A DNA stretch of 64,000 bases from a virus (IMGVR_UViG_2786546892_000017); one strand, 5' to 3'; positions 1-64,000 are shown, counted from the stretch's first letter. A program made the numbers and translations. Notes: generated from the letters alone by a model not told the origin.

Positions 1-112
1 CGTTCGGACCTGGCACCTCCGAGAACGGCGCGGGGAACCGCAACCCCTCGACGGCCCGGAGGCGACGGTCGAGGGCGTCCAGGCGGGCACGGTCGGCTGC
101 TGAGTCTGCCAT
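1..112 (-). CDS. 5' part of a probable late/tail gene, truncated by the window edge
   Basis: ATG at 112 (MADSAADRARLDALDRRLRAVEG...) lies 6 nt downstream of a class-B promoter. Confidence 0.55.
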   Translation of the reverse strand, partial: MADSAADRARLDALDRRLRAVEGLRFPAPFSEVPGPN

Positions 113-118
113 AGGGGG

Positions 119-142
119 AATGTGGGGTCCGCGGGGGAACAC
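119..142 (-). promoter_or_regulatory. class-B (late) promoter, variant
   Basis: GTGTTCCC-N10-CACATT, ATG 6 nt downstream. Confidence 0.6.
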
Positions 143-149
143 TGTGAGC

Positions 150-175
150 ATCCTAACGAGGTCCGTTGCCTGAGT
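150..175 (-). promoter_or_regulatory. class-A promoter
   Basis: ACTCAGGCAAC-N9-TAGGAT. Confidence 0.75.
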
Positions 176-179
176 GAGA

Positions 180-203
180 TAGTGCCCACGAACCGGCCAC
201 ATT
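180..203 (+). promoter_or_regulatory. class-B (late) promoter, variant
   Basis: TAGTGCCC-N10-CACATT, ATG at 211 is 7 nt downstream. Confidence 0.7.
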
Positions 204-210
204 CGGGGGC

Positions 211-1434
211 ATGGCAGAACTGGAAAGCGAAGAAATCGGCGGCGACGACCTGTTCCCCGGCGTGCCCAGCTCGGGCTCCCCGGCGTCGTACATTTTGCCC
301 GAGCCCGACCCCGCCGATAATTTCGACGCGGATACCAATTGGTCCGAGCAAGTCACCGGCAACGAGGCCCCGGGCGGCGGGTCGTCTTTTAGTCGCGACG
401 AGGGGAATGCGGGGTTGTACGGCTATGTACCGTACAACATGGTTCGGACCGCCGTAAGAGACATGGTCGGGTACTGTTGGGCCGACCAAGGGCCGCCTTG
501 GCAACTCCACCGCGTCAACCCGTGGCAACACCCGGACTTCCCGTGGATGCGGTGCCAAAGTGTTCACGTGCAACCAGTTAACCCGTGTGGAGGTCCGAGT
601 CAGGCGGACCCGACAACCAACGTGATCTGGACCAATTCGGCGGCCACGACGGCGCCTCAGTGGTCGAGCGCAGCGACGGCGGCCGTGCGCCCGAAGCGGC
701 AGATCAACTACACGCGGGCCGCGTGTACCCTGAGCTTCAAGCCGTTCCCGTACGTCTTCTTGGAAGACGCGGATATGCAGGCGTATGGGTTGAAGGAGTA
801 TTATCGTAACTGTGATAGATTTTCTAGTATAGACCCGGCCCTCACGACGTTGATGGCCTCGGCTACTCCGTTCATGACTTTTTTGGAGGGTCTGGACAAC
901 TCCACACCCGGCAAGCCGCTGACCAGTTTTACGCCGCCGCAGATGTTTCAAGGTGATTTGTACGAGCTGCTATGTCAAACGGATCTGGTCTTGGCATGGT
1001 ACGGGGTGCCGTTGGATTTTGTCTGCGACCCCTACCTTCCGAGCAAAATCCTTGCATGTGTAGGCACGGTTAACATTAATGATCAGTGGCTGAACGTGTT
1101 TCCCAAAGGCACGTTGTTGCTGAATGCCCCACACATTAGAAAATCAATACAGAACGTCTGGACAACACCGAACACGATTGGCTTCACAGTCGACGTGTTT
1201 TTCCCGTTCAAATTTTTCAATCCAACAGCTGGCGTTATGCTGGACTACCAGGACGGACGAACCTCATCCCTGACTCAACCGGTTTTTAACGGGCACAATT
1301 TGTTCCCGCTCGGGACGACTGGCAGATACTATTCGGCCGCCAGAAAGAACAAGAATACCCAGCAGGGAGATCCGACAAAGCCACTGATTTCATTCAGCGA
1401 TTTCGACACGATGTTCGCACATGTGAAATCGTAG
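211..1434 (+). CDS. probable virion/tail protein (407 aa), inverted relative to the other structural genes
   Basis: long ORF rich in aromatic residues, Pro and Thr; lies distal to tape measure; has its own class-B promoter. Confidence 0.6.
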   Translation: MAELESEEIGGDDLFPGVPSSGSPASYILPEPDPADNFDADTNWSEQVTGNEAPGGGSSFSRDEGNAGLYGYVPYNMVRTAVRDMVGYCWADQGPPWQLHRVNPWQHPDFPWMRCQSVHVQPVNPCGGPSQADPTTNVIWTNSAATTAPQWSSAATAAVRPKRQINYTRAACTLSFKPFPYVFLEDADMQAYGLKEYYRNCDRFSSIDPALTTLMASATPFMTFLEGLDNSTPGKPLTSFTPPQMFQGDLYELLCQTDLVLAWYGVPLDFVCDPYLPSKILACVGTVNINDQWLNVFPKGTLLLNAPHIRKSIQNVWTTPNTIGFTVDVFFPFKFFNPTAGVMLDYQDGRTSSLTQPVFNGHNLFPLGTTGRYYSAARKNKNTQQGDPTKPLISFSDFDTMFAHVKS

Positions 1435-1439
1435 CCACT

Positions 1440-1465
1440 ACTCAGGCAACGCCACCCGCTACAAT
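1440..1465 (+). promoter_or_regulatory. class-A promoter
   Basis: ACTCAGGCAAC-N9-TACAAT, 5 nt after the stop of the upstream gene. Confidence 0.8.
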
Positions 1466-1471
1466 TCCCTT

Positions 1472-1566
1472 GACGACCAGCGCGGAGTAGCTACCGCGCG
1501 TAAACCTTCCGGCCGGCACTGCGGGTTGCGTTCCCCTGTGGTGTCGGCCGGAGGGCGGGTCGTTAC
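1472..1566 (+). ncRNA. structured ~95-nt RNA or leader, copy 1
   Basis: closing stem GACGACC/GGTCGTT, hairpin CGCGG-AGTAGCTA-CCGCG and a long CCTTCCGGCCGGCAC...GTGTCGGCCGGAGGG hairpin; compensatory changes versus copy 2. Confidence 0.65.
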
Positions 1567-1579
1567 GAGGGAACGCACG

Positions 1580-1831
1580 ATGAGTGGAGATACTCCTGGC
1601 ACCGAGACCGATGTCACGTGCCCGCAATGCGACAAGCAATTCATCTGGGTTGTCCCGTCCCCACCGCCGGTCCCAGAATCCGGACCGTGGCAGTTGCGAA
1701 AATCGGGCGACGTGTGGGTCGTCTGCCCAAAATGTAAATACACCTTCCCAGGCAACCTGCCTTTAGAAATCAACAAGGGGATCAAGTGGCCGCAACCGAA
1801 ACTGACGGACAACCCGGGCGAGCAAAGTTGA
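1580..1831 (+). CDS. small Zn-ribbon protein
   Basis: CPQC...CPKC motifs; GAGG upstream of the ATG at 1580. Confidence 0.6.
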   Translation: MSGDTPGTETDVTCPQCDKQFIWVVPSPPPVPESGPWQLRKSGDVWVVCPKCKYTFPGNLPLEINKGIKWPQPKLTDNPGEQS

Positions 1832-2301
1832 TCGCGCGATTACCCGGCCCGGCGGAAGCCGCATACCACGCCACGGCTATCAAGACCGTCGAGCAAACCG
1901 TCCCCACGCTGAACGATTTTTTGGGCAAGATGGTCACGCTCAACGCGGCCCTCCTCGGCGGCGGCTTCTTGGTGGCCAAAGGCGACGTGCTACCGATTTG
2001 GTGGGGTATCCTTGTGATGATCTCGCTTCTGATTTCGCTGAGCGTGGCACTCTGGGGGTTAATGCCAGAGCGGTCGAACGTAAACTTGGACGCGAGGGGC
2101 GGGTTGGAAGCCTACCGAGAATTTGATAACAAGTTGATCGCTAAGAAAGATTGCGCCATCCAAGGGAGCGCCGCCGCGATAATTGCAGCGTTCGCGATCG
2201 GGGTCGTGGGGCTGGCGGTCAAGGCTTGGCCGAGCGAGACAACCGCCACCCAGACTACGGCCGAGCGAGTCAAAGCCGACGGCCACCCGACCGGGAAGTG
2301 A
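1786..2301 (+). CDS. 3-TM membrane protein (possible exclusion/defence effector)
   Basis: three hydrophobic segments; C-terminus ERVKADGHPTGK is shared with 6060-6656; start may instead be TTG 1828. Confidence 0.7.
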   Translation: MAATETDGQPGRAKLIARLPGPAEAAYHATAIKTVEQTVPTLNDFLGKMVTLNAALLGGGFLVAKGDVLPIWWGILVMISLLISLSVALWGLMPERSNVNLDARGGLEAYREFDNKLIAKKDCAIQGSAAAIIAAFAIGVVGLAVKAWPSETTATQTTAERVKADGHPTGK

Positions 2302-2312
2302 GGGTCGGGCGG
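2262..2312. repeat. ~50-bp inverted repeat (partner 6049-6099) with a stem-loop over the stop codon
   Basis: CGAGCGAGTCAAAGCCGACGGCCACCCGACCGGGAAGTGAGGGTCGGGCGG versus the reverse complement of 6049-6099. Confidence 0.9.
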
Positions 2313-2328
2313 CAGAGGCGACCAATTA

Positions 2329-2550
2329 TCAGATAGACCCCGCACCTATCCCCCGCTGAAACCCTTGGATCGACCGATGCCGGAAGGTCAAAGGCTCGAT
2401 CTTCGCCCCGCCGTGCTTCGCCCACACGACCGGGGCGATCTCGGCGAGGGCCAACGCCACCCCGATCCGGTCGTGGGCCGTAATCGTCTGCTCCATGAAG
2501 TCGGCCACCTTCTTCACCCGCTCGTCCAACGTCAGTTCGGGGTCGGGCAC
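2329..2550 (-). CDS. hypothetical protein
   Basis: plausible ORF downstream of the class-A promoter at 2667; an in-frame upstream ATG is cut off by a TAA. Confidence 0.45.
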   Translation of the reverse strand: MPDPELTLDERVKKVADFMEQTITAHDRIGVALALAEIAPVVWAKHGGAKIEPLTFRHRSIQGFQRGIGAGSI

Positions 2551-2666
2551 CGCGGGCAGGTGCCCCGAGTGGCCCTTGGCGCACGGCTGCTGGGGGAGTT
2601 AGCATTCGGGGACGAAATTCGTCGTCATGTGTTGCGGCCTCGCGGAATGGGTGTGGGTACGCGGGC

Positions 2667-2693
2667 ATTGTAACGTGGGGCGTTGCCTGACTC
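2667..2693 (-). promoter_or_regulatory. class-A promoter
   Basis: GAGTCAGGCAAC-N9-TACAAT. Confidence 0.8.
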
Positions 2694-2695
2694 AG

Positions 2696-3058
2696 CTACC
2701 ACGCCGGCCATCTACCCCAAATCTCGCGGCCGATCAGATATGTCGCACTCCCGGCGAGGAAGGCGTGCGGCCAATACCTCGCGGCCGATTCCAACTGGCT
2801 CATCCGCGGTTGTTCGTCAATTTCTCGGGGCTTGTAACACTGCTCCAGATCAGCAGCAAATCCGCCATGGCAAGTAGGGCATTCGACCAACGCGGGCGGG
2901 CTAACGCCATCGAGGTGGTAGGCTCTCACGACTAATTTCGCGCGGCACGCTGGGCAGTCGGCAAGAATCTCCACACCGGCTGCTGGGAAATGCTCGGGTC
3001 TGGCTGCCATACTCGCTTCCATCACGCTTTCCCTGACGATTCCGGCGCACGCCAACAT
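2696..3058 (-). CDS. Zn-finger hypothetical protein
   Basis: CPAC...CPTC; true start is probably downstream of the promoter at 3057. Confidence 0.55.
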   Translation of the reverse strand: MLACAGIVRESVMEASMAARPEHFPAAGVEILADCPACRAKLVVRAYHLDGVSPPALVECPTCHGGFAADLEQCYKPREIDEQPRMSQLESAARYWPHAFLAGSATYLIGREIWGRWPAW

Positions 3059-3082
3059 CCTACCACCCGCCGTTGCCTGAGT
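3057..3082 (-). promoter_or_regulatory. class-A promoter
   Basis: ACTCAGGCAAC-N9-TAGGAT. Confidence 0.8.
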
Positions 3083-3132
3083 GGGACGACGCCGGCCCCC
3101 GGGAAACTGAAACACCCTCCGGGGGCGATTCG

Positions 3133-3411
3133 CTAGATGTCACCCGGGCCTTCATATGGGCTCCAGGCCAACACCTTCGGTCGGTCCAATTTCACTTCTG
3201 TGGCCACGACGTGAACACAGAGGAATGTCCTCGTTCCCATGAGCGACAACGCCTCCTCCTCAGTGCGGGCAACCACGAAGACACGGGCCTCACCATCCCA
3301 ACTGTCGGTCCCGCCTTCGTCACCGTCGGGGTCTTTCGAGCCGATGATGTAAAGATTGTAGGTGCCCATGCGATGGGGTCTCCGTGGGTGTGGGGGTAGA
3401 AAAGAAGACAA
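3133..3411 (-). CDS. hypothetical protein
   Basis: plausible composition; likely start at MGTYNL. Confidence 0.55.
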   Translation of the reverse strand: MSSFLPPHPRRPHRMGTYNLYIIGSKDPDGDEGGTDSWDGEARVFVVARTEEEALSLMGTRTFLCVHVVATEVKLDRPKVLAWSPYEGPGDI

Positions 3412-3452
3412 CCGTAGCGATCGCCGTTACGGTTGTGATTGCCTCACGGCCT

Positions 3453-3472
3453 TTTTACCGGTATCGGTAAAA
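3453..3472. promoter_or_regulatory. palindromic operator-like site
   Basis: TTTTACCG-GTAT-CGGTAAAA in intergenic DNA. Confidence 0.55.
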
Positions 3473-3498
3473 TGTAGATGCAACTGTATGTCCGCAGA

Positions 3499-4245
3499 CT
3501 AGTTCCGCATCCCGGCCAGATCCGAGAACAGGTTCCGTGCGGGTGGCGACTGCCGTTCGGCCGCGATCACTTCGTCCATGATGCGGTCAATGGCGTCGTC
3601 CAGACAGTTCACCTGCGGGCCGTCCCACACGAGCCACCCGCCGACCTTGTCGGGCACCTCGCCGAACCGCAGCAGCAGGAGGTGACTGGCGAGCCGCGAG
3701 ATCTTCCCCCGCTGCTTCGTGGTGGTCGTCAGCCGCCGGTGGTGGCAACGCTCGGCCACGGTGAACCGAGTGATGGAGCGGACCGAACGGCTGTGGTCGA
3801 TCGCCGCCATGACCTGCTTGACCGTTTCGATGACGATGAGGGCGATTTGCTGGGCGGTCATCCCGGACGGCGTCGGCTCCTGTTTCGGGCCGAAGAAGTG
3901 GGCGTGCAAGACGTCGGCACATTCGTTTTGATACAGCTCGATTTTCTTGACCAGTTCGGGCTTGTCCTTGGCTACGCGGTTCACGTCCAACGTCGCCAGC
4001 CACATGGCCACCCGCTCCCGGGGGATCATCACGGCTTCCTGCTCGTGCCCGCGGGCGTCTCGTATCAAGATCATCTTGATACGAGCCCACGGCTTCTTCT
4101 TCAGCCGCTCCTGTTGCCCCTGCGGTGAAATGCTGAACGACTCGCACACGCGGCGCACGGAGACGAAGATTTCCCCGTCATCCAGTTTCACGGCGTCGAT
4201 CACGTCGTCGTGAAACTTCACCGGCACCAACTCATAACCAGCCAT
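3499..4245 (-). CDS. phage antirepressor (P22 Ant N-terminal-type domain)
   Basis: VPVKFHDDVI...FVSVRRVCESFSI...Q..RLK...WLATLDVNRV...LYQNECADVLHAHF fits the P22_AR_N pattern. Confidence 0.85.
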   Translation of the reverse strand: MAGYELVPVKFHDDVIDAVKLDDGEIFVSVRRVCESFSISPQGQQERLKKKPWARIKMILIRDARGHEQEAVMIPRERVAMWLATLDVNRVAKDKPELVKKIELYQNECADVLHAHFFGPKQEPTPSGMTAQQIALIVIETVKQVMAAIDHSRSVRSITRFTVAERCHHRRLTTTTKQRGKISRLASHLLLLRFGEVPDKVGGWLVWDGPQVNCLDDAIDRIMDEVIAAERQSPPARNLFSDLAGMRN

Positions 4246-4297
4246 GTTGCCGATCCTCAGAAGGTAAGTAATCAAAACCTTCCCACACTCGCAATGC

Positions 4298-4323
4298 ACT
4301 CTAGCTACCTGCGTTGCCTGAGT
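4298..4323 (-). promoter_or_regulatory. class-A promoter (upstream of the antirepressor)
   Basis: ACTCAGGCAAC-N9-TAGAGT. Confidence 0.8.
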
Positions 4324-4394
4324 GCTCATCCGGCAGATCGCACCCGATAAACGAGAAGACCCCGCCGGGCACGCAGCCAAGCGGGGTCGCACTC

Positions 4395-4742
4395 TCACAC
4401 CATCACCGACCGATACACCTGCGGCCCCTGCCTGCCGCTGCAGCCCAACCCGTCCGCCATTGTTCGGCGGTCCCGTTCGTGCCAAAGTTCCTCGCGGTTC
4501 GCCACTCGCCTCCGCAACTCCTCTACCCTCTCGGCCGATCCTGGATCTGCCTCGCACGCTCTGGCCGCGGGTTTCGTCTCCCGAATTTTGGCCCCGAAGG
4601 TGGTCGGCCGAGTCACGGACCCCGCAGGGTACATCGCACGTACATTCGGTTTCGCGTGGCATGGATGGCAAAGGCGCCGCGGTCGAGTGATCTTCCGTTT
4701 CTTGCAGTGCCGGCAGGGGTCAACGATGGGGGTTGTCACCAC
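4395..4742 (-). CDS. Cys-rich hypothetical protein
   Basis: CRHC...LCHPC, then PGSAERVEELRRR...LWH..D; overlaps the upstream ORF. Confidence 0.65.
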   Translation of the reverse strand: MVTTPIVDPCRHCKKRKITRPRRLCHPCHAKPNVRAMYPAGSVTRPTTFGAKIRETKPAARACEADPGSAERVEELRRRVANREELWHERDRRTMADGLGCSGRQGPQVYRSVMV

Positions 4743-5113
4743 GTCGCACCGGCCCTCTCGCCGATCTCTTCGGCCATGCGGTCCATCTCGTCAGCCGTCA
4801 TCGGGTCCGAGTCGGGCATGTCGTCGAGTAGTCCGTCGATCTGCCGGGCCGTCCGCCACGCGACCACCGATCGACGGATGCGGGCTTCTAAAGCCATTGA
4901 CAGACCATGCTCGCCGTACTGAAGGCTGGAAGCGGGGGCGGACAGGATTGATTCCCGAACTACCTGCTGGACTTCCGCGACATCCTCACCGATGGCAACC
5001 AGCATGCGGCCGAACCGCTCGACGAAATGCCCGGCGTACTTCAGAAAAGAATGTGCGCGTGCGGATTCCGACCGCGGATTGCCCCGCGGTAACAAATGCG
5101 ATACACTTTCCAT
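4736..5113 (-). CDS. hypothetical protein, first gene of the leftward operon
   Basis: GGAG RBS upstream of the ATG. Confidence 0.6.
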   Translation of the reverse strand: MESVSHLLPRGNPRSESARAHSFLKYAGHFVERFGRMLVAIGEDVAEVQQVVRESILSAPASSLQYGEHGLSMALEARIRRSVVAWRTARQIDGLLDDMPDSDPMTADEMDRMAEEIGERAGATW

Positions 5114-5219
5114 CGAACAACTCCGTGTAGAGCAGAGGGGTTCACCGGCTCTCGGGCGTGGACAAGACGCCCGAGAGCCTTGAGAACGATCCGTGTTGCA
5201 CCACAGACCGTCCGGGAAA

Positions 5220-5248
5220 AGTGTAATTTATAAATTACACTGATTCAA
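5220..5248 (-). promoter_or_regulatory. sigma70-type promoter overlapped by a perfect 22-bp palindromic operator
   Basis: minus strand TTGAAT-N17-TACACT; palindrome AGTGTAATTTATAAATTACACT at 5220-5241. Confidence 0.75.
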
Positions 5249-5267
5249 TCCCAGAAGGTCGATTCCC

Positions 5268-5501
5268 ATGATTTTTGTGGCCAAGAAAAAGAGCAGCGAG
5301 GCAACACCGTTCGGCCGCAGGCTTCGCGAAAAGCGTGTGGCGGCAGGACTTTCGCAGCTCGCATTGGCTGAAAAGATAGGGATGTTGCGGCCCGTGATCG
5401 CCAAGTTGGAAACGTCTCCGGACGCCAATCCAACCCTGGACACAATTAAGTCACTGGCCGCCGCACTTGATGTGAATCCCGCGGATTTGATCGCGGACTG
5501 A
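5268..5501 (+). CDS. XRE-family HTH repressor
   Basis: FGRRLREKRVAAGLSQLALAEKIG...IAKLE...NPTLDTIKSLAAALDV. Confidence 0.92.
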   Translation: MIFVAKKKSSEATPFGRRLREKRVAAGLSQLALAEKIGMLRPVIAKLETSPDANPTLDTIKSLAAALDVNPADLIAD

Positions 5502-5535
5502 TTCTCTCGGGCGGCCCACTCAGGGGACCGCCACC

Positions 5536-6021
5536 ATGCCACGTGATTACGACGACGATGACAGCAGCGTTGACTTGCCCCGCCGCAAACCAAAGTCCGC
5601 CGGGATACCCGTGTGGCTAATGCTACTCCTCGGCGCCGCCGCCGCGATGGTCCTTGTCTGTGGGGCGGGGATGCTGCTGTTTGTGATCGGCCTGGGCGGG
5701 GCAGCGCGACAGGTTGCAGTGGAACAGAAAGTCCAAGAAGATAATGCGACGGCCGCTGCCAAGCAAGCCAAACTCGATGCAGACAAGGACAAGGGGACCG
5801 CGCCGGCCACAATGACGCGGGAAGAGTTTATGCGAGTCATTGACCGGAAAACTGAAAAGGAAATTATTGCCCTACTTGGCCGCCCAGAATCAACGGACTT
5901 GCATTCTGACGGATCAACATGGCGGTACATGCACCGAACGGTCGACTCGATTTCTGGGAAAACGGACTACAGTGTCCACATTCGTTTTGTTGACGGTGTG
6001 GTAAACAGCGTCACGTTCTAG
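5536..6021 (+). CDS. membrane-anchored protein with a SmpA/BamE-like C-terminal fold
   Basis: one TM segment, then KTEKEIIALLGRPE...WRY...IRFVDGVV; the acidic/basic N-terminus is typical of planctomycete proteins. Confidence 0.65.
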   Translation: MPRDYDDDDSSVDLPRRKPKSAGIPVWLMLLLGAAAAMVLVCGAGMLLFVIGLGGAARQVAVEQKVQEDNATAAAKQAKLDADKDKGTAPATMTREEFMRVIDRKTEKEIIALLGRPESTDLHSDGSTWRYMHRTVDSISGKTDYSVHIRFVDGVVNSVTF

Positions 6022-6048
6022 CCCCCGCATCTCGCCCACCGCCCTCCC

Positions 6049-6099
6049 CCACCCGACCCTTACTTCCCGGTCGGGTGGCTATCGGCTTTGACCCGCTCG
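6049..6099. repeat. ~50-bp inverted repeat (partner 2262-2312)
   Basis: contains the hairpin CCACCCGACC-N10-GGTCGGGTGG spanning the stop codon. Confidence 0.9.
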
Positions 6100-6656
6100 A
6101 CCGGCCCGACTTCGGGAACCGCCACCGTCTTCACCTTCGCCCGCTGTTCGACGATCGCACAAGCCAGCGGAACCGCCAGCAGTCCGACGGAACACGCCGA
6201 CAGGATGGTCGCCACCATTAGCAACCGGGCCTTGCGGTCGCAGCCGAATAGCGTTAGGGCGGTGGCCAACACCCATTGGCCGGCGAACGCGACTTCCCCG
6301 GTCTCCGTCAGGTCCGCCGCGTACCGCGCGGCCAGCGTAACTGATGGTCTGTACACGGTGCCGACCTGCCGCACGAGTATGCCGTACACGATGGACGCGA
6401 TGGCGCACGCGAACGCCGGCATGATCCCGATGGCCGTGGCAGGCCCGATCTTCCCCTCCGCGATGCCGGCGATCGCCCCGACCACGACAAGCCCCGCGCC
6501 CCCGCTGAAATAGCCGATCAACGCTGCCGCCTTGACGTCCAGGTCGTCGAACGTCTTGAGAGCGTAGGCGTGGTCGTCCTTGGCAGCCTGGAGCACCCAC
6601 TTGTGGTCGACGCCGGGGAGCGGGATATAAGACGCTGCCCATGCCTCCGCGTGCAT
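6060..6656 (-). CDS. 3-TM membrane protein (Pycsar-effector-like layout)
   Basis: FDDLDVKAAALIG before TM1 and CDRKARLL before TM3; ends ERVKADSHPTGK. Confidence 0.75.
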   Translation of the reverse strand: MHAEAWAASYIPLPGVDHKWVLQAAKDDHAYALKTFDDLDVKAAALIGYFSGGAGLVVVGAIAGIAEGKIGPATAIGIMPAFACAIASIVYGILVRQVGTVYRPSVTLAARYAADLTETGEVAFAGQWVLATALTLFGCDRKARLLMVATILSACSVGLLAVPLACAIVEQRAKVKTVAVPEVGPVERVKADSHPTGK

Positions 6657-6685
6657 CGCGGGCGACCACTCTCTGAGAATCGAGT

Positions 6686-6829
6686 CTATTTCGGTGGGAA
6701 CCCCCGGCGGAATGGAACCGGCCGCTGCTCCCGGGGTGGGACCGGCGGGGAGGATGGCGGAGGAGGCGGAGGAGGGGGACTGGATGGCGGCGGGGGTGGC
6801 GATGACGGGGCTCCCGATGACTGGCTCAT
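6686..6829 (-). CDS. 47-aa Pro/Ser-rich peptide (not in the ORF track)
   Basis: MSQSSGAPSSPPPPPSSPPPPPPPPSSPPVPPREQRPVPFRRGFPPK*, with AGGA upstream; same cassette position as 1580-1831. Confidence 0.5.
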   Translation of the reverse strand: MSQSSGAPSSPPPPPSSPPPPPPPPSSPPVPPREQRPVPFRRGFPPK

Positions 6830-6918
6830 TGGCGTTCCTGAGAAGTAACCACGCTCAGCACCAGATAGCTAATCCGGTTGTCGTGGCGCCCACCATCATA
6901 CGCCAAAACGCCCGCATT

Positions 6919-7013
6919 GTAACGACCCGCCCTCCGGCCGACACCACAGGGGAACGCAACCCGCAGTGCCGGCCGAAAGGTTTCACACGGTAGCTACTCC
7001 GTGTTGGTCGTCA
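6919..7013 (-). ncRNA. structured ~95-nt RNA or leader, copy 2
   Basis: same fold as 1472-1566; CACGG/CCGTG replaces CGCGG/CCGCG. Confidence 0.65.
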
Positions 7014-7019
7014 CGGGAG

Positions 7020-7045
7020 ATTGTATCTGGTGGCGTTGCCTGAGT
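7020..7045 (-). promoter_or_regulatory. class-A promoter
   Basis: ACTCAGGCAAC-N9-TACAAT. Confidence 0.8.
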
Positions 7046-7091
7046 GGATCAACCGCTGATCGTCCGGAGGAGGAATTCCCGGGCCACTCTG

Positions 7092-9248
7092 TCACCGCCG
7101 CCCCACGATGTGCCTATCAAGCATTTCCCGGGCAGCCACCCCCACAGCACCACCCGTCGCTGCGGAGACGACGCCACTGACGACCGAGCCGCCTGTACCG
7201 CCGATCGCACGGCCCAACGCCGTGGCCAAGGGCTCGATGTATTTGCCTTCGACAAAATAGTCTCGTAATTCTTTGATCCGTACACCTATTTCCGCGGTGG
7301 TGGAAGCTATCTTGACCTCCGGCTTCTCGCCGCCAGCTTGTCCAATCCCGAAACTTGACTCTCTGGCCTTGCGAATAACGTCATCGACAGATCCCGTCGA
7401 AACATTCCGAACGCCCTTACCCTCACTCGCCCCCTTCGTGTCGGGCGTTTCAACACTCTTGATGCCGAAGAATGCGTTCACGGAGTCGACAAGGTACTTG
7501 ATGCCGTCTGCCACGGCTTTCACGAATCGCGCGAACGTCGAGGCGGCGCCCAGGACGATGTTCTTCAGCAGGTTGAAGGTCGGGGCGAGTGCGTCCCCGA
7601 TCGAGCTGACCAGCGGGCCGACGGAGTTGGCCAAGGCGCTGAGCGTGTCGCCGATCGAGTCGAATGCGTCTCCCAAGGCGACCACCGATGGCTTGATCAC
7701 GGCAATGATGCCGTCGAACACGCCCTTGACTATGCCGACGATTGACGTAAAGGCATTGGCTACGCCGGAAATGATCCGCATCGCGATTCGCAGCGGAGCG
7801 GTCAGGGCGTTGACAAAAACCGATTGCATGTACGCGACGACCGGCTGGGCGACCGACATGATAGTATCGAATGCCGTCTTCATGGGAGACAAGAGGGCGG
7901 TGACGACATCCCCGATCGCCGTGACGACTGCCGATAGTACGTCAAAGACCACGGAAAGAGGGGCGAGGAGCATCGTCACAATTGGGGCCAGTGAAGCCAG
8001 AACGGACACAATCGGTTTGATGAGAGAGAGAACCGACAGGCTGAATTTCTGGGCCGCGACTCCGACCGTGATGAGCGTCGGGAGAATACTGCCGATGGCC
8101 GGGGCGATACTCTCGATCACGTTGACGAACAGGCTGATGGCGGTATCCACGTTCTTCAGGACCGCCCCGGCGCCGGTGGTCGCGATCTGAGTGAGCGTGT
8201 CGATGATGGGCGTGATGGCGGTGACGACGCGAGTGAACCCCGCCCCGAGTGCGTCGAGGACGACTTTCATCACCCCGGACAGTTTGCTGAAGATGGGTTG
8301 GAGTTCGGCCAGCGGTTTGGTTGCGGCCGCCATCACTCCCAATCCAACGGCAGCCCCCGCGATGCCGCCCAACAAAACCGAGAGTCCGCCCGTTGCGGTG
8401 CTAACAACTGATGAGAATACGCCAGTTACGGCGACAAGGGCGCCCATCCCCGTGGCCGCAGCCGCGAGTGCGGCCACCAACGCCTTGCCCTTTGGTGAAA
8501 GCGAGGCCAGTGAATCCGCCACGGCGCGCACAAGGGCAGTCGCGGAACCCATCACGGGTAGCAACGCCTCGCCTATCGACGCGCGCAGGTCCAGCACAGC
8601 GAATTCAAACCCCTTCACGGCGGTCGGCGAAAACGCCGCGACGTAAGACGCGATGTTGCTTTGGATGGAGCCAGTTAGCGAGTTGAGCCCGTTCGTGATC
8701 CCGCTGAAAAGTTGGGGCGCCCGTCCGAGCCCGGTTGTGAACTTCGAGTATTGGGTCGATACAACTCCGAGACCTTTTTGGAGCTGCGCCAGGGTGCCGG
8801 TTTGGGCTTTCACTTCGGCGTTGGCCTTGGTTCCTCCGGCCGTCAGTTTCTGCGTGTTGGCGACCAGCATCGCCATTTGTACGTTCGCAGGTTGCAATGC
8901 GGCGGCGATCGGCGTGACGTTCGCCAGCAGCTTCGCCACAGGGGGCGGGGACGATTGGTTTGCTCCGGACCCAGAGGGAGTCGCACCCGATTGTGTTTGC
9001 GACCCGGTGCCCAGGCTCGGCGCCGCCTTGCCGACGTTGGCGAAGAAATTCGAGATGGCCGATGTCAATTTGGCCAAAGGGTTCAAATTAGCAGCCGCGG
9101 ACATGAGTTTGCCTAGCCCGTTGGCGAGCTGGACTATCCGCACATCGAGCGGGGTGGTGAGTCCCGCTAAAGGGTTCTTTGTCGACGACTGGCTCGGCGC
9201 AGGAGACTTCGGCTGGTTCGGTTTCGGTTGGCTTGGCAGCGGGGGCAT
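7092..9248 (-). CDS. tail tape measure protein
   Basis: 718 aa of Ala/Gly/Val-rich amphipathic helical repeats; follows the tail tube and chaperone genes. Confidence 0.85.
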   Translation of the reverse strand: MPPLPSQPKPNQPKSPAPSQSSTKNPLAGLTTPLDVRIVQLANGLGKLMSAAANLNPLAKLTSAISNFFANVGKAAPSLGTGSQTQSGATPSGSGANQSSPPPVAKLLANVTPIAAALQPANVQMAMLVANTQKLTAGGTKANAEVKAQTGTLAQLQKGLGVVSTQYSKFTTGLGRAPQLFSGITNGLNSLTGSIQSNIASYVAAFSPTAVKGFEFAVLDLRASIGEALLPVMGSATALVRAVADSLASLSPKGKALVAALAAAATGMGALVAVTGVFSSVVSTATGGLSVLLGGIAGAAVGLGVMAAATKPLAELQPIFSKLSGVMKVVLDALGAGFTRVVTAITPIIDTLTQIATTGAGAVLKNVDTAISLFVNVIESIAPAIGSILPTLITVGVAAQKFSLSVLSLIKPIVSVLASLAPIVTMLLAPLSVVFDVLSAVVTAIGDVVTALLSPMKTAFDTIMSVAQPVVAYMQSVFVNALTAPLRIAMRIISGVANAFTSIVGIVKGVFDGIIAVIKPSVVALGDAFDSIGDTLSALANSVGPLVSSIGDALAPTFNLLKNIVLGAASTFARFVKAVADGIKYLVDSVNAFFGIKSVETPDTKGASEGKGVRNVSTGSVDDVIRKARESSFGIGQAGGEKPEVKIASTTAEIGVRIKELRDYFVEGKYIEPLATALGRAIGGTGGSVVSGVVSAATGGAVGVAAREMLDRHIVGRR

Positions 9249-9322
9249 AAACCAATCTCCGACACGTTACGCGGTACTACCCGGTGAACGTGTCGGAGAA
9301 AGGGGAACCGTCTGTATCGCGG

Positions 9323-9895
9323 CTATTCGCTCGCGGGTTCGTCGTAGTTCTTTTCGGCCGTCTCGATGGCGATGCGAATATCTTCGGGGTCTGCTTTGAT
9401 GGCGGTGCCCAGTTCGTTGAACAGATGGGGCACGATGGCTTTCATGGCGGAGCGCAACCCCGGCGGATTGTCGGCCGCCATGCCTACCACGTCTTCGTAG
9501 GTCATTTTCGGGTGGTTGGCTTGAAACAGTGACAGGACGTACAGGATGACTCCGGCCTCGCGATTCTTGCCGTTCCGGTATTCCACCCACAGAGGGCGAC
9601 CGGGCTTCTGTTCCCCCATCATCATGCGGCGGGAAAGTTGGTCGACCTTCTCGTCGTATTTAGCCTGGTCGACGAACCCCGCCGCCAATTGGCCTCGGAT
9701 GGCCCCGATTTCTTGCTTGATGAGCAGATCTTCAAACCGTTTGGAAGCGGCGCCGCCCGGTTGCCCCATTTGGTAGGTTTCGCCGTTCCACTCGACCGTT
9801 GCGAGCGGCGAGACGATTTTTTCGGCGGAACCTGTTAGCGCATGAATCTGGTCGTCAGCCACAAGATACCCTCGCGTGCTTGCTGTCGGTAACAT
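9323..9895 (-). CDS. tail assembly chaperone (G-like), paralogue of 9921-10748
   Basis: lies between tube and tape measure; aligns by eye with the N-terminal two thirds of the upstream gene. Confidence 0.65.
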   Translation of the reverse strand: MLPTASTRGYLVADDQIHALTGSAEKIVSPLATVEWNGETYQMGQPGGAASKRFEDLLIKQEIGAIRGQLAAGFVDQAKYDEKVDQLSRRMMMGEQKPGRPLWVEYRNGKNREAGVILYVLSLFQANHPKMTYEDVVGMAADNPPGLRSAMKAIVPHLFNELGTAIKADPEDIRIAIETAEKNYDEPASE

Positions 9896-9899
9896 CTGG

Positions 9900-9923
9900 A
9901 AGGTGTCAGTAAACAGGGAACTA
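9900..9923 (-). promoter_or_regulatory. class-B (late) promoter
   Basis: TAGTTCCC-N10-CACCTT; the TAG is the stop of the upstream gene. Confidence 0.8.
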
Positions 9924-10748
9924 ACTGGTCACAGGAACCGGCCCGTAGGCAGCAATCCATTTCTCGGTGTAATCAGCATGACACTTCTCAGCGTCCGCCA
10001 CCTTCCAGCCATCCTTCATAAGTCCATTGACCATATCCCGCTTGGGAACGTAGGCTTCGGACTCATCGGGTCGACCAGGTTCCATCAGTGGCGGCAACCC
10101 CTTCCGATCTCGCTCAATTTGTTCGGCCCGCTTGCGGTTCGACCGGATGTATTGATGTTCGATCTGGTAGTCCGTCAACGTGGCGTATTCGGACGGGTGC
10201 CAGGCGTAAGGCTCCAGGCAAAACATTTCGTAGAGATCGAGCGGGTTGAAGCGATATGCGCGGGCAACGGCTCCGGGTGGCATCGCGTCTGTTTCGCTAC
10301 TTTGCTTCGCAACGTCCGAATGAGGGATGAGGCAAGCAATTGCCAGCCGCACGTCCACCCGACAATCCGCACAGATCTCCACAGCATCAGCGACCGATAA
10401 ATCCGGATGACGGTCGGTAAGAAGCGACCACACGAACAAAACGTCGCCGACCTGCGAACAATCCCCGGACGAATATCGTTCCCAAAGCGGACCGCCCGTC
10501 CGATGGTCACCAGATTCCACGCGGGCGATACACGCCTCAATCTTTTCGTCGTGTATCGCCCGCGAAATCCAGCCGTCCCGAAGCTGTTGTTTAACCAACC
10601 GTTTTTCCGCTTCAACAACTGCGATTTCAAATCGTGCTTTTGCCGCTTGGGTCGGGTGGCCAACGTGGCAGACGACCCCACGCCACTCAATAGTGGGACA
10701 TGGGCCAGCATTGCCCAAAGACTGGAGGATAGATGGGATACGATTCAT
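9921..10748 (-). CDS. tail assembly chaperone (G-T fusion-like)
   Basis: position; C-terminal WHPSEYATLTDYQI resembles gpT-type segments. Confidence 0.65.
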   Translation of the reverse strand: MNRIPSILQSLGNAGPCPTIEWRGVVCHVGHPTQAAKARFEIAVVEAEKRLVKQQLRDGWISRAIHDEKIEACIARVESGDHRTGGPLWERYSSGDCSQVGDVLFVWSLLTDRHPDLSVADAVEICADCRVDVRLAIACLIPHSDVAKQSSETDAMPPGAVARAYRFNPLDLYEMFCLEPYAWHPSEYATLTDYQIEHQYIRSNRKRAEQIERDRKGLPPLMEPGRPDESEAYVPKRDMVNGLMKDGWKVADAEKCHADYTEKWIAAYGPVPVTS

Positions 10749-10764
10749 TCGCCACCTCGGCTGT

Positions 10765-11253
10765 TCACATGCCGTTGGTCACGTTCGGCAGTGCCCCGGA
10801 CCCGACCGCCGTGAAGCTGAACGCCCCCGGGTTGCCGGTCGTCCCGTCCACGTCCTGGCTGCGGTCGGTGATTTTGGCCACGCACCCGTAGCGGCCGAGC
10901 GGCGACAGCTTGCTGATGATGAGGTCGAGCACGACGAACGCCCCGTCCGGGAACTTACTGTCGGTAGTGCCCGCCGCGTCCGAGTTGTACGTCCCCGACA
11001 CCTGCACCGACCAACTGGTGATGCCGCCCTGGAGCTGGTACTCGTACACGTTGCCGTACTCGCCGACCGGGTTCTCGAACCCGATGAACTTGCCACCGTC
11101 GGTCTTCGGCGCAACCGACCACTTGTTGATTTCGGCGTTGGGCAATCGGGTGATGCTGCTCGGGGTGATGATCGGCAGATCCGTACCCGTTTGATACGCC
11201 ACCAGCCCGGACGAAAGCCGCCCGCTCGTCCCGGCCCAAATTGTAAATGCCAT
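10765..11253 (-). CDS. major tail tube protein
   Basis: INKWSV...GGITSWSVQVSGTY...FSFTAVGSGAL, the typical siphophage tube pattern. Confidence 0.8.
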   Translation of the reverse strand: MAFTIWAGTSGRLSSGLVAYQTGTDLPIITPSSITRLPNAEINKWSVAPKTDGGKFIGFENPVGEYGNVYEYQLQGGITSWSVQVSGTYNSDAAGTTDSKFPDGAFVVLDLIISKLSPLGRYGCVAKITDRSQDVDGTTGNPGAFSFTAVGSGALPNVTNGM

Positions 11254-11303
11254 GTCGAATCCTCCCCACCGAAACGATGGGCTTATTTTTCAGGAGGGGA
11301 TGA

Positions 11304-11819
11304 TTAGTGGACGCCCGCGAACACGACGGTGACGACCGCCGCGTTGGATGAGTCGTTGTTCGTGATTCGCACGGTGTCCGATGTGCCGCTCGCCACGGTG
11401 AACCCGGCCGCACTCCACCCGGAGAGCGGGGGGCCGCCCGAGTTAATGCTCCAGGTGTTGCCAACGGCCCCGAAGTTCAACGCGATGGGATGGGTGGGGC
11501 CGGTGCCGCCGATCGTGATGCTGGACGCCCCGCCGGCCGCGAGGATGATCGTGTACCCTTTGACCGTGGACAGCCCGGCGACGGTGGCGCCGAACATGTC
11601 CGTCAGCGACCCGCTCAGCGTGATGTCCTGGGTGCCGCTGGCCGCGATCGTGTACGTGATCGGGACGATGGTGTTCATCTGCCCGGACGAGGTGCCGAAC
11701 GCCAGAGTCGAACTGCCCGACTGCGTGTTGGCCGACGTCTGATTCGGGAGAAACGCGGTGCCGGCCGCAGTGCCGTTGATGCCGACGCTGCCCGATTGGT
11801 TAAATGTCCCGCCGATCAT
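11304..11819 (-). CDS. Gly/Ser/Thr-rich virion protein
   Basis: beta-rich composition, tail module, class-B promoter. Confidence 0.65.
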   Translation of the reverse strand: MIGGTFNQSGSVGINGTAAGTAFLPNQTSANTQSGSSTLAFGTSSGQMNTIVPITYTIAASGTQDITLSGSLTDMFGATVAGLSTVKGYTIILAAGGASSITIGGTGPTHPIALNFGAVGNTWSINSGGPPLSGWSAAGFTVASGTSDTVRITNNDSSNAAVVTVVFAGVH

Positions 11820-11845
11820 TCTTGGGCACCTCTGTGTGTGCCCCG

Positions 11846-11869
11846 AACGTGCCGCCGAGATGGGAACTA
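11846..11869 (-). promoter_or_regulatory. class-B (late) promoter
   Basis: TAGTTCCC-N10-CACGTT; the TAG is the upstream stop. Confidence 0.75.
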
Positions 11870-12346
11870 CGGACCCGTACGAAGTGCCTGCACGGAATAG
11901 TCGAGCGTCACCTTGAACACGTACCCAATCGTCTCGGTCCGCGTCGTGTCCGTCATTCGCCGCTGCTTCGGTGGGAGAATGGTTTCAATCGTCTGGCCGG
12001 TTACGGGGAGGCTGGTACACCAGTCGAACCCTTGGGCCGCGTTGTACGCCCCGGCCCCGAACCGGATGCCCAAAGCGATGGCATCCGCCGCCGCAAGGCT
12101 CAGGGCATAGATTTCGAACGTGAAGTCTGTGGTCTCGATCACCTCGTACTCGAAGGTCTGGAAGGACGGGGTGGTACCGTTGTCCTTCAGGAGCACGTAG
12201 GGCGGCTTGTACGGGTTCCCGCTGCCGTCCTTGGCCGGCACCTCGTCAAAGAGGATGGGGACGGGCGGACTCGGCGGTGACGGGGTGGCCACCGGGAGGG
12301 ACTGGTAGAACTCGACGATGGCGCCGATGATGGAAGTGGATGGCAT
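11867..12346 (-). CDS. tail terminator/completion protein
   Basis: FDEVP...PPYVLL...FTFEIYA...ADAIA pattern; leaderless ATG at 12346. Confidence 0.7.
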   Translation of the reverse strand: MPSTSIIGAIVEFYQSLPVATPSPPSPPVPILFDEVPAKDGSGNPYKPPYVLLKDNGTTPSFQTFEYEVIETTDFTFEIYALSLAAADAIALGIRFGAGAYNAAQGFDWCTSLPVTGQTIETILPPKQRRMTDTTRTETIGYVFKVTLDYSVQALRTGP

Positions 12347-12353
12347 GCCCCGG

Positions 12354-12377
12354 AAGGTGACGGGGGGCGGGGAACTA
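12354..12377 (-). promoter_or_regulatory. class-B (late) promoter
   Basis: TAGTTCCC-N10-CACCTT-N7-ATG. Confidence 0.85.
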
Positions 12378-12632
12378 GCGGCGGTGGCGACGGGGCTTCT
12401 GTGCCCCATGCACCGGCTGACTCCGTCTGTTAACCCCACGGTGCGGACGGTCCAGCGACACATAAAAGTTCTTCCGGCACACTTCCGCCCAATGTTCGCG
12501 GTTGCCACGGCCGGAAGGCGGGATCGGTCCGTCATCGAGATCGGCGTCAGGGTCGCAGGTGTACGCCTCTTGGCGGTAATCGATGTAGTCTTCCCACTGT
12601 GACCAATACCCATAATCGCGGATCATCCCCAT
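12375..12632 (-). CDS. hypothetical protein
   Basis: fills the gap between structural genes; its stop is the TAG of the class-B box. Confidence 0.5.
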   Translation of the reverse strand: MGMIRDYGYWSQWEDYIDYRQEAYTCDPDADLDDGPIPPSGRGNREHWAEVCRKNFYVSLDRPHRGVNRRSQPVHGAQKPRRHRR

Positions 12633-12635
12633 TCC

Positions 12636-13016
12636 TCAATACACCGTCTGTACCAGTTTCACCTTCGCATACGGGGCAATATCCGTACTGATCATCGCCC
12701 CGTGCAAATCCACCGTCACCACGCGCAAGTACATGTTCTTCGCTTCTACGGGGTTCCCCCCCTGATTCAGCACGAACAGCCGGTCGCCACGCTGGATGCC
12801 CAGATAATTCGTCCACATCACGTGGCTGACCTGCCACCCTTCCGTCGACCCCTCGACCTGCTGTTCGCTGGTCGACTGCTCGCCGATGTAGCACTTGATC
12901 GACGCGATGCGGGTGGTCCACGCGAGTACGTTGCCCCCGTCCGCGTCCTGGGTGGACGATTCCATTTCGACGCGGGCGCGGTGAACGAGGAGGTCGTCGC
13001 CGATGGGGTCTGCCAT
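12636..13016 (-). CDS. head-tail adaptor (head closure protein)
   Basis: TQDADGGNVLAW...IQRGDRL, SPP1 gp16-like. Confidence 0.75.
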   Translation of the reverse strand: MADPIGDDLLVHRARVEMESSTQDADGGNVLAWTTRIASIKCYIGEQSTSEQQVEGSTEGWQVSHVMWTNYLGIQRGDRLFVLNQGGNPVEAKNMYLRVVTVDLHGAMISTDIAPYAKVKLVQTVY

Positions 13017-13023
13017 GACCCGG

Positions 13024-13047
13024 AAAGTGGGGCGGGGGCGGGAACTA
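13024..13047 (-). promoter_or_regulatory. class-B (late) promoter
   Basis: TAGTTCCC-N10-CACTTT-N7-ATG. Confidence 0.85.
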
Positions 13048-13239
13048 GACCACTGGCGACGTCACCCGCGGTTTCGCTGCCACGACTGCTCGCCCGACGA
13101 TCCCGAATGCTTCGTCAACCGTGTATCCTTTTTGGATGAGAATCTTGACTTGCTGTAAAGCCGTGTGCGGGCTGCCGATTTCCCACGGTTCGCCCACTTC
13201 AGGAATAGCGTACATCGCGGGAATTTCGTTCCCAGACAT
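13045..13239 (-). CDS. small hypothetical protein (moron)
   Basis: MSGNEIPA..., bracketed by a class-A promoter and a class-B box. Confidence 0.5.
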   Translation of the reverse strand: MSGNEIPAMYAIPEVGEPWEIGSPHTALQQVKILIQKGYTVDEAFGIVGRAVVAAKPRVTSPVV

Positions 13240-13289
13240 GGGCAGCCTCACGGGTATCGGCCCCCAACCTCCGGGAGCCTTACGTGAGC

Positions 13290-13359
13290 ATCCTACCCGC
13301 CCCGTTGCCTGAGTCGTAATCCCGGCCGCCGTCACTCAGGCAACGCGCCCAGTTAGGAT
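13290..13359. promoter_or_regulatory. back-to-back pair of class-A promoters
   Basis: minus: CTCAGGCAAC-N8-TAGGAT (13290-13313); plus: CTCAGGCAAC-N9-TAGGAT (13335-13359). Confidence 0.8.
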
Positions 13360-13894
13360 GCTGGTGTTGGCGAAATCACCGACGAAATCAATCGAGGAAC
13401 ACATGAACGCAGCCGATTTGGAAACTCTGTCGAATGGCCTGTCCGCCCTGAACGGCGTCATTGTGGGACTGTCCGCCAACGCGACCGATGGAGACGTGAT
13501 CCGTGAGCGGACTCATGAAACGTGCGAAAAGATGTGCGAGGTACTGAAGAAATACAGCCCGGCGTCGGCGGGATGGGTGTGCGAATCGCCCGATAAGGAG
13601 CCGGCGACCAAGCCGTCTGCTAATTCACGAACCGTCACGCCCAAGGAAGCCGGAGAAATCCTGCGAACCGACCGAGACCACCACTTTGCCGGAGCCAGCA
13701 GCGACTACGAATCTGAGGCATATCGGCTTGCTGCTGACATGCTCACCGGGAAGTGGGCGACATGCGACCGTGACCGCGAACCGGTCATCCTTCGTGGTGG
13801 CAAGATCATGACCCAAACCAGCCGGATAATCCTCCAGGCGGTTGCGCTGGCCGGGAAAGGGATAATGCTCCCGGTCGTCACGTTCCCTGCGTAG
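13358..13894 (+). CDS. hypothetical protein (antisense moron)
   Basis: ORF downstream of a class-A promoter; likely start MNAADL after GAGGA. Confidence 0.65.
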   Translation: MLVLAKSPTKSIEEHMNAADLETLSNGLSALNGVIVGLSANATDGDVIRERTHETCEKMCEVLKKYSPASAGWVCESPDKEPATKPSANSRTVTPKEAGEILRTDRDHHFAGASSDYESEAYRLAADMLTGKWATCDRDREPVILRGGKIMTQTSRIILQAVALAGKGIMLPVVTFPA

Positions 13895-13931
13895 CACCCG
13901 GCCGAACAAGGGGCCAACGGATTGGCCCCGT

Positions 13932-14849
13932 CTAGCCCATCGCAATCACCCGCCGCTTCCGCCGAAACAACGCATTCGCCAACTGGTCGGTCAAAAACGG
14001 CGTCACCCCCGGCCCATTACTCCCCGTCTGCCGCTGGAACGGCGTAATACTGAACGACACGTCCCCCAGGCTCCGGTTCCCCTTGTACCCCAAACCCAGA
14101 TTCTGTTGAAACTTCCACCGCGCCCCGGCCTCCGCGTACATCGCCTCCACGATGTCGGGCGGCACGCACGGCCCCACGGTATACGTCACGCGGATGCACC
14201 CCCGCGCGGGCTCCAGCGTGTAGGCCAGCCGGTCCGGGGCAACTTGCCACCTGAAGTCCCAGACGGTCCGAATACGGCGGAGCAGGTTCGGCGGCTGGAA
14301 AAAGTAGTCCTGCCCGAGCGTCAGGACGGTAGAGACGCCGCACGGCGAGTCGATCGCCACTTGTGGCGCCGCGGCGTAGTTCTCCCCGCCAGCCGTGAGC
14401 GTGATGCTCGTGACCACGCCGTTGACGACCGTGGCAGTCGCCGCCGCGTCCGCCCCGCCCCCGCCGACGAAGATCACATTGGGAATCTGGGTGTACCCAC
14501 TGCTGCCGCTGACGAGTGTTACGCCCGTGACTACACCGTTGGTGACGGCTGACGTCGCTGTGGCCGCCGGCAGTCCCTGGAAGCCTTCTGGGGTCGTCCC
14601 GGCGTGCCCGTACCAGTCCTGACGCACTTCGAGCACGCTGGATGCGGGTTGCCGCAGGACGGCCGTATCCGTCCCGTAGCCCGACAGGTATTCCGTCGTG
14701 GTGACGGGCGTGGGATCGTACCCGAGATAGTCGACCACCGCAGCCTGCAGGCCACGGAGGATCGACACCGCGATTTCGGGCGTGAGACTGGAGTCGAGGG
14801 CGACCAGCCGGGCCGGGTCGCACCAGAGGGTCGGGCACGCGGTTGACAT
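13932..14849 (-). CDS. head-tail connector with an inserted beta-rich domain
   Basis: AVVDYLGY...TTTEY...IRVTYTVG..VPPDIVEA frame; internal duplicated ATATxxVxNGVVTxxTLxxGxxxY repeat. Confidence 0.7.
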   Translation of the reverse strand: MSTACPTLWCDPARLVALDSSLTPEIAVSILRGLQAAVVDYLGYDPTPVTTTEYLSGYGTDTAVLRQPASSVLEVRQDWYGHAGTTPEGFQGLPAATATSAVTNGVVTGVTLVSGSSGYTQIPNVIFVGGGGADAAATATVVNGVVTSITLTAGGENYAAAPQVAIDSPCGVSTVLTLGQDYFFQPPNLLRRIRTVWDFRWQVAPDRLAYTLEPARGCIRVTYTVGPCVPPDIVEAMYAEAGARWKFQQNLGLGYKGNRSLGDVSFSITPFQRQTGSNGPGVTPFLTDQLANALFRRKRRVIAMG

Positions 14850-14855
14850 GCTCGG

Positions 14856-14879
14856 AAAGTGTGACGGAGTAGGGAACTA
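14856..14879 (-). promoter_or_regulatory. class-B (late) promoter
   Basis: TAGTTCCC-N10-CACTTT-N6-ATG. Confidence 0.85.
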
Positions 14880-14888
14880 GCGACCACC

Positions 14889-15002
14889 CTACCGGAACCA
14901 TGCCCCCTCCGAATTAAGTGCCCACCGGAGGAACAGAAGCATGCCAACACAGCCGACGACGGCGCCGCTAAGACTTGCCCCGATCAGATACACCCAATCC
15001 AT
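14889..15002 (-). CDS. 37-aa single-TM peptide (not in the ORF track)
   Basis: MDWVYLIGASLSGAVVGCVGMLLFLRWALNSEGAWFR*, strong AAGGAG RBS. Confidence 0.6.
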   Translation of the reverse strand: MDWVYLIGASLSGAVVGCVGMLLFLRWALNSEGAWFR

Positions 15003-15169
15003 GATTCTCCTTCACATAAATAAGGTCTGTTCAGGCCGGCGTTCGGCTTACGGTGCAGAACAGCATACACCTAGGACTTCCGCCCCTTCGGACGGGACGG
15101 GCGGCGGTGGGAAAACCGGAAACACCTGCCGGCTCACCTTAATGAGAACCCGGCAGGTGTTGTTTCGCG

Positions 15170-15442
15170 TCAGTCTGATCCGTCGCCCCTAGCGTAAAAA
15201 TACTGCACGCCCCGCACATTCACCCGCGGGATACAAAGCGTACACCGCAGGTTGTCGGTGGTCAGGCTCCGGTCCAGGGCGATCGTGATCGCTTCGGCCG
15301 TGTCGCGGACCACGAATCCGCACGATTCCATTTCGCTCATGCCGGCCGCCTCATCGGGGGTCGCGGGCCAGCCGGTCGTGATCTTGGAGTCGAACCAGCG
15401 GACGAAGGCGATCTGCTTGGGGGCGGGCGGTTCTTCGTTCAC
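15170..15442 (-). CDS. hypothetical phage protein
   Basis: IAFVRWFDS...GW...MESCGFVV...IP motif; start estimated. Confidence 0.6.
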   Translation of the reverse strand: MNEEPPAPKQIAFVRWFDSKITTGWPATPDEAAGMSEMESCGFVVRDTAEAITIALDRSLTTDNLRCTLCIPRVNVRGVQYFYARGDGSD

Positions 15443-15684
15443 TGGAACCAACCCCCTCCTATCGGAAACCACAGGTCCACCACCTTCGTCACCATCTCCC
15501 CCGCCACCCCACTCCGCACTACCTCCGTCCCCGCGCCCCGCTTGCACGTCAGGACGATCTCGCCATACGCCCCGGCCACCGATTCCACCTTGGCGAACTG
15601 GCCGTCGATGCGAACGATGTCCCCGACGACGATCGTTTCGAGTAGGACGCGGGCGGTGGTGTGGGAGGAGTCGGAAGGGGTCAT
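15439..15684 (-). CDS. hypothetical protein
   Basis: ATG 6 nt after a class-A -10 element. Confidence 0.55.
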   Translation of the reverse strand: MTPSDSSHTTARVLLETIVVGDIVRIDGQFAKVESVAGAYGEIVLTCKRGAGTEVVRSGVAGEMVTKVVDLWFPIGGGWFQ

Positions 15685-15690
15685 GGGAGG

Positions 15691-15717
15691 ATCATAGCGG
15701 GGTGCGTTGCCTGAGTC
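15691..15717 (-). promoter_or_regulatory. class-A promoter
   Basis: GACTCAGGCAAC-N9-TATGAT; overlaps the upstream TGA. Confidence 0.8.
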
Positions 15718-16213
15718 AGAACTGGCCAGATGCCGCCGCGATCAAGCCGAGTGTCAGGAGGTGAAACGTGTTGTCCACAACGATGACGGACCACGGCGAC
15801 ATTCCAACGGGCGGAAGCGATGCGAATACCGTTTGCCCGCTGACGTTCCGCATCCACCTACCCGCGAGACGGAAACGATCGATAGGCCAGTGAACCGCGA
15901 AACACACCAGTAAACCCCACCACGGCATCCACCAGAGGGAGCAGGCGAACACGGCCAGCGTGTACAGGCAGCAGTGAACGGTGCAGGCGAGGTGCCCACG
16001 AAGGCTGGTCGCCCGCTGTCCTGAGTAGGCATCCATTGCTGCGTTTCGGTCTAGCAATTTTCGTGAATAAGCGGGCAAATCGAACGGGTCCGCATCGACA
16101 GCCCAAGTGGGCTTGCGAGGACAGAGCGGGTTCGTCTTGTTCCCCGCCATCCAGTCATTCTGAAAAATGTAATCACCGAGCATATGCCCAACGATCAACC
16201 AGAACCCGACCAT
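15716..16213 (-). CDS. DUF3307-like membrane protein
   Basis: GHMLGDYIFQNDWMA.NK...HCCLY...HWPID...DNTFH. Confidence 0.8.
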   Translation of the reverse strand: MVGFWLIVGHMLGDYIFQNDWMAGNKTNPLCPRKPTWAVDADPFDLPAYSRKLLDRNAAMDAYSGQRATSLRGHLACTVHCCLYTLAVFACSLWWMPWWGLLVCFAVHWPIDRFRLAGRWMRNVSGQTVFASLPPVGMSPWSVIVVDNTFHLLTLGLIAAASGQF

Positions 16214-16252
16214 GAAATGCCCTCGCGTCAGTGATTCTCACGACCCGAGAGC

Positions 16253-16279
16253 ATCCTACCGCCCCGCGTTGCCTGACTC
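16253..16279 (-). promoter_or_regulatory. class-A promoter
   Basis: GAGTCAGGCAAC-N9-TAGGAT. Confidence 0.8.
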
Positions 16280-16474
16280 ACAACCCGGCTCAACATCCCG
16301 TCGATACAGGTGATCTATCAGCGAATCCGCCGCTTCATCCGCGGATTCTTCGGTGGGCGACAGACCCCACCCTACCACCGTGTCCGCCTGCCTACGGCCA
16401 AAAACGGCCCAATAGTACAGGCTCGACGGGTCGCAGTCGTCCATCCGGAAGACACGCTTGGAATACGCAGCCAC
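16256..16474 (-). CDS. small hypothetical protein
   Basis: lies between two class-A promoters. Confidence 0.5.
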   Translation of the reverse strand: MAAYSKRVFRMDDCDPSSLYYWAVFGRRQADTVVGWGLSPTEESADEAADSLIDHLYRRDVEPGCESGNAGR

Positions 16475-16498
16475 AGCACACCCCTTCAGGATGCGACC

Positions 16499-16525
16499 AT
16501 CCTAACACGAAGCGTTGCCTGACTC
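16499..16525 (-). promoter_or_regulatory. class-A promoter
   Basis: GAGTCAGGCAAC-N9-TAGGAT, directly after an upstream TAG. Confidence 0.8.
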
Positions 16526-16740
16526 CTACTTCCCATCCTTCCGCCCCACTCGCCCGGGCTTCGCCACAGGCTCCGGAGCATCCGCAGGGACAGGTGGAAC
16601 GACAGCGGGCTGGGTATAGATCGTCTTGGCATCTTCTGATGCGACGGCCTTGGATTGATTGGCCTTGTCGATCAACGTGGCAAGGTGAGCGAACGCGAAT
16701 AACGCCGGCATCGGGGGCATCGTCGTTTCTCCATCGGGTA

Positions 16741-16784
16741 AAAGAAAAACCGCCGCCCACGGCTGGGGGACCGTAGACGGCGGC
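16741..16784 (-). terminator. probable intrinsic terminator after the capsid operon
   Basis: CCGCCGTCTACGG...CCGTGGGCGGCGG followed by TTTTTCTTT. Confidence 0.6.
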
Positions 16785-16814
16785 CGGGGGATGGATCTCG
16801 ACCAAAAGGCCGCG

Positions 16815-17570
16815 TTAGCTCGCAGAGCCCTTCTCGATCGCGTAATTGATGACGATGGCACCGGTCTCGGCCGTGGACGTCGCCGCGTTGTACACCGTGA
16901 TCTTGAAGCTACCTGCGGCAACCCCGCTGACGTAGGCGACGGAGTTCCCGGAGTTCGACCCGCTGGCGATGCTCAGGTTGACCGTGTCAGCCGCCCCCAT
17001 CGTCGAGTTCGTCACGGTGAATTGCGCGTATGCCGCGGCCGCCAGGCTCGTCGCGTTCGTCGTGATCTGGCCCGTGACGGTGTTCAGCGTCACGCCGGTC
17101 GTCCGACTGGTCGCCTGGGTAACGGTCCCACCAGATCCGGTCGTGTAGCCAACCCCGGCAGTCGGCGAACTGGATAACAGGGCCCCGGACGAGATCAGGC
17201 CGGTTGTAGCGGGGGTACTGACCGGCAAGTCCGAGGTGCCCACGAACGCGCCGGACGCACCTGCCAGAACCACGGACCCCGACCCGAGGGCGGACAGGTT
17301 TACTTGAATCTGGGTGGCCAGCGGTGCCTTGACCAGCCACGACTTCGGGGACGTCGACCCAACCGAAATGTTGCCGGTGACGACGTTCCCGGTCGACTGA
17401 TCGACCACGCCGATCGGCAGATAATTCGTCCCGTCAAGGGATTGGTAAAACGAAAGGGTGGCCCCGGTGAAGGTGCCACTCGCCTGAACGACGGCAGTGG
17501 TATCGGTCGCCTGCTTGGTGAACGTCACCGTGTCGGTGGTCGACAGTGTCTGGGCAGCAAACGCGGACAT
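16815..17570 (-). CDS. virion decoration/structural protein
   Basis: Thr/Ser/Gly-rich; GGTVTQATSRTTGVTLN motif; downstream of the capsid gene. Confidence 0.7.
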   Translation of the reverse strand: MSAFAAQTLSTTDTVTFTKQATDTTAVVQASGTFTGATLSFYQSLDGTNYLPIGVVDQSTGNVVTGNISVGSTSPKSWLVKAPLATQIQVNLSALGSGSVVLAGASGAFVGTSDLPVSTPATTGLISSGALLSSSPTAGVGYTTGSGGTVTQATSRTTGVTLNTVTGQITTNATSLAAAAYAQFTVTNSTMGAADTVNLSIASGSNSGNSVAYVSGVAAGSFKITVYNAATSTAETGAIVINYAIEKGSAS

Positions 17571-17600
17571 GCGGGGGATCTCCTGCGCGGTGGCGTCGGG

Positions 17601-18032
17601 TTAGTTGATGGCCGGCGGCTGGGCCGTCCCGTTCTGGAAGCCGAAGTTCTGGTCGATCTTCTGCTCAGCCAGCATGACGACCGAGATGAGGCAGCTCGTC
17701 CCCACGAGGGTGGCGACGGCTCGGACGTAGTTGTAAGTGCCGGTCGTGTTCTGGAAGGGCACGATCTGCACGGAATTGGCAGCCGTGATCGCCGTTCCGA
17801 CCGCGTTGGTGATGTCCGTCCACCCGGTCGACCCATCCGCGGACTGTTGGACCTTGACGGTGACGCTGGTGAAGGTGTTCACCGCGCCGACGGACACGAG
17901 CATGTTCCCCACGTTGGGACCGACGCTCGCCATGTTAACGGCGGTGCCGTTGGTGTTCCCGCTGATCGACTGCGGGACGATGGTCTGGGCCTGGTACGCA
18001 ACCAGACTTAAGTCGTTAAACTGCGTGGACAC
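17601..18032 (-). CDS. capsid decoration/cement protein
   Basis: VTVKVQQSADG.TGWTDI...YVRAVAT; directly after the MCP gene. Confidence 0.75.
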   Translation of the reverse strand: MSTQFNDLSLVAYQAQTIVPQSISGNTNGTAVNMASVGPNVGNMLVSVGAVNTFTSVTVKVQQSADGSTGWTDITNAVGTAITAANSVQIVPFQNTTGTYNYVRAVATLVGTSCLISVVMLAEQKIDQNFGFQNGTAQPPAIN

Positions 18033-18100
18033 TGAGGTATCTCCGGAAGGCGTGCGGGTATAAGAGGGGGCGGCGCGGTCGCCCCCGGAGGTGTCATTGC

Positions 18101-19564
18101 TTAGATCAGGCCTTGGCTACCGATGACGTTGGTCAGCCAGAGAAAAGCTTCGGGGTACTCGAACCCGACGTCTCCGTACATCGTTCCTTTGACGATGTAC
18201 TGACCGTTCAAAAACGTGAACCCGTCGTGGCCTTGGGTGAACATCAGGGCGCCGTAGGTCGCCATGATGGCGTGGTTCCACATCCCGTAGAAGGCGTCGG
18301 AGAGGTTCGTGCCAGACCCCTTGGTCCGCGCCCCGTTGATGTTCGTGGACTGGACTACCCGCCGACCCCGCCACTGCTGGGGGCCGCCGTCCGAGAACCG
18401 GCGGAGCAGGTCGACCAGCGGCCCGGCGCCGTCCCCGGCGGTCACAGCGTCGGCCCGGACGCCGAAGGCGGAGGCGAGGGCCGTGGGCCGCATGATCCAC
18501 GTACCCTTGGTCGCGTCGAGGTTGAACGACCGCTCCTCGATCAGAACGGGGAGCAAGTCGCCATACTGCGGTAGAAGGGTGTTCCCGTTCGCCCCGATCC
18601 CCTTGCCGCTCGGGTAAGCGGTCTCGACGTTGATTACGGCCGCCGCATATTCGGCCGATGTCAGACCGGCAGGGATACTCGTCCCCCCGGTCCCGTAAAA
18701 CGCGAATGCGTCGGCCTTCAGCCCGAGGGTGATGCCTAAATCGTTTTGGGCGATCGTGTCGATGGTCCCCGAGGTGTAGTTGGTCGCTTCCTCCGAGATG
18801 TACATCGCCCCGCTAATCTTCTTCGCCGTCAAGGTCATCTGGCCGGTCCCGACCGTCGTGGCCGGGGTGGTCACGCCTTCGCCGAGTGCCGAGGCGACGG
18901 TCGGCCGGGTCAGACGGGGGCGCACGTACCGCCCTGACGGGGGAAGAGTCATCGACTGGGCACCCGCAGCAAGGAAGGCCGCTTGCGGGCGGATCAAGGG
19001 AATCACTTCCCCTTGGACCGGCGGGGCCACCAACGACCCGCCGAGATTATCAATGAACGCCGATTGGCCGGTCGCTTGGGTCGCGGACTTCCGGATGATG
19101 CCGCGGCGGGCCAGCCATTCGGCTTCTTCCGGGTCGTAGCTGCCGCCGGTGCGAACGGCCGCGTCCTGTAAGACGGCCTTGGCGAACTTGCCGTCGTCGG
19201 TTTCCGCGACGTGGTCAAACCCGTCCCACCGGAGAGGGAGCCACTTCGCCCCGGCCGGGGCGCCGACCAGCCCTTGCCCGGTGGCGTGGAGGGCCTTGGA
19301 GAAACGGTCGATGGTGTCCATCTCGAACTTGGCGGCGGAAACGTCGTTCCGCGCGAGTCCGTTGATGGCGAAGGACGTCATCGAGAACCGCTTGGAGTCC
19401 GGGTTATTGGTCCCTGAGTGCCCCTTGGTGAACCGGGCGTTACCCGGACCGGCGCCGGGGGCCGGGCGGTCCTCCATCTCGCGGAGTTTCCTCTCGGCGG
19501 ACTCCGCCTTTTCTTCAGCTTTCTTGACGCGGCTGATCAGTTCCGCCGCAGTGTACTCGGCCAT
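18101..19564 (-). CDS. major capsid protein (HK97 fold) with an N-terminal scaffold domain
   Basis: coiled-coil N-terminus; GGSLVAPPVQGEVIPLIR, LTAKKISG...ISEE, AFYGTG...PAGL, WIMRP, YPEAF. Confidence 0.93.
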   Translation of the reverse strand: MAEYTAAELISRVKKAEEKAESAERKLREMEDRPAPGAGPGNARFTKGHSGTNNPDSKRFSMTSFAINGLARNDVSAAKFEMDTIDRFSKALHATGQGLVGAPAGAKWLPLRWDGFDHVAETDDGKFAKAVLQDAAVRTGGSYDPEEAEWLARRGIIRKSATQATGQSAFIDNLGGSLVAPPVQGEVIPLIRPQAAFLAAGAQSMTLPPSGRYVRPRLTRPTVASALGEGVTTPATTVGTGQMTLTAKKISGAMYISEEATNYTSGTIDTIAQNDLGITLGLKADAFAFYGTGGTSIPAGLTSAEYAAAVINVETAYPSGKGIGANGNTLLPQYGDLLPVLIEERSFNLDATKGTWIMRPTALASAFGVRADAVTAGDGAGPLVDLLRRFSDGGPQQWRGRRVVQSTNINGARTKGSGTNLSDAFYGMWNHAIMATYGALMFTQGHDGFTFLNGQYIVKGTMYGDVGFEYPEAFLWLTNVIGSQGLI

Positions 19565-19608
19565 TGTCTAAGACCTCGGAGTGAGAGTGTGCCTGGTGCG
19601 GCGGATGG

Positions 19609-20916
19609 TTATTTGGTGCGGGATTCGATCTTGCGAGTCTTGCGGTCGACCCGCTTGAGACCGGCGTTAAGTTCGCGGAGTTCGGCCGGAGTGAGTTCCA
19701 GACCCTTACTGACGGTCGCGGCCGGCTTGCGAAGGTCCGACACCTTGAACCGGGTCGGAAACCCCTTCCTGAACGCCTTGGACATCACGGCGCCGTCGTC
19801 CGTCATGGGCATCGTGTCGTCGGGCTCTCCGGTGTCGTTGTCCGGGGCTCCGAACCCGCCATCGGGCCACACCTTCTGGGCGTCCACCTTGGCTTCTTTC
19901 GCCAACTCCTCGATCTGGTCTGCGACACCAGAGAGAAGTTCCAACCCTTCCTTGTCTTCCAGGTCCGGGCCGGCGACCGCGTCCTTGATCTGCTTGGCCG
20001 TGTCCATCAGTTGTTGGATCAGAGACATGACGGCCATGCCGGTCTTCTTCAGGCCCGGAGCGGCCTCTGCGTCCGGTTCCGTACTCGTCTCGTCGGGTTC
20101 GCCGGTATCCGCCGTGACATCGTCCGGGGTGTCTTCCGGGTCGGGCGCCGGATCGTTGTAATCGGCCATTGCTTTCCTCACGGGAACAGGGGTTTTGAGG
20201 TCGACCCCCGGAACCATCGCCCGGCGGGTAAATTGATCCAAATAAGGCTGGAGCGACTTCCGAATCAGCGGGCGAAGCGGCTCGCCGTTCAATCGCCCGG
20301 TGCCCGCGATCTGGAACGCCTTCTCGACTAACTCGGGGGCCAACACTTGCGCCCCGGGGTTGATCGGGTGCCGGCAGTGCGCCCATCCGTCGCCTTCCCA
20401 CTCGTGGATCGCGTAGGCCGGGCCGCCCCGAATCAAGGACCGCCCGCGGACTTCACTGTTGAGCGAGTGGGCTTCCAGGCTCACACCAGTCAAAATCCCG
20501 TGCTCAACCAATGCGAACGCCTGCGGGGCCACCTGGAGGCTTTCGTTGGGGTCGTACCGGCCGACCCGCCGGCCCTTCCCGTCGACGATCGCCATGTCCA
20601 CGCCGTTCAGATCGCTCACCCGTTGGGCAAAGTGGGACAGGCCGATCGGGAGTTCCCATTCCTTGCCGTCGATCATTGCCATCCGGGTCGTCGGGACACC
20701 GTGGCCGATCGGAATGCCGTGCTCGTGGTTCACGCACGGCGTGTCAGCCCACCCGCGGCACCCGTCGGGGGCCACCAAGTCGCCCTCAAGGTCGACTGTG
20801 GGGTACGTCAGGACACTTGTGACCGTCATCCGCGACGGGTCGATCGCAGTCAGTTCCGGCAGAGCCTTCGTGAAGCGGTCGAAGGTCGCGCGGATCGCCT
20901 TGCGGGTGGCAACCAT
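19609..20916 (-). CDS. prohead protease with an acidic scaffold-like C-terminus
   Basis: VDLEGDLV, NHEH..PIG, LTGVSL, PINPGA motifs; real start MVATRK. Confidence 0.8.
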   Translation of the reverse strand: MVATRKAIRATFDRFTKALPELTAIDPSRMTVTSVLTYPTVDLEGDLVAPDGCRGWADTPCVNHEHGIPIGHGVPTTRMAMIDGKEWELPIGLSHFAQRVSDLNGVDMAIVDGKGRRVGRYDPNESLQVAPQAFALVEHGILTGVSLEAHSLNSEVRGRSLIRGGPAYAIHEWEGDGWAHCRHPINPGAQVLAPELVEKAFQIAGTGRLNGEPLRPLIRKSLQPYLDQFTRRAMVPGVDLKTPVPVRKAMADYNDPAPDPEDTPDDVTADTGEPDETSTEPDAEAAPGLKKTGMAVMSLIQQLMDTAKQIKDAVAGPDLEDKEGLELLSGVADQIEELAKEAKVDAQKVWPDGGFGAPDNDTGEPDDTMPMTDDGAVMSKAFRKGFPTRFKVSDLRKPAATVSKGLELTPAELRELNAGLKRVDRKTRKIESRTK

Positions 20917-20920
20917 CGAG

Positions 20921-21265
20921 TTACCCTCCCGCCGGCCAAGGCCGCATTGCGTCATTCGTGTACGACGACTGGCACCCCAGGCACCGGCACTGCCCGCCAC
21001 CGCAGTCCATGCACTTGTCGCCACACCCGGGGCACTCGTAGGCCCCGCCCAGAACCAAGTCCGGGGGCACTTCGGTCGTCCCGGGCGGCAGGGCGTGAGC
21101 GTGGTCGGCGATCGTCTGGAGATGCCCCGACTGAGCGATCCCGGCCAAGTGTTCGGTCGCCTCGTCCGGATCGGCACCGGGCGCAAAGAGCACGTCGAAC
21201 ACGTGGGCGAGCACGCGGCCTTCCGCGGGCGTTAGCGACTCGGCAGTGGGGGCGTCGATGGACAT
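20921..21265 (-). CDS. small Cys-rich late protein
   Basis: leaderless ATG after a class-B promoter; CPGCGDKCMDCGGGQCRCLGC. Confidence 0.6.
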   Translation of the reverse strand: MSIDAPTAESLTPAEGRVLAHVFDVLFAPGADPDEATEHLAGIAQSGHLQTIADHAHALPPGTTEVPPDLVLGGAYECPGCGDKCMDCGGGQCRCLGCQSSYTNDAMRPWPAGG

Positions 21266-21272
21266 GCCCCGG

Positions 21273-21296
21273 AAGGTGGGGCGGGGGTGGGAACTA
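21273..21296 (-). promoter_or_regulatory. class-B (late) promoter for the protease-capsid operon
   Basis: TAGTTCCC-N10-CACCTT-N7-ATG. Confidence 0.85.
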
Positions 21297-21395
21297 TAAA
21301 CGGGGTGAGATTGGTACGGGAAATAACGCGCCCGGGTGTCTACCGTAGACACCCGGGCGGTCGGGGAAAAGGTGGGGGATGTGATGGGTGAGGAA

Positions 21396-22286
21396 CTACT
21401 CGGCGGATCTTTCTACGGCCTGCGACCACTCGCGGAACGTCGGGGTGCGGACGAGACGGACACGGCGCCCTTCGATCAGAGTCGCCATTTCGTTGAAGCG
21501 ATCCATTTGCGCAGTCGCACTGCGGAACGCTTCGGCGAGACGGTCGGCGGCATGAGTCGCACGCCTAACGGGGTATTCCCGCCCGTCACCGTACCACATA
21601 GCGGTCGGCCGCGGCTCCATCTCGAACACGATGCCGGGGAAAGCGTCGCGCAAGATCCGCATCAGCACCGTGTCAGTACGACCAGTTCCGCGAACCTCGT
21701 CTCGCCGGGAATTAAGGACCATGTGTGTGAAAATTGGTGGGGCGTGTCCCTCGCCAACGGTGTTTATGCAATAAGTGGTCGTGCCGTCACTGAAGACTTC
21801 GCCGTAATACCAGTCTTCCCACGCCATCCGCACCCGCTCCAGGCCGGGGTTCGCCGCGGCGAACCCGCGGATGTGGGGGAGAAGGAAGGAGGGCAGAACG
21901 CCGGAAGCCTCTGAGACGAAACCGCGTCGGAAGCGAATGTCTTCTTGCACATCTCCAACATGCACCAAATAGCGGCCACAAGCCTGTATCCTCAATGCCT
22001 TTCGAAACAGACGGGCCGGGGCCTTCTTCTCCACCCATTGCATTACCAACTCATCCGACCGCCGAGCCAAGGGGTTTGTGATCCATTCGCCAATCCGGGT
22101 AACAACATCCGCACCCTTCATTTGCTTAATAAAAGGCTCCAATTCTATCTGCACACGGATCGTCTCGGCCTCCGAGTGCCGCCCGTGCTCGTCCAGCCAG
22201 TCGGCATAGACAAGTCGTGGCAGGTCGTCGGCCTTGTTCGCCCGGATCGCGGCGAGGAACCCGGCCTCGTCGGCGGAGATGACCAT
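21396..22286 (-). CDS. TIGR02996-domain protein
   Basis: FLAAIRANKADDLPRLVYADWLDEHG...AETIRVQIEL...FRRGFV. Confidence 0.9.
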   Translation of the reverse strand: MVISADEAGFLAAIRANKADDLPRLVYADWLDEHGRHSEAETIRVQIELEPFIKQMKGADVVTRIGEWITNPLARRSDELVMQWVEKKAPARLFRKALRIQACGRYLVHVGDVQEDIRFRRGFVSEASGVLPSFLLPHIRGFAAANPGLERVRMAWEDWYYGEVFSDGTTTYCINTVGEGHAPPIFTHMVLNSRRDEVRGTGRTDTVLMRILRDAFPGIVFEMEPRPTAMWYGDGREYPVRRATHAADRLAEAFRSATAQMDRFNEMATLIEGRRVRLVRTPTFREWSQAVERSAE

Positions 22287-22462
22287 GTCAAATATCCTCG
22301 CGCCGAGCAACGTAACACCGCTTGCACCACCAGAGAATCGGGTTGTCTTGATCTGGATTTACAGACGTCAGGAACGGGTCCGGCGCACATATGCACGGCC
22401 GTGTTTCGTCACACTGTTCGCAGCGGAGAACAACGGCATCGCTCGCTGTGGTCCATTCTTCG

Positions 22463-22804
22463 TCAGGGGTGGTTGTCACGAGGATGCCTCCCCGTCCAAT
22501 TCTGGCGGCTTCCAACTCGGTTCGCGAAGCGGGTGCACCAGCCCTCTACCTTGTCGTGTTCATCGGTCGTTGACGGGTACACGAATCCGCCATTGGCCAC
22601 ATAAACACACCGGATATCGTCCGGAGGCCCAAACCCGCGGATCTCCACAATTTCTAACTTCGGCTTCGCATTGTTACCCCGGCCGTACAGGTAGCCGTAG
22701 AACCACCACCGCGTGCCGGGCATGCGAGGGAAGGCTTTCCGCCACGGGTTCATTTCGGCCACCGTGGGAAGCGGGCCGAAATCGTGTCCTTTCCAGACGG
22801 TCAC
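22463..22804 (-). CDS. hypothetical protein
   Basis: coupled to the upstream HTH gene (GTGA overlap). Confidence 0.55.
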   Translation of the reverse strand: MTVWKGHDFGPLPTVAEMNPWRKAFPRMPGTRWWFYGYLYGRGNNAKPKLEIVEIRGFGPPDDIRCVYVANGGFVYPSTTDEHDKVEGWCTRFANRVGSRQNWTGRHPRDNHP

Positions 22805-23079
22805 TTCTTCTTACCTCCCTTGGGCGTCTCTCCGCCGAACATGAGCCACTGAAACGGCACCCCATAGCCCTTCGCGATGTCGAACAAGAACTCTATCGTC
22901 GGGATGGCCGTCTTGCCCGTCTCGATCTTGTTCAAGTTGGCAAAAGGCACCCCGCACCGCTCCCCAGCCTCGCGTGCCGATAGCCCCGCATCCGCGCGGA
23001 TGCGGCGTATCCGTTCCCTCACCCCTTCTGCCCACGCGAGCAATTCGGGGTTCATCTCTTCTGGTCGTTTGCGTCCCAT
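22801..23079 (-). CDS. XRE-family HTH regulator
   Basis: IRRIRADAGLSAREAGERCGV...LNKIETG...PTIEFLFDIAKGYGV..QWL. Confidence 0.9.
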   Translation of the reverse strand: MGRKRPEEMNPELLAWAEGVRERIRRIRADAGLSAREAGERCGVPFANLNKIETGKTAIPTIEFLFDIAKGYGVPFQWLMFGGETPKGGKKK

Positions 23080-23085
23080 GAAAAC

Positions 23086-23147
23086 ATACTACCCAATATT
23101 TTTTTCTAGTCAACGATATTGACAACGTTGCCGGTATCGTCTACATT
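23086..23147. promoter_or_regulatory. divergent sigma70-type promoters
   Basis: plus TTGACA-N17-TACATT (23119-23147); minus TTGACT-N16-TAGTAT, ending just before the HTH ATG; the two -35 boxes form GTCAA-N5-TTGAC. Confidence 0.75.
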
Positions 23148-23341
23148 ACTCTTGTCGACATGACCCCCCCCCCACAAAGGACTCTGAGCCATGCCCGCCC
23201 TCCTGCGCTCCGCCGCCTGGACCGTCGCTTACCTCCTGCTCACCTGCGCGTTCGGGGCGATCGTCGCCGGGACGGTTGGGGCAGTGCTGATGCCGGTGGT
23301 GATTGTGATTCTGGCGTTCTGTAACAACCGCTAACCGGGAG

Positions 23342-23773
23342 ATGACCATGTGCCGAGTCGCCAAACTCAAAGTCGCACCGACCGCCCGTATCGTCGGACC
23401 CATCCTTCCCCTGTGGGACATCCTCAGCGACGGCACCATGATTAGCTTCTGCCCCTCCCGCCGCGTGATGGAACTTCAGGGCCAGCGAGACCGGGCCATC
23501 ACCTTGTACGCCCTGACGGAATGCACGGCCGTTGGCGGGAAGGGGATCACGTTGACGAAGGCGGTGGGTCGCGGGACGGATGCTGAGGCGGACGGCTACA
23601 CTGTGTTCGTCAGTGACTGTGGGCGGCGGGATAGTTGCGAGTGTCGTGGGTGGTTGCGACACGGGGGGTCTTGTCGGCATATTCTGGCGTGCCGGAAATT
23701 GGTGGGGGCGGGGTGGTTGGCGATGGGGAACCCGATGACGGAGATGCCGGAGACGGTGGGGTGCCCGTTCTGA
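23342..23773 (+). CDS. SWIM zinc-finger protein
   Basis: YTV...CECRGW.....CRHILA. Confidence 0.8.
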   Translation: MTMCRVAKLKVAPTARIVGPILPLWDILSDGTMISFCPSRRVMELQGQRDRAITLYALTECTAVGGKGITLTKAVGRGTDAEADGYTVFVSDCGRRDSCECRGWLRHGGSCRHILACRKLVGAGWLAMGNPMTEMPETVGCPF

Positions 23774-23795
23774 GGCAACTTCTGGGAGATAGGCA

Positions 23796-24062
23796 GTGGC
23801 TGACGAATTTATCGCCTTGGATTACTGCGGGTGGAACCAGACCTATGGCCGGTTCACACACATACCGTCCGGGGACACGTTGTTGTGTCTGCCCGGCATG
23901 GGGCAACGGGAATGGGACGAAGCCCAATGGCTGTTCCTCCAACAGTATCCGGGGCTGAATGTTCACATGTGCCCGGGGGCTTACACGACCGATGCGAAGT
24001 TACTCGGCTCGGCGGACGAGATTTGCGAACGGTTGGTTAAACGGCTCCCGGCCCCAATGTGA
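23796..24062 (+). CDS. hypothetical protein
   Basis: operon continuation. Confidence 0.55.
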   Translation: MADEFIALDYCGWNQTYGRFTHIPSGDTLLCLPGMGQREWDEAQWLFLQQYPGLNVHMCPGAYTTDAKLLGSADEICERLVKRLPAPM

Positions 24063-24274
24063 AACAAGAGAAAAAGCCTATGACCACCGAAGTCAACGTG
24101 ACCCTGACCGAACAGTTCTACCACGCCATCGAGGACCGCCGCCGGGACTGCTGGCAGCGGTATAACAGGGCACGGCTCAGCGATGCCATCATTGCCCGCT
24201 ACTGGCAGGATCGCCACGAGCGGTGTCAGGTGGCGTTGGAGTATTTGCAGGGGCGGTTTGAGCGGTCTCATTAG
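24059..24274 (+). CDS. hypothetical protein
   Basis: operon continuation; converges on the 24271 gene. Confidence 0.5.
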   Translation: MKQEKKPMTTEVNVTLTEQFYHAIEDRRRDCWQRYNRARLSDAIIARYWQDRHERCQVALEYLQGRFERSH

Positions 24275-26727
24275 CCCTTGTACGCCGCCAAATCTTTTCC
24301 CTGACTCGGCATCATGAAATTGTACATCCGCCCGTCCTCGTGGATCGCCCCCCGCTTTAAGTCGTGGTCCTTGGCCATGTGGACCTCGCTCAGCTTGTGC
24401 AACTCCAAGTGGCGGTCCTTGTTAAGTTGGTACATGGCATTCTGCACGTCGTTGACGGACGGCACGGTCTGCCCGTTGGCCTCCGCGTCCTGTCGAACCT
24501 GACTGATGATCCGGTGCAGAGGAATCATGCCGGACCGGTGTTCCTCGAACATATGCTGGGTTTCGTAGGCGTCTTTGATGGCTGCCGCGTGCTTCGCGGC
24601 CAGTTGCTTCCGGTGGCCCACGTCGGGATTGATCGGGGTGTGGTAGTCGCGGCCGTGCTTGAACAGGTAGCTGCCCTCTTTGGGGTCGACGTGAACCTGC
24701 TCGGCCCCCGCGGGCACGCTACCGGAGGGCAGACCGGCCGACGGCTTGGCAGCCTCTGGCTTCGGGGCGGCAGGGGGCTTGGCTTCAGGGGTGGCAGACT
24801 TCGGCTGTGCCTGAGTCACTGGCTCGCCCTTGGGTGCAGACACCCCTTCGCCGGTGGCCGCGGCCCGCTTCGCCGCTTGCTCCCGCTGGTGATCCTCGGC
24901 CCGGCGCCCCGTGTGGTCCTTGTTCTGCCTTTCGTGGTAGCCGCCCGTCTCCGGGACGTTGATCAAGTGAAAATGCGTGTTCCCATGTCTGATCTCGGAC
25001 CGATCTACAAAATCCGGGTGGTGGAGCTGCGGCAAATCGGCGCGAGATAGTTCGACCCCTTGCCCGCGGCCACCGATTGATTCGACCAATTTCTTCTTGA
25101 ACACTTCCGGCGTCAGACTCGGATCCTCCTTGTGGAAGTGGTCATACATGTCCGAGATAAACACCTTGTTCCCGAACCCGTGCGGGAAGTCCTTGGCCGC
25201 CTGGTTCACAGCCGCCGCAAATTCCGCCGTGGGCATTGCTGCCACCCGGCCTGCCTTGGTCGGTGCAGATTCAGGGGATGGAGCGGCTTCCTCCTGTTTC
25301 GCTTGCTCGGATTCGTGGGCGGCGAAAGCGGCCTCCGCCTTGGCCTTCAGTGCCTTGATGCGAGCGGTCTCGGCCTTGGTCGGCTTGCGCCCTTCGGCGA
25401 ACGCCTGGTCGTTGATGCGAGACGACTCCCGACCGTGTTCGCGGTCGGCCTTTTGCCAATCGCCGAAGGTGTCGGTGGGCGTAGCCGGCGCCGGTTCGCC
25501 CGGCGGGGGCGCGGCGGCCGGCGTTGGGGCTTCCGCCGCAGGTGTGGGCGGGGGCTCGGGAGGGGTGGCGGGGGGCGACGCAGATGCGGGGGCTTCCGGC
25601 TGTGCCGCTCCCTTCGCCTCGATTTCCTTCGGGACCGGTGCCGCCTGAGCCTTCGCCCCCACGTGGGCCAACACCGCCCTCGCCGCCAACTTCCTCGCCA
25701 CCTCCGCCTTCCCTCCACTCGCCCTCAGTCCCAGCCGACGCTTCACCTCGTGCAGATCCTTCGCCGAAACCCGCGTCGTCAGGGTGTGGGCCAATTCACG
25801 CACCGCCTCCGGGTCCGTCGCCAGTCGGGTCGCCAGACCCTTGACGTGTTCGTGGGCTTCGTCGGCGGTCATCCGCTCGTGGGAGTAGTGCCGCAGGTTG
25901 GAACGGGTCGGAGCTGCGATCCGCTCCGCCAACTTGCGGGACACTTCGGCCTTTGTCCCGGACGCCTTCACCCCGAGTTGCTTCTTGATCTCGGCAAGTT
26001 CGGCATGAGTATGCCCGGTGAACGCATCCGCCAACGCCCGCACCGTCTCTGGGGTCGTTAGACCCTGGTCGGCTTTGAGCTTGTGGACGAGTGCCACGGT
26101 CTCGGTCACGGTACGGGGCTTCGACTGCTTGCCTGCCGGCTTCTCCGGACTGGCCCCGCTTGTCGCTACCTGGCCCGTCTCCTGCGTCTGGTCCCCTACC
26201 ACCCGCTTCAACGCCCGGTGCCCGCTGGGATGGTCACCCCGGCCCCGTTCTCGAAACTCACGGGCGCGGTCGTATTCCTCCGCGTCGTGGTCGTCAGGGG
26301 AGTAAGGTTGCTCGCGAGACTCGTCGACGGGCTCGCGGGCAGCAGCCTCATCGAGTCGCCGGTCCTGTTCGACCTTGCGGGCCTTGACCGAGTCGTCATC
26401 GCCGTTGCCTTTCGTCTTCCCGGTTGCGTCGTTGGCATGCCCCTGAGCGATCTTCGCCTTTTCTTCCGGTGTCGCTTTATCTAACACCTCGGATGGGATA
26501 AATTGGCCACCAACGTAATCCTTGCCCCCGACCGTTACGCCGCCCTTGGGTGCGTGCGTTGCGGCTTTCCGGATCAGCATCCCCGCCCCGGGCATGGTGA
26601 CGGTCGCCAGTACGTCCGCCGACACCCCCGCCGTGACGAGCAGTTCCGTGACCCGCTTCCGCTCGGACAGGGTGCCCTCGCCGAAGGTTTTGCGGAGGAT
26701 GCTCTTGGTTAACTTTTGGTCGGTCAC
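24271..26727 (-). CDS. large multidomain head-associated protein with two SAP-like motifs
   Basis: lies between portal and protease; class-B promoter; ELAEIKKQLGVKASGTKAEV and DLHEVKRRLGLRASGGKAEV; Pro/Ala linkers. Confidence 0.7.
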   Translation of the reverse strand: MTDQKLTKSILRKTFGEGTLSERKRVTELLVTAGVSADVLATVTMPGAGMLIRKAATHAPKGGVTVGGKDYVGGQFIPSEVLDKATPEEKAKIAQGHANDATGKTKGNGDDDSVKARKVEQDRRLDEAAAREPVDESREQPYSPDDHDAEEYDRAREFRERGRGDHPSGHRALKRVVGDQTQETGQVATSGASPEKPAGKQSKPRTVTETVALVHKLKADQGLTTPETVRALADAFTGHTHAELAEIKKQLGVKASGTKAEVSRKLAERIAAPTRSNLRHYSHERMTADEAHEHVKGLATRLATDPEAVRELAHTLTTRVSAKDLHEVKRRLGLRASGGKAEVARKLAARAVLAHVGAKAQAAPVPKEIEAKGAAQPEAPASASPPATPPEPPPTPAAEAPTPAAAPPPGEPAPATPTDTFGDWQKADREHGRESSRINDQAFAEGRKPTKAETARIKALKAKAEAAFAAHESEQAKQEEAAPSPESAPTKAGRVAAMPTAEFAAAVNQAAKDFPHGFGNKVFISDMYDHFHKEDPSLTPEVFKKKLVESIGGRGQGVELSRADLPQLHHPDFVDRSEIRHGNTHFHLINVPETGGYHERQNKDHTGRRAEDHQREQAAKRAAATGEGVSAPKGEPVTQAQPKSATPEAKPPAAPKPEAAKPSAGLPSGSVPAGAEQVHVDPKEGSYLFKHGRDYHTPINPDVGHRKQLAAKHAAAIKDAYETQHMFEEHRSGMIPLHRIISQVRQDAEANGQTVPSVNDVQNAMYQLNKDRHLELHKLSEVHMAKDHDLKRGAIHEDGRMYNFMMPSQGKDLAAYKG

Positions 26728-26756
26728 GGTGGCGGCACTCCGGGGAAGATGCCGGG

Positions 26757-26780
26757 AAGGTGCCGCGAAAGTGGGAACTA
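26757..26780 (-). promoter_or_regulatory. class-B (late) promoter
   Basis: TAGTTCCC-N10-CACCTT. Confidence 0.8.
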
Positions 26781-26785
26781 GGGCT

Positions 26786-27862
<1,077 letters not shown>

Positions 27863-27902
27863 CGTTGGGGTTCTCGTCAGGGGTGCGAAAAGTCCACACC
27901 CC

Positions 27903-27929
27903 AGTCTAGCCGACCGCGTTGCCTGACTC
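27903..27929 (-). promoter_or_regulatory. class-A promoter
   Basis: GAGTCAGGCAAC-N9-TAGACT, overlapping the portal TGA. Confidence 0.8.
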
Positions 27930-30900
27930 ACACCGTGACCACATCGGCCGCCGACAACCCCTTGACGAACCTCAACGCGGCCCGCCTTATCCTTCGCCGC
28001 TTCGCCTTCATCTTCGGACCTGCCGCCGGAGGCACCAGCGTCCCGCCCACCGCGTTCAAGTTCGCAGACATGCCCCCGATAGCCTTTTGCATGTGAGCGG
28101 CCCCGGAGAGCAAGATGGGCGTCTCCTGGCCGTCCGCGTCCGAGAAGTGCAAATGATGGGTCACTGCCTCCTCGTTGATCGTCCCCATCCGGCGGGCGTG
28201 TTCCGCCCCCAACCCCGGTTGGACATAGGCGATGGTCGCGTGCGGGACGTACTTCGCTCGGGTGTTCGTATGGGGGAGCAACTTCCGTAGTTTCCGGTTC
28301 AACCGCCTGATCCCGGCACCGTGAACTTCAGCGTACAGAATGTCGTGCTCCGGGTGGCTAAACACCCGAACTCGCCCGAGCCGGTATTTCACGGGCCTCG
28401 AAGTTCCCCCTACGGCCCATCGCACGTCTTCCGGGTCGTCCGTGTGCAGTCCGTATAGCGTCGTGATGTGCGGGGAATCCTCCCGGCCGTCATCGAACGC
28501 GAGATGGTCGTCAGGGATGGAATCGGCGAGGGCCGTGATGTGGGACGCCAGGTGCCCCGGGAGTTTCACGTGGGTCGATGACAACGGCCGGTCGTCCGCG
28601 TCCATCCCCTTCTTCATGCGGGGCGGCAACGATCCCTTCCCGGCCGGGTTGCTGGGGCGGGGCGGCCAGTTCGCGGCCCCGGCCGGCTTGCCGTGCTTCG
28701 GCACCGGCACCCGCTTCGCCCGCACCGTTACGCCACCCTTGCTCGCCGAAACCGGACCGCCGGCCTTGATCTGTTGAACCACCTGGCCGGCCAAACTCTG
28801 GATCAGATTCGACAACAGAGCATGCGCGTGCGACTCGGAGATCCCGAGTTTCGCAGCCACCCGCCCCGCGTGCTTCGACGCCTCGCTCGCCGCCCAGACC
28901 GCCGGCTTGTGGCTCAAAATCTTGGCGTGCCGCGGGGTCAGCCGCTGGGCGACGGGCAACGCGCGAGACGCGACGGCCGGGGCCACATGCTTCGCCAAGG
29001 GCGCCACGGTCGGCGGGAGCGGGGCTGGCGTAAACTCCTTGGTCGCGTCGGCGTTGGGGGGCGGCGTTCGGCTGGCGGGTTGCGCAGGCGTCGGGCCGCG
29101 GCCAGCAATCAGCGGCGCCGCAGGTGCGGCTGGCGACGGTTTCTTTGTCGGTGTGTGGTGGAACGCGGCGTCGATGGCCTCCGAGTTATCCCTCACTGGT
29201 ACCGAAGATTGTCGCGGGGGCGGCGTCGGGGCCGAAGGCGTCGGCTTGGCAGCGGATTGAGACGCAGGGGCAGGCTGCCCGGCCAACACCCGATGCTTCT
29301 CGGCCGCTTCCACGTGGCCCTTGACCGCCCCTTCGGCCCCGCTCACACCGGACTTCTCTTTAGCCGTCCGCTCGTGAACGGCGGCTGCGTCTTGGTGAAT
29401 CTTTGGATCGGTCTTAGCCCCGGGCGGAATGAACTCGTACCCTTCTTTCCCCGATTTGTCCCACAGGAGAGCCCCAGCCCCCCACTGGTTGCCGTTCTTG
29501 TCTCGCCCATCGCTGTTGATTACGACTTTCTTGTGCCCGTCATCGGTGTGGAGGACTACCGTGTAGCCCTCCTTCGATTTTTGACGGACCAGATCTTCGA
29601 CATGCTTCGTCGCCGCCTTCATATCGACGTAGCCGTTGCTGCCCGTGAATTGCTTCAACAACGAACCTTTGGTGATCGGTGCCTGGTGCGGCGTAGCAGT
29701 CGATGGCGACGGCTTGTCACCTTCCTCTGGCTCCACATGACCGGCCTGTGCCCGTTGCAGCTTCTCCGCAAGGTCGTTGCGATCGGACAATTTTTGAAAG
29801 TGTGCCTCACCGTGGGCGCCCCACTCTTCTTTTGGTTTGCGCACCCACCCCTTCATTGACTCGTCAATGCCCTTATCGGCTACGGCCAGTTTTGACTTCA
29901 GGTCGGCCACGTGCGGCGAGTCTGGCTGAGCCCCGTGGGCCGCGATCGCCGCGTCCAGTTTCTTCCGTTGGCCTGGGTCTGTCACCTTGGCCCGAAGGGC
30001 TGCTGCGGCTTTCGGGTCTTTGGCCGCTGCTGCTACTTCGTCTTTATCGACGAACTCCCCATGATCATCTCGCGGATGCTGGTCTTCGAACCCTTTCTGG
30101 AACGGATCGCCCGGCTTGATCCCCAACGCCTGCAACACCTCATCGGTGATGAGACTGCGGGGGTCGCCAGTATCGGGGAGAGGTTCCTCGCCCTGTGCGT
30201 CCAACTCGGGGACACCGTTGGATCGATCGGGGGCCACAACGGGCGGGGCCGGTGGCGTGGGGGCGGCAGGTTGCCCGGGTGCGGGTTGTGGCTGGGTTGC
30301 GGCCTGGGCCTTGGCTTGGAGTCCGGCCACATACACCGACGGGGGGACCTCCCCTCCTTCCACGGGGTCCAGATCGATCATCCCCCGCAGTTCGTTCGTC
30401 ATGATATAGCCAGACGACGCACCAGCATTCATTCGAGCCTGCTGGATATCGTGGTCGTCAATCTGTGGCGGGTCGATTTTTACGACGAGATGGTCTTTCT
30501 CCCAAAAACGCTTCGCCAGATGCTTGGTCAGTTGCTCGCCAATGTCCTTCACGACCGGCCCGAGCCCGAGCGTGAAGAACTGCTTGAGTTTTGCGTAGAA
30601 CGCCGCGTAGCTGTCCGCGGGCTTCAGCCCCGCCACGGTTGGGTCGGCGAGCCACAGGGCACAGACCATGCCCATCATCCGGTCCCACCCGGACCCGTAG
30701 TCCATGTCACGGGCGCCAGGAGTGAGTAAGTTCGTAATCTTCACATCTTCGTCGCCAGCCAGCCCGATAATCCGATTTCCGCGAGCGCCGCTATACCGCT
30801 GCGAGACCTGAGCCAGTGCCGCCTCAACCGCCTCCTGGTTCGCCCCCGGCACACTGATAATCGTGTCAGCCGACAGTCCGTTGTCCATCGACCGCTTCCA

Positions 30901-31653
30901 ACTATCCGCGATCGCGTCGATCGTGTCGATCATCCTCGCCCCGGCTTGCATCTTGGGCCACGTCGCCCACTGATACAGCGGGTGAATCTCGTGGTCCCAG
31001 ATGGCATCGCGCCGGTCGATCGTCCACGGACCACCCATCCCGAACGGTCCCACGATCCCCGTCACGTAGTTCGTGACGTACCACCCACCGCACGGGTACT
31101 GGGTGCCCATCGGGATCTGATTCGTCGTCGGGGCAGGCACGATCCACAGGTCGGCCGGCGTACCAACCTCGCTCGGTCGCCAGGGCACAATCACTTCGCC
31201 CACGAGCTGCTTTTGGAGCGTCCACGACGAGAGAAATTGGCTGATCGTCTCGACTTCGTTGGGGTCTTGCATCAGCCGGACGAGTTTGTGCTCGTCCGGG
31301 GCCGGCTGGTACTCGTGGTCCTTCGCCCCCGGCGCCCCAAACGCCTTCTTGAACGGCACCCTCGAGGCCGTCCCCATCCCCTTCGGCCGCTGCTTCCGCT
31401 TCTGCTCCACCCGGACCGTGCAGCTCCCGACCGCGTGCATCAACGCACGGATACAGAGGTACTGGACGTCCTTGTATTTGCTGGCCTGGGTGAGCCGATC
31501 AGAGAGTGCCGGCCCCGGGATGTCGCGGCTACGAATCTCCAGGACCGTTGACCGCGCCTGATTCGTGGCGGGTTGAGGAAGTCGTTGCGTCGGGTCGGGC
31601 AGCCCGAGAATGCGGGAGCGGCTGGATTCGGCGGACTGCGTAGTAGGTGCCAT
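27928..31653 (-). CDS. portal protein with a long C-terminal extension ending in a 2H phosphoesterase domain
   Basis: HK97-like portal (LVRLMQDPNEVET..QF, ARDMDY, MTNELRGMIDLDPVEGGE); two HxT motifs, SPHITTLYGL and YVPHATIAY. Confidence 0.88.
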   Translation of the reverse strand: MAPTTQSAESSRSRILGLPDPTQRLPQPATNQARSTVLEIRSRDIPGPALSDRLTQASKYKDVQYLCIRALMHAVGSCTVRVEQKRKQRPKGMGTASRVPFKKAFGAPGAKDHEYQPAPDEHKLVRLMQDPNEVETISQFLSSWTLQKQLVGEVIVPWRPSEVGTPADLWIVPAPTTNQIPMGTQYPCGGWYVTNYVTGIVGPFGMGGPWTIDRRDAIWDHEIHPLYQWATWPKMQAGARMIDTIDAIADSWKRSMDNGLSADTIISVPGANQEAVEAALAQVSQRYSGARGNRIIGLAGDEDVKITNLLTPGARDMDYGSGWDRMMGMVCALWLADPTVAGLKPADSYAAFYAKLKQFFTLGLGPVVKDIGEQLTKHLAKRFWEKDHLVVKIDPPQIDDHDIQQARMNAGASSGYIMTNELRGMIDLDPVEGGEVPPSVYVAGLQAKAQAATQPQPAPGQPAAPTPPAPPVVAPDRSNGVPELDAQGEEPLPDTGDPRSLITDEVLQALGIKPGDPFQKGFEDQHPRDDHGEFVDKDEVAAAAKDPKAAAALRAKVTDPGQRKKLDAAIAAHGAQPDSPHVADLKSKLAVADKGIDESMKGWVRKPKEEWGAHGEAHFQKLSDRNDLAEKLQRAQAGHVEPEEGDKPSPSTATPHQAPITKGSLLKQFTGSNGYVDMKAATKHVEDLVRQKSKEGYTVVLHTDDGHKKVVINSDGRDKNGNQWGAGALLWDKSGKEGYEFIPPGAKTDPKIHQDAAAVHERTAKEKSGVSGAEGAVKGHVEAAEKHRVLAGQPAPASQSAAKPTPSAPTPPPRQSSVPVRDNSEAIDAAFHHTPTKKPSPAAPAAPLIAGRGPTPAQPASRTPPPNADATKEFTPAPLPPTVAPLAKHVAPAVASRALPVAQRLTPRHAKILSHKPAVWAASEASKHAGRVAAKLGISESHAHALLSNLIQSLAGQVVQQIKAGGPVSASKGGVTVRAKRVPVPKHGKPAGAANWPPRPSNPAGKGSLPPRMKKGMDADDRPLSSTHVKLPGHLASHITALADSIPDDHLAFDDGREDSPHITTLYGLHTDDPEDVRWAVGGTSRPVKYRLGRVRVFSHPEHDILYAEVHGAGIRRLNRKLRKLLPHTNTRAKYVPHATIAYVQPGLGAEHARRMGTINEEAVTHHLHFSDADGQETPILLSGAAHMQKAIGGMSANLNAVGGTLVPPAAGPKMKAKRRRIRRAALRFVKGLSAADVVTV

Positions 31654-31659
31654 GCGGCG

Positions 31660-31683
31660 AATGTGCCGCAGAACGGGGAACTA
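31660..31683 (-). promoter_or_regulatory. class-B (late) promoter
   Basis: TAGTTCCC-N10-CACATT-N6-ATG; the TAG is the upstream stop. Confidence 0.85.
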
Positions 31684-31968
31684 GCCGACTCTCACAGGCT
31701 CGTCCGCCTCAACGCTTTCCGCCCGCTTCACCAATTGCATCTTGGTTTCCAGATGCGACTCTGACGGCAACGCGAACGAAGCAAATGGCAGGACTACCCA
31801 CCGCGCGACCCACATCTTCATTGTCCCGTCGTCGAGCGTCTTAATGGCCGGGCGACGGAGTATCTTCACCCCACTGATCCGTAATTCCACGACCTCCCAA
31901 CGATACGGCTCACCCGGTTCCATCCAGATATCGCCCACCCGCACGTCAGGTCGCTCAGCCTCACTCAT
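31681..31968 (-). CDS. hypothetical protein
   Basis: VRVGDIW motif; coupled ORF. Confidence 0.6.
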   Translation of the reverse strand: MSEAERPDVRVGDIWMEPGEPYRWEVVELRISGVKILRRPAIKTLDDGTMKMWVARWVVLPFASFALPSESHLETKMQLVKRAESVEADEPVRVG

Positions 31969-32501
31969 TAGTTTCCCCCAGGAGATACATCGGCACCCGC
32001 CCCACCTCCAACCGCCTGATCTTCCCCGCCGCCACCAGTCGAGCGACCACCCGCTTCACCCGTTCCCGACTCTTCTCGGGGACTGCCGCCGGTCTGCGGA
32101 CTTGCGCGACTACCGGACACCACGGACACGGGCCATCAGTGTTGAGGAACCGGGTGACTTGGCTGATCTGAAGGCCGATGCCTCGATGCCGCGAGAAAAC
32201 GCTGAGCACGTCGGATTCGCGGCGTTTAACCCCGCAATTAAGGCAATAATACACCGCAACAGGCTCCGGATCGCTCGCCGGGACAAACTGCCCGCAGCCG
32301 CCGTCGCACAACACCACGTGCACCACATTGTTACCAGAAGGCGCAGGCGACCCGTCTCCGTCCCAGCGACCAATGAACGGCCCCTGGATGTCGCGGTCGA
32401 TCATCTCGCGCAGCCGGTCGTGATTCACGGTCCCTTCCTCCCCGTCAGAGTTAGGATATAGTGCTCGGTGAGGAAGCGGTCGAGGCACTGTGCGGTCATA
32501 C

Positions 32502-32825
32502 TCAGTCTCCCTCGACTGGAGCCGCTTCCAGCACATCTTCTGGCACGTCAAAGTGAATCGCCTTCATTAGATCAGCCAACTCGCCCCGCGTGCGGTAGTA
32601 GCCCGGGAGCATCACCATGTCGCCCTCTTCCGGGTCAGGATCTTTGAGGAACACGTATCCGCGGTTGTCCGGGACCGAGATCGCCCAGACGATCGTGAGC
32701 CACGGCTTCTGGCAACCGGGCACGTCGCGCGGCTTCTCGGTGATTCGCATCTCGTCGCCCTTGCGCGTCCACCCCTGCGTCTCCATCCACTCGGGGGTTA
32801 GGAAAGTGTCGCGGTCGTTGCTCAT
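32502..32825 (-). CDS. hypothetical protein, paralogue of 50621-51052
   Basis: LTPEWMETQGW...RTRGELADLMKAI versus VTETWLIQQGF...KTRGHFRNLMAAL. Confidence 0.65.
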   Translation of the reverse strand: MSNDRDTFLTPEWMETQGWTRKGDEMRITEKPRDVPGCQKPWLTIVWAISVPDNRGYVFLKDPDPEEGDMVMLPGYYRTRGELADLMKAIHFDVPEDVLEAAPVEGD

Positions 32826-33505
32826 ATCGCCACCTTAAACGGCCTCGCCTTCCCCTCATCTGCCCACGCAACAAATGACGCGAGCGGCCCGAACGACGCC
32901 TCGAACTGCTCGGCCCAGATTCGCCGAATGTTCTCCCGGAACCGTTGGTCGGCACAGGGGAAGCACGTGCACTTCGCATCGCCCGTACACGTCGACGGGA
33001 GAGGAACGATTTCGAGGGGCGGCTCGGGAACTCCCACGAATATGGTCTTGTTCATTCTGTTGCCACCAATCTGACTGTCATCCAGACCGTTCCCACTGCC
33101 AGCGAGCCGAAACACGCCCACCCCTGCCACTCGCAAGGTCGCGGGTTGGATGCCAGACTCGGTGTGTACCACTTCGTCGGCTTCAATTGGTTTAGGACTG
33201 GCTGATCGGCAGACAGAGTAATTATCACAGCTTTCTACCTCCGGCTGACGATAAGCCAATCAACCGAGCACTCCGCGTACGCCCACCCGACTACGATCAA
33301 GCCAGACGCACAAAATGCCAGTAACCCAACGGGCGCTGCGAGCAAACAAAACGTGGCAGTCTGCTGGGCGGAATACGTTTTTGGTGGCACCAGTCTGATG
33401 AACATCGCCATCAGCGGGTAGGACACCACCGCGTAGATTGCCAACCACCAATACCAGTCCATCACTCCGACCCTCTCAGTGTGTCTGCCACGATCTGTTG
33501 CCACC

Positions 33506-33796
33506 TCACCCCATCCTCAGTTTCAACACTGTTACCGCAATTAACTCCGCCTCGCCCGTAAGATCCCGCGGCACCCCTATGACCCACACCGCGCACAACT
33601 CCGCGTCGTACCAGAACTGATTCCCCGATCGCACACAGATACTCTGCCGCCGCTTCTTCCTGTTAAAGTGCTGCACCTTGGTCGGCGACACGCGGACGGC
33701 GCCGGCCAACGATGCGACCAGATCCCCCGCCGGGAATCGCTTGAGGAAGCGGTCGAGGCAGTGGTTGGAGACGGCGACGGTTGGTAAGGTGGTCAC
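33506..33796 (-). CDS. hypothetical protein (toxin/RNase-like small alpha-beta fold possible)
   Basis: VSNHCLDRFLKR...IAVTVL. Confidence 0.55.
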   Translation of the reverse strand: MTTLPTVAVSNHCLDRFLKRFPAGDLVASLAGAVRVSPTKVQHFNRKKRRQSICVRSGNQFWYDAELCAVWVIGVPRDLTGEAELIAVTVLKLRMG

Positions 33797-34066
33797 GCTA
33801 TTTACTCCGTCTCCCCCACAATTTCTTCTTCACCGGCACAACCCCCGGCTCCTCCACCTTTACCCCGTTCAAACCCTCCGCCGCGTCCATCCCCAAGCCG
33901 CCCAGCGAACAATGCGGGTTCGGACACCCGCCCCCATTCCCAATGGGTGAAGTGGCACTTCGGGCAGTCGATCACCACGCCGGACTGGTCCTTGGGCTGG
34001 TAGGCGGCCATTGGCGGACTCCGTGGCGTGTGGGGTACGTCAGGGATGGTGGGGTCGGGCGGGGAA

Positions 34067-34507
34067 TCAAGCAGTCGATTCGACCACCTGCCGCGCCACA
34101 GACGAAGGCGGCTCCGGCAGACACGCCAGCGTCCAACGGTTCTCTGGAAAGTGGTCGGCCGGGACCGCGCGGGCGCCCACCACTTGGAATACGCTCGTCC
34201 TGTCGGCGAACTGTACACTTCGCAATTCCAGAAAACCGCTCTTTCGGTGATACCACCACAGACCAGATTGCGATGGGTTTTCGAGCCACACCGCCTCTTC
34301 CGGTTCCTCATTCGCCCCGGACTGCTTCCCGCCGCCGATCTGTTCCGCCACCTCGCACGGAAGTCTCGACAGCATCTCATGCCGCAGACACTTGGTCGCC
34401 AAGTGGTACAGTGTCTCCGCCGACATGTCGACGTACTGCCCGCTCGGGAACGAGTGCTTGGCGTAGTGCTCCAGAACCCGGAACGCCAGGTCGATCGCAG
34501 CCGACAT
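34067..34507 (-). CDS. hypothetical protein
   Basis: GAGG RBS; ENPSQSGLWWY motif. Confidence 0.6.
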   Translation of the reverse strand: MSAAIDLAFRVLEHYAKHSFPSGQYVDMSAETLYHLATKCLRHEMLSRLPCEVAEQIGGGKQSGANEEPEEAVWLENPSQSGLWWYHRKSGFLELRSVQFADRTSVFQVVGARAVPADHFPENRWTLACLPEPPSSVARQVVESTA

Positions 34508-34530
34508 GTCGCACCCTCGGATAAAGAAAA

Positions 34531-34769
34531 CGCGCGCGGGATTGCTGTTACGCTAAAGACGACTGTGGCTCACGCGATTATGCCACGCCCGGTCACTGTT
34601 CGTTCCGGCCCCTAGTTCCCCGAGTCCGCCTACTCCGTGGCCCGCGTGCGTTACAGCGGGATTGCGCCGCGGAGGTCTGCGTCATGCCGTTTCGTGTCGG
34701 CGTCACATTCACCCGGTTCAGGCGTCACTTATTATGGATGGCTGCCTTCAGGCCCACCACCCGCGCACG
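34531..34769 (-). ncRNA. putative structured RNA mimicking 23S rRNA H43/H44
   Basis: terminal helix CGUGCGCGGG/CCCGCGCGCG; GGUGGUGGGCCUGAAGGCAGCCAUCC (H43-like); AGCGUAACAGC (H44-like); U-rich tail. Confidence 0.7.
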
Positions 34770-34781
34770 TGTCTCCAACGG

Positions 34782-35114
34782 TTACAGGATGCCGACCACT
34801 TCCCCCGCCCGCATCACCAGATAATCCTCCCCGTCCAGTTCTATCTCGCTCGCCGAGTGTTCACTGAACAGCACCCGGTCCCCCACGGCGACATCCATCG
34901 CACACCGGACCCCGCTGTCCGTAATCCGACCCGGGCCGGCGGCGGCCACCACGCCCCGTTTGGGCTTGCCCTTGGCGCGGTCCGGAATGAGGATACCGCC
35001 TGGGGTCTTGGTCGCCGGTTCATCAGGGGTGATGAGGATGATGTCGCCGGTCGGCCGGAAAGTCACAGCGCATTTCTTGGCACAGGTGGTCTTGGTCACA
35101 GTCGTCAGCCTCAA
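34782..35114 (-). CDS. groES: co-chaperonin GroES homologue
   Basis: FRPTGDIILI...KTPGGILIPD.AKGKP.RG.V.AAGPGR...VAVGDRVLF...EIELDGEDYLVMR..EVVGIL. Confidence 0.95.
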   Translation of the reverse strand: MRLTTVTKTTCAKKCAVTFRPTGDIILITPDEPATKTPGGILIPDRAKGKPKRGVVAAAGPGRITDSGVRCAMDVAVGDRVLFSEHSASEIELDGEDYLVMRAGEVVGIL

Positions 35115-35141
35115 AGGTGTTGGATAAAAAAACGCTTCGTG

Positions 35142-35858
35142 TTACGTCTTCGACAGATTCACATTGACTTGCACCGCCGGCTGAGCCGGATCTGGCGATA
35201 CTGACGATACTGACGATAGCAGTTGCGCGGCCGACTGGTTACCATCCAGCTTCCACGACCGGACCAAGCCACTCGTCGCTTGATAAGCCGCCTGCGTGCC
35301 CCGAGCGTCAGCCGCAAAGCTCATTGCCCCCTTCGCGGCTATGCCGTACTTGGCCGCCTCTTGGATCGCGTCTTGGTTCGCACCCAGGAACAGGAATTGC
35401 CAGCCATATTTGGTCGTCTGGTGTGCCACCCGCTCGTTCAATTGGACACGCGTGAACAGCCGAGACTGGTTTTCTTCGCCGTCGGTCATGATGACGACGA
35501 CCACCTTGTCTGGGCGGTCCGCATCGCTCATGCGGGCGAGCCGGGTGCCGGTGCGGTCGATGGCGATGCATACCGCGTCGATCAAAGCCGTGCCGCCCCG
35601 CGGTTTGAACGTTTCGGCCGACAACCGAGGGGCATCGGTCTGTGGCTTGGCTTCGAACACGACGAGCGGGAACTCCTCGCCCGCACCCCGGGCCGACGCC
35701 GTGTCATCGAATTGGATCATTGTCCAACACCCTTCGCCGGGCACCCGCGTCTGTTCCTCGACAAACGTGTTGAACCCGGCGATCGTTGCTTCCTTGATGG
35801 ACGACATCGAGCCCGATCGGTCCAGGATCATCGTGATGTCCGTGAAATCTCTCGGCAT
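35142..35858 (-). CDS. von Willebrand factor A domain protein
   Basis: ILDRSGSM (MIDAS), PRGGTALIDA, IMTDGEENQS, WQFLFLGANQDA. Confidence 0.93.
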   Translation of the reverse strand: MPRDFTDITMILDRSGSMSSIKEATIAGFNTFVEEQTRVPGEGCWTMIQFDDTASARGAGEEFPLVVFEAKPQTDAPRLSAETFKPRGGTALIDAVCIAIDRTGTRLARMSDADRPDKVVVVIMTDGEENQSRLFTRVQLNERVAHQTTKYGWQFLFLGANQDAIQEAAKYGIAAKGAMSFAADARGTQAAYQATSGLVRSWKLDGNQSAAQLLSSVSSVSPDPAQPAVQVNVNLSKT

Positions 35859-35908
35859 ACCGTCAACCCTCGTGTCGTTGTGTAAAAGTTCGTACCCACC
35901 CCACCCCT

Positions 35909-35935
35909 ACTTTACCCGCCCGCGTTGCCTGAGTC
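35909..35935 (-). promoter_or_regulatory. class-A promoter
   Basis: GACTCAGGCAAC-N9-TAAAGT. Confidence 0.75.
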
Positions 35936-35945
35936 GGCCACCGGC

Positions 35946-36314
35946 TCACCCGTACCCCTTGTCGAGCGGGTCCGGCCCAGTCGCCGGGTCGAAGTCGGGT
36001 CCGTAAGGGTCGACCGGCTTGGGATCTACCAGCCTCGCTTTTATCGCCTCGCCCCCCGTTACAGGCTCAAACCGCTCGCGAAATGTCTCGTCGCCCGCCA
36101 CCTCAACCGCGATCCCATCCCTGAGAATGAGCCAGTCGCCCGGGTGGACGTCTTGTCCCGTGGCCACCAACTGCCAGGCCGATGCGTACTTCAGGCGGGC
36201 GGGGTCGGGGCGGTGTCGCAGCCCCATTGCCACCACCAGGCGAGGATCAGAATGAGTTGTCTCGGGCCACTGGACAGCCTCGACGGTGACAGGTTTGGTG
36301 CGGAACGTCGGCAT
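35946..36314 (-). CDS. conserved small phage protein
   Basis: FRTKPVTVEAVQW...PGDWLI...F.ERFE. Confidence 0.7.
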   Translation of the reverse strand: MPTFRTKPVTVEAVQWPETTHSDPRLVVAMGLRHRPDPARLKYASAWQLVATGQDVHPGDWLILRDGIAVEVAGDETFRERFEPVTGGEAIKARLVDPKPVDPYGPDFDPATGPDPLDKGYG

Positions 36315-36610
36315 TACTCATACTCCGCCACAGTCTGGAACATCGCCCCAAATTCGCCGCCCGTGTACACCACCCTGGCTGTCGCTCCGTACCACGCCTC
36401 GAAGTCTACGAGCCAGTCCCCCGCCGTCAGGGCCCGGTCCGCGAACGGGCACACGTAGACAACCTGCCCCTCGTGGGGAGCGGCGAGGATCTTGTAACGT
36501 GCGGCTTGGTCTATGTCGCCGGGGCGGAATTGCTCGGCCTCGACGGGCACGGTCCGGCCCACGATCGTGGACGGGACGTGTGGTTGCAGGACGAATCGCG
36601 GCATGGTCAC
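36314..36610 (-). CDS. paralogue of 35946-36314
   Basis: VPVEAEQF...AGDWLV...FGAMFQ. Confidence 0.6.
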   Translation of the reverse strand: MTMPRFVLQPHVPSTIVGRTVPVEAEQFRPGDIDQAARYKILAAPHEGQVVYVCPFADRALTAGDWLVDFEAWYGATARVVYTGGEFGAMFQTVAEYE

Positions 36611-36844
36611 TTGTCCCCTTTCTTCTTCTTTGCATCCCGTCCGATCTTTGCCATTTCCTTCGCTAGAGACGCGATGGCGCCAGATGACATCAGTGTAATG
36701 GTGAACGAATCCCTAGCGGTGTAGATGGTCAGTTGAAAGAGGTCGTCGAAATCATCGCCCCTGCTGTTCTTTTGGGGCGCAGCCTCTACAGTGGGGCAAT
36801 CGGCGTTCACGGATACAATGTGCGCCACAACTCAACCCTCTGGC

Positions 36845-37222
36845 CTACCCGATCCTCACCGACCCGCCCGCCGAAATACTCCCGCCCAGCCGACCCGCTG
36901 CCCTGACGCTGCCGCCCGCCGTAACATCCCCGGCGACGGAGCCACACGTTACCGACCCGCCAGCCGACACGTCATTCGCATTTCCGGTGACAGTTGCATC
37001 CCCGTCGGCCGTCAGGTTGCCGACATCGCCCGTGATGTTCACGACCACGCTACCGGACTGCGAATAGGTCGTCGCCTTCCGGCCGCCGATCGTGACGATA
37101 CCGTTGACGATCGAGATGTTGGCGCCCGCGGGCATGTCGATGGCGACGCCGTTGATGGTCATTTGGCCCATGTTTCCGCCTCTGATGTTGATGCTCACGG
37201 TGTCACATCCCCGACGAATCAA
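36845..37222 (-). CDS. Gly-rich beta-solenoid-like protein
   Basis: repeats VSAGGSVT/VTAGGSVR/ISAGGSVR. Confidence 0.65.
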   Translation of the reverse strand: MIRRGCDTVSINIRGGNMGQMTINGVAIDMPAGANISIVNGIVTIGGRKATTYSQSGSVVVNITGDVGNLTADGDATVTGNANDVSAGGSVTCGSVAGDVTAGGSVRAAGRLGGSISAGGSVRIG

Positions 37223-37523
37223 ACGACGAACCGCCGCAATCGAAATTACCGCCCCCGCCCCCGAAGTCCATCGGGCTGGAGTCTGCCGGCGGCGAGATAG
37301 ACGGCGCGGACGTATCGGGGCACAAAGGCGGCGACGAATGGTGCGACAAAGTGTCGCTATAGATCCCGTACGGGCACAGGGGACTGAGGATGTTCAGCGG
37401 CGACAGGATGTTCGTCGGGTTGGTCAAATCGTCGGAAGGTGTGGGCGGCGGCAATGCCCCACCCACGAACGACTTCGATTTCTCGCCCTTCTTCTCTTTT
37501 GGCTTGCGGTTCCACGGCCACAT
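37203..37523 (-). CDS. low-complexity hypothetical protein
   Basis: GGAG RBS; ends DFGGGGGNFDCGGSS; follows a class-A promoter. Confidence 0.6.
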   Translation of the reverse strand: MWPWNRKPKEKKGEKSKSFVGGALPPPTPSDDLTNPTNILSPLNILSPLCPYGIYSDTLSHHSSPPLCPDTSAPSISPPADSSPMDFGGGGGNFDCGGSSFDSSGM

Positions 37524-37562
37524 GAGTCGGTCTCCGTCGGGTGAAGTTAGTCGCCCGTGATC

Positions 37563-37632
37563 ATCCTACCCGCTCGCGTTGCCTGAGTGATTTCGGGAGC
37601 CGCACGAGTCAGGCAACGGGAGGCGGTAGAGT
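37563..37632. promoter_or_regulatory. back-to-back pair of class-A promoters
   Basis: minus CTCAGGCAAC-N9-TAGGAT (37563-37587); plus GTCAGGCAAC-N9-TAGAGT (37608-37632). Confidence 0.8.
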
Positions 37633-38096
37633 AGATGGCGAGGGCGAATCATCCACCGGGGTCACGAAATGACAGCACGGGGCATCGAGAATCTGAATTG
37701 GTCGTCAGGCGTTGTCGGCGTGACTTTCGGCGTCTTGGGAGTCACTGGTGGGGTTCTGAATTGGTGGTCCGACCCAGTGATTGCTTCATTGCTTACCGTC
37801 GGCCTTCTTTCGCCGTTCAACCTCATGATGGCGTACAGGCTTCGCACGCAACGTCTGCAAACTCACGGGGATCATAAATGACCTACCACGCCGCCACACT
37901 CGGCCAGATCCGGCAAGCCGTCAACGCCTTCATCGAACGGCTCGGGCCGGATGCCCCGATCCGCCACCGAGTCGACCACGACTTCCTCACCCTGTGGTGG
38001 GTGCAGGTGGACTTTGCGACGGGGCAGGTTGTGACCGAGGGGCCGACGCCGAGTCAGGCGAATGCCGTGCTGGTCGACTGAACAGGAGAATCCACT

Positions 38097-38567
38097 GTGT
38101 CTCGTTCCACATCTGATCTTTACCAGAGGGTCAGAGAAAGCGTCCCTTGTCATCTTGAGGAGGCCATCCCTGTGAGCTTCGGAAAATACATCTATCTCGG
38201 ACCCTATGTTGTCTGCCAACGTCCGGCGACAATGGGTCAGGACGACTACATGGCCATGAAGCGGGAATTCCACGACGATAAGGATCGCCTCATCTGCATG
38301 CGGCGAGACACTCGTAACGATGACCGCGTGGCCACTAGGCACGTCTGGACGTCCAACCGCCGCGACGCCGAACCGTCCGGCCGGTCGTGGCACCTACCCT
38401 GGAACGATGCGACGGTCGCGGCTTACGACGCCGCTGACGTGCAAACCGACACCGCCATCTTCAATTCCTTCTACAAAGTCGAGCTGCACATGCTGAGGAA
38501 GTTCTACGGGACCGACAACGTAGCCGTGCGGTGGGGCTTGCTGCACTTTTGGATGGGCGACGAATGA
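38097..38567 (+). CDS. hypothetical protein
   Basis: AGGAG RBS; part of a plus-strand moron operon (37669-39758). Confidence 0.6.
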   Translation: MSRSTSDLYQRVRESVPCHLEEAIPVSFGKYIYLGPYVVCQRPATMGQDDYMAMKREFHDDKDRLICMRRDTRNDDRVATRHVWTSNRRDAEPSGRSWHLPWNDATVAAYDAADVQTDTAIFNSFYKVELHMLRKFYGTDNVAVRWGLLHFWMGDE

Positions 38568-39026
38568 TCCCCCGCATCCCCCGCTCCTTCACCCACCTAA
38601 TGCGACTCGAATGCTACGCCTTCAACCGCTGGCGGCGGACGCTCTCGCCGCTCTGGTTAAGACTTGGGGCGGCGTGCAATCGGGCGGTCAAAGATCACCC
38701 CGAGTACCGAGGAGTCTGATGACGAACGAACAGATCGTGGAAGCCCTTGAGACATTCGTTGACGAAGCCGACGTCAACGTCGAGGGGGACGGTCGTGTTG
38801 TCTTCGCTACAAAGCTCCGGCCGGGCGAAGGGGAAACGTACGGCGACGTGGCGGGCGACGAGATGTGGCAGATCAAATGGGAACTCGACCATCTCGGGTT
38901 AGAATCCCCCGACATCGCCCATGAGGGGAAATGGGTCTGTGGGTCGGTCCGTGAGAAATCACCGCCGCCTTTCCCGCCCGACTTGTTCGCCCCCGTCACC
39001 ACCCCCGCCTACTCCGGGTACATCGT

Positions 39027-39758
39027 ATGACCGAGAGGGACGCCCTGCTGCGGGCGGTACTGGAGAACCCAGACGACGACTTGCCGCGTCTGGTGATGGC
39101 GGACTGGCTGGAAGAACACGGCCAAGAGAGCGAGGCGGTGAAAATTAGATATGGCGTGGCCAATCCGCATGAAACAGAGGGGAAATATTTGGCCCAAGCC
39201 ATGTCGTTCGCATCTATTCGTCGCGGCTTCATCGAACAAGTTGCGTGCCCGTGCGAAGTGTTTATGGCCAAGGCGGGGGAGTGGTTCGGAGTGCAGCCAA
39301 TTACGCGGGTGGTACTAAGCGACAAGCGGCCACATCTTCCGCACGTCGGGAGACCGGGCGAGACAAGGCATCTGGACTACAGCCCCTGGAAAGCTTTCTA
39401 TTGGAACTCACCCTACCACTGGAGCGAGCGGTTCATGGACTGGCGAGGCGATAATTCGGTCCCCCATGTCCTGCCCGCACAATTGCTTTCTCGGTTCCCT
39501 CCGGAATACGTAAAAGCTGTATACGAACAAGAAAACGGCCAGCGGGGTATGCACCGCCGCGGCTACGAATTCCCTGCACACAAAACGATAACGTCGTTGC
39601 ACTGGGATAACCAAATTTCATACCGACTTATCTACAGTCCACAGAGTTTTAATTTGTCCTTTGACCCCGAGCGATACTCCGAGATTTGCCTGTCCGCTGC
39701 CTGCGTCTCCTACGGCCGCACCCTCGCCGGATTGTCCCCGTACACGCCGGGAGTTTAG
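39027..39758 (+). CDS. TIGR02996-domain protein
   Basis: MTERDALLRAVLENPDDDLPRLVMADWLEEHG...RRGFIEQV...QPITRVVL. Confidence 0.92.
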   Translation: MTERDALLRAVLENPDDDLPRLVMADWLEEHGQESEAVKIRYGVANPHETEGKYLAQAMSFASIRRGFIEQVACPCEVFMAKAGEWFGVQPITRVVLSDKRPHLPHVGRPGETRHLDYSPWKAFYWNSPYHWSERFMDWRGDNSVPHVLPAQLLSRFPPEYVKAVYEQENGQRGMHRRGYEFPAHKTITSLHWDNQISYRLIYSPQSFNLSFDPERYSEICLSAACVSYGRTLAGLSPYTPGV

Positions 39759-41404
39759 CGGCCCCCGCCCGCCACGGCGACGACGAGGCCGCCGCTCCTG
39801 CCCTCGTAGTACGCCAAGTTCATCGCGTCCATTCCATCTGGGGATCGGCCAATTTTCTTCTTGGTGTCATCTTTCGGCTCGACGCTTCGCCGGCCCTTTG
39901 AGTCGGGCCACCAGATCGGCGCCAACGCCTGCGATTCGAGACGAGCCACGACCCCCGACTTCCGGGCGTTCAACGCGGCGAGACTTAGCCGCCCACTTTT
40001 CGCCCGCTCGACCGTCGAGAACCACAGCTCGTGCCTCACCTTCTCGTACTTATCAGAATCCTTAGCCGTCTCGGAGCTGTTAACCGGAATCACGTTGTAT
40101 TTATCGGCCCGGAGGATGCTGACAACGCCGCCCCCGCACCCGGTATCATCGACCTTCATCTTGATCTGCTTTGCTGTGACCGCTGGTAGCGTCTTCGGTC
40201 TATCCTTGTTAGCTAATGCCGCTAATTCGGCCACCACATCCTTCAGCCGTGTGGCCACGCGGACTTCATCCCACCCATTCACAGCCTCGTGGTCCAAGCT
40301 CACGTTACCCCACCGGGAATGCGTCTCGGTCCAGTCGTCGCCGAAGCGGGCCACGTCGCAACCCAACTCCGGAAACTCGTTCATCCGGTGCGGAGACCGA
40401 TCATCATTTTTTACCGCCATCGACCACAACGCCTCGGACCATACCCCGTAAGTTCCGGCCGAGGGTCGCCGGCCGAGAACCCTGGCTTCGCCCAGTGGCC
40501 CGGGTCGCCACCACTGTCCGCTGCCGGGCGGGAATTCAATGTCCGTCGCCGCATGAGAGTCCGCCGCGATTCGTTCGAACCAATCTCCCAGCCACGTCCT
40601 GACCTGTTCGACAGACACCGCGTTCGGGATCGGTACGGGCAGCGGTAACTCGCCCCGTGCGATCCGCCCCTCGTTCTCCAGGCCGACGGCTATGTTCGGG
40701 TGGCTGAGGCTACTGACCGTGAACACCTGCCACTTACGAAGCCCGTCAGCGCCCACCGCTCGCTCTTCGATGAAACTCTGACTGGTCGTCGTCGTGGGGT
40801 TCAGAATCGCGAAGAAAGCGTGGTCGCCGTTGGGGTGGAACATCGTCTCCGCCGTCTGCCAGTAGTTCGCACTGACGCCCTCGGCCTCATCGAATACGAA
40901 CAACATCCGGGCGCGGTGCCGCCCCTGGAAACTCTCACCTTTGCTGGCCGTGTACCCTTTGGCGTAGTGGTCGTCGCCCGTGCGCATCTCGGGCGCCGCG
41001 GGACCGATGAAGTCGAACGGGAGAGGTAGTTTCGCACGCTGCCGTTGCAGCCTCACTTCAGTCCAAAGGAGATCCACCACGTCCCGCTTTGTGGGCGCCG
41101 TGGTAATGGCCACCCCGGGCTTCCGGGTGTCGTACCACCAGTTGACGAGCCACGCCGCAAGAAACGTCTTTCCGATCGAATGGCCCGACTTCACGAGCAC
41201 TCGGTACGGTGGGCAGAGAATGGCCGGTGCGATTTGGGATTGATCTGGCGTGGGTAGAATACCAAGCACGTCACGCGCGTAACCGAGAGGATCATTCAAG
41301 TAGGCAGAGAAATCCCGATCGATGCTGGCTGAATCGTCACCCATCTCTTCTTCGATCTGACGGGCGAGGCGGTCGATGGCGTTGCTCGTTGCGAACGACT
41401 TCAC
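39755..41404 (-). CDS. terL: terminase large subunit
   Basis: VKSGHSIGKT (Walker A), LFVFDEAEG (Walker B), GCDVARFGDD, VDDTGCGGGV, RSPDGMDAMNLA. Confidence 0.95.
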   Translation of the reverse strand: MKSFATSNAIDRLARQIEEEMGDDSASIDRDFSAYLNDPLGYARDVLGILPTPDQSQIAPAILCPPYRVLVKSGHSIGKTFLAAWLVNWWYDTRKPGVAITTAPTKRDVVDLLWTEVRLQRQRAKLPLPFDFIGPAAPEMRTGDDHYAKGYTASKGESFQGRHRARMLFVFDEAEGVSANYWQTAETMFHPNGDHAFFAILNPTTTTSQSFIEERAVGADGLRKWQVFTVSSLSHPNIAVGLENEGRIARGELPLPVPIPNAVSVEQVRTWLGDWFERIAADSHAATDIEFPPGSGQWWRPGPLGEARVLGRRPSAGTYGVWSEALWSMAVKNDDRSPHRMNEFPELGCDVARFGDDWTETHSRWGNVSLDHEAVNGWDEVRVATRLKDVVAELAALANKDRPKTLPAVTAKQIKMKVDDTGCGGGVVSILRADKYNVIPVNSSETAKDSDKYEKVRHELWFSTVERAKSGRLSLAALNARKSGVVARLESQALAPIWWPDSKGRRSVEPKDDTKKKIGRSPDGMDAMNLAYYEGRSGGLVVAVAGGGR

Positions 41405-41970
41405 TTCTTGCCCGCCCGCTTCGCCGTGAGCTCCGCCAGTTTCTCCGATAATTCTTTCACCTTGTCCGCCATGCCCAGTAACCCGACGAGTTCGACCCGC
41501 TTCTCAACACAGTAGCCCACGATGCGAAGAAATTCGGCCGACCCGTCCCGCCCAGCTTTCTTCACCTTCCGGCTAATCGGTGTGCCGGGCAGAGGCGGGG
41601 CGTTGTCACCTGCCACAGCCGGAACATCTTCAACGTCAATCGTCACCGCATCAGCCTGGCTCCGCTCCCACGCCCGCCACGCCTCTGCCTCGACGCGGTC
41701 CAGTTTCGCCATCTCTTGGGCCACTCGCCGCCCGTAAGCAGTCCGGGCTTCCTTCACCCACTCCGCGCGGATCGCCTTCAGGTCTTCGCTGATGACCGAC
41801 TGGGTAACCCCGACATCGGGCGAGTTGGCAATGTCCCATTGGGTATGCCCGGTCAGATACAACCGAGCCACGATCGCTCGTCGGGCGGTAATTGCAGTGT
41901 CGACGGCTGTGGAGCGGCGGCTCACTCGGTATTGCCTTAAACGTATTGGGCCACGGCCGCTCCGCCACAC
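41401..41970 (-). CDS. terS: terminase small subunit (HTH)
   Basis: RRAIVARLYLTG.TQWDIA...VISEDLKAIRAEW; adjacent to TerL; start uncertain. Confidence 0.75.
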   Translation of the reverse strand: MWRSGRGPIRLRQYRVSRRSTAVDTAITARRAIVARLYLTGHTQWDIANSPDVGVTQSVISEDLKAIRAEWVKEARTAYGRRVAQEMAKLDRVEAEAWRAWERSQADAVTIDVEDVPAVAGDNAPPLPGTPISRKVKKAGRDGSAEFLRIVGYCVEKRVELVGLLGMADKVKELSEKLAELTAKRAGKK

Positions 41971-42020
41971 AGGGTTACTGAGCGGGAAACGGCGGGTTGA
42001 GCGGTGGCCATGATACCCTG

Positions 42021-42044
42021 ATAGTGCGGGGCGGGCGGGAACTA
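42021..42044 (-). promoter_or_regulatory. class-B (late) promoter for the terminase operon
   Basis: TAGTTCCC-N10-CACTAT; the TAG is the upstream stop. Confidence 0.8.
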
Positions 42045-42560
42045 CGCTGGAGGGGTGACATTGGCATCGTGGAGCCGCCCCTTAGCCCACGCGATGGACG
42101 CGGGCATGTTCTCGACGGTGTCAACCACCACCTCGTGCGTATCGCTTCCGCATGTTTCCAATCGCTCGATTTGTCCAAACTCCTTGTCAAGAACGAGAAT
42201 GTCAAAGCGTGGCTTCTCGGATGACAACTGGTCTAGCTTGTATCCGAGTTCGGTCAGATTTTTCAGCGACGGCGGGCGCTTCGGGCATCCCTGATCGAGA
42301 TCGTGTTCACGGGGGCGGGAGTAGTGGTCAGTCACCTCGGCCGAGATGCCCATAACCACCATCTCTTCTTCCCATGTGGTCTGGGTGTCCTTGTCCCAAA
42401 ACACTTTGACGACCCGGATATTGGTCGGTGCCGGGGAAACAGTAACCGCCCGCGGACGGAAAAAGTACACTCGCGGGTCCGGCTTGTATCGCCGGGGTTC
42501 ACGGGTCGCAGAGGGTTGTTCAGCGGACATAATCGGCTCCCCATTGGTAATGGAAATCAC
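42042..42560 (-). CDS. hypothetical protein
   Basis: coupled ORF. Confidence 0.6.
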   Translation of the reverse strand: MISITNGEPIMSAEQPSATREPRRYKPDPRVYFFRPRAVTVSPAPTNIRVVKVFWDKDTQTTWEEEMVVMGISAEVTDHYSRPREHDLDQGCPKRPPSLKNLTELGYKLDQLSSEKPRFDILVLDKEFGQIERLETCGSDTHEVVVDTVENMPASIAWAKGRLHDANVTPPA

Positions 42561-43588
42561 TCGCCGTCGACCTGAATCACACCGCCCGGCGGGTTCTGGC
42601 CCGTCCCGAATAGGACCCGGGCTTCTTCGTCACTCATCCCGTCAAGGGGGAGGGTTTGTATCGCTTTCCTGAACGCCGCCCAACGGCTCCCGGGTCCGCT
42701 ACGTGGGGAAAGTCGAACAGGAACTGGTGGCGGTTCAGGATCGATGACCCGCCCCGACATCGTGCGGTTCCCGTTCGCTATCGGAGGCATGTTGTAAAAC
42801 CTCCGCAGCTCGTTCACGGTGATGGCGTCAATGCGAAATCCGAGTTGGATGCTGTCGTCCCAGCCACCAGGGTTGCCTGGTGGCCCCCACCGCTCGACCT
42901 CCACCGTCACCCCCAAATCCGCTGTCAGTAACGCGGCGGCGTGATCCTGATAATATTGGAAGGTGTTTGCGAACGGCACAGCGGGCCATCCAGCAAAATC
43001 TTGCGGCCAAGAGCCCCGGTAAATGGTTCTCGCACCATCCCGCATCTCGAACCCCATCGCCTTGTCGTTGCCGTCCATAAACAGCCACAGATTCTCGGCC
43101 GCCAGCCCGATCCGCTCCAGCCCCGGGCACGCCCGCACGAATTCCCGGGCGTGGGGGAGGAATCGGGAGGGGGTCACACGGTCGATACCCCGGACGAGCC
43201 CGCGGTCGAATTGGAGCCAGAAACTGTCGCCGTTCCGCTCAACCACGCGGATCATTCCGCACCGCGGATCGACAGTGGCACCGGGGTCGCCATCGACCCA
43301 CGGGAGCGGTGGCAGCCACTCCCAGACGTGATCGCGGAGCAACTTGTGGGCAGTCGCCATCAGCTGCTTTTGGCGGTCTAGATTGGGCCCGGACCACCCG
43401 ATATCGACCACCCACCCGGGGATACGCTGCATCTCGCACTGTGCCCGGATAAACCACGCCCGCTCCGGTTGCCCGCCCCTCTCCTCGTACCAGTCAGCCA
43501 GCACGAGTCGGGGCAGGTCGTCGGCGGGGGCCGCGCGGACGGCTTCGAGGAGGGCGAGTTCGTCAAACGATGCGATTGCCGTCATCAT
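42557..43588 (-). CDS. TIGR02996-domain protein
   Basis: ALLEAVRAAPADDLPRLVLADWYEERGGQPERAWFIRAQCE...FDRGLV. Confidence 0.92.
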   Translation of the reverse strand: MMTAIASFDELALLEAVRAAPADDLPRLVLADWYEERGGQPERAWFIRAQCEMQRIPGWVVDIGWSGPNLDRQKQLMATAHKLLRDHVWEWLPPLPWVDGDPGATVDPRCGMIRVVERNGDSFWLQFDRGLVRGIDRVTPSRFLPHAREFVRACPGLERIGLAAENLWLFMDGNDKAMGFEMRDGARTIYRGSWPQDFAGWPAVPFANTFQYYQDHAAALLTADLGVTVEVERWGPPGNPGGWDDSIQLGFRIDAITVNELRRFYNMPPIANGNRTMSGRVIDPEPPPVPVRLSPRSGPGSRWAAFRKAIQTLPLDGMSDEEARVLFGTGQNPPGGVIQVDGE

Positions 43589-43782
43589 ACTCTCATGTTG
43601 GCGATGTTGATAAGCATATCAGCGATCTGACTAATAGTTTCCCTCACCGCGAACGCTTCCTTTTCGACTGACGTTGAAATCACGGTGTACTTATCATTCG
43701 CTTCAGCCGAAACGAAGTGGTCCAGGTTGACCAAAATCTCTCGCCCCGACACAGCACCCGTCAGTTTAAGCCAAGCGTTCAT
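43585..43782 (-). CDS. small FlbD-like protein
   Basis: WLKLT...EILVNLDHFVS.E...TVI...VRETISQI. Confidence 0.6.
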   Translation of the reverse strand: MNAWLKLTGAVSGREILVNLDHFVSAEANDKYTVISTSVEKEAFAVRETISQIADMLINIANMRV

Positions 43783-44459
43783 TTATGTCCCTCCGAAGCG
43801 AATACGGTCCCGATGAACTTCCACTTCCACCCCGCACACTCGTCAATAATCCGTGCCGTCTGGCACCCAGTCTTCCCTACCCCGCATACCGTGGGGATCG
43901 TCACACGCTCAAGCCACGTCGTCTCCAGATTGGCGGCCCCGCTGACGTACCCGACGACGACTTCCGGCCAGTCGACTCGGCCGGTCTTAATGAGGTACGC
44001 CCCGATTTGGGTTGGGGCGTCTTGCCACGGTTGGTCCGCGTTCGGTGCTACAGGGTCTACCGGCCGCGATAATGCAATCGGCCATTCGCATCGATACACA
44101 GTAAAGCTGACACAATCATCGGGGTCGATTTTGCGCACCAAGTCAGTTGGGGCCGGGTCACTGAGACCGGTGTCACCGCTGAAGGTCGGACGTTTCCAGG
44201 CGATCGGGCGTGGATTAGAGGAGACCCCGTTAGTGAACGAAAGTGGGGGCTGAATCCCTCCCAGACTGCTCCGCCCATCGGATGGTTCGACACGGTATAA
44301 CCTTACCTCCCCATCGGCGCAATGGCACCACCAGTGCCCCCGTTCGGTCGGATGACTGCGCCACTCGTTGGTTAATCCCTTGTGCATGGTCGGCCCCGCT
44401 GTGATGAATTGCCCACGGGAATCATAGCGGGGCGCGTTGCCTGACTCGCTACGCCGCAC
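43779..44459 (-). CDS. hypothetical protein
   Basis: likely start MHKGL, downstream of a class-A promoter. Confidence 0.55.
   Translation of the reverse strand: MRRSESGNAPRYDSRGQFITAGPTMHKGLTNEWRSHPTERGHWWCHCADGEVRLYRVEPSDGRSSLGGIQPPLSFTNGVSSNPRPIAWKRPTFSGDTGLSDPAPTDLVRKIDPDDCVSFTVYRCEWPIALSRPVDPVAPNADQPWQDAPTQIGAYLIKTGRVDWPEVVVGYVSGAANLETTWLERVTIPTVCGVGKTGCQTARIIDECAGWKWKFIGTVFASEGHK
44421..44447 (-). promoter_or_regulatory. class-A promoter
   Basis: GAGTCAGGCAAC-N9-TATGAT. Confidence 0.8.
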
Positions 44460-45213
44460 CCGTCACGCCGCCCACGCGGGCCGCCAACCGAAGCACCTCG
44501 GACTCGTCCACCTTCATCGCCTTGGCCTTGGCCTCAATCGCCTTAAACTCCTCTGGATACAGCCGGACGACCACCGTCTTAAATGCCGATGCGGGGGACG
44601 TGGGCGGCGGGGAGTTTTGGTTAACCGTAGCCCAGATCGCCTTGCACACGGCGGCCAGCGGCGCTTCGGAGTTACTGATCGCCACCACCCCCTTGTTGGG
44701 GTCGACCTTGACTGTCCGGTTGGGCTTCCGGTCCGCCATCGGTTCCGGCTTGCCGGGCTGCTTCGGCTCCCCGTGGATGACCGCCTTCTGAGCCTCCGGG
44801 GTCCGGATGGTGCTCTTGTTGAATACCTGGATGATCTCCCGCAGGCTCAATTCGTCGAGGTCCACGTCGCGGGAGAACTCGTCGCCCCCGACGAACACCG
44901 CGACCGCCTTCGTCTTGGCGAGCCGCTTCTGGTCCTTCATGTTCATCTCGGACATCGCCGTCAGGAGCCGATACCGCCCCGCGTATTGGGCCACCAGCCC
45001 GGGGTGCAGGCGGCCGGTCCCAACCATCGGGAGCCACTTGGCGAACGAGCACTTGAATTTCGCCATGGGCACGCCGCGGTCTTCCAGTTCGCACCAGATG
45101 GCGGCCAACCGCGAGATCGACAGGGCGGACATTCTCATCAGCCGATCGAATTCATCGACCAGTTGGCCCGTCGTCATTTGGGCCACGTTCGCCTTAGTGG
45201 TCTCGTCGTTCAT
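44449..45213 (-). CDS. hypothetical protein with a C-terminal ribbon-helix-helix-like motif
   Basis: KTVVVRLYPEEFKAIEAKA....ESEVLR. Confidence 0.65.
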   Translation of the reverse strand: MNDETTKANVAQMTTGQLVDEFDRLMRMSALSISRLAAIWCELEDRGVPMAKFKCSFAKWLPMVGTGRLHPGLVAQYAGRYRLLTAMSEMNMKDQKRLAKTKAVAVFVGGDEFSRDVDLDELSLREIIQVFNKSTIRTPEAQKAVIHGEPKQPGKPEPMADRKPNRTVKVDPNKGVVAISNSEAPLAAVCKAIWATVNQNSPPPTSPASAFKTVVVRLYPEEFKAIEAKAKAMKVDESEVLRLAARVGGVTGAA

Positions 45214-45896
45214 TTGCAGTCTCCTTGGAGGGAATCGAGGGCTTGGGTCAGTTTGGAACGGATGTCGTGAAATTGCATGCCGACGTCCAATTGCTTTGCA
45301 TTCACGTACCTTGCGCGACCGCGGCTCCGCTCGCGTTTTTGCTTGCAATTCGCCGAGCATTTAGACTGCGTGTAGTGCCCTATGAATCGTTTGCCGCACA
45401 CGCTACACAGTCTGCTGTAGCCACAAGACAAACAAGAAGGCTGTCGGTCGCGGCGCGATGCCGACAACAAATGTTTAGCGGTCCTTACGACTCGTTTTCC
45501 GCAGTCGCACAAGCATTGCCATTTTTGGCTAGATGTTAAATTTTTATAGCCGTAAGTGCTCACGGGTTGCAAAACCGTGAGCAACCCAAATCGATGCGAC
45601 ATCAGATCTCGCCACTGCCTTCGCAGAGCACTTGCAGTCAACGCAACCTTTTTGGCCGCGCACGGTCGACATGAACAAGCATGACCGTAAGACGAATACA
45701 ACAAATATTGCCGGGTTACAGTTCTGTACTTCCCGCACTCACACTTGCACACCCAAACACGATCTTTAGGAGATATTCGTTGGTGGCCACAAATGCGATC
45801 CACGCCCAACACCGTCAGCTTCCCGTACTCCCTCCCCGACAGTTCCCCCTTCCTGTACGGCGGCGCCTTCTCCCGTTTGGCCTTCACTTCTCCCAT
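45210..45896 (-). CDS. protein with tandem Zn-binding repeats of the type found in HNH/AP2 homing endonucleases
   Basis: YGKLTVL...WVCKCECG and FGLLTVL...WQCLCDCG; no clear HNH core. Confidence 0.7.
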   Translation of the reverse strand: MGEVKAKREKAPPYRKGELSGREYGKLTVLGVDRICGHQRISPKDRVWVCKCECGKYRTVTRQYLLYSSYGHACSCRPCAAKKVALTASALRRQWRDLMSHRFGLLTVLQPVSTYGYKNLTSSQKWQCLCDCGKRVVRTAKHLLSASRRDRQPSCLSCGYSRLCSVCGKRFIGHYTQSKCSANCKQKRERSRGRARYVNAKQLDVGMQFHDIRSKLTQALDSLQGDCK

Positions 45897-46480
45897 TGCC
45901 ACCCCTCCCCGAACATCACCTGCTGCGTACTCGCCGCCCGCCCCCGCCGCGACCACCACGGGCGAATCCGCACCCCGCGGCACCTGGCCACCGTGACGCC
46001 AACCCGGTCGCCCCACCCTTCCGGGACCGCCAGATACCCGGGCGCCCACGCCACGTCCGGCAGCGGGTCATAACCGCCGTGTCGCAGTCTCCGCATTATC
46101 ATTTCGTGGGCCAGCTCCGGGCTGTCCACCGGGCCGACCAAATACGTCACCTGCCCCAACCGGACAGTCGCAACGAACTTACCCCGATGCCGCCGCACGT
46201 ACTTCGGGAGAATGTGCGGGCGAATCACCCCGGCCGCAACGCCTCCCTTGATTGCGGCCCACACGTCAAGGGTTGTCGTCAGGGGCGTGGATCGGCTGAC
46301 GAACTTCACCGCAGCCCACGCCAGCCCTTCTGACGGGTAAAGCCCGAGATTGATACTTCCGCCTGCCGACTCGGGCAACCAGAGTCGGGCCTGGAACAGC
46401 CCCGGTTTGATTTGCCGCACGTACTTATGGCGGCACCTGTGAGACGTATCCCGTTCGATTTCGCGCACATCCCCCAACAT
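45884..46480 (-). CDS. AP2-like DNA-binding protein
   Basis: KYVRQ...FQARL...INLGLYPSEGLAWAA and a second repeat KYVRR...YLVGPVDSPELAH. Confidence 0.6.
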   Translation of the reverse strand: MLGDVREIERDTSHRCRHKYVRQIKPGLFQARLWLPESAGGSINLGLYPSEGLAWAAVKFVSRSTPLTTTLDVWAAIKGGVAAGVIRPHILPKYVRRHRGKFVATVRLGQVTYLVGPVDSPELAHEMIMRRLRHGGYDPLPDVAWAPGYLAVPEGWGDRVGVTVARCRGVRIRPWWSRRGRAASTQQVMFGEGWQWEK

Positions 46481-46501
46481 GCGAGAAGCCTCCGGTGAGA
46501 G

Positions 46502-47194
46502 TTAGTCGACGAGTTTCCGCAATAACGGCCTCAGCCGCTCCGTCGCCAGGTTACACAGTTGCCGGACCCGTTCCCGGCTGATCCCCTCAATCACCCCGAT
46601 TTGACGCAGGGTCAATTGGTCGTACCCGAGCAGCCCGTACCAGTGGCAGAAAATCCGCCGCTGCCGGATCGGGACTGCCAGCAGGGCCTGCTGGATGTCT
46701 CGACGGAGGTGGGTCCGCCACACCTCCCGCTCTCCGTCTTCCTTGGACGACACCCCGAGCGAGTCCCAGCCGGCCGTGGTCCCGCCGTCCAAGTCGCGGA
46801 CCGCGTCCACGGGGATGAGGGAGTCGGGCTCGCCGGCCCTCCGCATGTTCGTTCGCTGGCACTTCGCCCGAATGTGTGCGGCCGCATAGGTCACAAACTT
46901 GACCCCGCGCCGCGGGTCGAACTTCGTCGCCGCGATCGTCGCACCCAAGTAGGCCGCGAGTTTACACTCCTCAAAGTGATCGTCTCCACGGGCAACGATC
47001 TGATTCCACGTCCCCCGGTAGGCCGTCGAGAGTACGAGGATCGGCTCCGGGTACAGGTCGATAAACTCTTTGAGAATCCGCTGCCCCGACTCCCGGAGTA
47101 CGGGCTGCCATTCCCCCCGCTTCTCGTCCCACACGAGGCGGGCGAGCGGGCCGATTTTGGGCTTGAGCGGGCGGTCGAATAGTGTCGGCTGCAT
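46502..47194 (-). CDS. phage-encoded sigma-70-family factor (regions 2 and 4)
   Basis: AATKFDPRRGVKFVTYAAAHIR and LTLRQIGVIEGISRERVRQL. Confidence 0.92.
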   Translation of the reverse strand: MQPTLFDRPLKPKIGPLARLVWDEKRGEWQPVLRESGQRILKEFIDLYPEPILVLSTAYRGTWNQIVARGDDHFEECKLAAYLGATIAATKFDPRRGVKFVTYAAAHIRAKCQRTNMRRAGEPDSLIPVDAVRDLDGGTTAGWDSLGVSSKEDGEREVWRTHLRRDIQQALLAVPIRQRRIFCHWYGLLGYDQLTLRQIGVIEGISRERVRQLCNLATERLRPLLRKLVD

Positions 47195-47257
47195 GTACGC
47201 TCTCCTGATTTATTTGTCATCGATTTCGTGCGGGGAGGAATGCGTCCGGCGTCTCAA

Positions 47258-48076
47258 TCACGGCGCAACCCGCCCGTTGAGTACGAAGGCGGCGTGTGTG
47301 ATCGGCCAGCCCTGCTTGAACATCTCTTCGCAGGCCAAGGCACCGAGTTCGATCTCGTGGAGTGGGTAACTGCGGAACGTCGCCTCTTCGCTGCCGACTC
47401 GCAACGATAGGAACGACATCAGCGACCGCGGGTTGCACGTCACCCAGCAGGATGAGTAGATGCCGACCGGCAGACAGTCACGGGCCAAGCCGGGGTCCAA
47501 TTGCCTGGACAATTGACGCTCATACCGAGCGTATTCGTCCTTGTAGCCTTGCTTCATATCGCTAACGATCTCGTCGTATTTCTGGTCGGCCGCCGCTTCA
47601 GCAATATCTCCGAAATGTTCCATGTCGGTCACCAAAGCCATCGACTGATCCAGGGTTAGGAACTTCGGTCGACCGGGTTTCCAGCCATCCACTTTTACCA
47701 TTGGCCTGTCTCTCGCTGGAATGTAGAAGACCGGGTCGAGTTGCTTATACCTTGCACTCTCTTCATTGTACGAAAATCCGATCCTGTGCCGGTGCCACTC
47801 CCTCCACACGAAGATCGGGGCCTTCACGCAGAAGGTCATTGCCGAATGCTCGAACGGTGTACCGTGCCGGTGTTTGATCAGGTAGTTGATCACCCCGCGT
47901 ACGTCGTCCGGGTTCTCGACGGCTCGCCTGAGTCCTTGCTGGGCACTGGTGGACACCCATGCGGCCGACGCGAGCATGGCGTCAGAGCCCATCGATTGAA
48001 TCAGGGTGACATCGACCGATGATTTAAATTCCACGTTAAACCTCACGAACAGTTTGGATTGTTGGGACGGGGTCAT
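47258..48076 (-). CDS. thyX: FAD-dependent thymidylate synthase
   Basis: HGTPFEH, PIFVWREWHRHRIGFSYNEESARY, NPRSLMSFLSLR. Confidence 0.97.
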   Translation of the reverse strand: MTPSQQSKLFVRFNVEFKSSVDVTLIQSMGSDAMLASAAWVSTSAQQGLRRAVENPDDVRGVINYLIKHRHGTPFEHSAMTFCVKAPIFVWREWHRHRIGFSYNEESARYKQLDPVFYIPARDRPMVKVDGWKPGRPKFLTLDQSMALVTDMEHFGDIAEAAADQKYDEIVSDMKQGYKDEYARYERQLSRQLDPGLARDCLPVGIYSSCWVTCNPRSLMSFLSLRVGSEEATFRSYPLHEIELGALACEEMFKQGWPITHAAFVLNGRVAP

Positions 48077-48447
48077 ATGCGGCGAGCCTCCGCCGCCGGC
48101 GGCTTGTTGAACCCGTGCCGCCCGTACCTGTGCATCGTCGACCGGCCCCCGTACTTCGGCCCCGCCAACTCCTCGTCCGCCGGCCGCGGGACGTTCTCCA
48201 TCACCTTTTCCAGAGGCACTTTGTACAAGCAACAGAGGGTAAGGATCTCGCAGACTTTGAACTGAATCTCGCCGGCCTCTCTCCGGTAAAGCTCGTTCGA
48301 TCCGAGGTGTAGCAGTTTGCACACCTCGTCCTGCGTGTACCCGGCGTTCTCGCGGGCGACCGCGATGTTGGCCGCGATCTGGGGCATCATGCGGCGAATG
48401 AACACCGGGAGTCCCTTTTTACTCGGCACCGGCCACCCCCTCCACAA
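48073..48447 (-). CDS. XRE-family HTH protein
   Basis: [20 protein letters not shown]...LYRREAGE. Confidence 0.8.
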
Positions 48448-49111
48448 TGGGTAACGTCAACCCCATTTGCCCCTGATATTTCCCACCCTTATCCGCATAA
48501 CTCACCCGGCACTCCGCCTCGCCCTTGAGGAACAGCATCTGGGCGATCCCCTCGCCGGCGTAGATCTTGGCCGGCAGCGGGGTCGTGTTGCTGATCTCGA
48601 TCGTCACCCGGCCGCGCCATTCGGGTTCAATGGGCGTAGTATTGATTATGATGCCACAACGTGCGTACGTGCTTCGTCCGACGCAGATGGCGAGCACGTC
48701 CCGCGGCATCTCGATCCACTCGACGGTCTCGGCGAGGGCGAAGGAATTGGGCGGGATGAGGACGTGATCCGGCCTGTCCGAGACAGGGCAGACCGCGTCA
48801 GCCTTTTCTTTCGTTTGGTAACACCGCGCGCACCCCTGACCGCTTTGGTTTGGAGACTTGATCCACATCTGCCAGAATCTGTGTTCGCCGCTCGGCGTCA
48901 GGTCCACATCCACGAACGCCTTCGCATCAAAGCTCTTGGGATCTACCACCCCGCGATGGGCGTTGGTAAAGATCTTGAACTTGTACCCGGCCCGCACGTC
49001 CAATCCATAGGACGAGAGCCCCCAGCTAATCCGCCCGGGGGTCTTGTCCCAGGTCGGGGGCGGGTCGATTTTGACCCTCGCCGCGATCATCCAGTCGGGT
49101 AAGACGCCCAT
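48419..49111 (-). CDS. dcd: dCTP deaminase
   Basis: [52 protein letters not shown]. Confidence 0.96.
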
Positions 49112-49468
49112 CTCAGTTGTTCCCTCCAATGCTCACCAGCCACGCACACAGCCGGTAGGTTCCGGCGACCATAATCGCCATGAGACACAAATAAAACACG
49201 GCCACGATGCACCCCGTAGCAACGTCGCCTTGGTCGTTAGGCTTATCCGCCACGCCCGTCCTCCGGGGTAAAAGGAAGAACTACGCAGCACTTGCCCCGA
49301 AATTCTTCTCGCTCGGAACGGGGCGGCTCTGCCCCGTTCAGCCGCCCCGCCATCTCCCGGTATGAGTTCATGCACACCCGGCACAAGTCCCACATGCTCG
49401 CTGTGTTCGGGCACGCCCCGTTCTGGCACCGCTTGGGCTTCCGTTTCTTTGAGGTGCGGTCGGCGGCT

Positions 49469-50583
49469 TTAGTCTTGGGCATCGGTCGGCACCTCGTCGA
49501 ACAGGGAGGGGGCGGCCGGGGTCGCAATCGCCTCGACCTTCGCCCCCGTCACCCGCTTGTAACTATTCCACCCGCTCTCCACGTCCCGCAGTCGGTTCCG
49601 GGCAATCTCGACCTGACTCTCGCGGATGTCGCATCCGATGAAATTCCGCCCATGAATAATGGCGGCATGGGCTGTTGTTCCGCTCCCCGTGAAACAGTCG
49701 GCGACCGTGCCCCCGGGCGGGCAGCAGGACAGGACGAACCGCTCGACCAGTTCCAAGGGGTAGGGAGCTTCGTTATCGTGGGCCGCGTCGTGGCCCATTT
49801 TGCCGCCGCCGACAACGCAGTCGACGATGTCGCCGTGTTCGTAGCGGGCGAGTATCTTGGTGACCTCTTCGGCCGTGTAGGTGCGATTGATAATGATGCC
49901 GGGGTTCGCCTTCACAGGTGGTTGGTAAGCGTTGCCGTTCTGAATGTCCCCGTTTTTCGCCCCGCAGGTAGCTCGGCCGATAGGAGCCACGACATGCGAA
50001 GGTCTGTGGCCATCGAGGGACACTGCTTTGGTTCCCGGCGCCTTCGACCCGCGTCGCGTTTTTGCCCCCGTCTTGCCCCATTGATTGACCCGCGATCCGC
50101 TGCTCACCCGATGGCTCATTTCTCCGCCCGGTCCCCACTTCGGGGTATGCCCACACGCCGTGTTGTCGCTCCACGGCAACCGCCCCGGGCGAGCGACGCA
50201 GATGATCGGCTCGGAGTCCCCACGGAACCAGTCTGGGCCACCACTACCGGGGATACCAACACGCCGGTAGATACACGGTTTCCGCAACGTGAACCCCAGA
50301 CGGATCAGGTCCGCCATAAGCAGATACGGTGTTGCGGAGTAGCTGTAATCTTCCGTTCGCCCCTCACACACGATCGCAATCAACCCCGTCACCTTGGGGA
50401 CGCGGCCTGGATGATCGTGACCATCCAGTCGACCCACGCCTGACCCGTCAGGTTGAACCCGATCCCGTATGACCTTTGGGCTTCGTAAGGCGGGGAACCC
50501 ATGAACAGATCGACGCTGTCATTGGGCTGGCGGTTCCACCAGTCGATCGCATCGCCCTGTTCCACCGCCCACGTCCCGCCCAT
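49469..50583 (-). pseudogene. N4-cytosine-type (beta class) DNA methyltransferase split by a frameshift near 50397
   Basis: N-terminal ORF has GDAI...SVDLFMGSPPY; second frame has APYPLELVERFV...ADCFTGSGTT...FIGCDI. Confidence 0.8.
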
Positions 50584-50620
50584 CACCCCACCCCCTTCGT
50601 CAGCCGCCGCCCGCAGTTCT

Positions 50621-51052
50621 TCATCCGCCATTGGTCGTTACCCCCAGAGCCGCCATGAGATTCCGAAAGTGCCCCCGCGTTTTCGGCCACAGGCGATCCG
50701 GTAGCCTTTGGTCATCCACTCGCCAGTAATTGCTCACATCGTTGGGGTTGTCGCCGGCCGGATACACCACAACGGAAATACTGCCCCGCCGCAGTATGGC
50801 ATTGTCCTCGCCGTGAGGCGCAAAGCCCTGTTGGATGAGCCACGTCTCCGTCACGGGCTCGTCCGCGTCCTCCGTCGGCAACAGGCCCAGCACCGCGCGG
50901 GCCACACCCATCGCGTCGTCGCGAATCTGGTTCGCCGGCTCCGGCTCCAGGCTTTCGTCAAAGGGCGACGGTTCGTCCTCGTGGAACCACTCCATGAGAA
51001 TCCGTTCGGCCGCCGCCCGCAGTTGGTCCGCCGCCGGTGTCTCGCTGCTCAT
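50621..51052 (-). CDS. hypothetical protein
   Basis: paralogue of 32502-32825. Confidence 0.65.
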   Translation of the reverse strand: MSSETPAADQLRAAAERILMEWFHEDEPSPFDESLEPEPANQIRDDAMGVARAVLGLLPTEDADEPVTETWLIQQGFAPHGEDNAILRRGSISVVVYPAGDNPNDVSNYWRVDDQRLPDRLWPKTRGHFRNLMAALGVTTNGG

Positions 51053-51053
51053 G

Positions 51054-51602
51054 TCAGGTGCCCTCCGGGGTGTCGTTAGTGGGTGCCGGTCGCTGCGGCA
51101 CGTAAGCCGTCCGCGAAAAACAATCGTGGTGCATCACCCCTCGCTCCGACCGGAACCACTCGAACCACCGCGGACGGGGCTCGTCCCAATGCAGGCCGAC
51201 GGGCGTTTCCTTGCCGATCCCCCTGCCACACTTTTGGCAGCGGGAAAACAGACGTCGCCGCAGAGTTTGAAGTGGGTGGATCTGGAGCCGCCAGTGCCAG
51301 AAGTGGTAGCGGGGATGCTTCCACCATGCCCGCGGCCGCGGGTCTTGCCGGTCCTCGGCCTTCCCCTTGTTGAACCAGTCGCACGAGTCGTCGCTCCCGT
51401 CCCTCTCCGGGTCGACGTGCCAGACCGTTACCAGGGCCGGACGGTAGCCGTGGATGGAGCGCACGAACGGGTTCTTGATTTCGAACGCTACTGTCATTGG
51501 GTCATGCATTGGATGCTCCTTGTTTCCTCTCCGCCGCCCGACCCAGACACTCCGCCTGGGCCACGATCCGAAATCGCCCAGATCGCTCAACCGTTGGCCC
51601 AC
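51054..51602 (-). CDS. conserved Trp/His-rich phage protein
   Basis: MHDPMTVAF...VTVWHVDPERDGSDDSCDW...WWKHPRYHFWHW. Confidence 0.65.
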   Translation of the reverse strand: MGQRLSDLGDFGSWPRRSVWVGRRRGNKEHPMHDPMTVAFEIKNPFVRSIHGYRPALVTVWHVDPERDGSDDSCDWFNKGKAEDRQDPRPRAWWKHPRYHFWHWRLQIHPLQTLRRRLFSRCQKCGRGIGKETPVGLHWDEPRPRWFEWFRSERGVMHHDCFSRTAYVPQRPAPTNDTPEGT

Positions 51603-51976
51603 GCGATCACGTCCGCCACTGAATGAAACACCGGGATGCCACGACCCATCGCCTCTGCCGTCTCCAAATCGGCCCCCGTCGACAGTCCAGGCAACCGGAG
51701 AACCGCGTCAGACACGGCCACCCACGGCAGATCAACCCCCATCCAATCCTCATGCGTCGTGTCGCCCGGTAACACGCTCGCGATCGACGCCACAACGCCC
51801 TCCGGGTGACGGCTGCTAATGGCTTCATACGTCGACCCGTGGTACACGCTCCAGTGCGGACACCACGGGGCCAACCCCGCACGCAGGAGGGCGGCAAACG
51901 CCGCGTCTGCCTGTCGGATGTTGTGGGCCAGACAACCCTTGCTAATGGGGCCAGCTATGTAGACTCGTTTTTTCAT
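51587..51976 (-). CDS. DUF4406 / nucleoside 2-deoxyribosyltransferase-like protein
   Basis: RVYIAGPIS...SDAVLRLPGLSTGADLE...GIPVF. Confidence 0.85.
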   Translation of the reverse strand: MKKRVYIAGPISKGCLAHNIRQADAAFAALLRAGLAPWCPHWSVYHGSTYEAISSRHPEGVVASIASVLPGDTTHEDWMGVDLPWVAVSDAVLRLPGLSTGADLETAEAMGRGIPVFHSVADVIAWANG

Positions 51977-52528
51977 CGTTCACCCTCGTTAAGGTTTCGC
52001 CCCGCACACAATGCACTTCCCGCAATTCAGCGGCTCCGGGTGCGGGCAGTCCCGCCGCAGGAGCGCGAGATCGTCGCGCAGCGTTTCCATCCGGTTCTCA
52101 ATCTGCATCGTCGCCGCCTGCCGGGCGGCGAACTCGTTCCACATCTCCGCCGCCCGCTTGTCGTCGTTCCCGCACCGGTGGCGGATGTGGGCCATGATGC
52201 CCTCGGTCGCTCGCATGTAAGTTGTCTCGTTCGTGTTAGATAGTCGCCCCACACACCAAACACTCGTCCCAACTATCCGAGCCGCCCGCCGGGTCCGCAT
52301 GCCACTTCGTCGTCGGGTGCCGGCAGTCGCGATGTACGGCCGCCAGCTCCGCGTCCATCGCCGTAATCGCGAGCCTGTGAGCCCGCTCCGCAGCGGCCTT
52401 CCTGTCGCGAATCTCAGCCACCTTCCGCGCCGTGCACTCCAGGTTGTGCAGGTAGCCCGCCAACTGGACGTCCGACTGATCCGGGTGGTTTCGCCCATGG
52501 TGGTGGGCGATGAGTTCGGGGGTAATCT

Positions 52529-52984
52529 TCATGTGGCCTGCCTCCGTTTGGATTCCAACACCGCCACCAGACTCGCGGCCGCCGTCCCGTCCGCCAGCGT
52601 CTTCGCTGTCGCTCTGACCAACGTCCAGCCGAGCACGGCCGCCGCGTTGTACTTGGCCATGTCCTCGTCGTACCCGTTCCCGATCGCGTGCCGACTCATC
52701 AACAGCCGCCGCGGGTGCCGGCACTTCTTGCACGGGAGGGGTACCCAAATTCTTCCTTCCCGCTCAAACGCCGTCATTTGCTCGGGCCAGCACAGGTCGA
52801 ACCGCCATTCCCGCCCCATCGCCTCTTTCGCGAACCGATGCTCGCGGGTCGGCTCCGGGAACCCCGCCGCCCGCACCGCCGCCAGCAACGGCCCCAGGTC
52901 GTCAACTGCCGGCAGGTTGGTCTTGGCCCCGGCCACGATCGCCGCGGGGTAGTTGGACATGGCCTGGAGTTGTTCCAGGGTCAT
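52529..52984 (-). CDS. PD-(D/E)xK-type endonuclease
   Basis: EHRF...REWRFDLCWP...AFEREG...RH...GYDEDMAKYNAAAVLGW. Confidence 0.8.
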   Translation of the reverse strand: MTLEQLQAMSNYPAAIVAGAKTNLPAVDDLGPLLAAVRAAGFPEPTREHRFAKEAMGREWRFDLCWPEQMTAFEREGRIWVPLPCKKCRHPRRLLMSRHAIGNGYDEDMAKYNAAAVLGWTLVRATAKTLADGTAAASLVAVLESKRRQAT

Positions 52985-52998
52985 GCGGACGCGGCGGG

Positions 52999-53355
52999 TC
53001 AAGATGTCGCCTCCGTAGCCCTGATCGCCGCCCGGCAAATCGCCTCCGGGAACCGGTCCCTGAGAACCACCAACACGTCCGGCCACGCGGCTATCATCTG
53101 GCCGTCACTGAAAGTCGCCTGCCCTTGGATGGCTTGCAGGTACGCGTGCCGGCGAGAGAGGATCCACCCGCACGCCACCTGATGGACCTTCCACGCCAAC
53201 GCGATCTCCGTCGAGTACGCCGGTACGTCCATCGTCATCCATTCGTCCCGCGCCGGGTCCGGCTGCCAGATCGCCACCCCGTGGGCGTTGATCGCGCCGC
53301 CCATGATGCGGGTGTGGACCGCCGCGTCCAATTCACGAAGACTGCTCATGCCCAT
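52999..53355 (-). CDS. phage ABA-sandwich-like protein
   Basis: RELDAAVHTRIMG...VPAYSTEIALAWKV...PEAICRAAI. Confidence 0.7.
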   Translation of the reverse strand: MGMSSLRELDAAVHTRIMGGAINAHGVAIWQPDPARDEWMTMDVPAYSTEIALAWKVHQVACGWILSRRHAYLQAIQGQATFSDGQMIAAWPDVLVVLRDRFPEAICRAAIRATEATS

Positions 53356-53596
53356 ATCCCCCGCTTGACCCCCACCCGCGCCCACGCCGCCTGAACCTTC
53401 GCCCAATCGACCACGGCCGCCGTCCTCACCGCCGCCCGGCACAACATGTCAACGCCGTGGTCGGAGACATCGGGGTTACCGACCGCTTGCATGATCACGT
53501 CCTCTGTGTCGCGGATGTACTGCTCCGGGTCGTGCGTCAGGGTACCAACGAAGCCGGCTGGCAGGAGGGTTCGGAATCGAGCGGGTTGCGTCTCGT

Positions 53597-54205
53597 TCAC
53601 TTCGGCCCCTCCCCCGTGTACTCCCGCCCGTCCAACACCCGGCCCGAGACCGCGGCGCCCAACCGCGTCATGAGAATCGTCCCTTCGATCGGGTAACTCT
53701 CCGGCCGCTCGCAATCCGTACTCCACCGCCCGTCAATCGTCACCCACGCCATCCGGTCGCCCAGAATCTCCTCTTCCGTCAGGTCGCCGCAGCCGACTTC
53801 GGCATACGGTGCCCATTCGCCCCACGCGGCCATCTCGAAGCCGACCCCCGCCCCCTCGCAATCGTCGCGCAACTTCCGCACCCACGTAGGATGACAGGGC
53901 TGTGCGTCGGGGCCGGTCTCGCCCCGCACAATCACCGCGTCCAGGTTCCGCCCCGCAATCTTCAAAGGCCGGTCCGACGGGCACACACGGCACAACACCA
54001 CCTCCCAGAGCGGGCTTTCCTCGTCGGGATCACGAGCTTGACCGCATTCTTCGCATCGCCACCAGCCCAGGTGGTAGGCCGCGAGCGACACTGGACCGCC
54101 CGCCCCCAACACCACTTCTACCTCCCGCCGCCCCTCCAGCCGGAGGAACGGTGGGATCAGTGCGTCGGCCTCGGCCTGGCTGCGGACGGTGATGCGGTGG
54201 GTCAC
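53597..54205 (-). CDS. DUF5131 (Gp37/Gp68)-like protein, N-terminally truncated
   Basis: LDAVIVRGETGPDAQPCHPTWVRKLRDDC...WGEW...GRVLDGRE. Confidence 0.7.
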   Translation of the reverse strand: MTHRITVRSQAEADALIPPFLRLEGRREVEVVLGAGGPVSLAAYHLGWWRCEECGQARDPDEESPLWEVVLCRVCPSDRPLKIAGRNLDAVIVRGETGPDAQPCHPTWVRKLRDDCEGAGVGFEMAAWGEWAPYAEVGCGDLTEEEILGDRMAWVTIDGRWSTDCERPESYPIEGTILMTRLGAAVSGRVLDGREYTGEGPK

Positions 54206-55436
54206 GCGACAGCCTCCCAGAACAACCACGGCAACGACCCACCCACCACGTGCGGCCCCGCGTCCACCTCTTCCTTCCCTTTGGCCGCCGCCTCCGTGCC
54301 CCACAGGGATACCAGGGGCTTCCATTCCGCCCCGCCCATCGTACTTCATGTGTTGGGCGATCGGGCGGAAGTCCTTGCCGCCGATGCGGACCTGCCCGTT
54401 GCGGACGGTCCGGTAAACGCCGTGCTTCATGGTCGCCCCTCCCCCTCATGTTCCCCTTGTGTCACGCCCCAGCCACCGCCCCGCGTCGAGCGGAAGAAGT
54501 GCCATAGTGCCTCAGTCGTCGTTCGATCGGTCCGTGGTGTAGAAGTTGTTCTCGTCGTTCGGGCACTGTTCCCGCATCATGACCAGTCATCGCCGGACCG
54601 ACCGCCCCGATGTCCCGTATACCTCAACCTGATGCTGGCACTGGCTGCACGTCACACAGATTCCATCCACGGTCCGGGGCTCACCATTCCACTCTCCTTC
54701 GCCTTCCAGGTCGCACTCCTCGACCTCGCACTTCACTCGCATGCCTTGACTCCTTCGTTAGCGTTGTCCTCTTTGAGTTTGGCGGACCGTCTCGAAAGGT
54801 AGTCCGTCAAGATCTTCAGCAGGTGAATCCGGTCGTCCTCCGTCACCGGGCCCTGGAATTCCACGCCAGACACGGAGATGGTCGCCAAGTGCAGCCCGTC
54901 GGCCTTGGCGCGGTCCTTCTGGGCTTTCGTGTATGTCACTGCCATTAGTTGCTCCCGTTGGGTTCTTCGTTCAAACAGGCGGCCATCACAGGTTGCGATT
55001 CGCTGTCCGTGTCACCCCTGACGAACGCCGCTAGCCCCCTCCAGACTTCGTCCACCTTCATCAGCCGTTCGACTTCCCAGATCGCGGCCTGGTGGTCTGG
55101 GTCGACTGGAATCGGTGGCGGTTCCGCGTGGATCGCGCCGCACCCGATCTGGTGGAACCGAAACCCCACCCTCATGGCTTCCGCGTGCAGTTCTCTCGGA
55201 CTCATCGCTGTCGGCCTCCTGGTGTTTCCAGGATGGGCTTAATGCCCATCCGCAATAGACTCCCGGGACGATCACACCCCGGGTCTTTAGGGCTTCCACC
55301 GTCGCGGCCAGATACTCGGCCGTCTGCCGGAATCCGCCATCGCACACTTCGTACATCAACCACTTGCCAGATCCGCCGCAGAGTGATCCCCCGCGGCGCA
55401 TGGCCTCGACCACTTCCATCTGCGGCTCGCTCAGTT

Positions 55437-55931
55437 TCATGTCAGTCGCTCGATCATCTCGAACAGCCCCGGTCCTTTGGTGGACTTGATCTCCGGCAGG
55501 GCTGCGGCCAAGTTCTCGGGCGTGTTCGGGGCGTAGCCCACGGCACACCGGCAATCGAGGCACCGGACGGACAGGTGAACGGTTCCGTCCCTGAACGTCT
55601 GCTTTCTCATCTCTGTCTGGTCGCCCTCCCGGTTGTTGCACTTGGTGCAGACCAATCCATGACCGGCCGTGACCACCGCAGGCATAGCTACCGGCGCCTC
55701 GACCATCACCAGTCCCTTCGGCCGTTTGCTCCGGTAGGGGCACACCGCCATCGGGCAGACGGTGCCCACGTCGGCCGCCGTTACGTACCCACCGATGAAC
55801 ACTGCGGCCCGGCAGGTGCCGCACTGCGCCTCAACCACGACGACGGACGGCGGTGTTTTCGGCCGCGGCGGAGGGGTCCGCCGCTTCGGAGGTACGGGCT
55901 TGGGCGGGGGTGTCGTCGGTCGGGTTGACAT
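55437..55931 (-). CDS. Zn-finger hypothetical protein
   Basis: several CxxC motifs; GGAGG RBS. Confidence 0.6.
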   Translation of the reverse strand: MSTRPTTPPPKPVPPKRRTPPPRPKTPPSVVVVEAQCGTCRAAVFIGGYVTAADVGTVCPMAVCPYRSKRPKGLVMVEAPVAMPAVVTAGHGLVCTKCNNREGDQTEMRKQTFRDGTVHLSVRCLDCRCAVGYAPNTPENLAAALPEIKSTKGPGLFEMIERLT

Positions 55932-55946
55932 TTCGTTCCTCCGCTC

Positions 55947-55975
55947 AAAAAAGGCAAGGCTTTCTTAGCCTTGCC
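55947..55975 (-). terminator. intrinsic terminator
   Basis: GGCAAGGC-TAAGAAA-GCCTTGCC-TTTTTT. Confidence 0.7.
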
Positions 55976-56019
55976 GCCATCAACATTTACGTCAAAAAAA
56001 ATACACCGGCGGGTCCGAC

Positions 56020-56739
56020 TTAGAAGGGGATCGCCCCTTGGAAACCGAAGGACTCGGCGGTTTTCATTTGGTCTTCCGGGGCGCCTTCGGGCATGACCCA
56101 CGTATCACAGGCCATGTGGTTGCCTGTCACCATCCAGCTTTCGCACTCACTGGCCGTGCCCGCGTACCACTTCCCGTCCGCGTCGGCCCATTGCCACCGG
56201 GAGCCGGGGGCGGGCTGTTTCGGGGCCGGGGGCGGCCCGGGAGGGGCTACGGGGGGCTTCGGCGGGGCCGATCTGCCGGCTTGCGGAGACGTCGGGGGTG
56301 CCACGGGAGGCGGCACTGGGCCGGTCGGGGATTGGACCGCGGCCTGGATAATCGACTCGGGCCACGCTCGGGTGCCTTCGTTCTTGGCCATGATCGTGAA
56401 CAGCTTGCCGACGAACTGCGTGGTGTCGAACCCCAGCATCGGGTCGGCCACTCCCAAGGACTTGGCCAGCTTGTACAGGGACGAGGCGTTCCCCTTACCT
56501 TGGACGCCCGCGAAGAGGTTCTTCCGGACGAAGGTGCTCAGTTTCTTGCCACGGTACGGCCCGTCCGCCACCGAGAACTCGAAGACGAGTCGCGGTGTCT
56601 TTCGTTCGTCGTCCGCCTTGTGCGCGATTTCCACCACGTCATCCAGGCGGCAGGTGTAGATCCCGGTCGGAAAGTCGTAGTCCGCATCATTCCGCTGAGC
56701 ACTGCCCGCGGCTGTCGTCGTGTCGATACGCATATTCAT
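56020..56739 (-). CDS. single-stranded DNA-binding-like protein
   Basis: PTGIYTCRL..V...LVFEFSVADGPY.G; Pro-rich linker; ends IPF; next to the helicase. Confidence 0.65.
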   Translation of the reverse strand: MNMRIDTTTAAGSAQRNDADYDFPTGIYTCRLDDVVEIAHKADDERKTPRLVFEFSVADGPYRGKKLSTFVRKNLFAGVQGKGNASSLYKLAKSLGVADPMLGFDTTQFVGKLFTIMAKNEGTRAWPESIIQAAVQSPTGPVPPPVAPPTSPQAGRSAPPKPPVAPPGPPPAPKQPAPGSRWQWADADGKWYAGTASECESWMVTGNHMACDTWVMPEGAPEDQMKTAESFGFQGAIPF

Positions 56740-56871
56740 CTCCGTTAACGTGTTACGCAACTCTCGCACAGCAACCTGCCGGCACACGCCGGCAGGTGTA
56801 TCGTTGGATTCCGATTCCTCCCCCGCTTCTCAACCCCTTAGCATGCGTTGGGACGGGAATTCGGAACAGCA

Positions 56872-58458
56872 TTATTCATTCGGTTCCAGATCCTGTTCCT
56901 CACTCTTGCCCAGGGGTGGAACTCCCGGGGACGAATCGAATGAGACTTTGGACCACCGAAACGGGCTGCCTTTGGTCCCAAGGCCCATCCGCTCGTACTC
57001 GCCGCCCTCCACCCGGCGGTTCAGTTCATCGATCAAGTCTTTCTTTCGGACCCCTTGTCCGTCCCGGCCCGATTCGGCAAGTGCGGACTGGATTTCATCG
57101 AATCGCTTCGATTCCGTCCCGACGATAGAGGTGAGCAAGGCCTTCCAGTCGCGGGCGGGCGGAAGAACGATCGGCGGTCCGTCGTCAGGGTCGCCGTGGG
57201 ACACATACCCGCTCGGCGTCAGTTCGATCAGCAATTTGGCCGGGGTCTCGCGGTAACGGCCGCCGCCGACCAGAACCCGGTGGCAGTCCTTTGGATCTTC
57301 CGTGTTCCGGCTGAACTCGATCAGGGTTTCGCAGAACGCCGGAAGTCCACCCGACCCGCGGCTGCCCGTGAATTCCTTGCCGCCGCTCTTCCGGTTGTGG
57401 TGGACCATCAGGAGGGCCGCGCCCCCGTTGGTGATGTTCCACACCGGCATAAGGGCGTCCTCGACCTGACCGGCGTCGTTTTCTTCCCGGACAGGCCAGA
57501 GCTTGGAAATGGTGTCGAACACCACCAAGTCAAAGCGGTATTCATCCACTGACTTGACTACCGACCCGAGGAACGCGGCCCATTCTGCGGGAGATGGTCG
57601 CCCCTTGAATGGCCGGCACACCATGCCGACGTGATCCCCGATCCCCAGGTCGTCGCGCCGTTCGGCCCACATCTCCTCATGCTCTTCCGACACGTACAGC
57701 ACACGGCCAGGAGTAATCGGCCGACCGAGGAACAATTCCGACCGTCCGTCGAACGCCCGGATCAGGTGAGAGAGTAGCGTCGACTTCCCGGCTTTCCAGA
57801 GCGCGGAGAGCATCGTCACGCCGCCGCGGGACAGGTAGCCATCCCAAAGCCATTTATCGTTCTGCGGCCGAAACCGCAGCTCGCTCATCCACCGAAACAA
57901 GCGGTCGGGTTCTGCCGGCTCGCCGGTCGGGGTCAGGATGAGTCCGGACCCGGTGACGTTCCTGCTGTGGGATGGCAGAACGATGGGAACTTCCGGCTGT
58001 CGGTGCCCATAACCCCGGTCGGCGAGCGCCCGAGCTGCGGCCTTGAAGTCGCCGCGGTGGTTGAGAGCGGTGAAGACCGCGAATCGGTTATAAGGCTGTT
58101 CGGCCACGAATTCCGGCACGCTGGTCGACCAGCACCAGAATAGTGGCCATCCGTTCTGTCGACTCGTGACCATCCCGATCGATGCCGAAACCCCGCCGTC
58201 TTTGCCGGGTCGCGTGATGAGTCCGCGGTCGTCCCCGGACTGCCGGACCCAAGCCCACCCCTGATCGAACAAGCCGGTTTCGGACCACGACCCGCGGCGG
58301 TTGAAGTCCGTGCCCGGGGAATCGTCGGACGGCGATCCAGTCGGGCCGGACGACGGATTGGATATCGGACGGTCGGGGGCAGCGAACTCATTGATCGCGC
58401 ATGCCCGTTCGACCCATCCGGCCCATACCTCGACCGGAATCTGATGGTTCGGGTTCAC
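56872..58458 (-). CDS. RepA/AAA_25-type replicative helicase
   Basis: WLWDGYL..GGVTMLSALWKAGKST, VLYVSEE, LVVFDT, MVHHNRK, SRGSG; GTG start overlaps the primase stop. Confidence 0.88.
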   Translation of the reverse strand: MNPNHQIPVEVWAGWVERACAINEFAAPDRPISNPSSGPTGSPSDDSPGTDFNRRGSWSETGLFDQGWAWVRQSGDDRGLITRPGKDGGVSASIGMVTSRQNGWPLFWCWSTSVPEFVAEQPYNRFAVFTALNHRGDFKAAARALADRGYGHRQPEVPIVLPSHSRNVTGSGLILTPTGEPAEPDRLFRWMSELRFRPQNDKWLWDGYLSRGGVTMLSALWKAGKSTLLSHLIRAFDGRSELFLGRPITPGRVLYVSEEHEEMWAERRDDLGIGDHVGMVCRPFKGRPSPAEWAAFLGSVVKSVDEYRFDLVVFDTISKLWPVREENDAGQVEDALMPVWNITNGGAALLMVHHNRKSGGKEFTGSRGSGGLPAFCETLIEFSRNTEDPKDCHRVLVGGGRYRETPAKLLIELTPSGYVSHGDPDDGPPIVLPPARDWKALLTSIVGTESKRFDEIQSALAESGRDGQGVRKKDLIDELNRRVEGGEYERMGLGTKGSPFRWSKVSFDSSPGVPPLGKSEEQDLEPNE

Positions 58459-58988
58459 GAAGCCATCCACCCTTCCGTCTCGAAGACGTAAGGCTCGTTC
58501 GACTTGTGGCACTCCGGGGGACAGCCGGGGGCGAGAACTTGGTGACCGGCACCGCGGATCTCAACCTTGGTATCGCCCTTAGCGTATCGGGACAGCTTGC
58601 CGCCACAGACTGATGCCGGTAGGCGAACCCAGATGTGCCTACCGCCGGACGGTGTGCGGACCACAGGGCAGATTGGCAGGTAGGCTTTCAGTTCGGGGGC
58701 GAGTCCGTTCAACCACTCGGCGAATGCGGACGCGCCGCCCTTGTTTTCAAAGTCGAGAACCACAAGGTTGCCACTGGCCGGCCCGGGGACGACCCCGATC
58801 CCCACATTGTTCCGGTCCTTGAACCACTCGACCAATTCGTCGTCGGTCGGAAGGCGGTCGGTATATTCTCGCCACCCGGAGTAGAGAGGAGCTTTGCTCC
58901 CGTCGGCTTTCACCGGGATCACGCTCAGACCGGCCGCCACGTACCGGCGGGCAACGGCGAGCATGTTGGGCGATGCGGTTGCAATCAT
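58455..58988 (-). CDS. bifunctional DNA primase/polymerase (Prim-Pol) domain
   Basis: GLSVIPV...KAP...W, GIGVVPG..SGNLVVLDFE, VRTPSGGRHIW. Confidence 0.92.
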   Translation of the reverse strand: MIATASPNMLAVARRYVAAGLSVIPVKADGSKAPLYSGWREYTDRLPTDDELVEWFKDRNNVGIGVVPGPASGNLVVLDFENKGGASAFAEWLNGLAPELKAYLPICPVVRTPSGGRHIWVRLPASVCGGKLSRYAKGDTKVEIRGAGHQVLAPGCPPECHKSNEPYVFETEGWMAS

Positions 58989-59163
58989 GGTGTCCTTCGT
59001 CAGGTGCGCGGCGGTCCCGAAACCCCAGATTAATCTTTGGGGCCGAAATAACCTACGTTCGTAATAAGAGGGCGTGAAAAGACACCGAACATGCCAAATC
59101 GGCTACATGCCAATATGGCTAGTTCGGTCCGACAAGTCAATATGGATAGGCCAAAATAACAGG

Positions 59164-59385
59164 CTACTTGCCCAGATTCTTCAACAGGCAGCGGATGTGT
59201 TTCGCGTGGCAAAGAGGAATATCGGTGTCCAGCCGTTCCGATCCTTCGAAGCGCAGATAGGTGCGGTATCCGATTCCGAGTAGCGCGGCCATTTCGGCTT
59301 GCGTCAGTTGGAACGACTGCTCGCGGATCGCCTTGAGTTCGGCGCCGCTGAGTGCTTCGGAGTTTCGTTTCGGTTGCCGTGACAT
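59164..59385 (-). CDS. XRE-family HTH protein
   Basis: LSGAELKAIRE...LTQAEMAALLGIGYRTYLRFE. Confidence 0.85.
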   Translation of the reverse strand: MSRQPKRNSEALSGAELKAIREQSFQLTQAEMAALLGIGYRTYLRFEGSERLDTDIPLCHAKHIRCLLKNLGK

Positions 59386-59786
59386 AGACCACCATTTTAA
59401 ACAACTCCCAGTGTTTCGTGTAGAACCGCCCGAGATTCGCCGCATTCCCGAATTCCCGCCTCAATCGCGTCCTGCCGCCCTTCCAACCACGCCCCCTCCA
59501 TCTCCTCGGCCGCGTCCACCTGGCCGGCGTCGATGAGGGCACGGAGGCTCAAGAGGATGAGGCGGGCGGCGGGAGGGGTCATTCAGCGATCTCCAAGCTG
59601 GCCTCGGGTATCCCGTCGTACCCCCGCTCCACACCAAATCGCACCGAGTACACCCGGCGACCGTCCCGCCACTCACCCACCCAGATCGTCCCCATTCGCC
59701 CGGGTTCGAACCCGCCGGCCCACTGAGTCAGTCGGACCTGTTGCCCGGGGCGGAACTGGTGGGGGCCGGGGAAGACGGCTGGTGAC

Positions 59787-60101
59787 TTAGCCAAGAATCT
59801 CGCCCTCGACCGGCACGTCCTCCGCCGGGGCGAACGTCCACGTCCCCCGCGCCCACCGCGTGCCCGGCAACTCACCCTCCCGGCTCGCATCCTTCGCGAA
59901 GCCCAACCGGGCCAGTTTGTTCAGGGTCGCCAGCACCAGACGACTTGAGAGCCGCATGTGCCGCGAGATTAAATCGAGGGTCACGGCTCGCATGCCGGGC
60001 TTCATGGCCCCGTTCTGCGTGTAGAGCGTGATCGTGTCGAGGACGCGGATATCGTCCGGGGTGAGCACGATCGAGCTGCGCGGGAGGTTGTTCAGGATCA
60101 T
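59787..60101 (-). CDS. winged-helix-like protein
   Basis: VTLDLISRHMRLSSRLVLATLNKLARLGF. Confidence 0.55.
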   Translation of the reverse strand: MILNNLPRSSIVLTPDDIRVLDTITLYTQNGAMKPGMRAVTLDLISRHMRLSSRLVLATLNKLARLGFAKDASREGELPGTRWARGTWTFAPAEDVPVEGEILG

Positions 60102-60134
60102 CAGTTAGGCTCCGTTGGATCGAATGAAAGTCAG

Positions 60135-60292
60135 GGCACCTGCGAGGAGTCGAACCTCGTGGACTGGTCTCGGAGGTTTCGGGTCGCTGCCGGCGAGGAG
60201 CCCTTGCGGGTGCTCTACCGACTACCGGGCACGCTCCTGTGTATCCAGCCGCCTCGTGCCAATCGCGGGTCGCCACGCTTGCCCCAGGTGTC
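60135..60292 (-). ncRNA. tRNA-like RNA (~158 nt): acceptor-like stem and T-arm around a large structured interior
   Basis: 5' GACACCTG pairs with 3' CAGGTGCC; perfect T-arm CGAGG-TTCGACT-CCTCG directly before the 3' strand; intergenic. Confidence 0.6.
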
Positions 60293-60519
60293 ACCAGTGC
60301 CTCGGTCGTCCCGGCACCCAAACCGTCAGTACGGCTCAACCCAAGCGTGCTCGCAAGCGTGACACTTCCAGTCCTCGCCGTCCCACTCGCCCATCAGTTC
60401 CGTCTGCCACTTCGACCCGCACTCAGGACATCTGACCGCACCGAGGCGGCATGTGAGCCAGAATGCTGACCATAGCCAAACCGGCCCAACGACTAGCCCA
60501 ACAGCGATGTAGATGGCGA

Positions 60520-60831
60520 TCATGACACTTCCAAAACGAGCGGTTCGGTTGACACTTCGCGGGCCTTCTGCATCAGCAGTTTGACCAGTCCCATGACGTC
60601 GGCCGGCTTCAGGCCGATAGATCGCACCGGCTTACCGAAGTCGACAACGACGGTGCCCGTCCGCGGGTCGGCGGCAACCGCAAAGGCCAACTGCCCTTCG
60701 TCGTGGGCACCTAGCCGTCCGGCCGGGTACTCACGCGGCATCTTGCCTTCGGATTGCTTGAAGAACTTGTCGAACAACTTCCGCTGGTCGTCGCCAGCCG
60801 GCGTGTGATGACTCGTTGACATACATCGCAC
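60520..60831 (-). CDS. conserved hypothetical phage protein
   Basis: YPAGRLGAHDEGQLAFAV...VVVDFGKPV..IG. Confidence 0.7.
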   Translation of the reverse strand: MRCMSTSHHTPAGDDQRKLFDKFFKQSEGKMPREYPAGRLGAHDEGQLAFAVAADPRTGTVVVDFGKPVRSIGLKPADVMGLVKLLMQKAREVSTEPLVLEVS

Positions 60832-60969
60832 CTTTCAAATTGTGTTTGACGGCCGGGAGCAACCCCGCTTATTCCCGACTCCGCACCGGTAGTCGCGGAC
60901 TCCACACCAGGCCCGCGGTAACGGTCAGGGTGCGGAGGTGAGCAGTCGCCCCCGGGCCGTCGTGTAAGG

Positions 60970-61893
60970 TCAGTGGCCGTCAAATAGTAACCCGGCATAC
61001 ATCGCTCGCCGGTCACACCCATTACACAGCATTCCCGTCTTGGCCAACACGACGCCATTCGGCTCGGATGGCGGCCGTGTGCCCCAGACCGCGTGCGTGC
61101 CACACTCTTTCGCGATCACCGTCAGCCGGTCTATTTCTTCGGCCACGTCTGGAGCGTATCGGCGAATCCTGTCTATCTCCCCAGGAACGGCGAACGCACC
61201 ACAGAAGCATTCCCCCGACATGCCCATCGTTGCCTTCAGTTGGTTCCGGGGCAGGTCGTGCTCATCCATGTAGATCCGCTGTTCTTCGTCAGTCCAGTCG
61301 AAACACGGAGCCGTCCAAACTCGGTGTTTATTGGTCGTCTTGCCTGACTTCTTGCTCATCTCACCGATCTTGATTGGCTCCGTTGATCCCATGCGGCGTG
61401 CGCTCTCCTCGCGCCTGCATCCAGTGACCAATGCGACGCGGGCGTTGGATGTCGTTTGGAAGGTCTTGCCCTTGCGCTTTTTTGCCCTCACGGTCCTATG
61501 CTCGGCGCACATCATCCGCACGCACCGCTCTTTGATCCGGTTGTAAATCCACTGATGCCGACCCGGGCCGGGGAACCCTCGCTCGCGAACAAATTTCTCG
61601 TAAGTTTCCGGGGATTTATACACCTCCAATTCCCAACCTAATGACTCGCAAACGGACTCTGCGAATGCTCGCGTATATTTGCTCCCGATGCCCGTATTTA
61701 TGTGCCCAACACGCCCCGGAAAACGCGCGTGCATCGAGGCTACATGGGAGGCACAAATCGAATCGTGACCGCCCGAAAAAAGCGGGATCATCGCCGTGGC
61801 ACCGGCCGCAAACGCCCTGTCGATCACCTCAAGCCCACTGGCCAGGAGTTCCTCCGGGGCGCGGGCAACATCATTTGGGAAAAGCGATACCAC
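60970..61893 (-). CDS. PAPS-reductase-family (PP-loop) protein
   Basis: LFSGGHDS, HINTG, GFPGP, VTGCRREESARR, SGECFCGAF. Confidence 0.88.
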   Translation of the reverse strand: MVSLFPNDVARAPEELLASGLEVIDRAFAAGATAMIPLFSGGHDSICASHVASMHARFPGRVGHINTGIGSKYTRAFAESVCESLGWELEVYKSPETYEKFVRERGFPGPGRHQWIYNRIKERCVRMMCAEHRTVRAKKRKGKTFQTTSNARVALVTGCRREESARRMGSTEPIKIGEMSKKSGKTTNKHRVWTAPCFDWTDEEQRIYMDEHDLPRNQLKATMGMSGECFCGAFAVPGEIDRIRRYAPDVAEEIDRLTVIAKECGTHAVWGTRPPSEPNGVVLAKTGMLCNGCDRRAMYAGLLFDGH

Positions 61894-62447
61894 CTTCAGC
61901 CCCTCGTTAGTTCCGCCTCGCCAAATCCCCCACCGCCATCACCACCCAAGTAGCCCACCCCGTTAGCACCGCCACCAGCCACGCCGACATCAGCAGGTCG
62001 AGCCACGTGCGGCGGGTCATCGGCGGCTCCCGGGGGCGTTCAGGACGGACTTGGCGTCACGTATGAACGCCGCGAGCGAGGCCATGTCATCGGCTTTGCC
62101 AATCCACACCGGGCAACGGTTGGACAAATACCAATGGAAATCATGCAGCCAGCACAAATTCCACGCGATAAACGTGTGCGCCCGACTCACCGGCTCGACC
62201 ACCACCCGGCCCCGCGCCGAGGCCTGGAACGCATCCCATACCCGCTGAGCAAACTCGTTGTCTGAGAGGTTGTTGTCGCTGCCGTTCTCGGCGATATCGA
62301 CCACCTCGACCGGCCGCCCGTCCGCCGACACGTACTCATGCCCGAGTGGGTAGGTCTGCACGGTGTAAGCGACATGGGCAGGAGGGTCGTACACGTCGGT
62401 CAGGCGGGTGGCCTGGGGGTCGGCGGTCTGGGCGTGGGGCATGGGCG

Positions 62448-62660
62448 TTAGGCTCCTCGAAGGTCCAAACGGTTCAGGTTTATATCGTGCCCGCAAGCCA
62501 CCGTCGGGCACGGGCAAACGAACGACGGCGACTTCGATGTGGCGGTCAGGGCCTTAACGTCATCCTGATCGCACTCGATTCGGCACCGACAGTTTTTACA
62601 CTCCCCGACCCACCTGTCTGGTTTCGGGGCGGGTAGGACGCCGGTCTTGATTATCTTCAT
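62448..62660 (-). CDS. small Zn-ribbon protein
   Basis: MKIIKTG...CKNCRC.IE...CPCP..ACG. Confidence 0.65.
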   Translation of the reverse strand: MKIIKTGVLPAPKPDRWVGECKNCRCRIECDQDDVKALTATSKSPSFVCPCPTVACGHDINLNRLDLRGA

Positions 62661-62663
62661 GTC

Positions 62664-62924
62664 TCACGCCCTCCCGTTCGGCGTCGGCACCCGCAGCAGC
62701 CCGCCCACGGGGTCGACCGAGTCGCCAACGTATCGCAACCCTTTGGACGCTTCCTCGATCCGTGCCGCCACGGCCGGCGGTGCGTTATCATCGCGATAAA
62801 TCGGCACGTTCCGCGGGCATTGGATACCGATGCGGACCTGACCGCGGTCGATCCTCACAAGAGTGATCACCACGTCATCGCCGACGTAAATTTTTTCTTG
62901 GACACTTCGGCTCAACACGAGCAT
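62664..62924 (-). CDS. csrA: carbon storage regulator CsrA homologue
   Basis: MLVLSRSVQEKIYVGDDVVITLVRIDRGQVRIGIQCPRNVPIYR; GGAGG RBS. Confidence 0.92.
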   Translation of the reverse strand: MLVLSRSVQEKIYVGDDVVITLVRIDRGQVRIGIQCPRNVPIYRDDNAPPAVAARIEEASKGLRYVGDSVDPVGGLLRVPTPNGRA

Positions 62925-62953
62925 GGGCGTTCCTCCGTAAAAGTTCCGATCAA

Positions 62954-63022
62954 GAGTATCGCTGGGCATCGAACCCCAGATTTCCCCGTTGAAGGGGCGG
63001 CCTACCATTAGCCGACGATACT
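62954..63022 (-). tRNA. atypical tRNA-like gene with a shortened anticodon arm; loop contains UCA
   Basis: acceptor AGTATCG/CGATACT, D-arm GGCT-AATGGTA-GGCC, CCCC-TTCAAC-GGGG, T-arm CTGGG-GTTCGATG-CCCAG; no encoded CCA. Confidence 0.65.
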
Positions 63023-63157
63023 TCCAACTCCGGGGTTGGCCTGACGGGAATTACCCGCCGCCGGGTGTCCAGCCCGGACCCGGTGTTTCACACTTCGACC
63101 CGTCCCTCGCCACCAGCCGCCCACGGGCGGTCCGCGAGGATCGGGGGAGTGGGTGTA

Positions 63158-63412
63158 TCACCACTGCTGCTTGTTTTCGCCGTAGCCGTAGCCGTAGCCG
63201 TCGCCGTAGCCGTCGCCGTAGCCTCTGCCTCCTAAAAATCTCCAAATGTCCAGCCATCGCCACGGCGTAGCCACGCCTACCTCAGCAGATGCGTGAAACT
63301 CGCCGTGGTCCTGGAGCCAGTCCGATACGACGCCGTTCGGCGCGGACCGCCGAAGCGCTGCGTAATCGCGAGACTGAAGAAGTCGACTGATCTGGGAGGC
63401 GATGGTGGGCAT
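63158..63412 (-). CDS. small protein with a degenerate TIGR02996-like motif and GYG repeats
   Basis: VVSDWLQDHGE; GYGDGYGDGYGYGYG encoded by a GCCGTA/GCCGTC hexamer tandem. Confidence 0.6.
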   Translation of the reverse strand: MPTIASQISRLLQSRDYAALRRSAPNGVVSDWLQDHGEFHASAEVGVATPWRWLDIWRFLGGRGYGDGYGDGYGYGYGENKQQW

Positions 63413-63416
63413 GGGG

Positions 63417-63734
63417 TCAGACTCCGGACGCGGTTACGGCGAACGCCTTCGCACAATGCGGGCACACTAGGCACCCGCCGATCGGCTTCTCCTCGGCCTT
63501 CGGCTCCGCGACGAGCGGTTCGCCGGCCGCGAACTTCCGCTTGTAGGCTTCGATCGATGCGAACGGGATCAGGTAGTAGCGGCTCGGCTTGGTCGCCCCT
63601 GGGACCAGACCCGCGTGGAGTTGGGCCATCAGGGTTGTTCGCCCCACCCCGACCGCTGCCGCGAATGCGTCGGGGCGGAGCAGGTCAGGAGACGGCGATG
63701 GTCGCGAACGCTTAACAGGTGGCTCGGCTATCAC
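63417..63734 (-). CDS. excisionase-like HTH protein
   Basis: LLRPDAFAAAVGVGRTTL...G.VPG....RYYLIPFASIEAY. Confidence 0.7.
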   Translation of the reverse strand: MIAEPPVKRSRPSPSPDLLRPDAFAAAVGVGRTTLMAQLHAGLVPGATKPSRYYLIPFASIEAYKRKFAAGEPLVAEPKAEEKPIGGCLVCPHCAKAFAVTASGV

Positions 63735-64000
63735 GATTTGGCCTCCTGTCGGCGGCAGAACAACTTGCCAACGCCGTCTTTGACGGCCGAAGTGAAGTCG
63801 TAACCGTCCGGGAACGCATTCTTGAGGCGAGCGCGGTAGTGGTAAGCGCGGCTTTGATTCTCGGTAAAGTTGGCAATCTCAAACCATTCGCCGGCAGATT
63901 CGATCTGCCGAACAATCCCGCACATGTCAGCAAAAAATGCGGCACCACTATCCACATCGTCTGGGTTAGCTGGTTCAAGTTTCAGAATAGTTTTGGCCAT
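63731..64000 (-). CDS. hypothetical protein
   Basis: ATG at the window edge; coupled to the next gene. Confidence 0.55.
   Translation of the reverse strand: MAKTILKLEPANPDDVDSGAAFFADMCGIVRQIESAGEWFEIANFTENQSRAYHYRARLKNAFPDGYDFTSAVKDGVGKLFCRRQEAKS

Follow-up and report, generated by a model that had tools for sequence, protein, structure and literature searches.

The GTPase-associated centre (GAC) of bacterial 23S rRNA, a contact site of translational GTPases, comprises the tip of H42 together with H43 and H44 (E. coli 1051-1108) and corresponds to the 58-nt fragment that binds uL11 and thiostrepton. Mimicry of rRNA sites by RNA is known from the operon leaders of ribosomal proteins such as L10, L1 and L20, which are cis-acting host 5' UTRs of the operon of the bound protein and usually copy part of its rRNA site. 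In the tRNA cluster of phage T4, the small RNAs rnaC and rnaD are stable non-tRNA RNAs that mature together with the tRNAs. To our knowledge, neither of them bears a likeness to the GAC, and no rRNA-like domain is known in the GOLLD or ROOL RNAs. According to PMC12286853, GOLLD occurs in tRNA arrays of Mycobacterium (work cited there), and both GOLLD and ROOL form homo-oligomeric complexes.

In the 64-kb stretch of DNA analysed here at its full length (hereafter the window), a comparison of sequences strongly supports that a 239-base element on the minus strand (34531-34769) belongs, as a divergent copy, to a large phage family of GAC-like RNAs, with which phages seem to imitate the uL11-binding ribosomal site off the ribosome. 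The sequence, re-read from the window, matches the one quoted in the preliminary description exactly, and the order given there for the minus strand (closing helix, H43-like hairpin, insert, H44-like hairpin, closing helix) was borne out. The 10-bp helix between the two ends is real: CGUGCGCGGG (34760-34769), the equivalent of the H42 tip, pairs with CCCGCGCGCG (34531-34540), which together with a preceding AAU occupies 34531-34543. The H43-like hairpin UGGUGGGCCUGAAGGCAGCCAUCCA (34735-34759), composed of UGGUGGGC, CUGAAGGCA and GCCAUCCA and predicted by RNAalifold in the family, shows the arrangement UGG-UG-GGC / GCC-AU-CCA required of family members, i.e. 3+3 bp with U.U and G.A mismatches and the 9-nt loop CUGAAGGCA with its GCA end. 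It is followed by the junction strand UAAUAAGU (34727-34734; equivalent to 1082-1090, family consensus UUAAAGAGU). A 169-nt expansion (34558-34726) comes next, closed by GAC/GUC and followed by UUU-A, in agreement with the family pattern, where a helix of 3 bp or more closes the expansion and the linker reads UUU(G/A). The UUU linker and the H44-like hairpin AGCGUAACAGC lie at 34544-34557 (the hairpin itself at 34544-34554), and the latter has a 2-bp stem and the loop GUAACA, fitting the family block GCGUARNAGC with its 2-bp stem. All of these parts are on the minus strand.

The insertion of about 170 nt noted in the preliminary description is indeed 169 nt long, but it is not peculiar to this copy, since expansions of 28-350 nt are found among the relatives listed. 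Its proposed closure AAG-UGAC/GUC-GU-CUU held for GAC/GUC, the three pairs of which covary in relatives, and the rest is without covariation support. The further helices suggested inside the insert (CUCCG/CGGAG, CCCGC/GCGGG, GCCG/CGGC and GUGGC/GCCAC) are all present in the predicted MFE fold, and no relatives of the insert could be aligned. The MFE of the window RNA is -98.7 kcal/mol (z = -0.66) and 52 of 200 shuffled sequences fold as well, thus its stability is not unusual. The GAC-like fold lies 5 kcal/mol above the MFE fold (-88.9 vs -93.9) in an energy model that ignores tertiary and ion contacts. Directly behind the closing helix lies the U-tract UUUUCUUU (34523-34530, minus strand), a possible 3' end or terminator, at which a simple terminator scan found none because the 'loop' measures 219 nt. 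U-rich tails after the closing helix also occur in loci L198, L200, L182, L194 and L201, and members without flanking tRNAs often carry such a tail right behind the helix, as the window copy does.

The element fills the gap between the stop codon of a gene for Cpn10/GroES (34782-35114, minus strand; Pfam PF00166 Cpn10, E 2.1e-25; PHROG co-chaperonin GroES) and the ATG at 34507 of a 146-aa ORF (34067-34507, minus strand) without Pfam or PHROG match; 13 nt beyond UUUUCUUU, GAGGG and this ATG follow. A close search for the 146-aa ORF returned no relatives in viral or genome contigs, and the nearest relative of the prophage Cpn10 among 5.8 billion proteins is 47% identical. The surrounding region is a prophage-like stretch on a 614-kb contig of a 12.4-Mb bacterial genome, in which Pfam recognises portal and capsid proteins as well as a P22 antirepressor domain and a DNA methylase. 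The portal protein also carries a 2_5_RNA_ligase2 domain. A tRNA search of the 64-kb window gave 0 tRNAs, and the copy thus lies outside any tRNA array.

The resemblance to rRNA exceeds chance. Throughout the genome, the combination of a strict H43 motif and, no more than 400 nt behind it, a strict or loose H44 motif is confined to the two 23S genes and the element, where 0.0008-0.018 such pairs are expected by chance in 12.4 Mb for motifs that were drawn up post hoc, with the element already seen. The two 23S genes sit on contigs C5 and C15, and since their GAC differs in sequence from the element, the latter is not a copy of the host rRNA. The single rplK gene of the host is also located on another contig than the element. 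A 23S gene or fragment (Rfam RF02541) was considered and rejected, because Rfam gave 0 matches both at the gathering score and at E≤10 and there is no contiguous rRNA beyond H42-H44. The preliminary description had predicted two split partial LSU hits, and these were absent (0 Rfam matches at E≤10 around the element). Its statement that no other rRNA sequence lies nearby and its expectation that the RNA has no full family match in Rfam agree with 0 Rfam matches in the 64-kb window and with the lack of a matching family in Rfam 15. Its view of the RNA as a stand-alone imitation of a domain (here H42 tip, H43 and H44) rather than a piece of rRNA is supported by the homologues and the covariation described below.

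The prophage is isolated and the window copy divergent, and searches with the window sequence or with neighbouring genes all failed. By blastn the element matched none of 50,697 phage records, and three weak matches in 101 related genomes were chance similarities in coding-like sequence. A 14-mer of the window copy was present at 117 loci of IMG/VR, with the H44 motif in none of those examined, and a window-specific two-block pattern found 14 loci in genome contigs, none of them with extended likeness. Among the neighbours, the VWA gene led to 26 loci without Cpn10 synteny and without the motif, the portal had no relatives in IMG/VR, the capsid had none in 400 genomes of the phylum, and at nine viral loci with Cpn10 relatives no RNA was found behind the gene. 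A looser two-block pattern yielded five loci in IMG/VR, two of which (L176, 51% GC; L178, 34% GC) are true homologues that match far past the search pattern. After refinement on three sequences, the pattern retrieved 19 metagenome and 4 genome loci, all 23 with extended likeness beyond the pattern. From these an alignment of 23 distinct sequences including the window copy (A2; three duplicates dropped) and one of the 22 others (A3) were made.

With the conserved 5' block alone as query, so that neither the length of the insert nor the 3' block could influence the outcome, at least 118 viral loci were found. Among the 118 viral matches listed, 98 combine an H44-like block with a closing helix of 5 bp or more, 13 are weaker in this simple test, 7 lack an H44-like block within the flank, and none is true rRNA; they represent 79 distinct RNAs. 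By blastn from typical members the RNA was also detected in eight isolated phages, in each of which the whole architecture was checked: the Pseudomonas phages pf16 (host P. putida), UNO-G1W1 (host P. fluorescens), Astolliot and Milchi, the Xanthomonas phages XacN1 and XaC1, Aeromonas phage 4_4572 and Cronobacter phage GAP32. In UNO-G1W1 and Milchi a short spurious CDS is annotated over the RNA gene. A match in Paenibacillus phage Pd_22F was excluded as a true contiguous piece of 23S rRNA (locus L209, kept as true 23S comparison), and the list leaves out two short Staphylococcus 'Kay' records and two Acinetobacter MD-2021a records annotated as 23S. The GC content of the family ranges from 31 to 62%. 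Forms with a short insert or none were sought in IMG/VR with GCAGCCAYCN{5,35}GCGTAAYAGCACAC, and this particular pattern had 0 matches.

Covariation shows that the family keeps the helices of the GAC. Unguided, RNAalifold returned from A2 an rRNA-like fold with an 8-bp closing helix, 3+3 bp in H43 and 2 bp in H44, in which both-side changes are retained in 10 of 16 pairs. When the named structure was applied to the 22 non-window sequences of A3, 86.6% of the cells could pair compared to 27-50% with the partners slid by 1-3 columns, and the covariation score of 0.575 (0.157 in shuffles) was reached by none of 500 shuffled alignments. All eight pairs of the closing helix covary in the 22 relatives, as do the basal H43 pairs 1057-1081 and 1058-1080 and, with the pairs GC, AU, UA and CG, the first three pairs of the insert-closing helix. 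Two further pairs proposed for the latter were dropped, since A3 gave them no support. All three insert-closing pairs are standard in 68 of the 79 viral RNAs listed, again with four pair types. In 93 distinct contexts among the matches listed, pair 1057-1081 is A-U in 74, C-G in 14, G-C in 2, U-A in 1 and different in 2, and pair 1058-1080 is U-A in 41, G-C in 30, A-U in 15, C-G in 5 and different in 2. The lone pair 1082/1086 varies likewise (U.A 47, C.G 31, A.U 6, other 9). Homologues thus retain both loops and the closing helix, the point on which the preliminary description had made its reading depend, and they do so with compensatory changes. Since these include 1082/1086, the family retains not only the GAC helices, but also at least one GAC tertiary contact.

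The search patterns fix parts of the core, so that invariance of those positions is partly circular. This applies to the linker and the H44 block, which are invariant in the 23 sequences of A2 and had been fixed by the search pattern. In the independent viral set of 79 RNAs listed, G1093, U1094 and A1098 never vary, A1095 occurs in 76, the linker before G1091 is UUUG in 63 and UUUA in 10, and the tail after H44 is ACAC in 63 and ACAU in 13. G1059 and U1060 are invariant among the matches listed, and 1061 is free to vary. Where the H43 loop was free to vary, A1067 is retained in only 18 of 23 sequences, and positions 1096/1097 are variable, too. According to PMC1802607, the contact surface of the L11-CTD consists of 1058-1060, 1062-1065, 1075-1083 and 1088, and the thiostrepton site is formed by A1067 with A1095. 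The contact positions named there are, in the family, invariant or changed by covariation only, some of them having been fixed by the search patterns. The window copy has GGU at 1058-1060, GGCC at 1062-1065, CCAUCCA at 1075-1081 and A1088; its assignment at 1082-1083, and likewise at 1086, is uncertain, because the junction is shorter. Conserved contacts together with a variable A1067 and variable 1096/1097 would suit a partner, for instance uL11, by which the fold and the H43 stem are recognised, and fit less well with a reader of the loop tips.

An HMM built from the 22 non-window sequences recovered the element as the single nhmmer match in 64 kb (E 3e-5, 19.3 bits), which runs from 34761 to 34540 and covers positions 11-235 of the 245-position profile. 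When the whole genome was searched, the E value of the element was 0.0057, and the only other matches fell on the H43 portions of the 23S genes, of which there are two. The window copy is the most divergent member seen, yet all its helices are intact. Its H43 loop CUGAAGGCA departs from the consensus UUAGAAGCA by four differences (C1065, G1067, A1068 and G1070), and its tail after H44 reads AAUC vs ACAC in the family. The junction UAAUAAGU has one base fewer than that of each of the other 22 sequences of A2, a difference at which MAFFT put a gap into the window copy, and retains A1088-G1089-U1090; the closing helix is shifted by one register, so that the G equivalent to 1056 is paired. The departures at 1065, 1067, 1068 and 1070, the shorter junction and the shifted helix could indicate that the copy is decaying or retargeted. 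The intact helices despite such divergence speak for selection and against decay, and the specificity of the window copy could have been retargeted.

The site of insertion is fixed between (G/A)AGU and the UUU(G/A) linker before G1091, and what is inserted there differs widely. Among the viral matches listed the insert measures 28-350 nt (median 128) and the whole RNA 86-458 nt, and inserts are not alignable across the family. Comparison of inserts with other parts of 23S rRNA revealed only scattered chance matches of 8-11 nt, and the window insert showed no similarity to those of other members. Two subgroups have 3' insert motifs in common, e.g. ...GGCACCCCGGAGACGGUAAGGCUGAA... and ...CCCUUAGAGC... 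At locus L181 two tandem copies of the RNA carry different inserts.

Most members are located in phage tRNA arrays, where they share the orientation of the tRNAs and frequently border directly on one, which does not apply to the window copy. At the pattern-defined loci every tRNA found is on the strand of the RNA, and so are all 112 tRNAs of the viral sample listed, none being on the opposite strand. A co-oriented tRNA lies within 600 nt in 47 of the 79 viral RNAs listed. In 32 of the 79 a tRNA lies within 30 nt, mostly at 0-7 nt. Between tRNA and closing helix there are, for example, gaps of 0 and 2 nt (L183), 12 and 3 nt (L184) and 0 nt (L189), and the RNA occupies the gap between tRNA-Asn and tRNA-Pro in pf16 and that between tRNA-Trp and tRNA-Arg in UNO-G1W1. 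Since another 32 of the 79 listed have no tRNA within 600 nt, location in an array is typical, but not defining. No recurrent protein family was found beside the RNA among 86 flanking ORFs from 23 loci; SSB, HNH and glutaredoxin each occurred twice, the last in two near-identical loci. Two viral records, one of them complete, were searched for a phage-encoded uL11 (PF00298) and contained none.

We propose that the element is the gene for a stable trans-acting non-coding RNA, the two ends of which would fold into a self-closed copy of the GAC (H42 tip, H43 and H44; E. coli 1051-1108), with the 169-nt expansion domain projecting from the 5' strand of H44. The tight packing between tRNAs suggests that in most phages the RNA is released as a discrete molecule by tRNA-processing enzymes, which would cut it from the tRNA-array transcripts. 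In the window prophage it would probably either be transcribed along with Cpn10, as the 3' portion of that transcript, or have its own start, and may end at the U-tract behind the closing helix. Off the ribosome, the RNA would adopt the tertiary fold of the GAC and bind GAC ligands. Foremost among the candidate ligands is the C-terminal domain of uL11 from the host, for which the RNA could act as decoy or sponge; another GAC ligand appears less likely. That such a stable trans-acting RNA adopts the GAC fold and binds host uL11 has, judged from the sequences, slightly better than even chances. uL11 is mostly ribosome-bound, so that a sponge would need a high copy number or exchange of uL11, which counts against a decoy. 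As to the effect downstream, one may speculate that uL11-poor ribosomes are unable to activate RelA, or that the RNA is a shield against a GAC-targeting agent.

More tentatively, and in our view with a probability somewhat below one half, phages of many lineages, including Xanthomonas and Cronobacter jumbo phages and T4-like Pseudomonas phages, may encode a 'ribosome-part decoy', i.e. a free-standing GAC copy, processed like a tRNA, that captures host uL11 or another GAC reader in the course of infection and rewires translation control. Speculative outcomes would be ribosomes that no longer respond to RelA (a relC state made by the phage) or the neutralisation of a GAC-directed defence. The hypervariable expansion would, in a decoy of this type, tune stability, localisation or a second partner.

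Other roles for the RNA have to be weighed against binding of uL11. As a decoy or substrate mimic it might address a different GAC reader, so that a defence or toxin enzyme, an rRNA methyltransferase, RelA or a translational GTPase would be soaked up or diverted. Conservation of the fold and covariation apply equally to such a partner, and tRNA arrays are thought to house phage countermeasures to attacks on translation. The RNA of XacN1 is found directly behind an RNA-ligase gene (PF09414, E 6e-26), an RNA-repair-type activity, as is the 2_5_RNA_ligase2 domain of the window portal, but a ligase neighbour is present at only 1 of the 23 loci examined. We know of no phage-defence enzyme that attacks the GAC, and within the loops conservation is lowest at the factor- and antibiotic-facing A1067 and at 1096/1097, a poor fit to a loop reader, so that we regard a partner other than uL11 as unlikely. 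The RNA might also act on tRNAs or within the ribosome, where H43 and uL11 dock the tRNA elbow, either by docking to elbows and thereby maturing or protecting phage tRNAs or by replacing a damaged GAC in trans. The close physical linkage to tRNA genes and the tandem copies with differing inserts at L181 would suit this role; however, 32 of the 79 viral members listed and the window copy are without a tRNA within 600 nt, and the hypervariability of the insert (28-350 nt among those listed) argues against a conserved ribosome-docking domain, which makes a role on tRNAs or in the ribosome distinctly improbable.

A cis-acting element of the Cpn10 operon that would work in the manner of the ribosomal protein leaders, either as a terminator or attenuator dependent on a protein or as leader of the 146-aa ORF, is suggested by the arrangement in the window, in which UUUUCUUU directly adjoins the closing helix and GAGGG and ATG come 13 nt on, and by the U-rich tails of some other members without flanking tRNAs. 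This explanation appears improbable, because the downstream gene is not conserved across family members and in the window is an ORF without relatives or family, the terminator scan was empty, and 47 of the 79 viral RNAs listed lie among co-oriented tRNAs, with 32 abutting one. Least credible, with a probability close to nil, is a functionless relic, i.e. a captured piece of bacterial 23S rRNA that was split by an insertion. The two blocks are 60-90% identical to rRNA and phage records can contain true rRNA fragments, as in Pd_22F, but the flanks are not rRNA (0 Rfam matches), and the same insertion site is used, with differing inserts, in about 100 members among those listed. The closing helix, moreover, is unrelated in sequence between members and always pairs, and compensatory change preserves the helices across 31-62% GC; the notion of a dead relic is already contradicted by this covariation. 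A trans-acting RNA that binds uL11 is thus the reading we prefer.

As far as our searches reach, the RNA is new in kind, and a free-standing, phage-encoded, covarying copy of a whole functional rRNA domain was not known before. Rfam 15 contains no family that matches the window (at the gathering score, and at E≤10 at the element) or the RNA at 20 loci of relatives, where only tRNAs were matched. At E≤1, three typical members gave tRNAs and two unrelated sub-threshold matches over a tRNA. In open-access full text and bioRxiv we found no description of such an RNA, a scope in which an account in a subscription journal could be missed. To the family the window adds a prophage-borne, high-GC, strongly diverged member outside arrays, and its study adds the covariation of 1082/1086, the conservation of uL11 contacts as opposed to the variable A1067, and a list of isolated phages. 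If the RNA binds uL11 or other GAC readers, it would represent a new viral grip on host translation or the stringent response. For structural biology, the family offers naturally occurring variants of the GAC whose expansions all enter at the same site, and isolated phages with tractable hosts (pf16, UNO-G1W1, XacN1, GAP32 and 4_4572) make the question directly testable.

Among the described systems, GOLLD and ROOL share the habitat of the GAC-like RNA, i.e. tRNA arrays of phages and prophages, but they are larger and Rfam detects no match to either. Like rnaC and rnaD, to which it can be likened by description only, it is a non-tRNA RNA within a phage tRNA cluster. With the ribosomal protein leaders it has in common that an RNA off the ribosome imitates the place on rRNA at which a ribosomal protein binds, whereas the phage RNA has no ribosomal protein gene next to it, occurs in tRNA arrays and copies the whole domain. 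An identity of the window element as such a leader was rejected, as the downstream ORF is without Pfam or PHROG family, rplK lies on another contig and no Rfam leader matches. The closest counterpart is the GAC of rRNA itself, with which the family shares the order and shape of the helices, the GCA end of the H43 loop and its consensus UUAGAAGCA, the H44 loop GUAAYA, and the junction UUUAAAGAGU found in many rRNAs (cf. the true 23S rRNA of L209). G1059 and U1060 are invariant, 1061 is free, 1082/1086 covaries, and the L11-CTD contacts listed in PMC1802607 are kept. In contrast to the rRNA, the family has ACAC and not UCAC after H44, does not fix A1067 (18/23), and accommodates an expansion of 28-350 nt (169 nt in the window) between GAGU and the UUU(G/A) linker before G1091. 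Finally, it is carried by phages, and instead of being embedded in a 2.9-kb rRNA, it forms a separate small gene with its own closing helix of 6-30 bp.

The copy of the GAC-mimic RNA in Xanthomonas phage XacN1 (AP018399.1) is immediately preceded by ORF260 (829-1479 of locus L204), which is annotated in the record as a '2'-5' RNA ligase' but matches the Pfam family RNA_ligase (PF09414, E 6e-26). The match points to ORF260 as an ATP-dependent RNA ligase adjoining the GAC mimic. In the window prophage, the upstream neighbour of the RNA is the Cpn10 gene (34782-35114, minus strand). Its product is very divergent, with a closest relative only 47% identical among 5.8 billion proteins searched, and just four of 20 candidate relatives reached E≤1e-10. 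Since the protein has 94 aa in its database form, its true start probably lies 3' of the first TTG. As a separate observation, 3 kb from the RNA the prophage encodes a portal protein of 1241 aa (27928-31653, minus strand), in which a virion protein (Phage_portal, residues 119-425) is, unusually, fused to a C-terminal RNA-repair-type domain, the 2H phosphoesterase 2_5_RNA_ligase2, at residues 1034-1150.

The bacterial assembly that holds this prophage (G000) comprises 12.4 Mb at a contamination of 3.8%, a striking gap to the 4.8-5.9 Mb of the nine same-genus genomes listed. Either the genome has truly expanded or the bin may be a mixture. Paenibacillus phage Pd_22F (MZ092003.1) was rejected as a family member: it contains an unannotated, contiguous stretch of true 23S rRNA at about 83.9-84.0 kb of 86.4 kb, near the end of the record. 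This stretch may come from the host's DNA or have arisen in assembly. In two Pseudomonas phages, UNO-G1W1 (L205, 1573-1680) and Milchi (L210, 1529-1660), a short 'hypothetical protein' CDS was annotated across the RNA gene on the opposite strand; both are probably spurious calls. On the RNA-carrying metagenome contig of locus L186 (220 kb), ARAGORN detected within a tRNA array a tRNA with anticodon CUA (605-677), labelled tRNA-Pyl, i.e. an amber suppressor.

Locus L181 carries two family copies in tandem, at about 1475-1700 and about 1712-1960, which are spaced by about 12 nt. The copies have separate closing helices and different inserts, the first copy being of the UUUAGCG and the second of the UUUGGCG form. 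Two subgroups were recognised by the 3' part of the insert. The conserved module ...GGCACCCCGG(A/U)(G/A)ACGGUAAGGCUGAA...CCC-UUU is common to seven loci (L203, L205, L206, L207, L210, L195 and L201), and the motif ...CCCUUAGAG(C/A)N-UUU is common to a second subgroup comprising XacN1, XaC1, GAP32 and the loci L181, L186, L188 and L197. The tandem G-A beside the closing pairs in this second subgroup might constitute a kink-turn-like motif.
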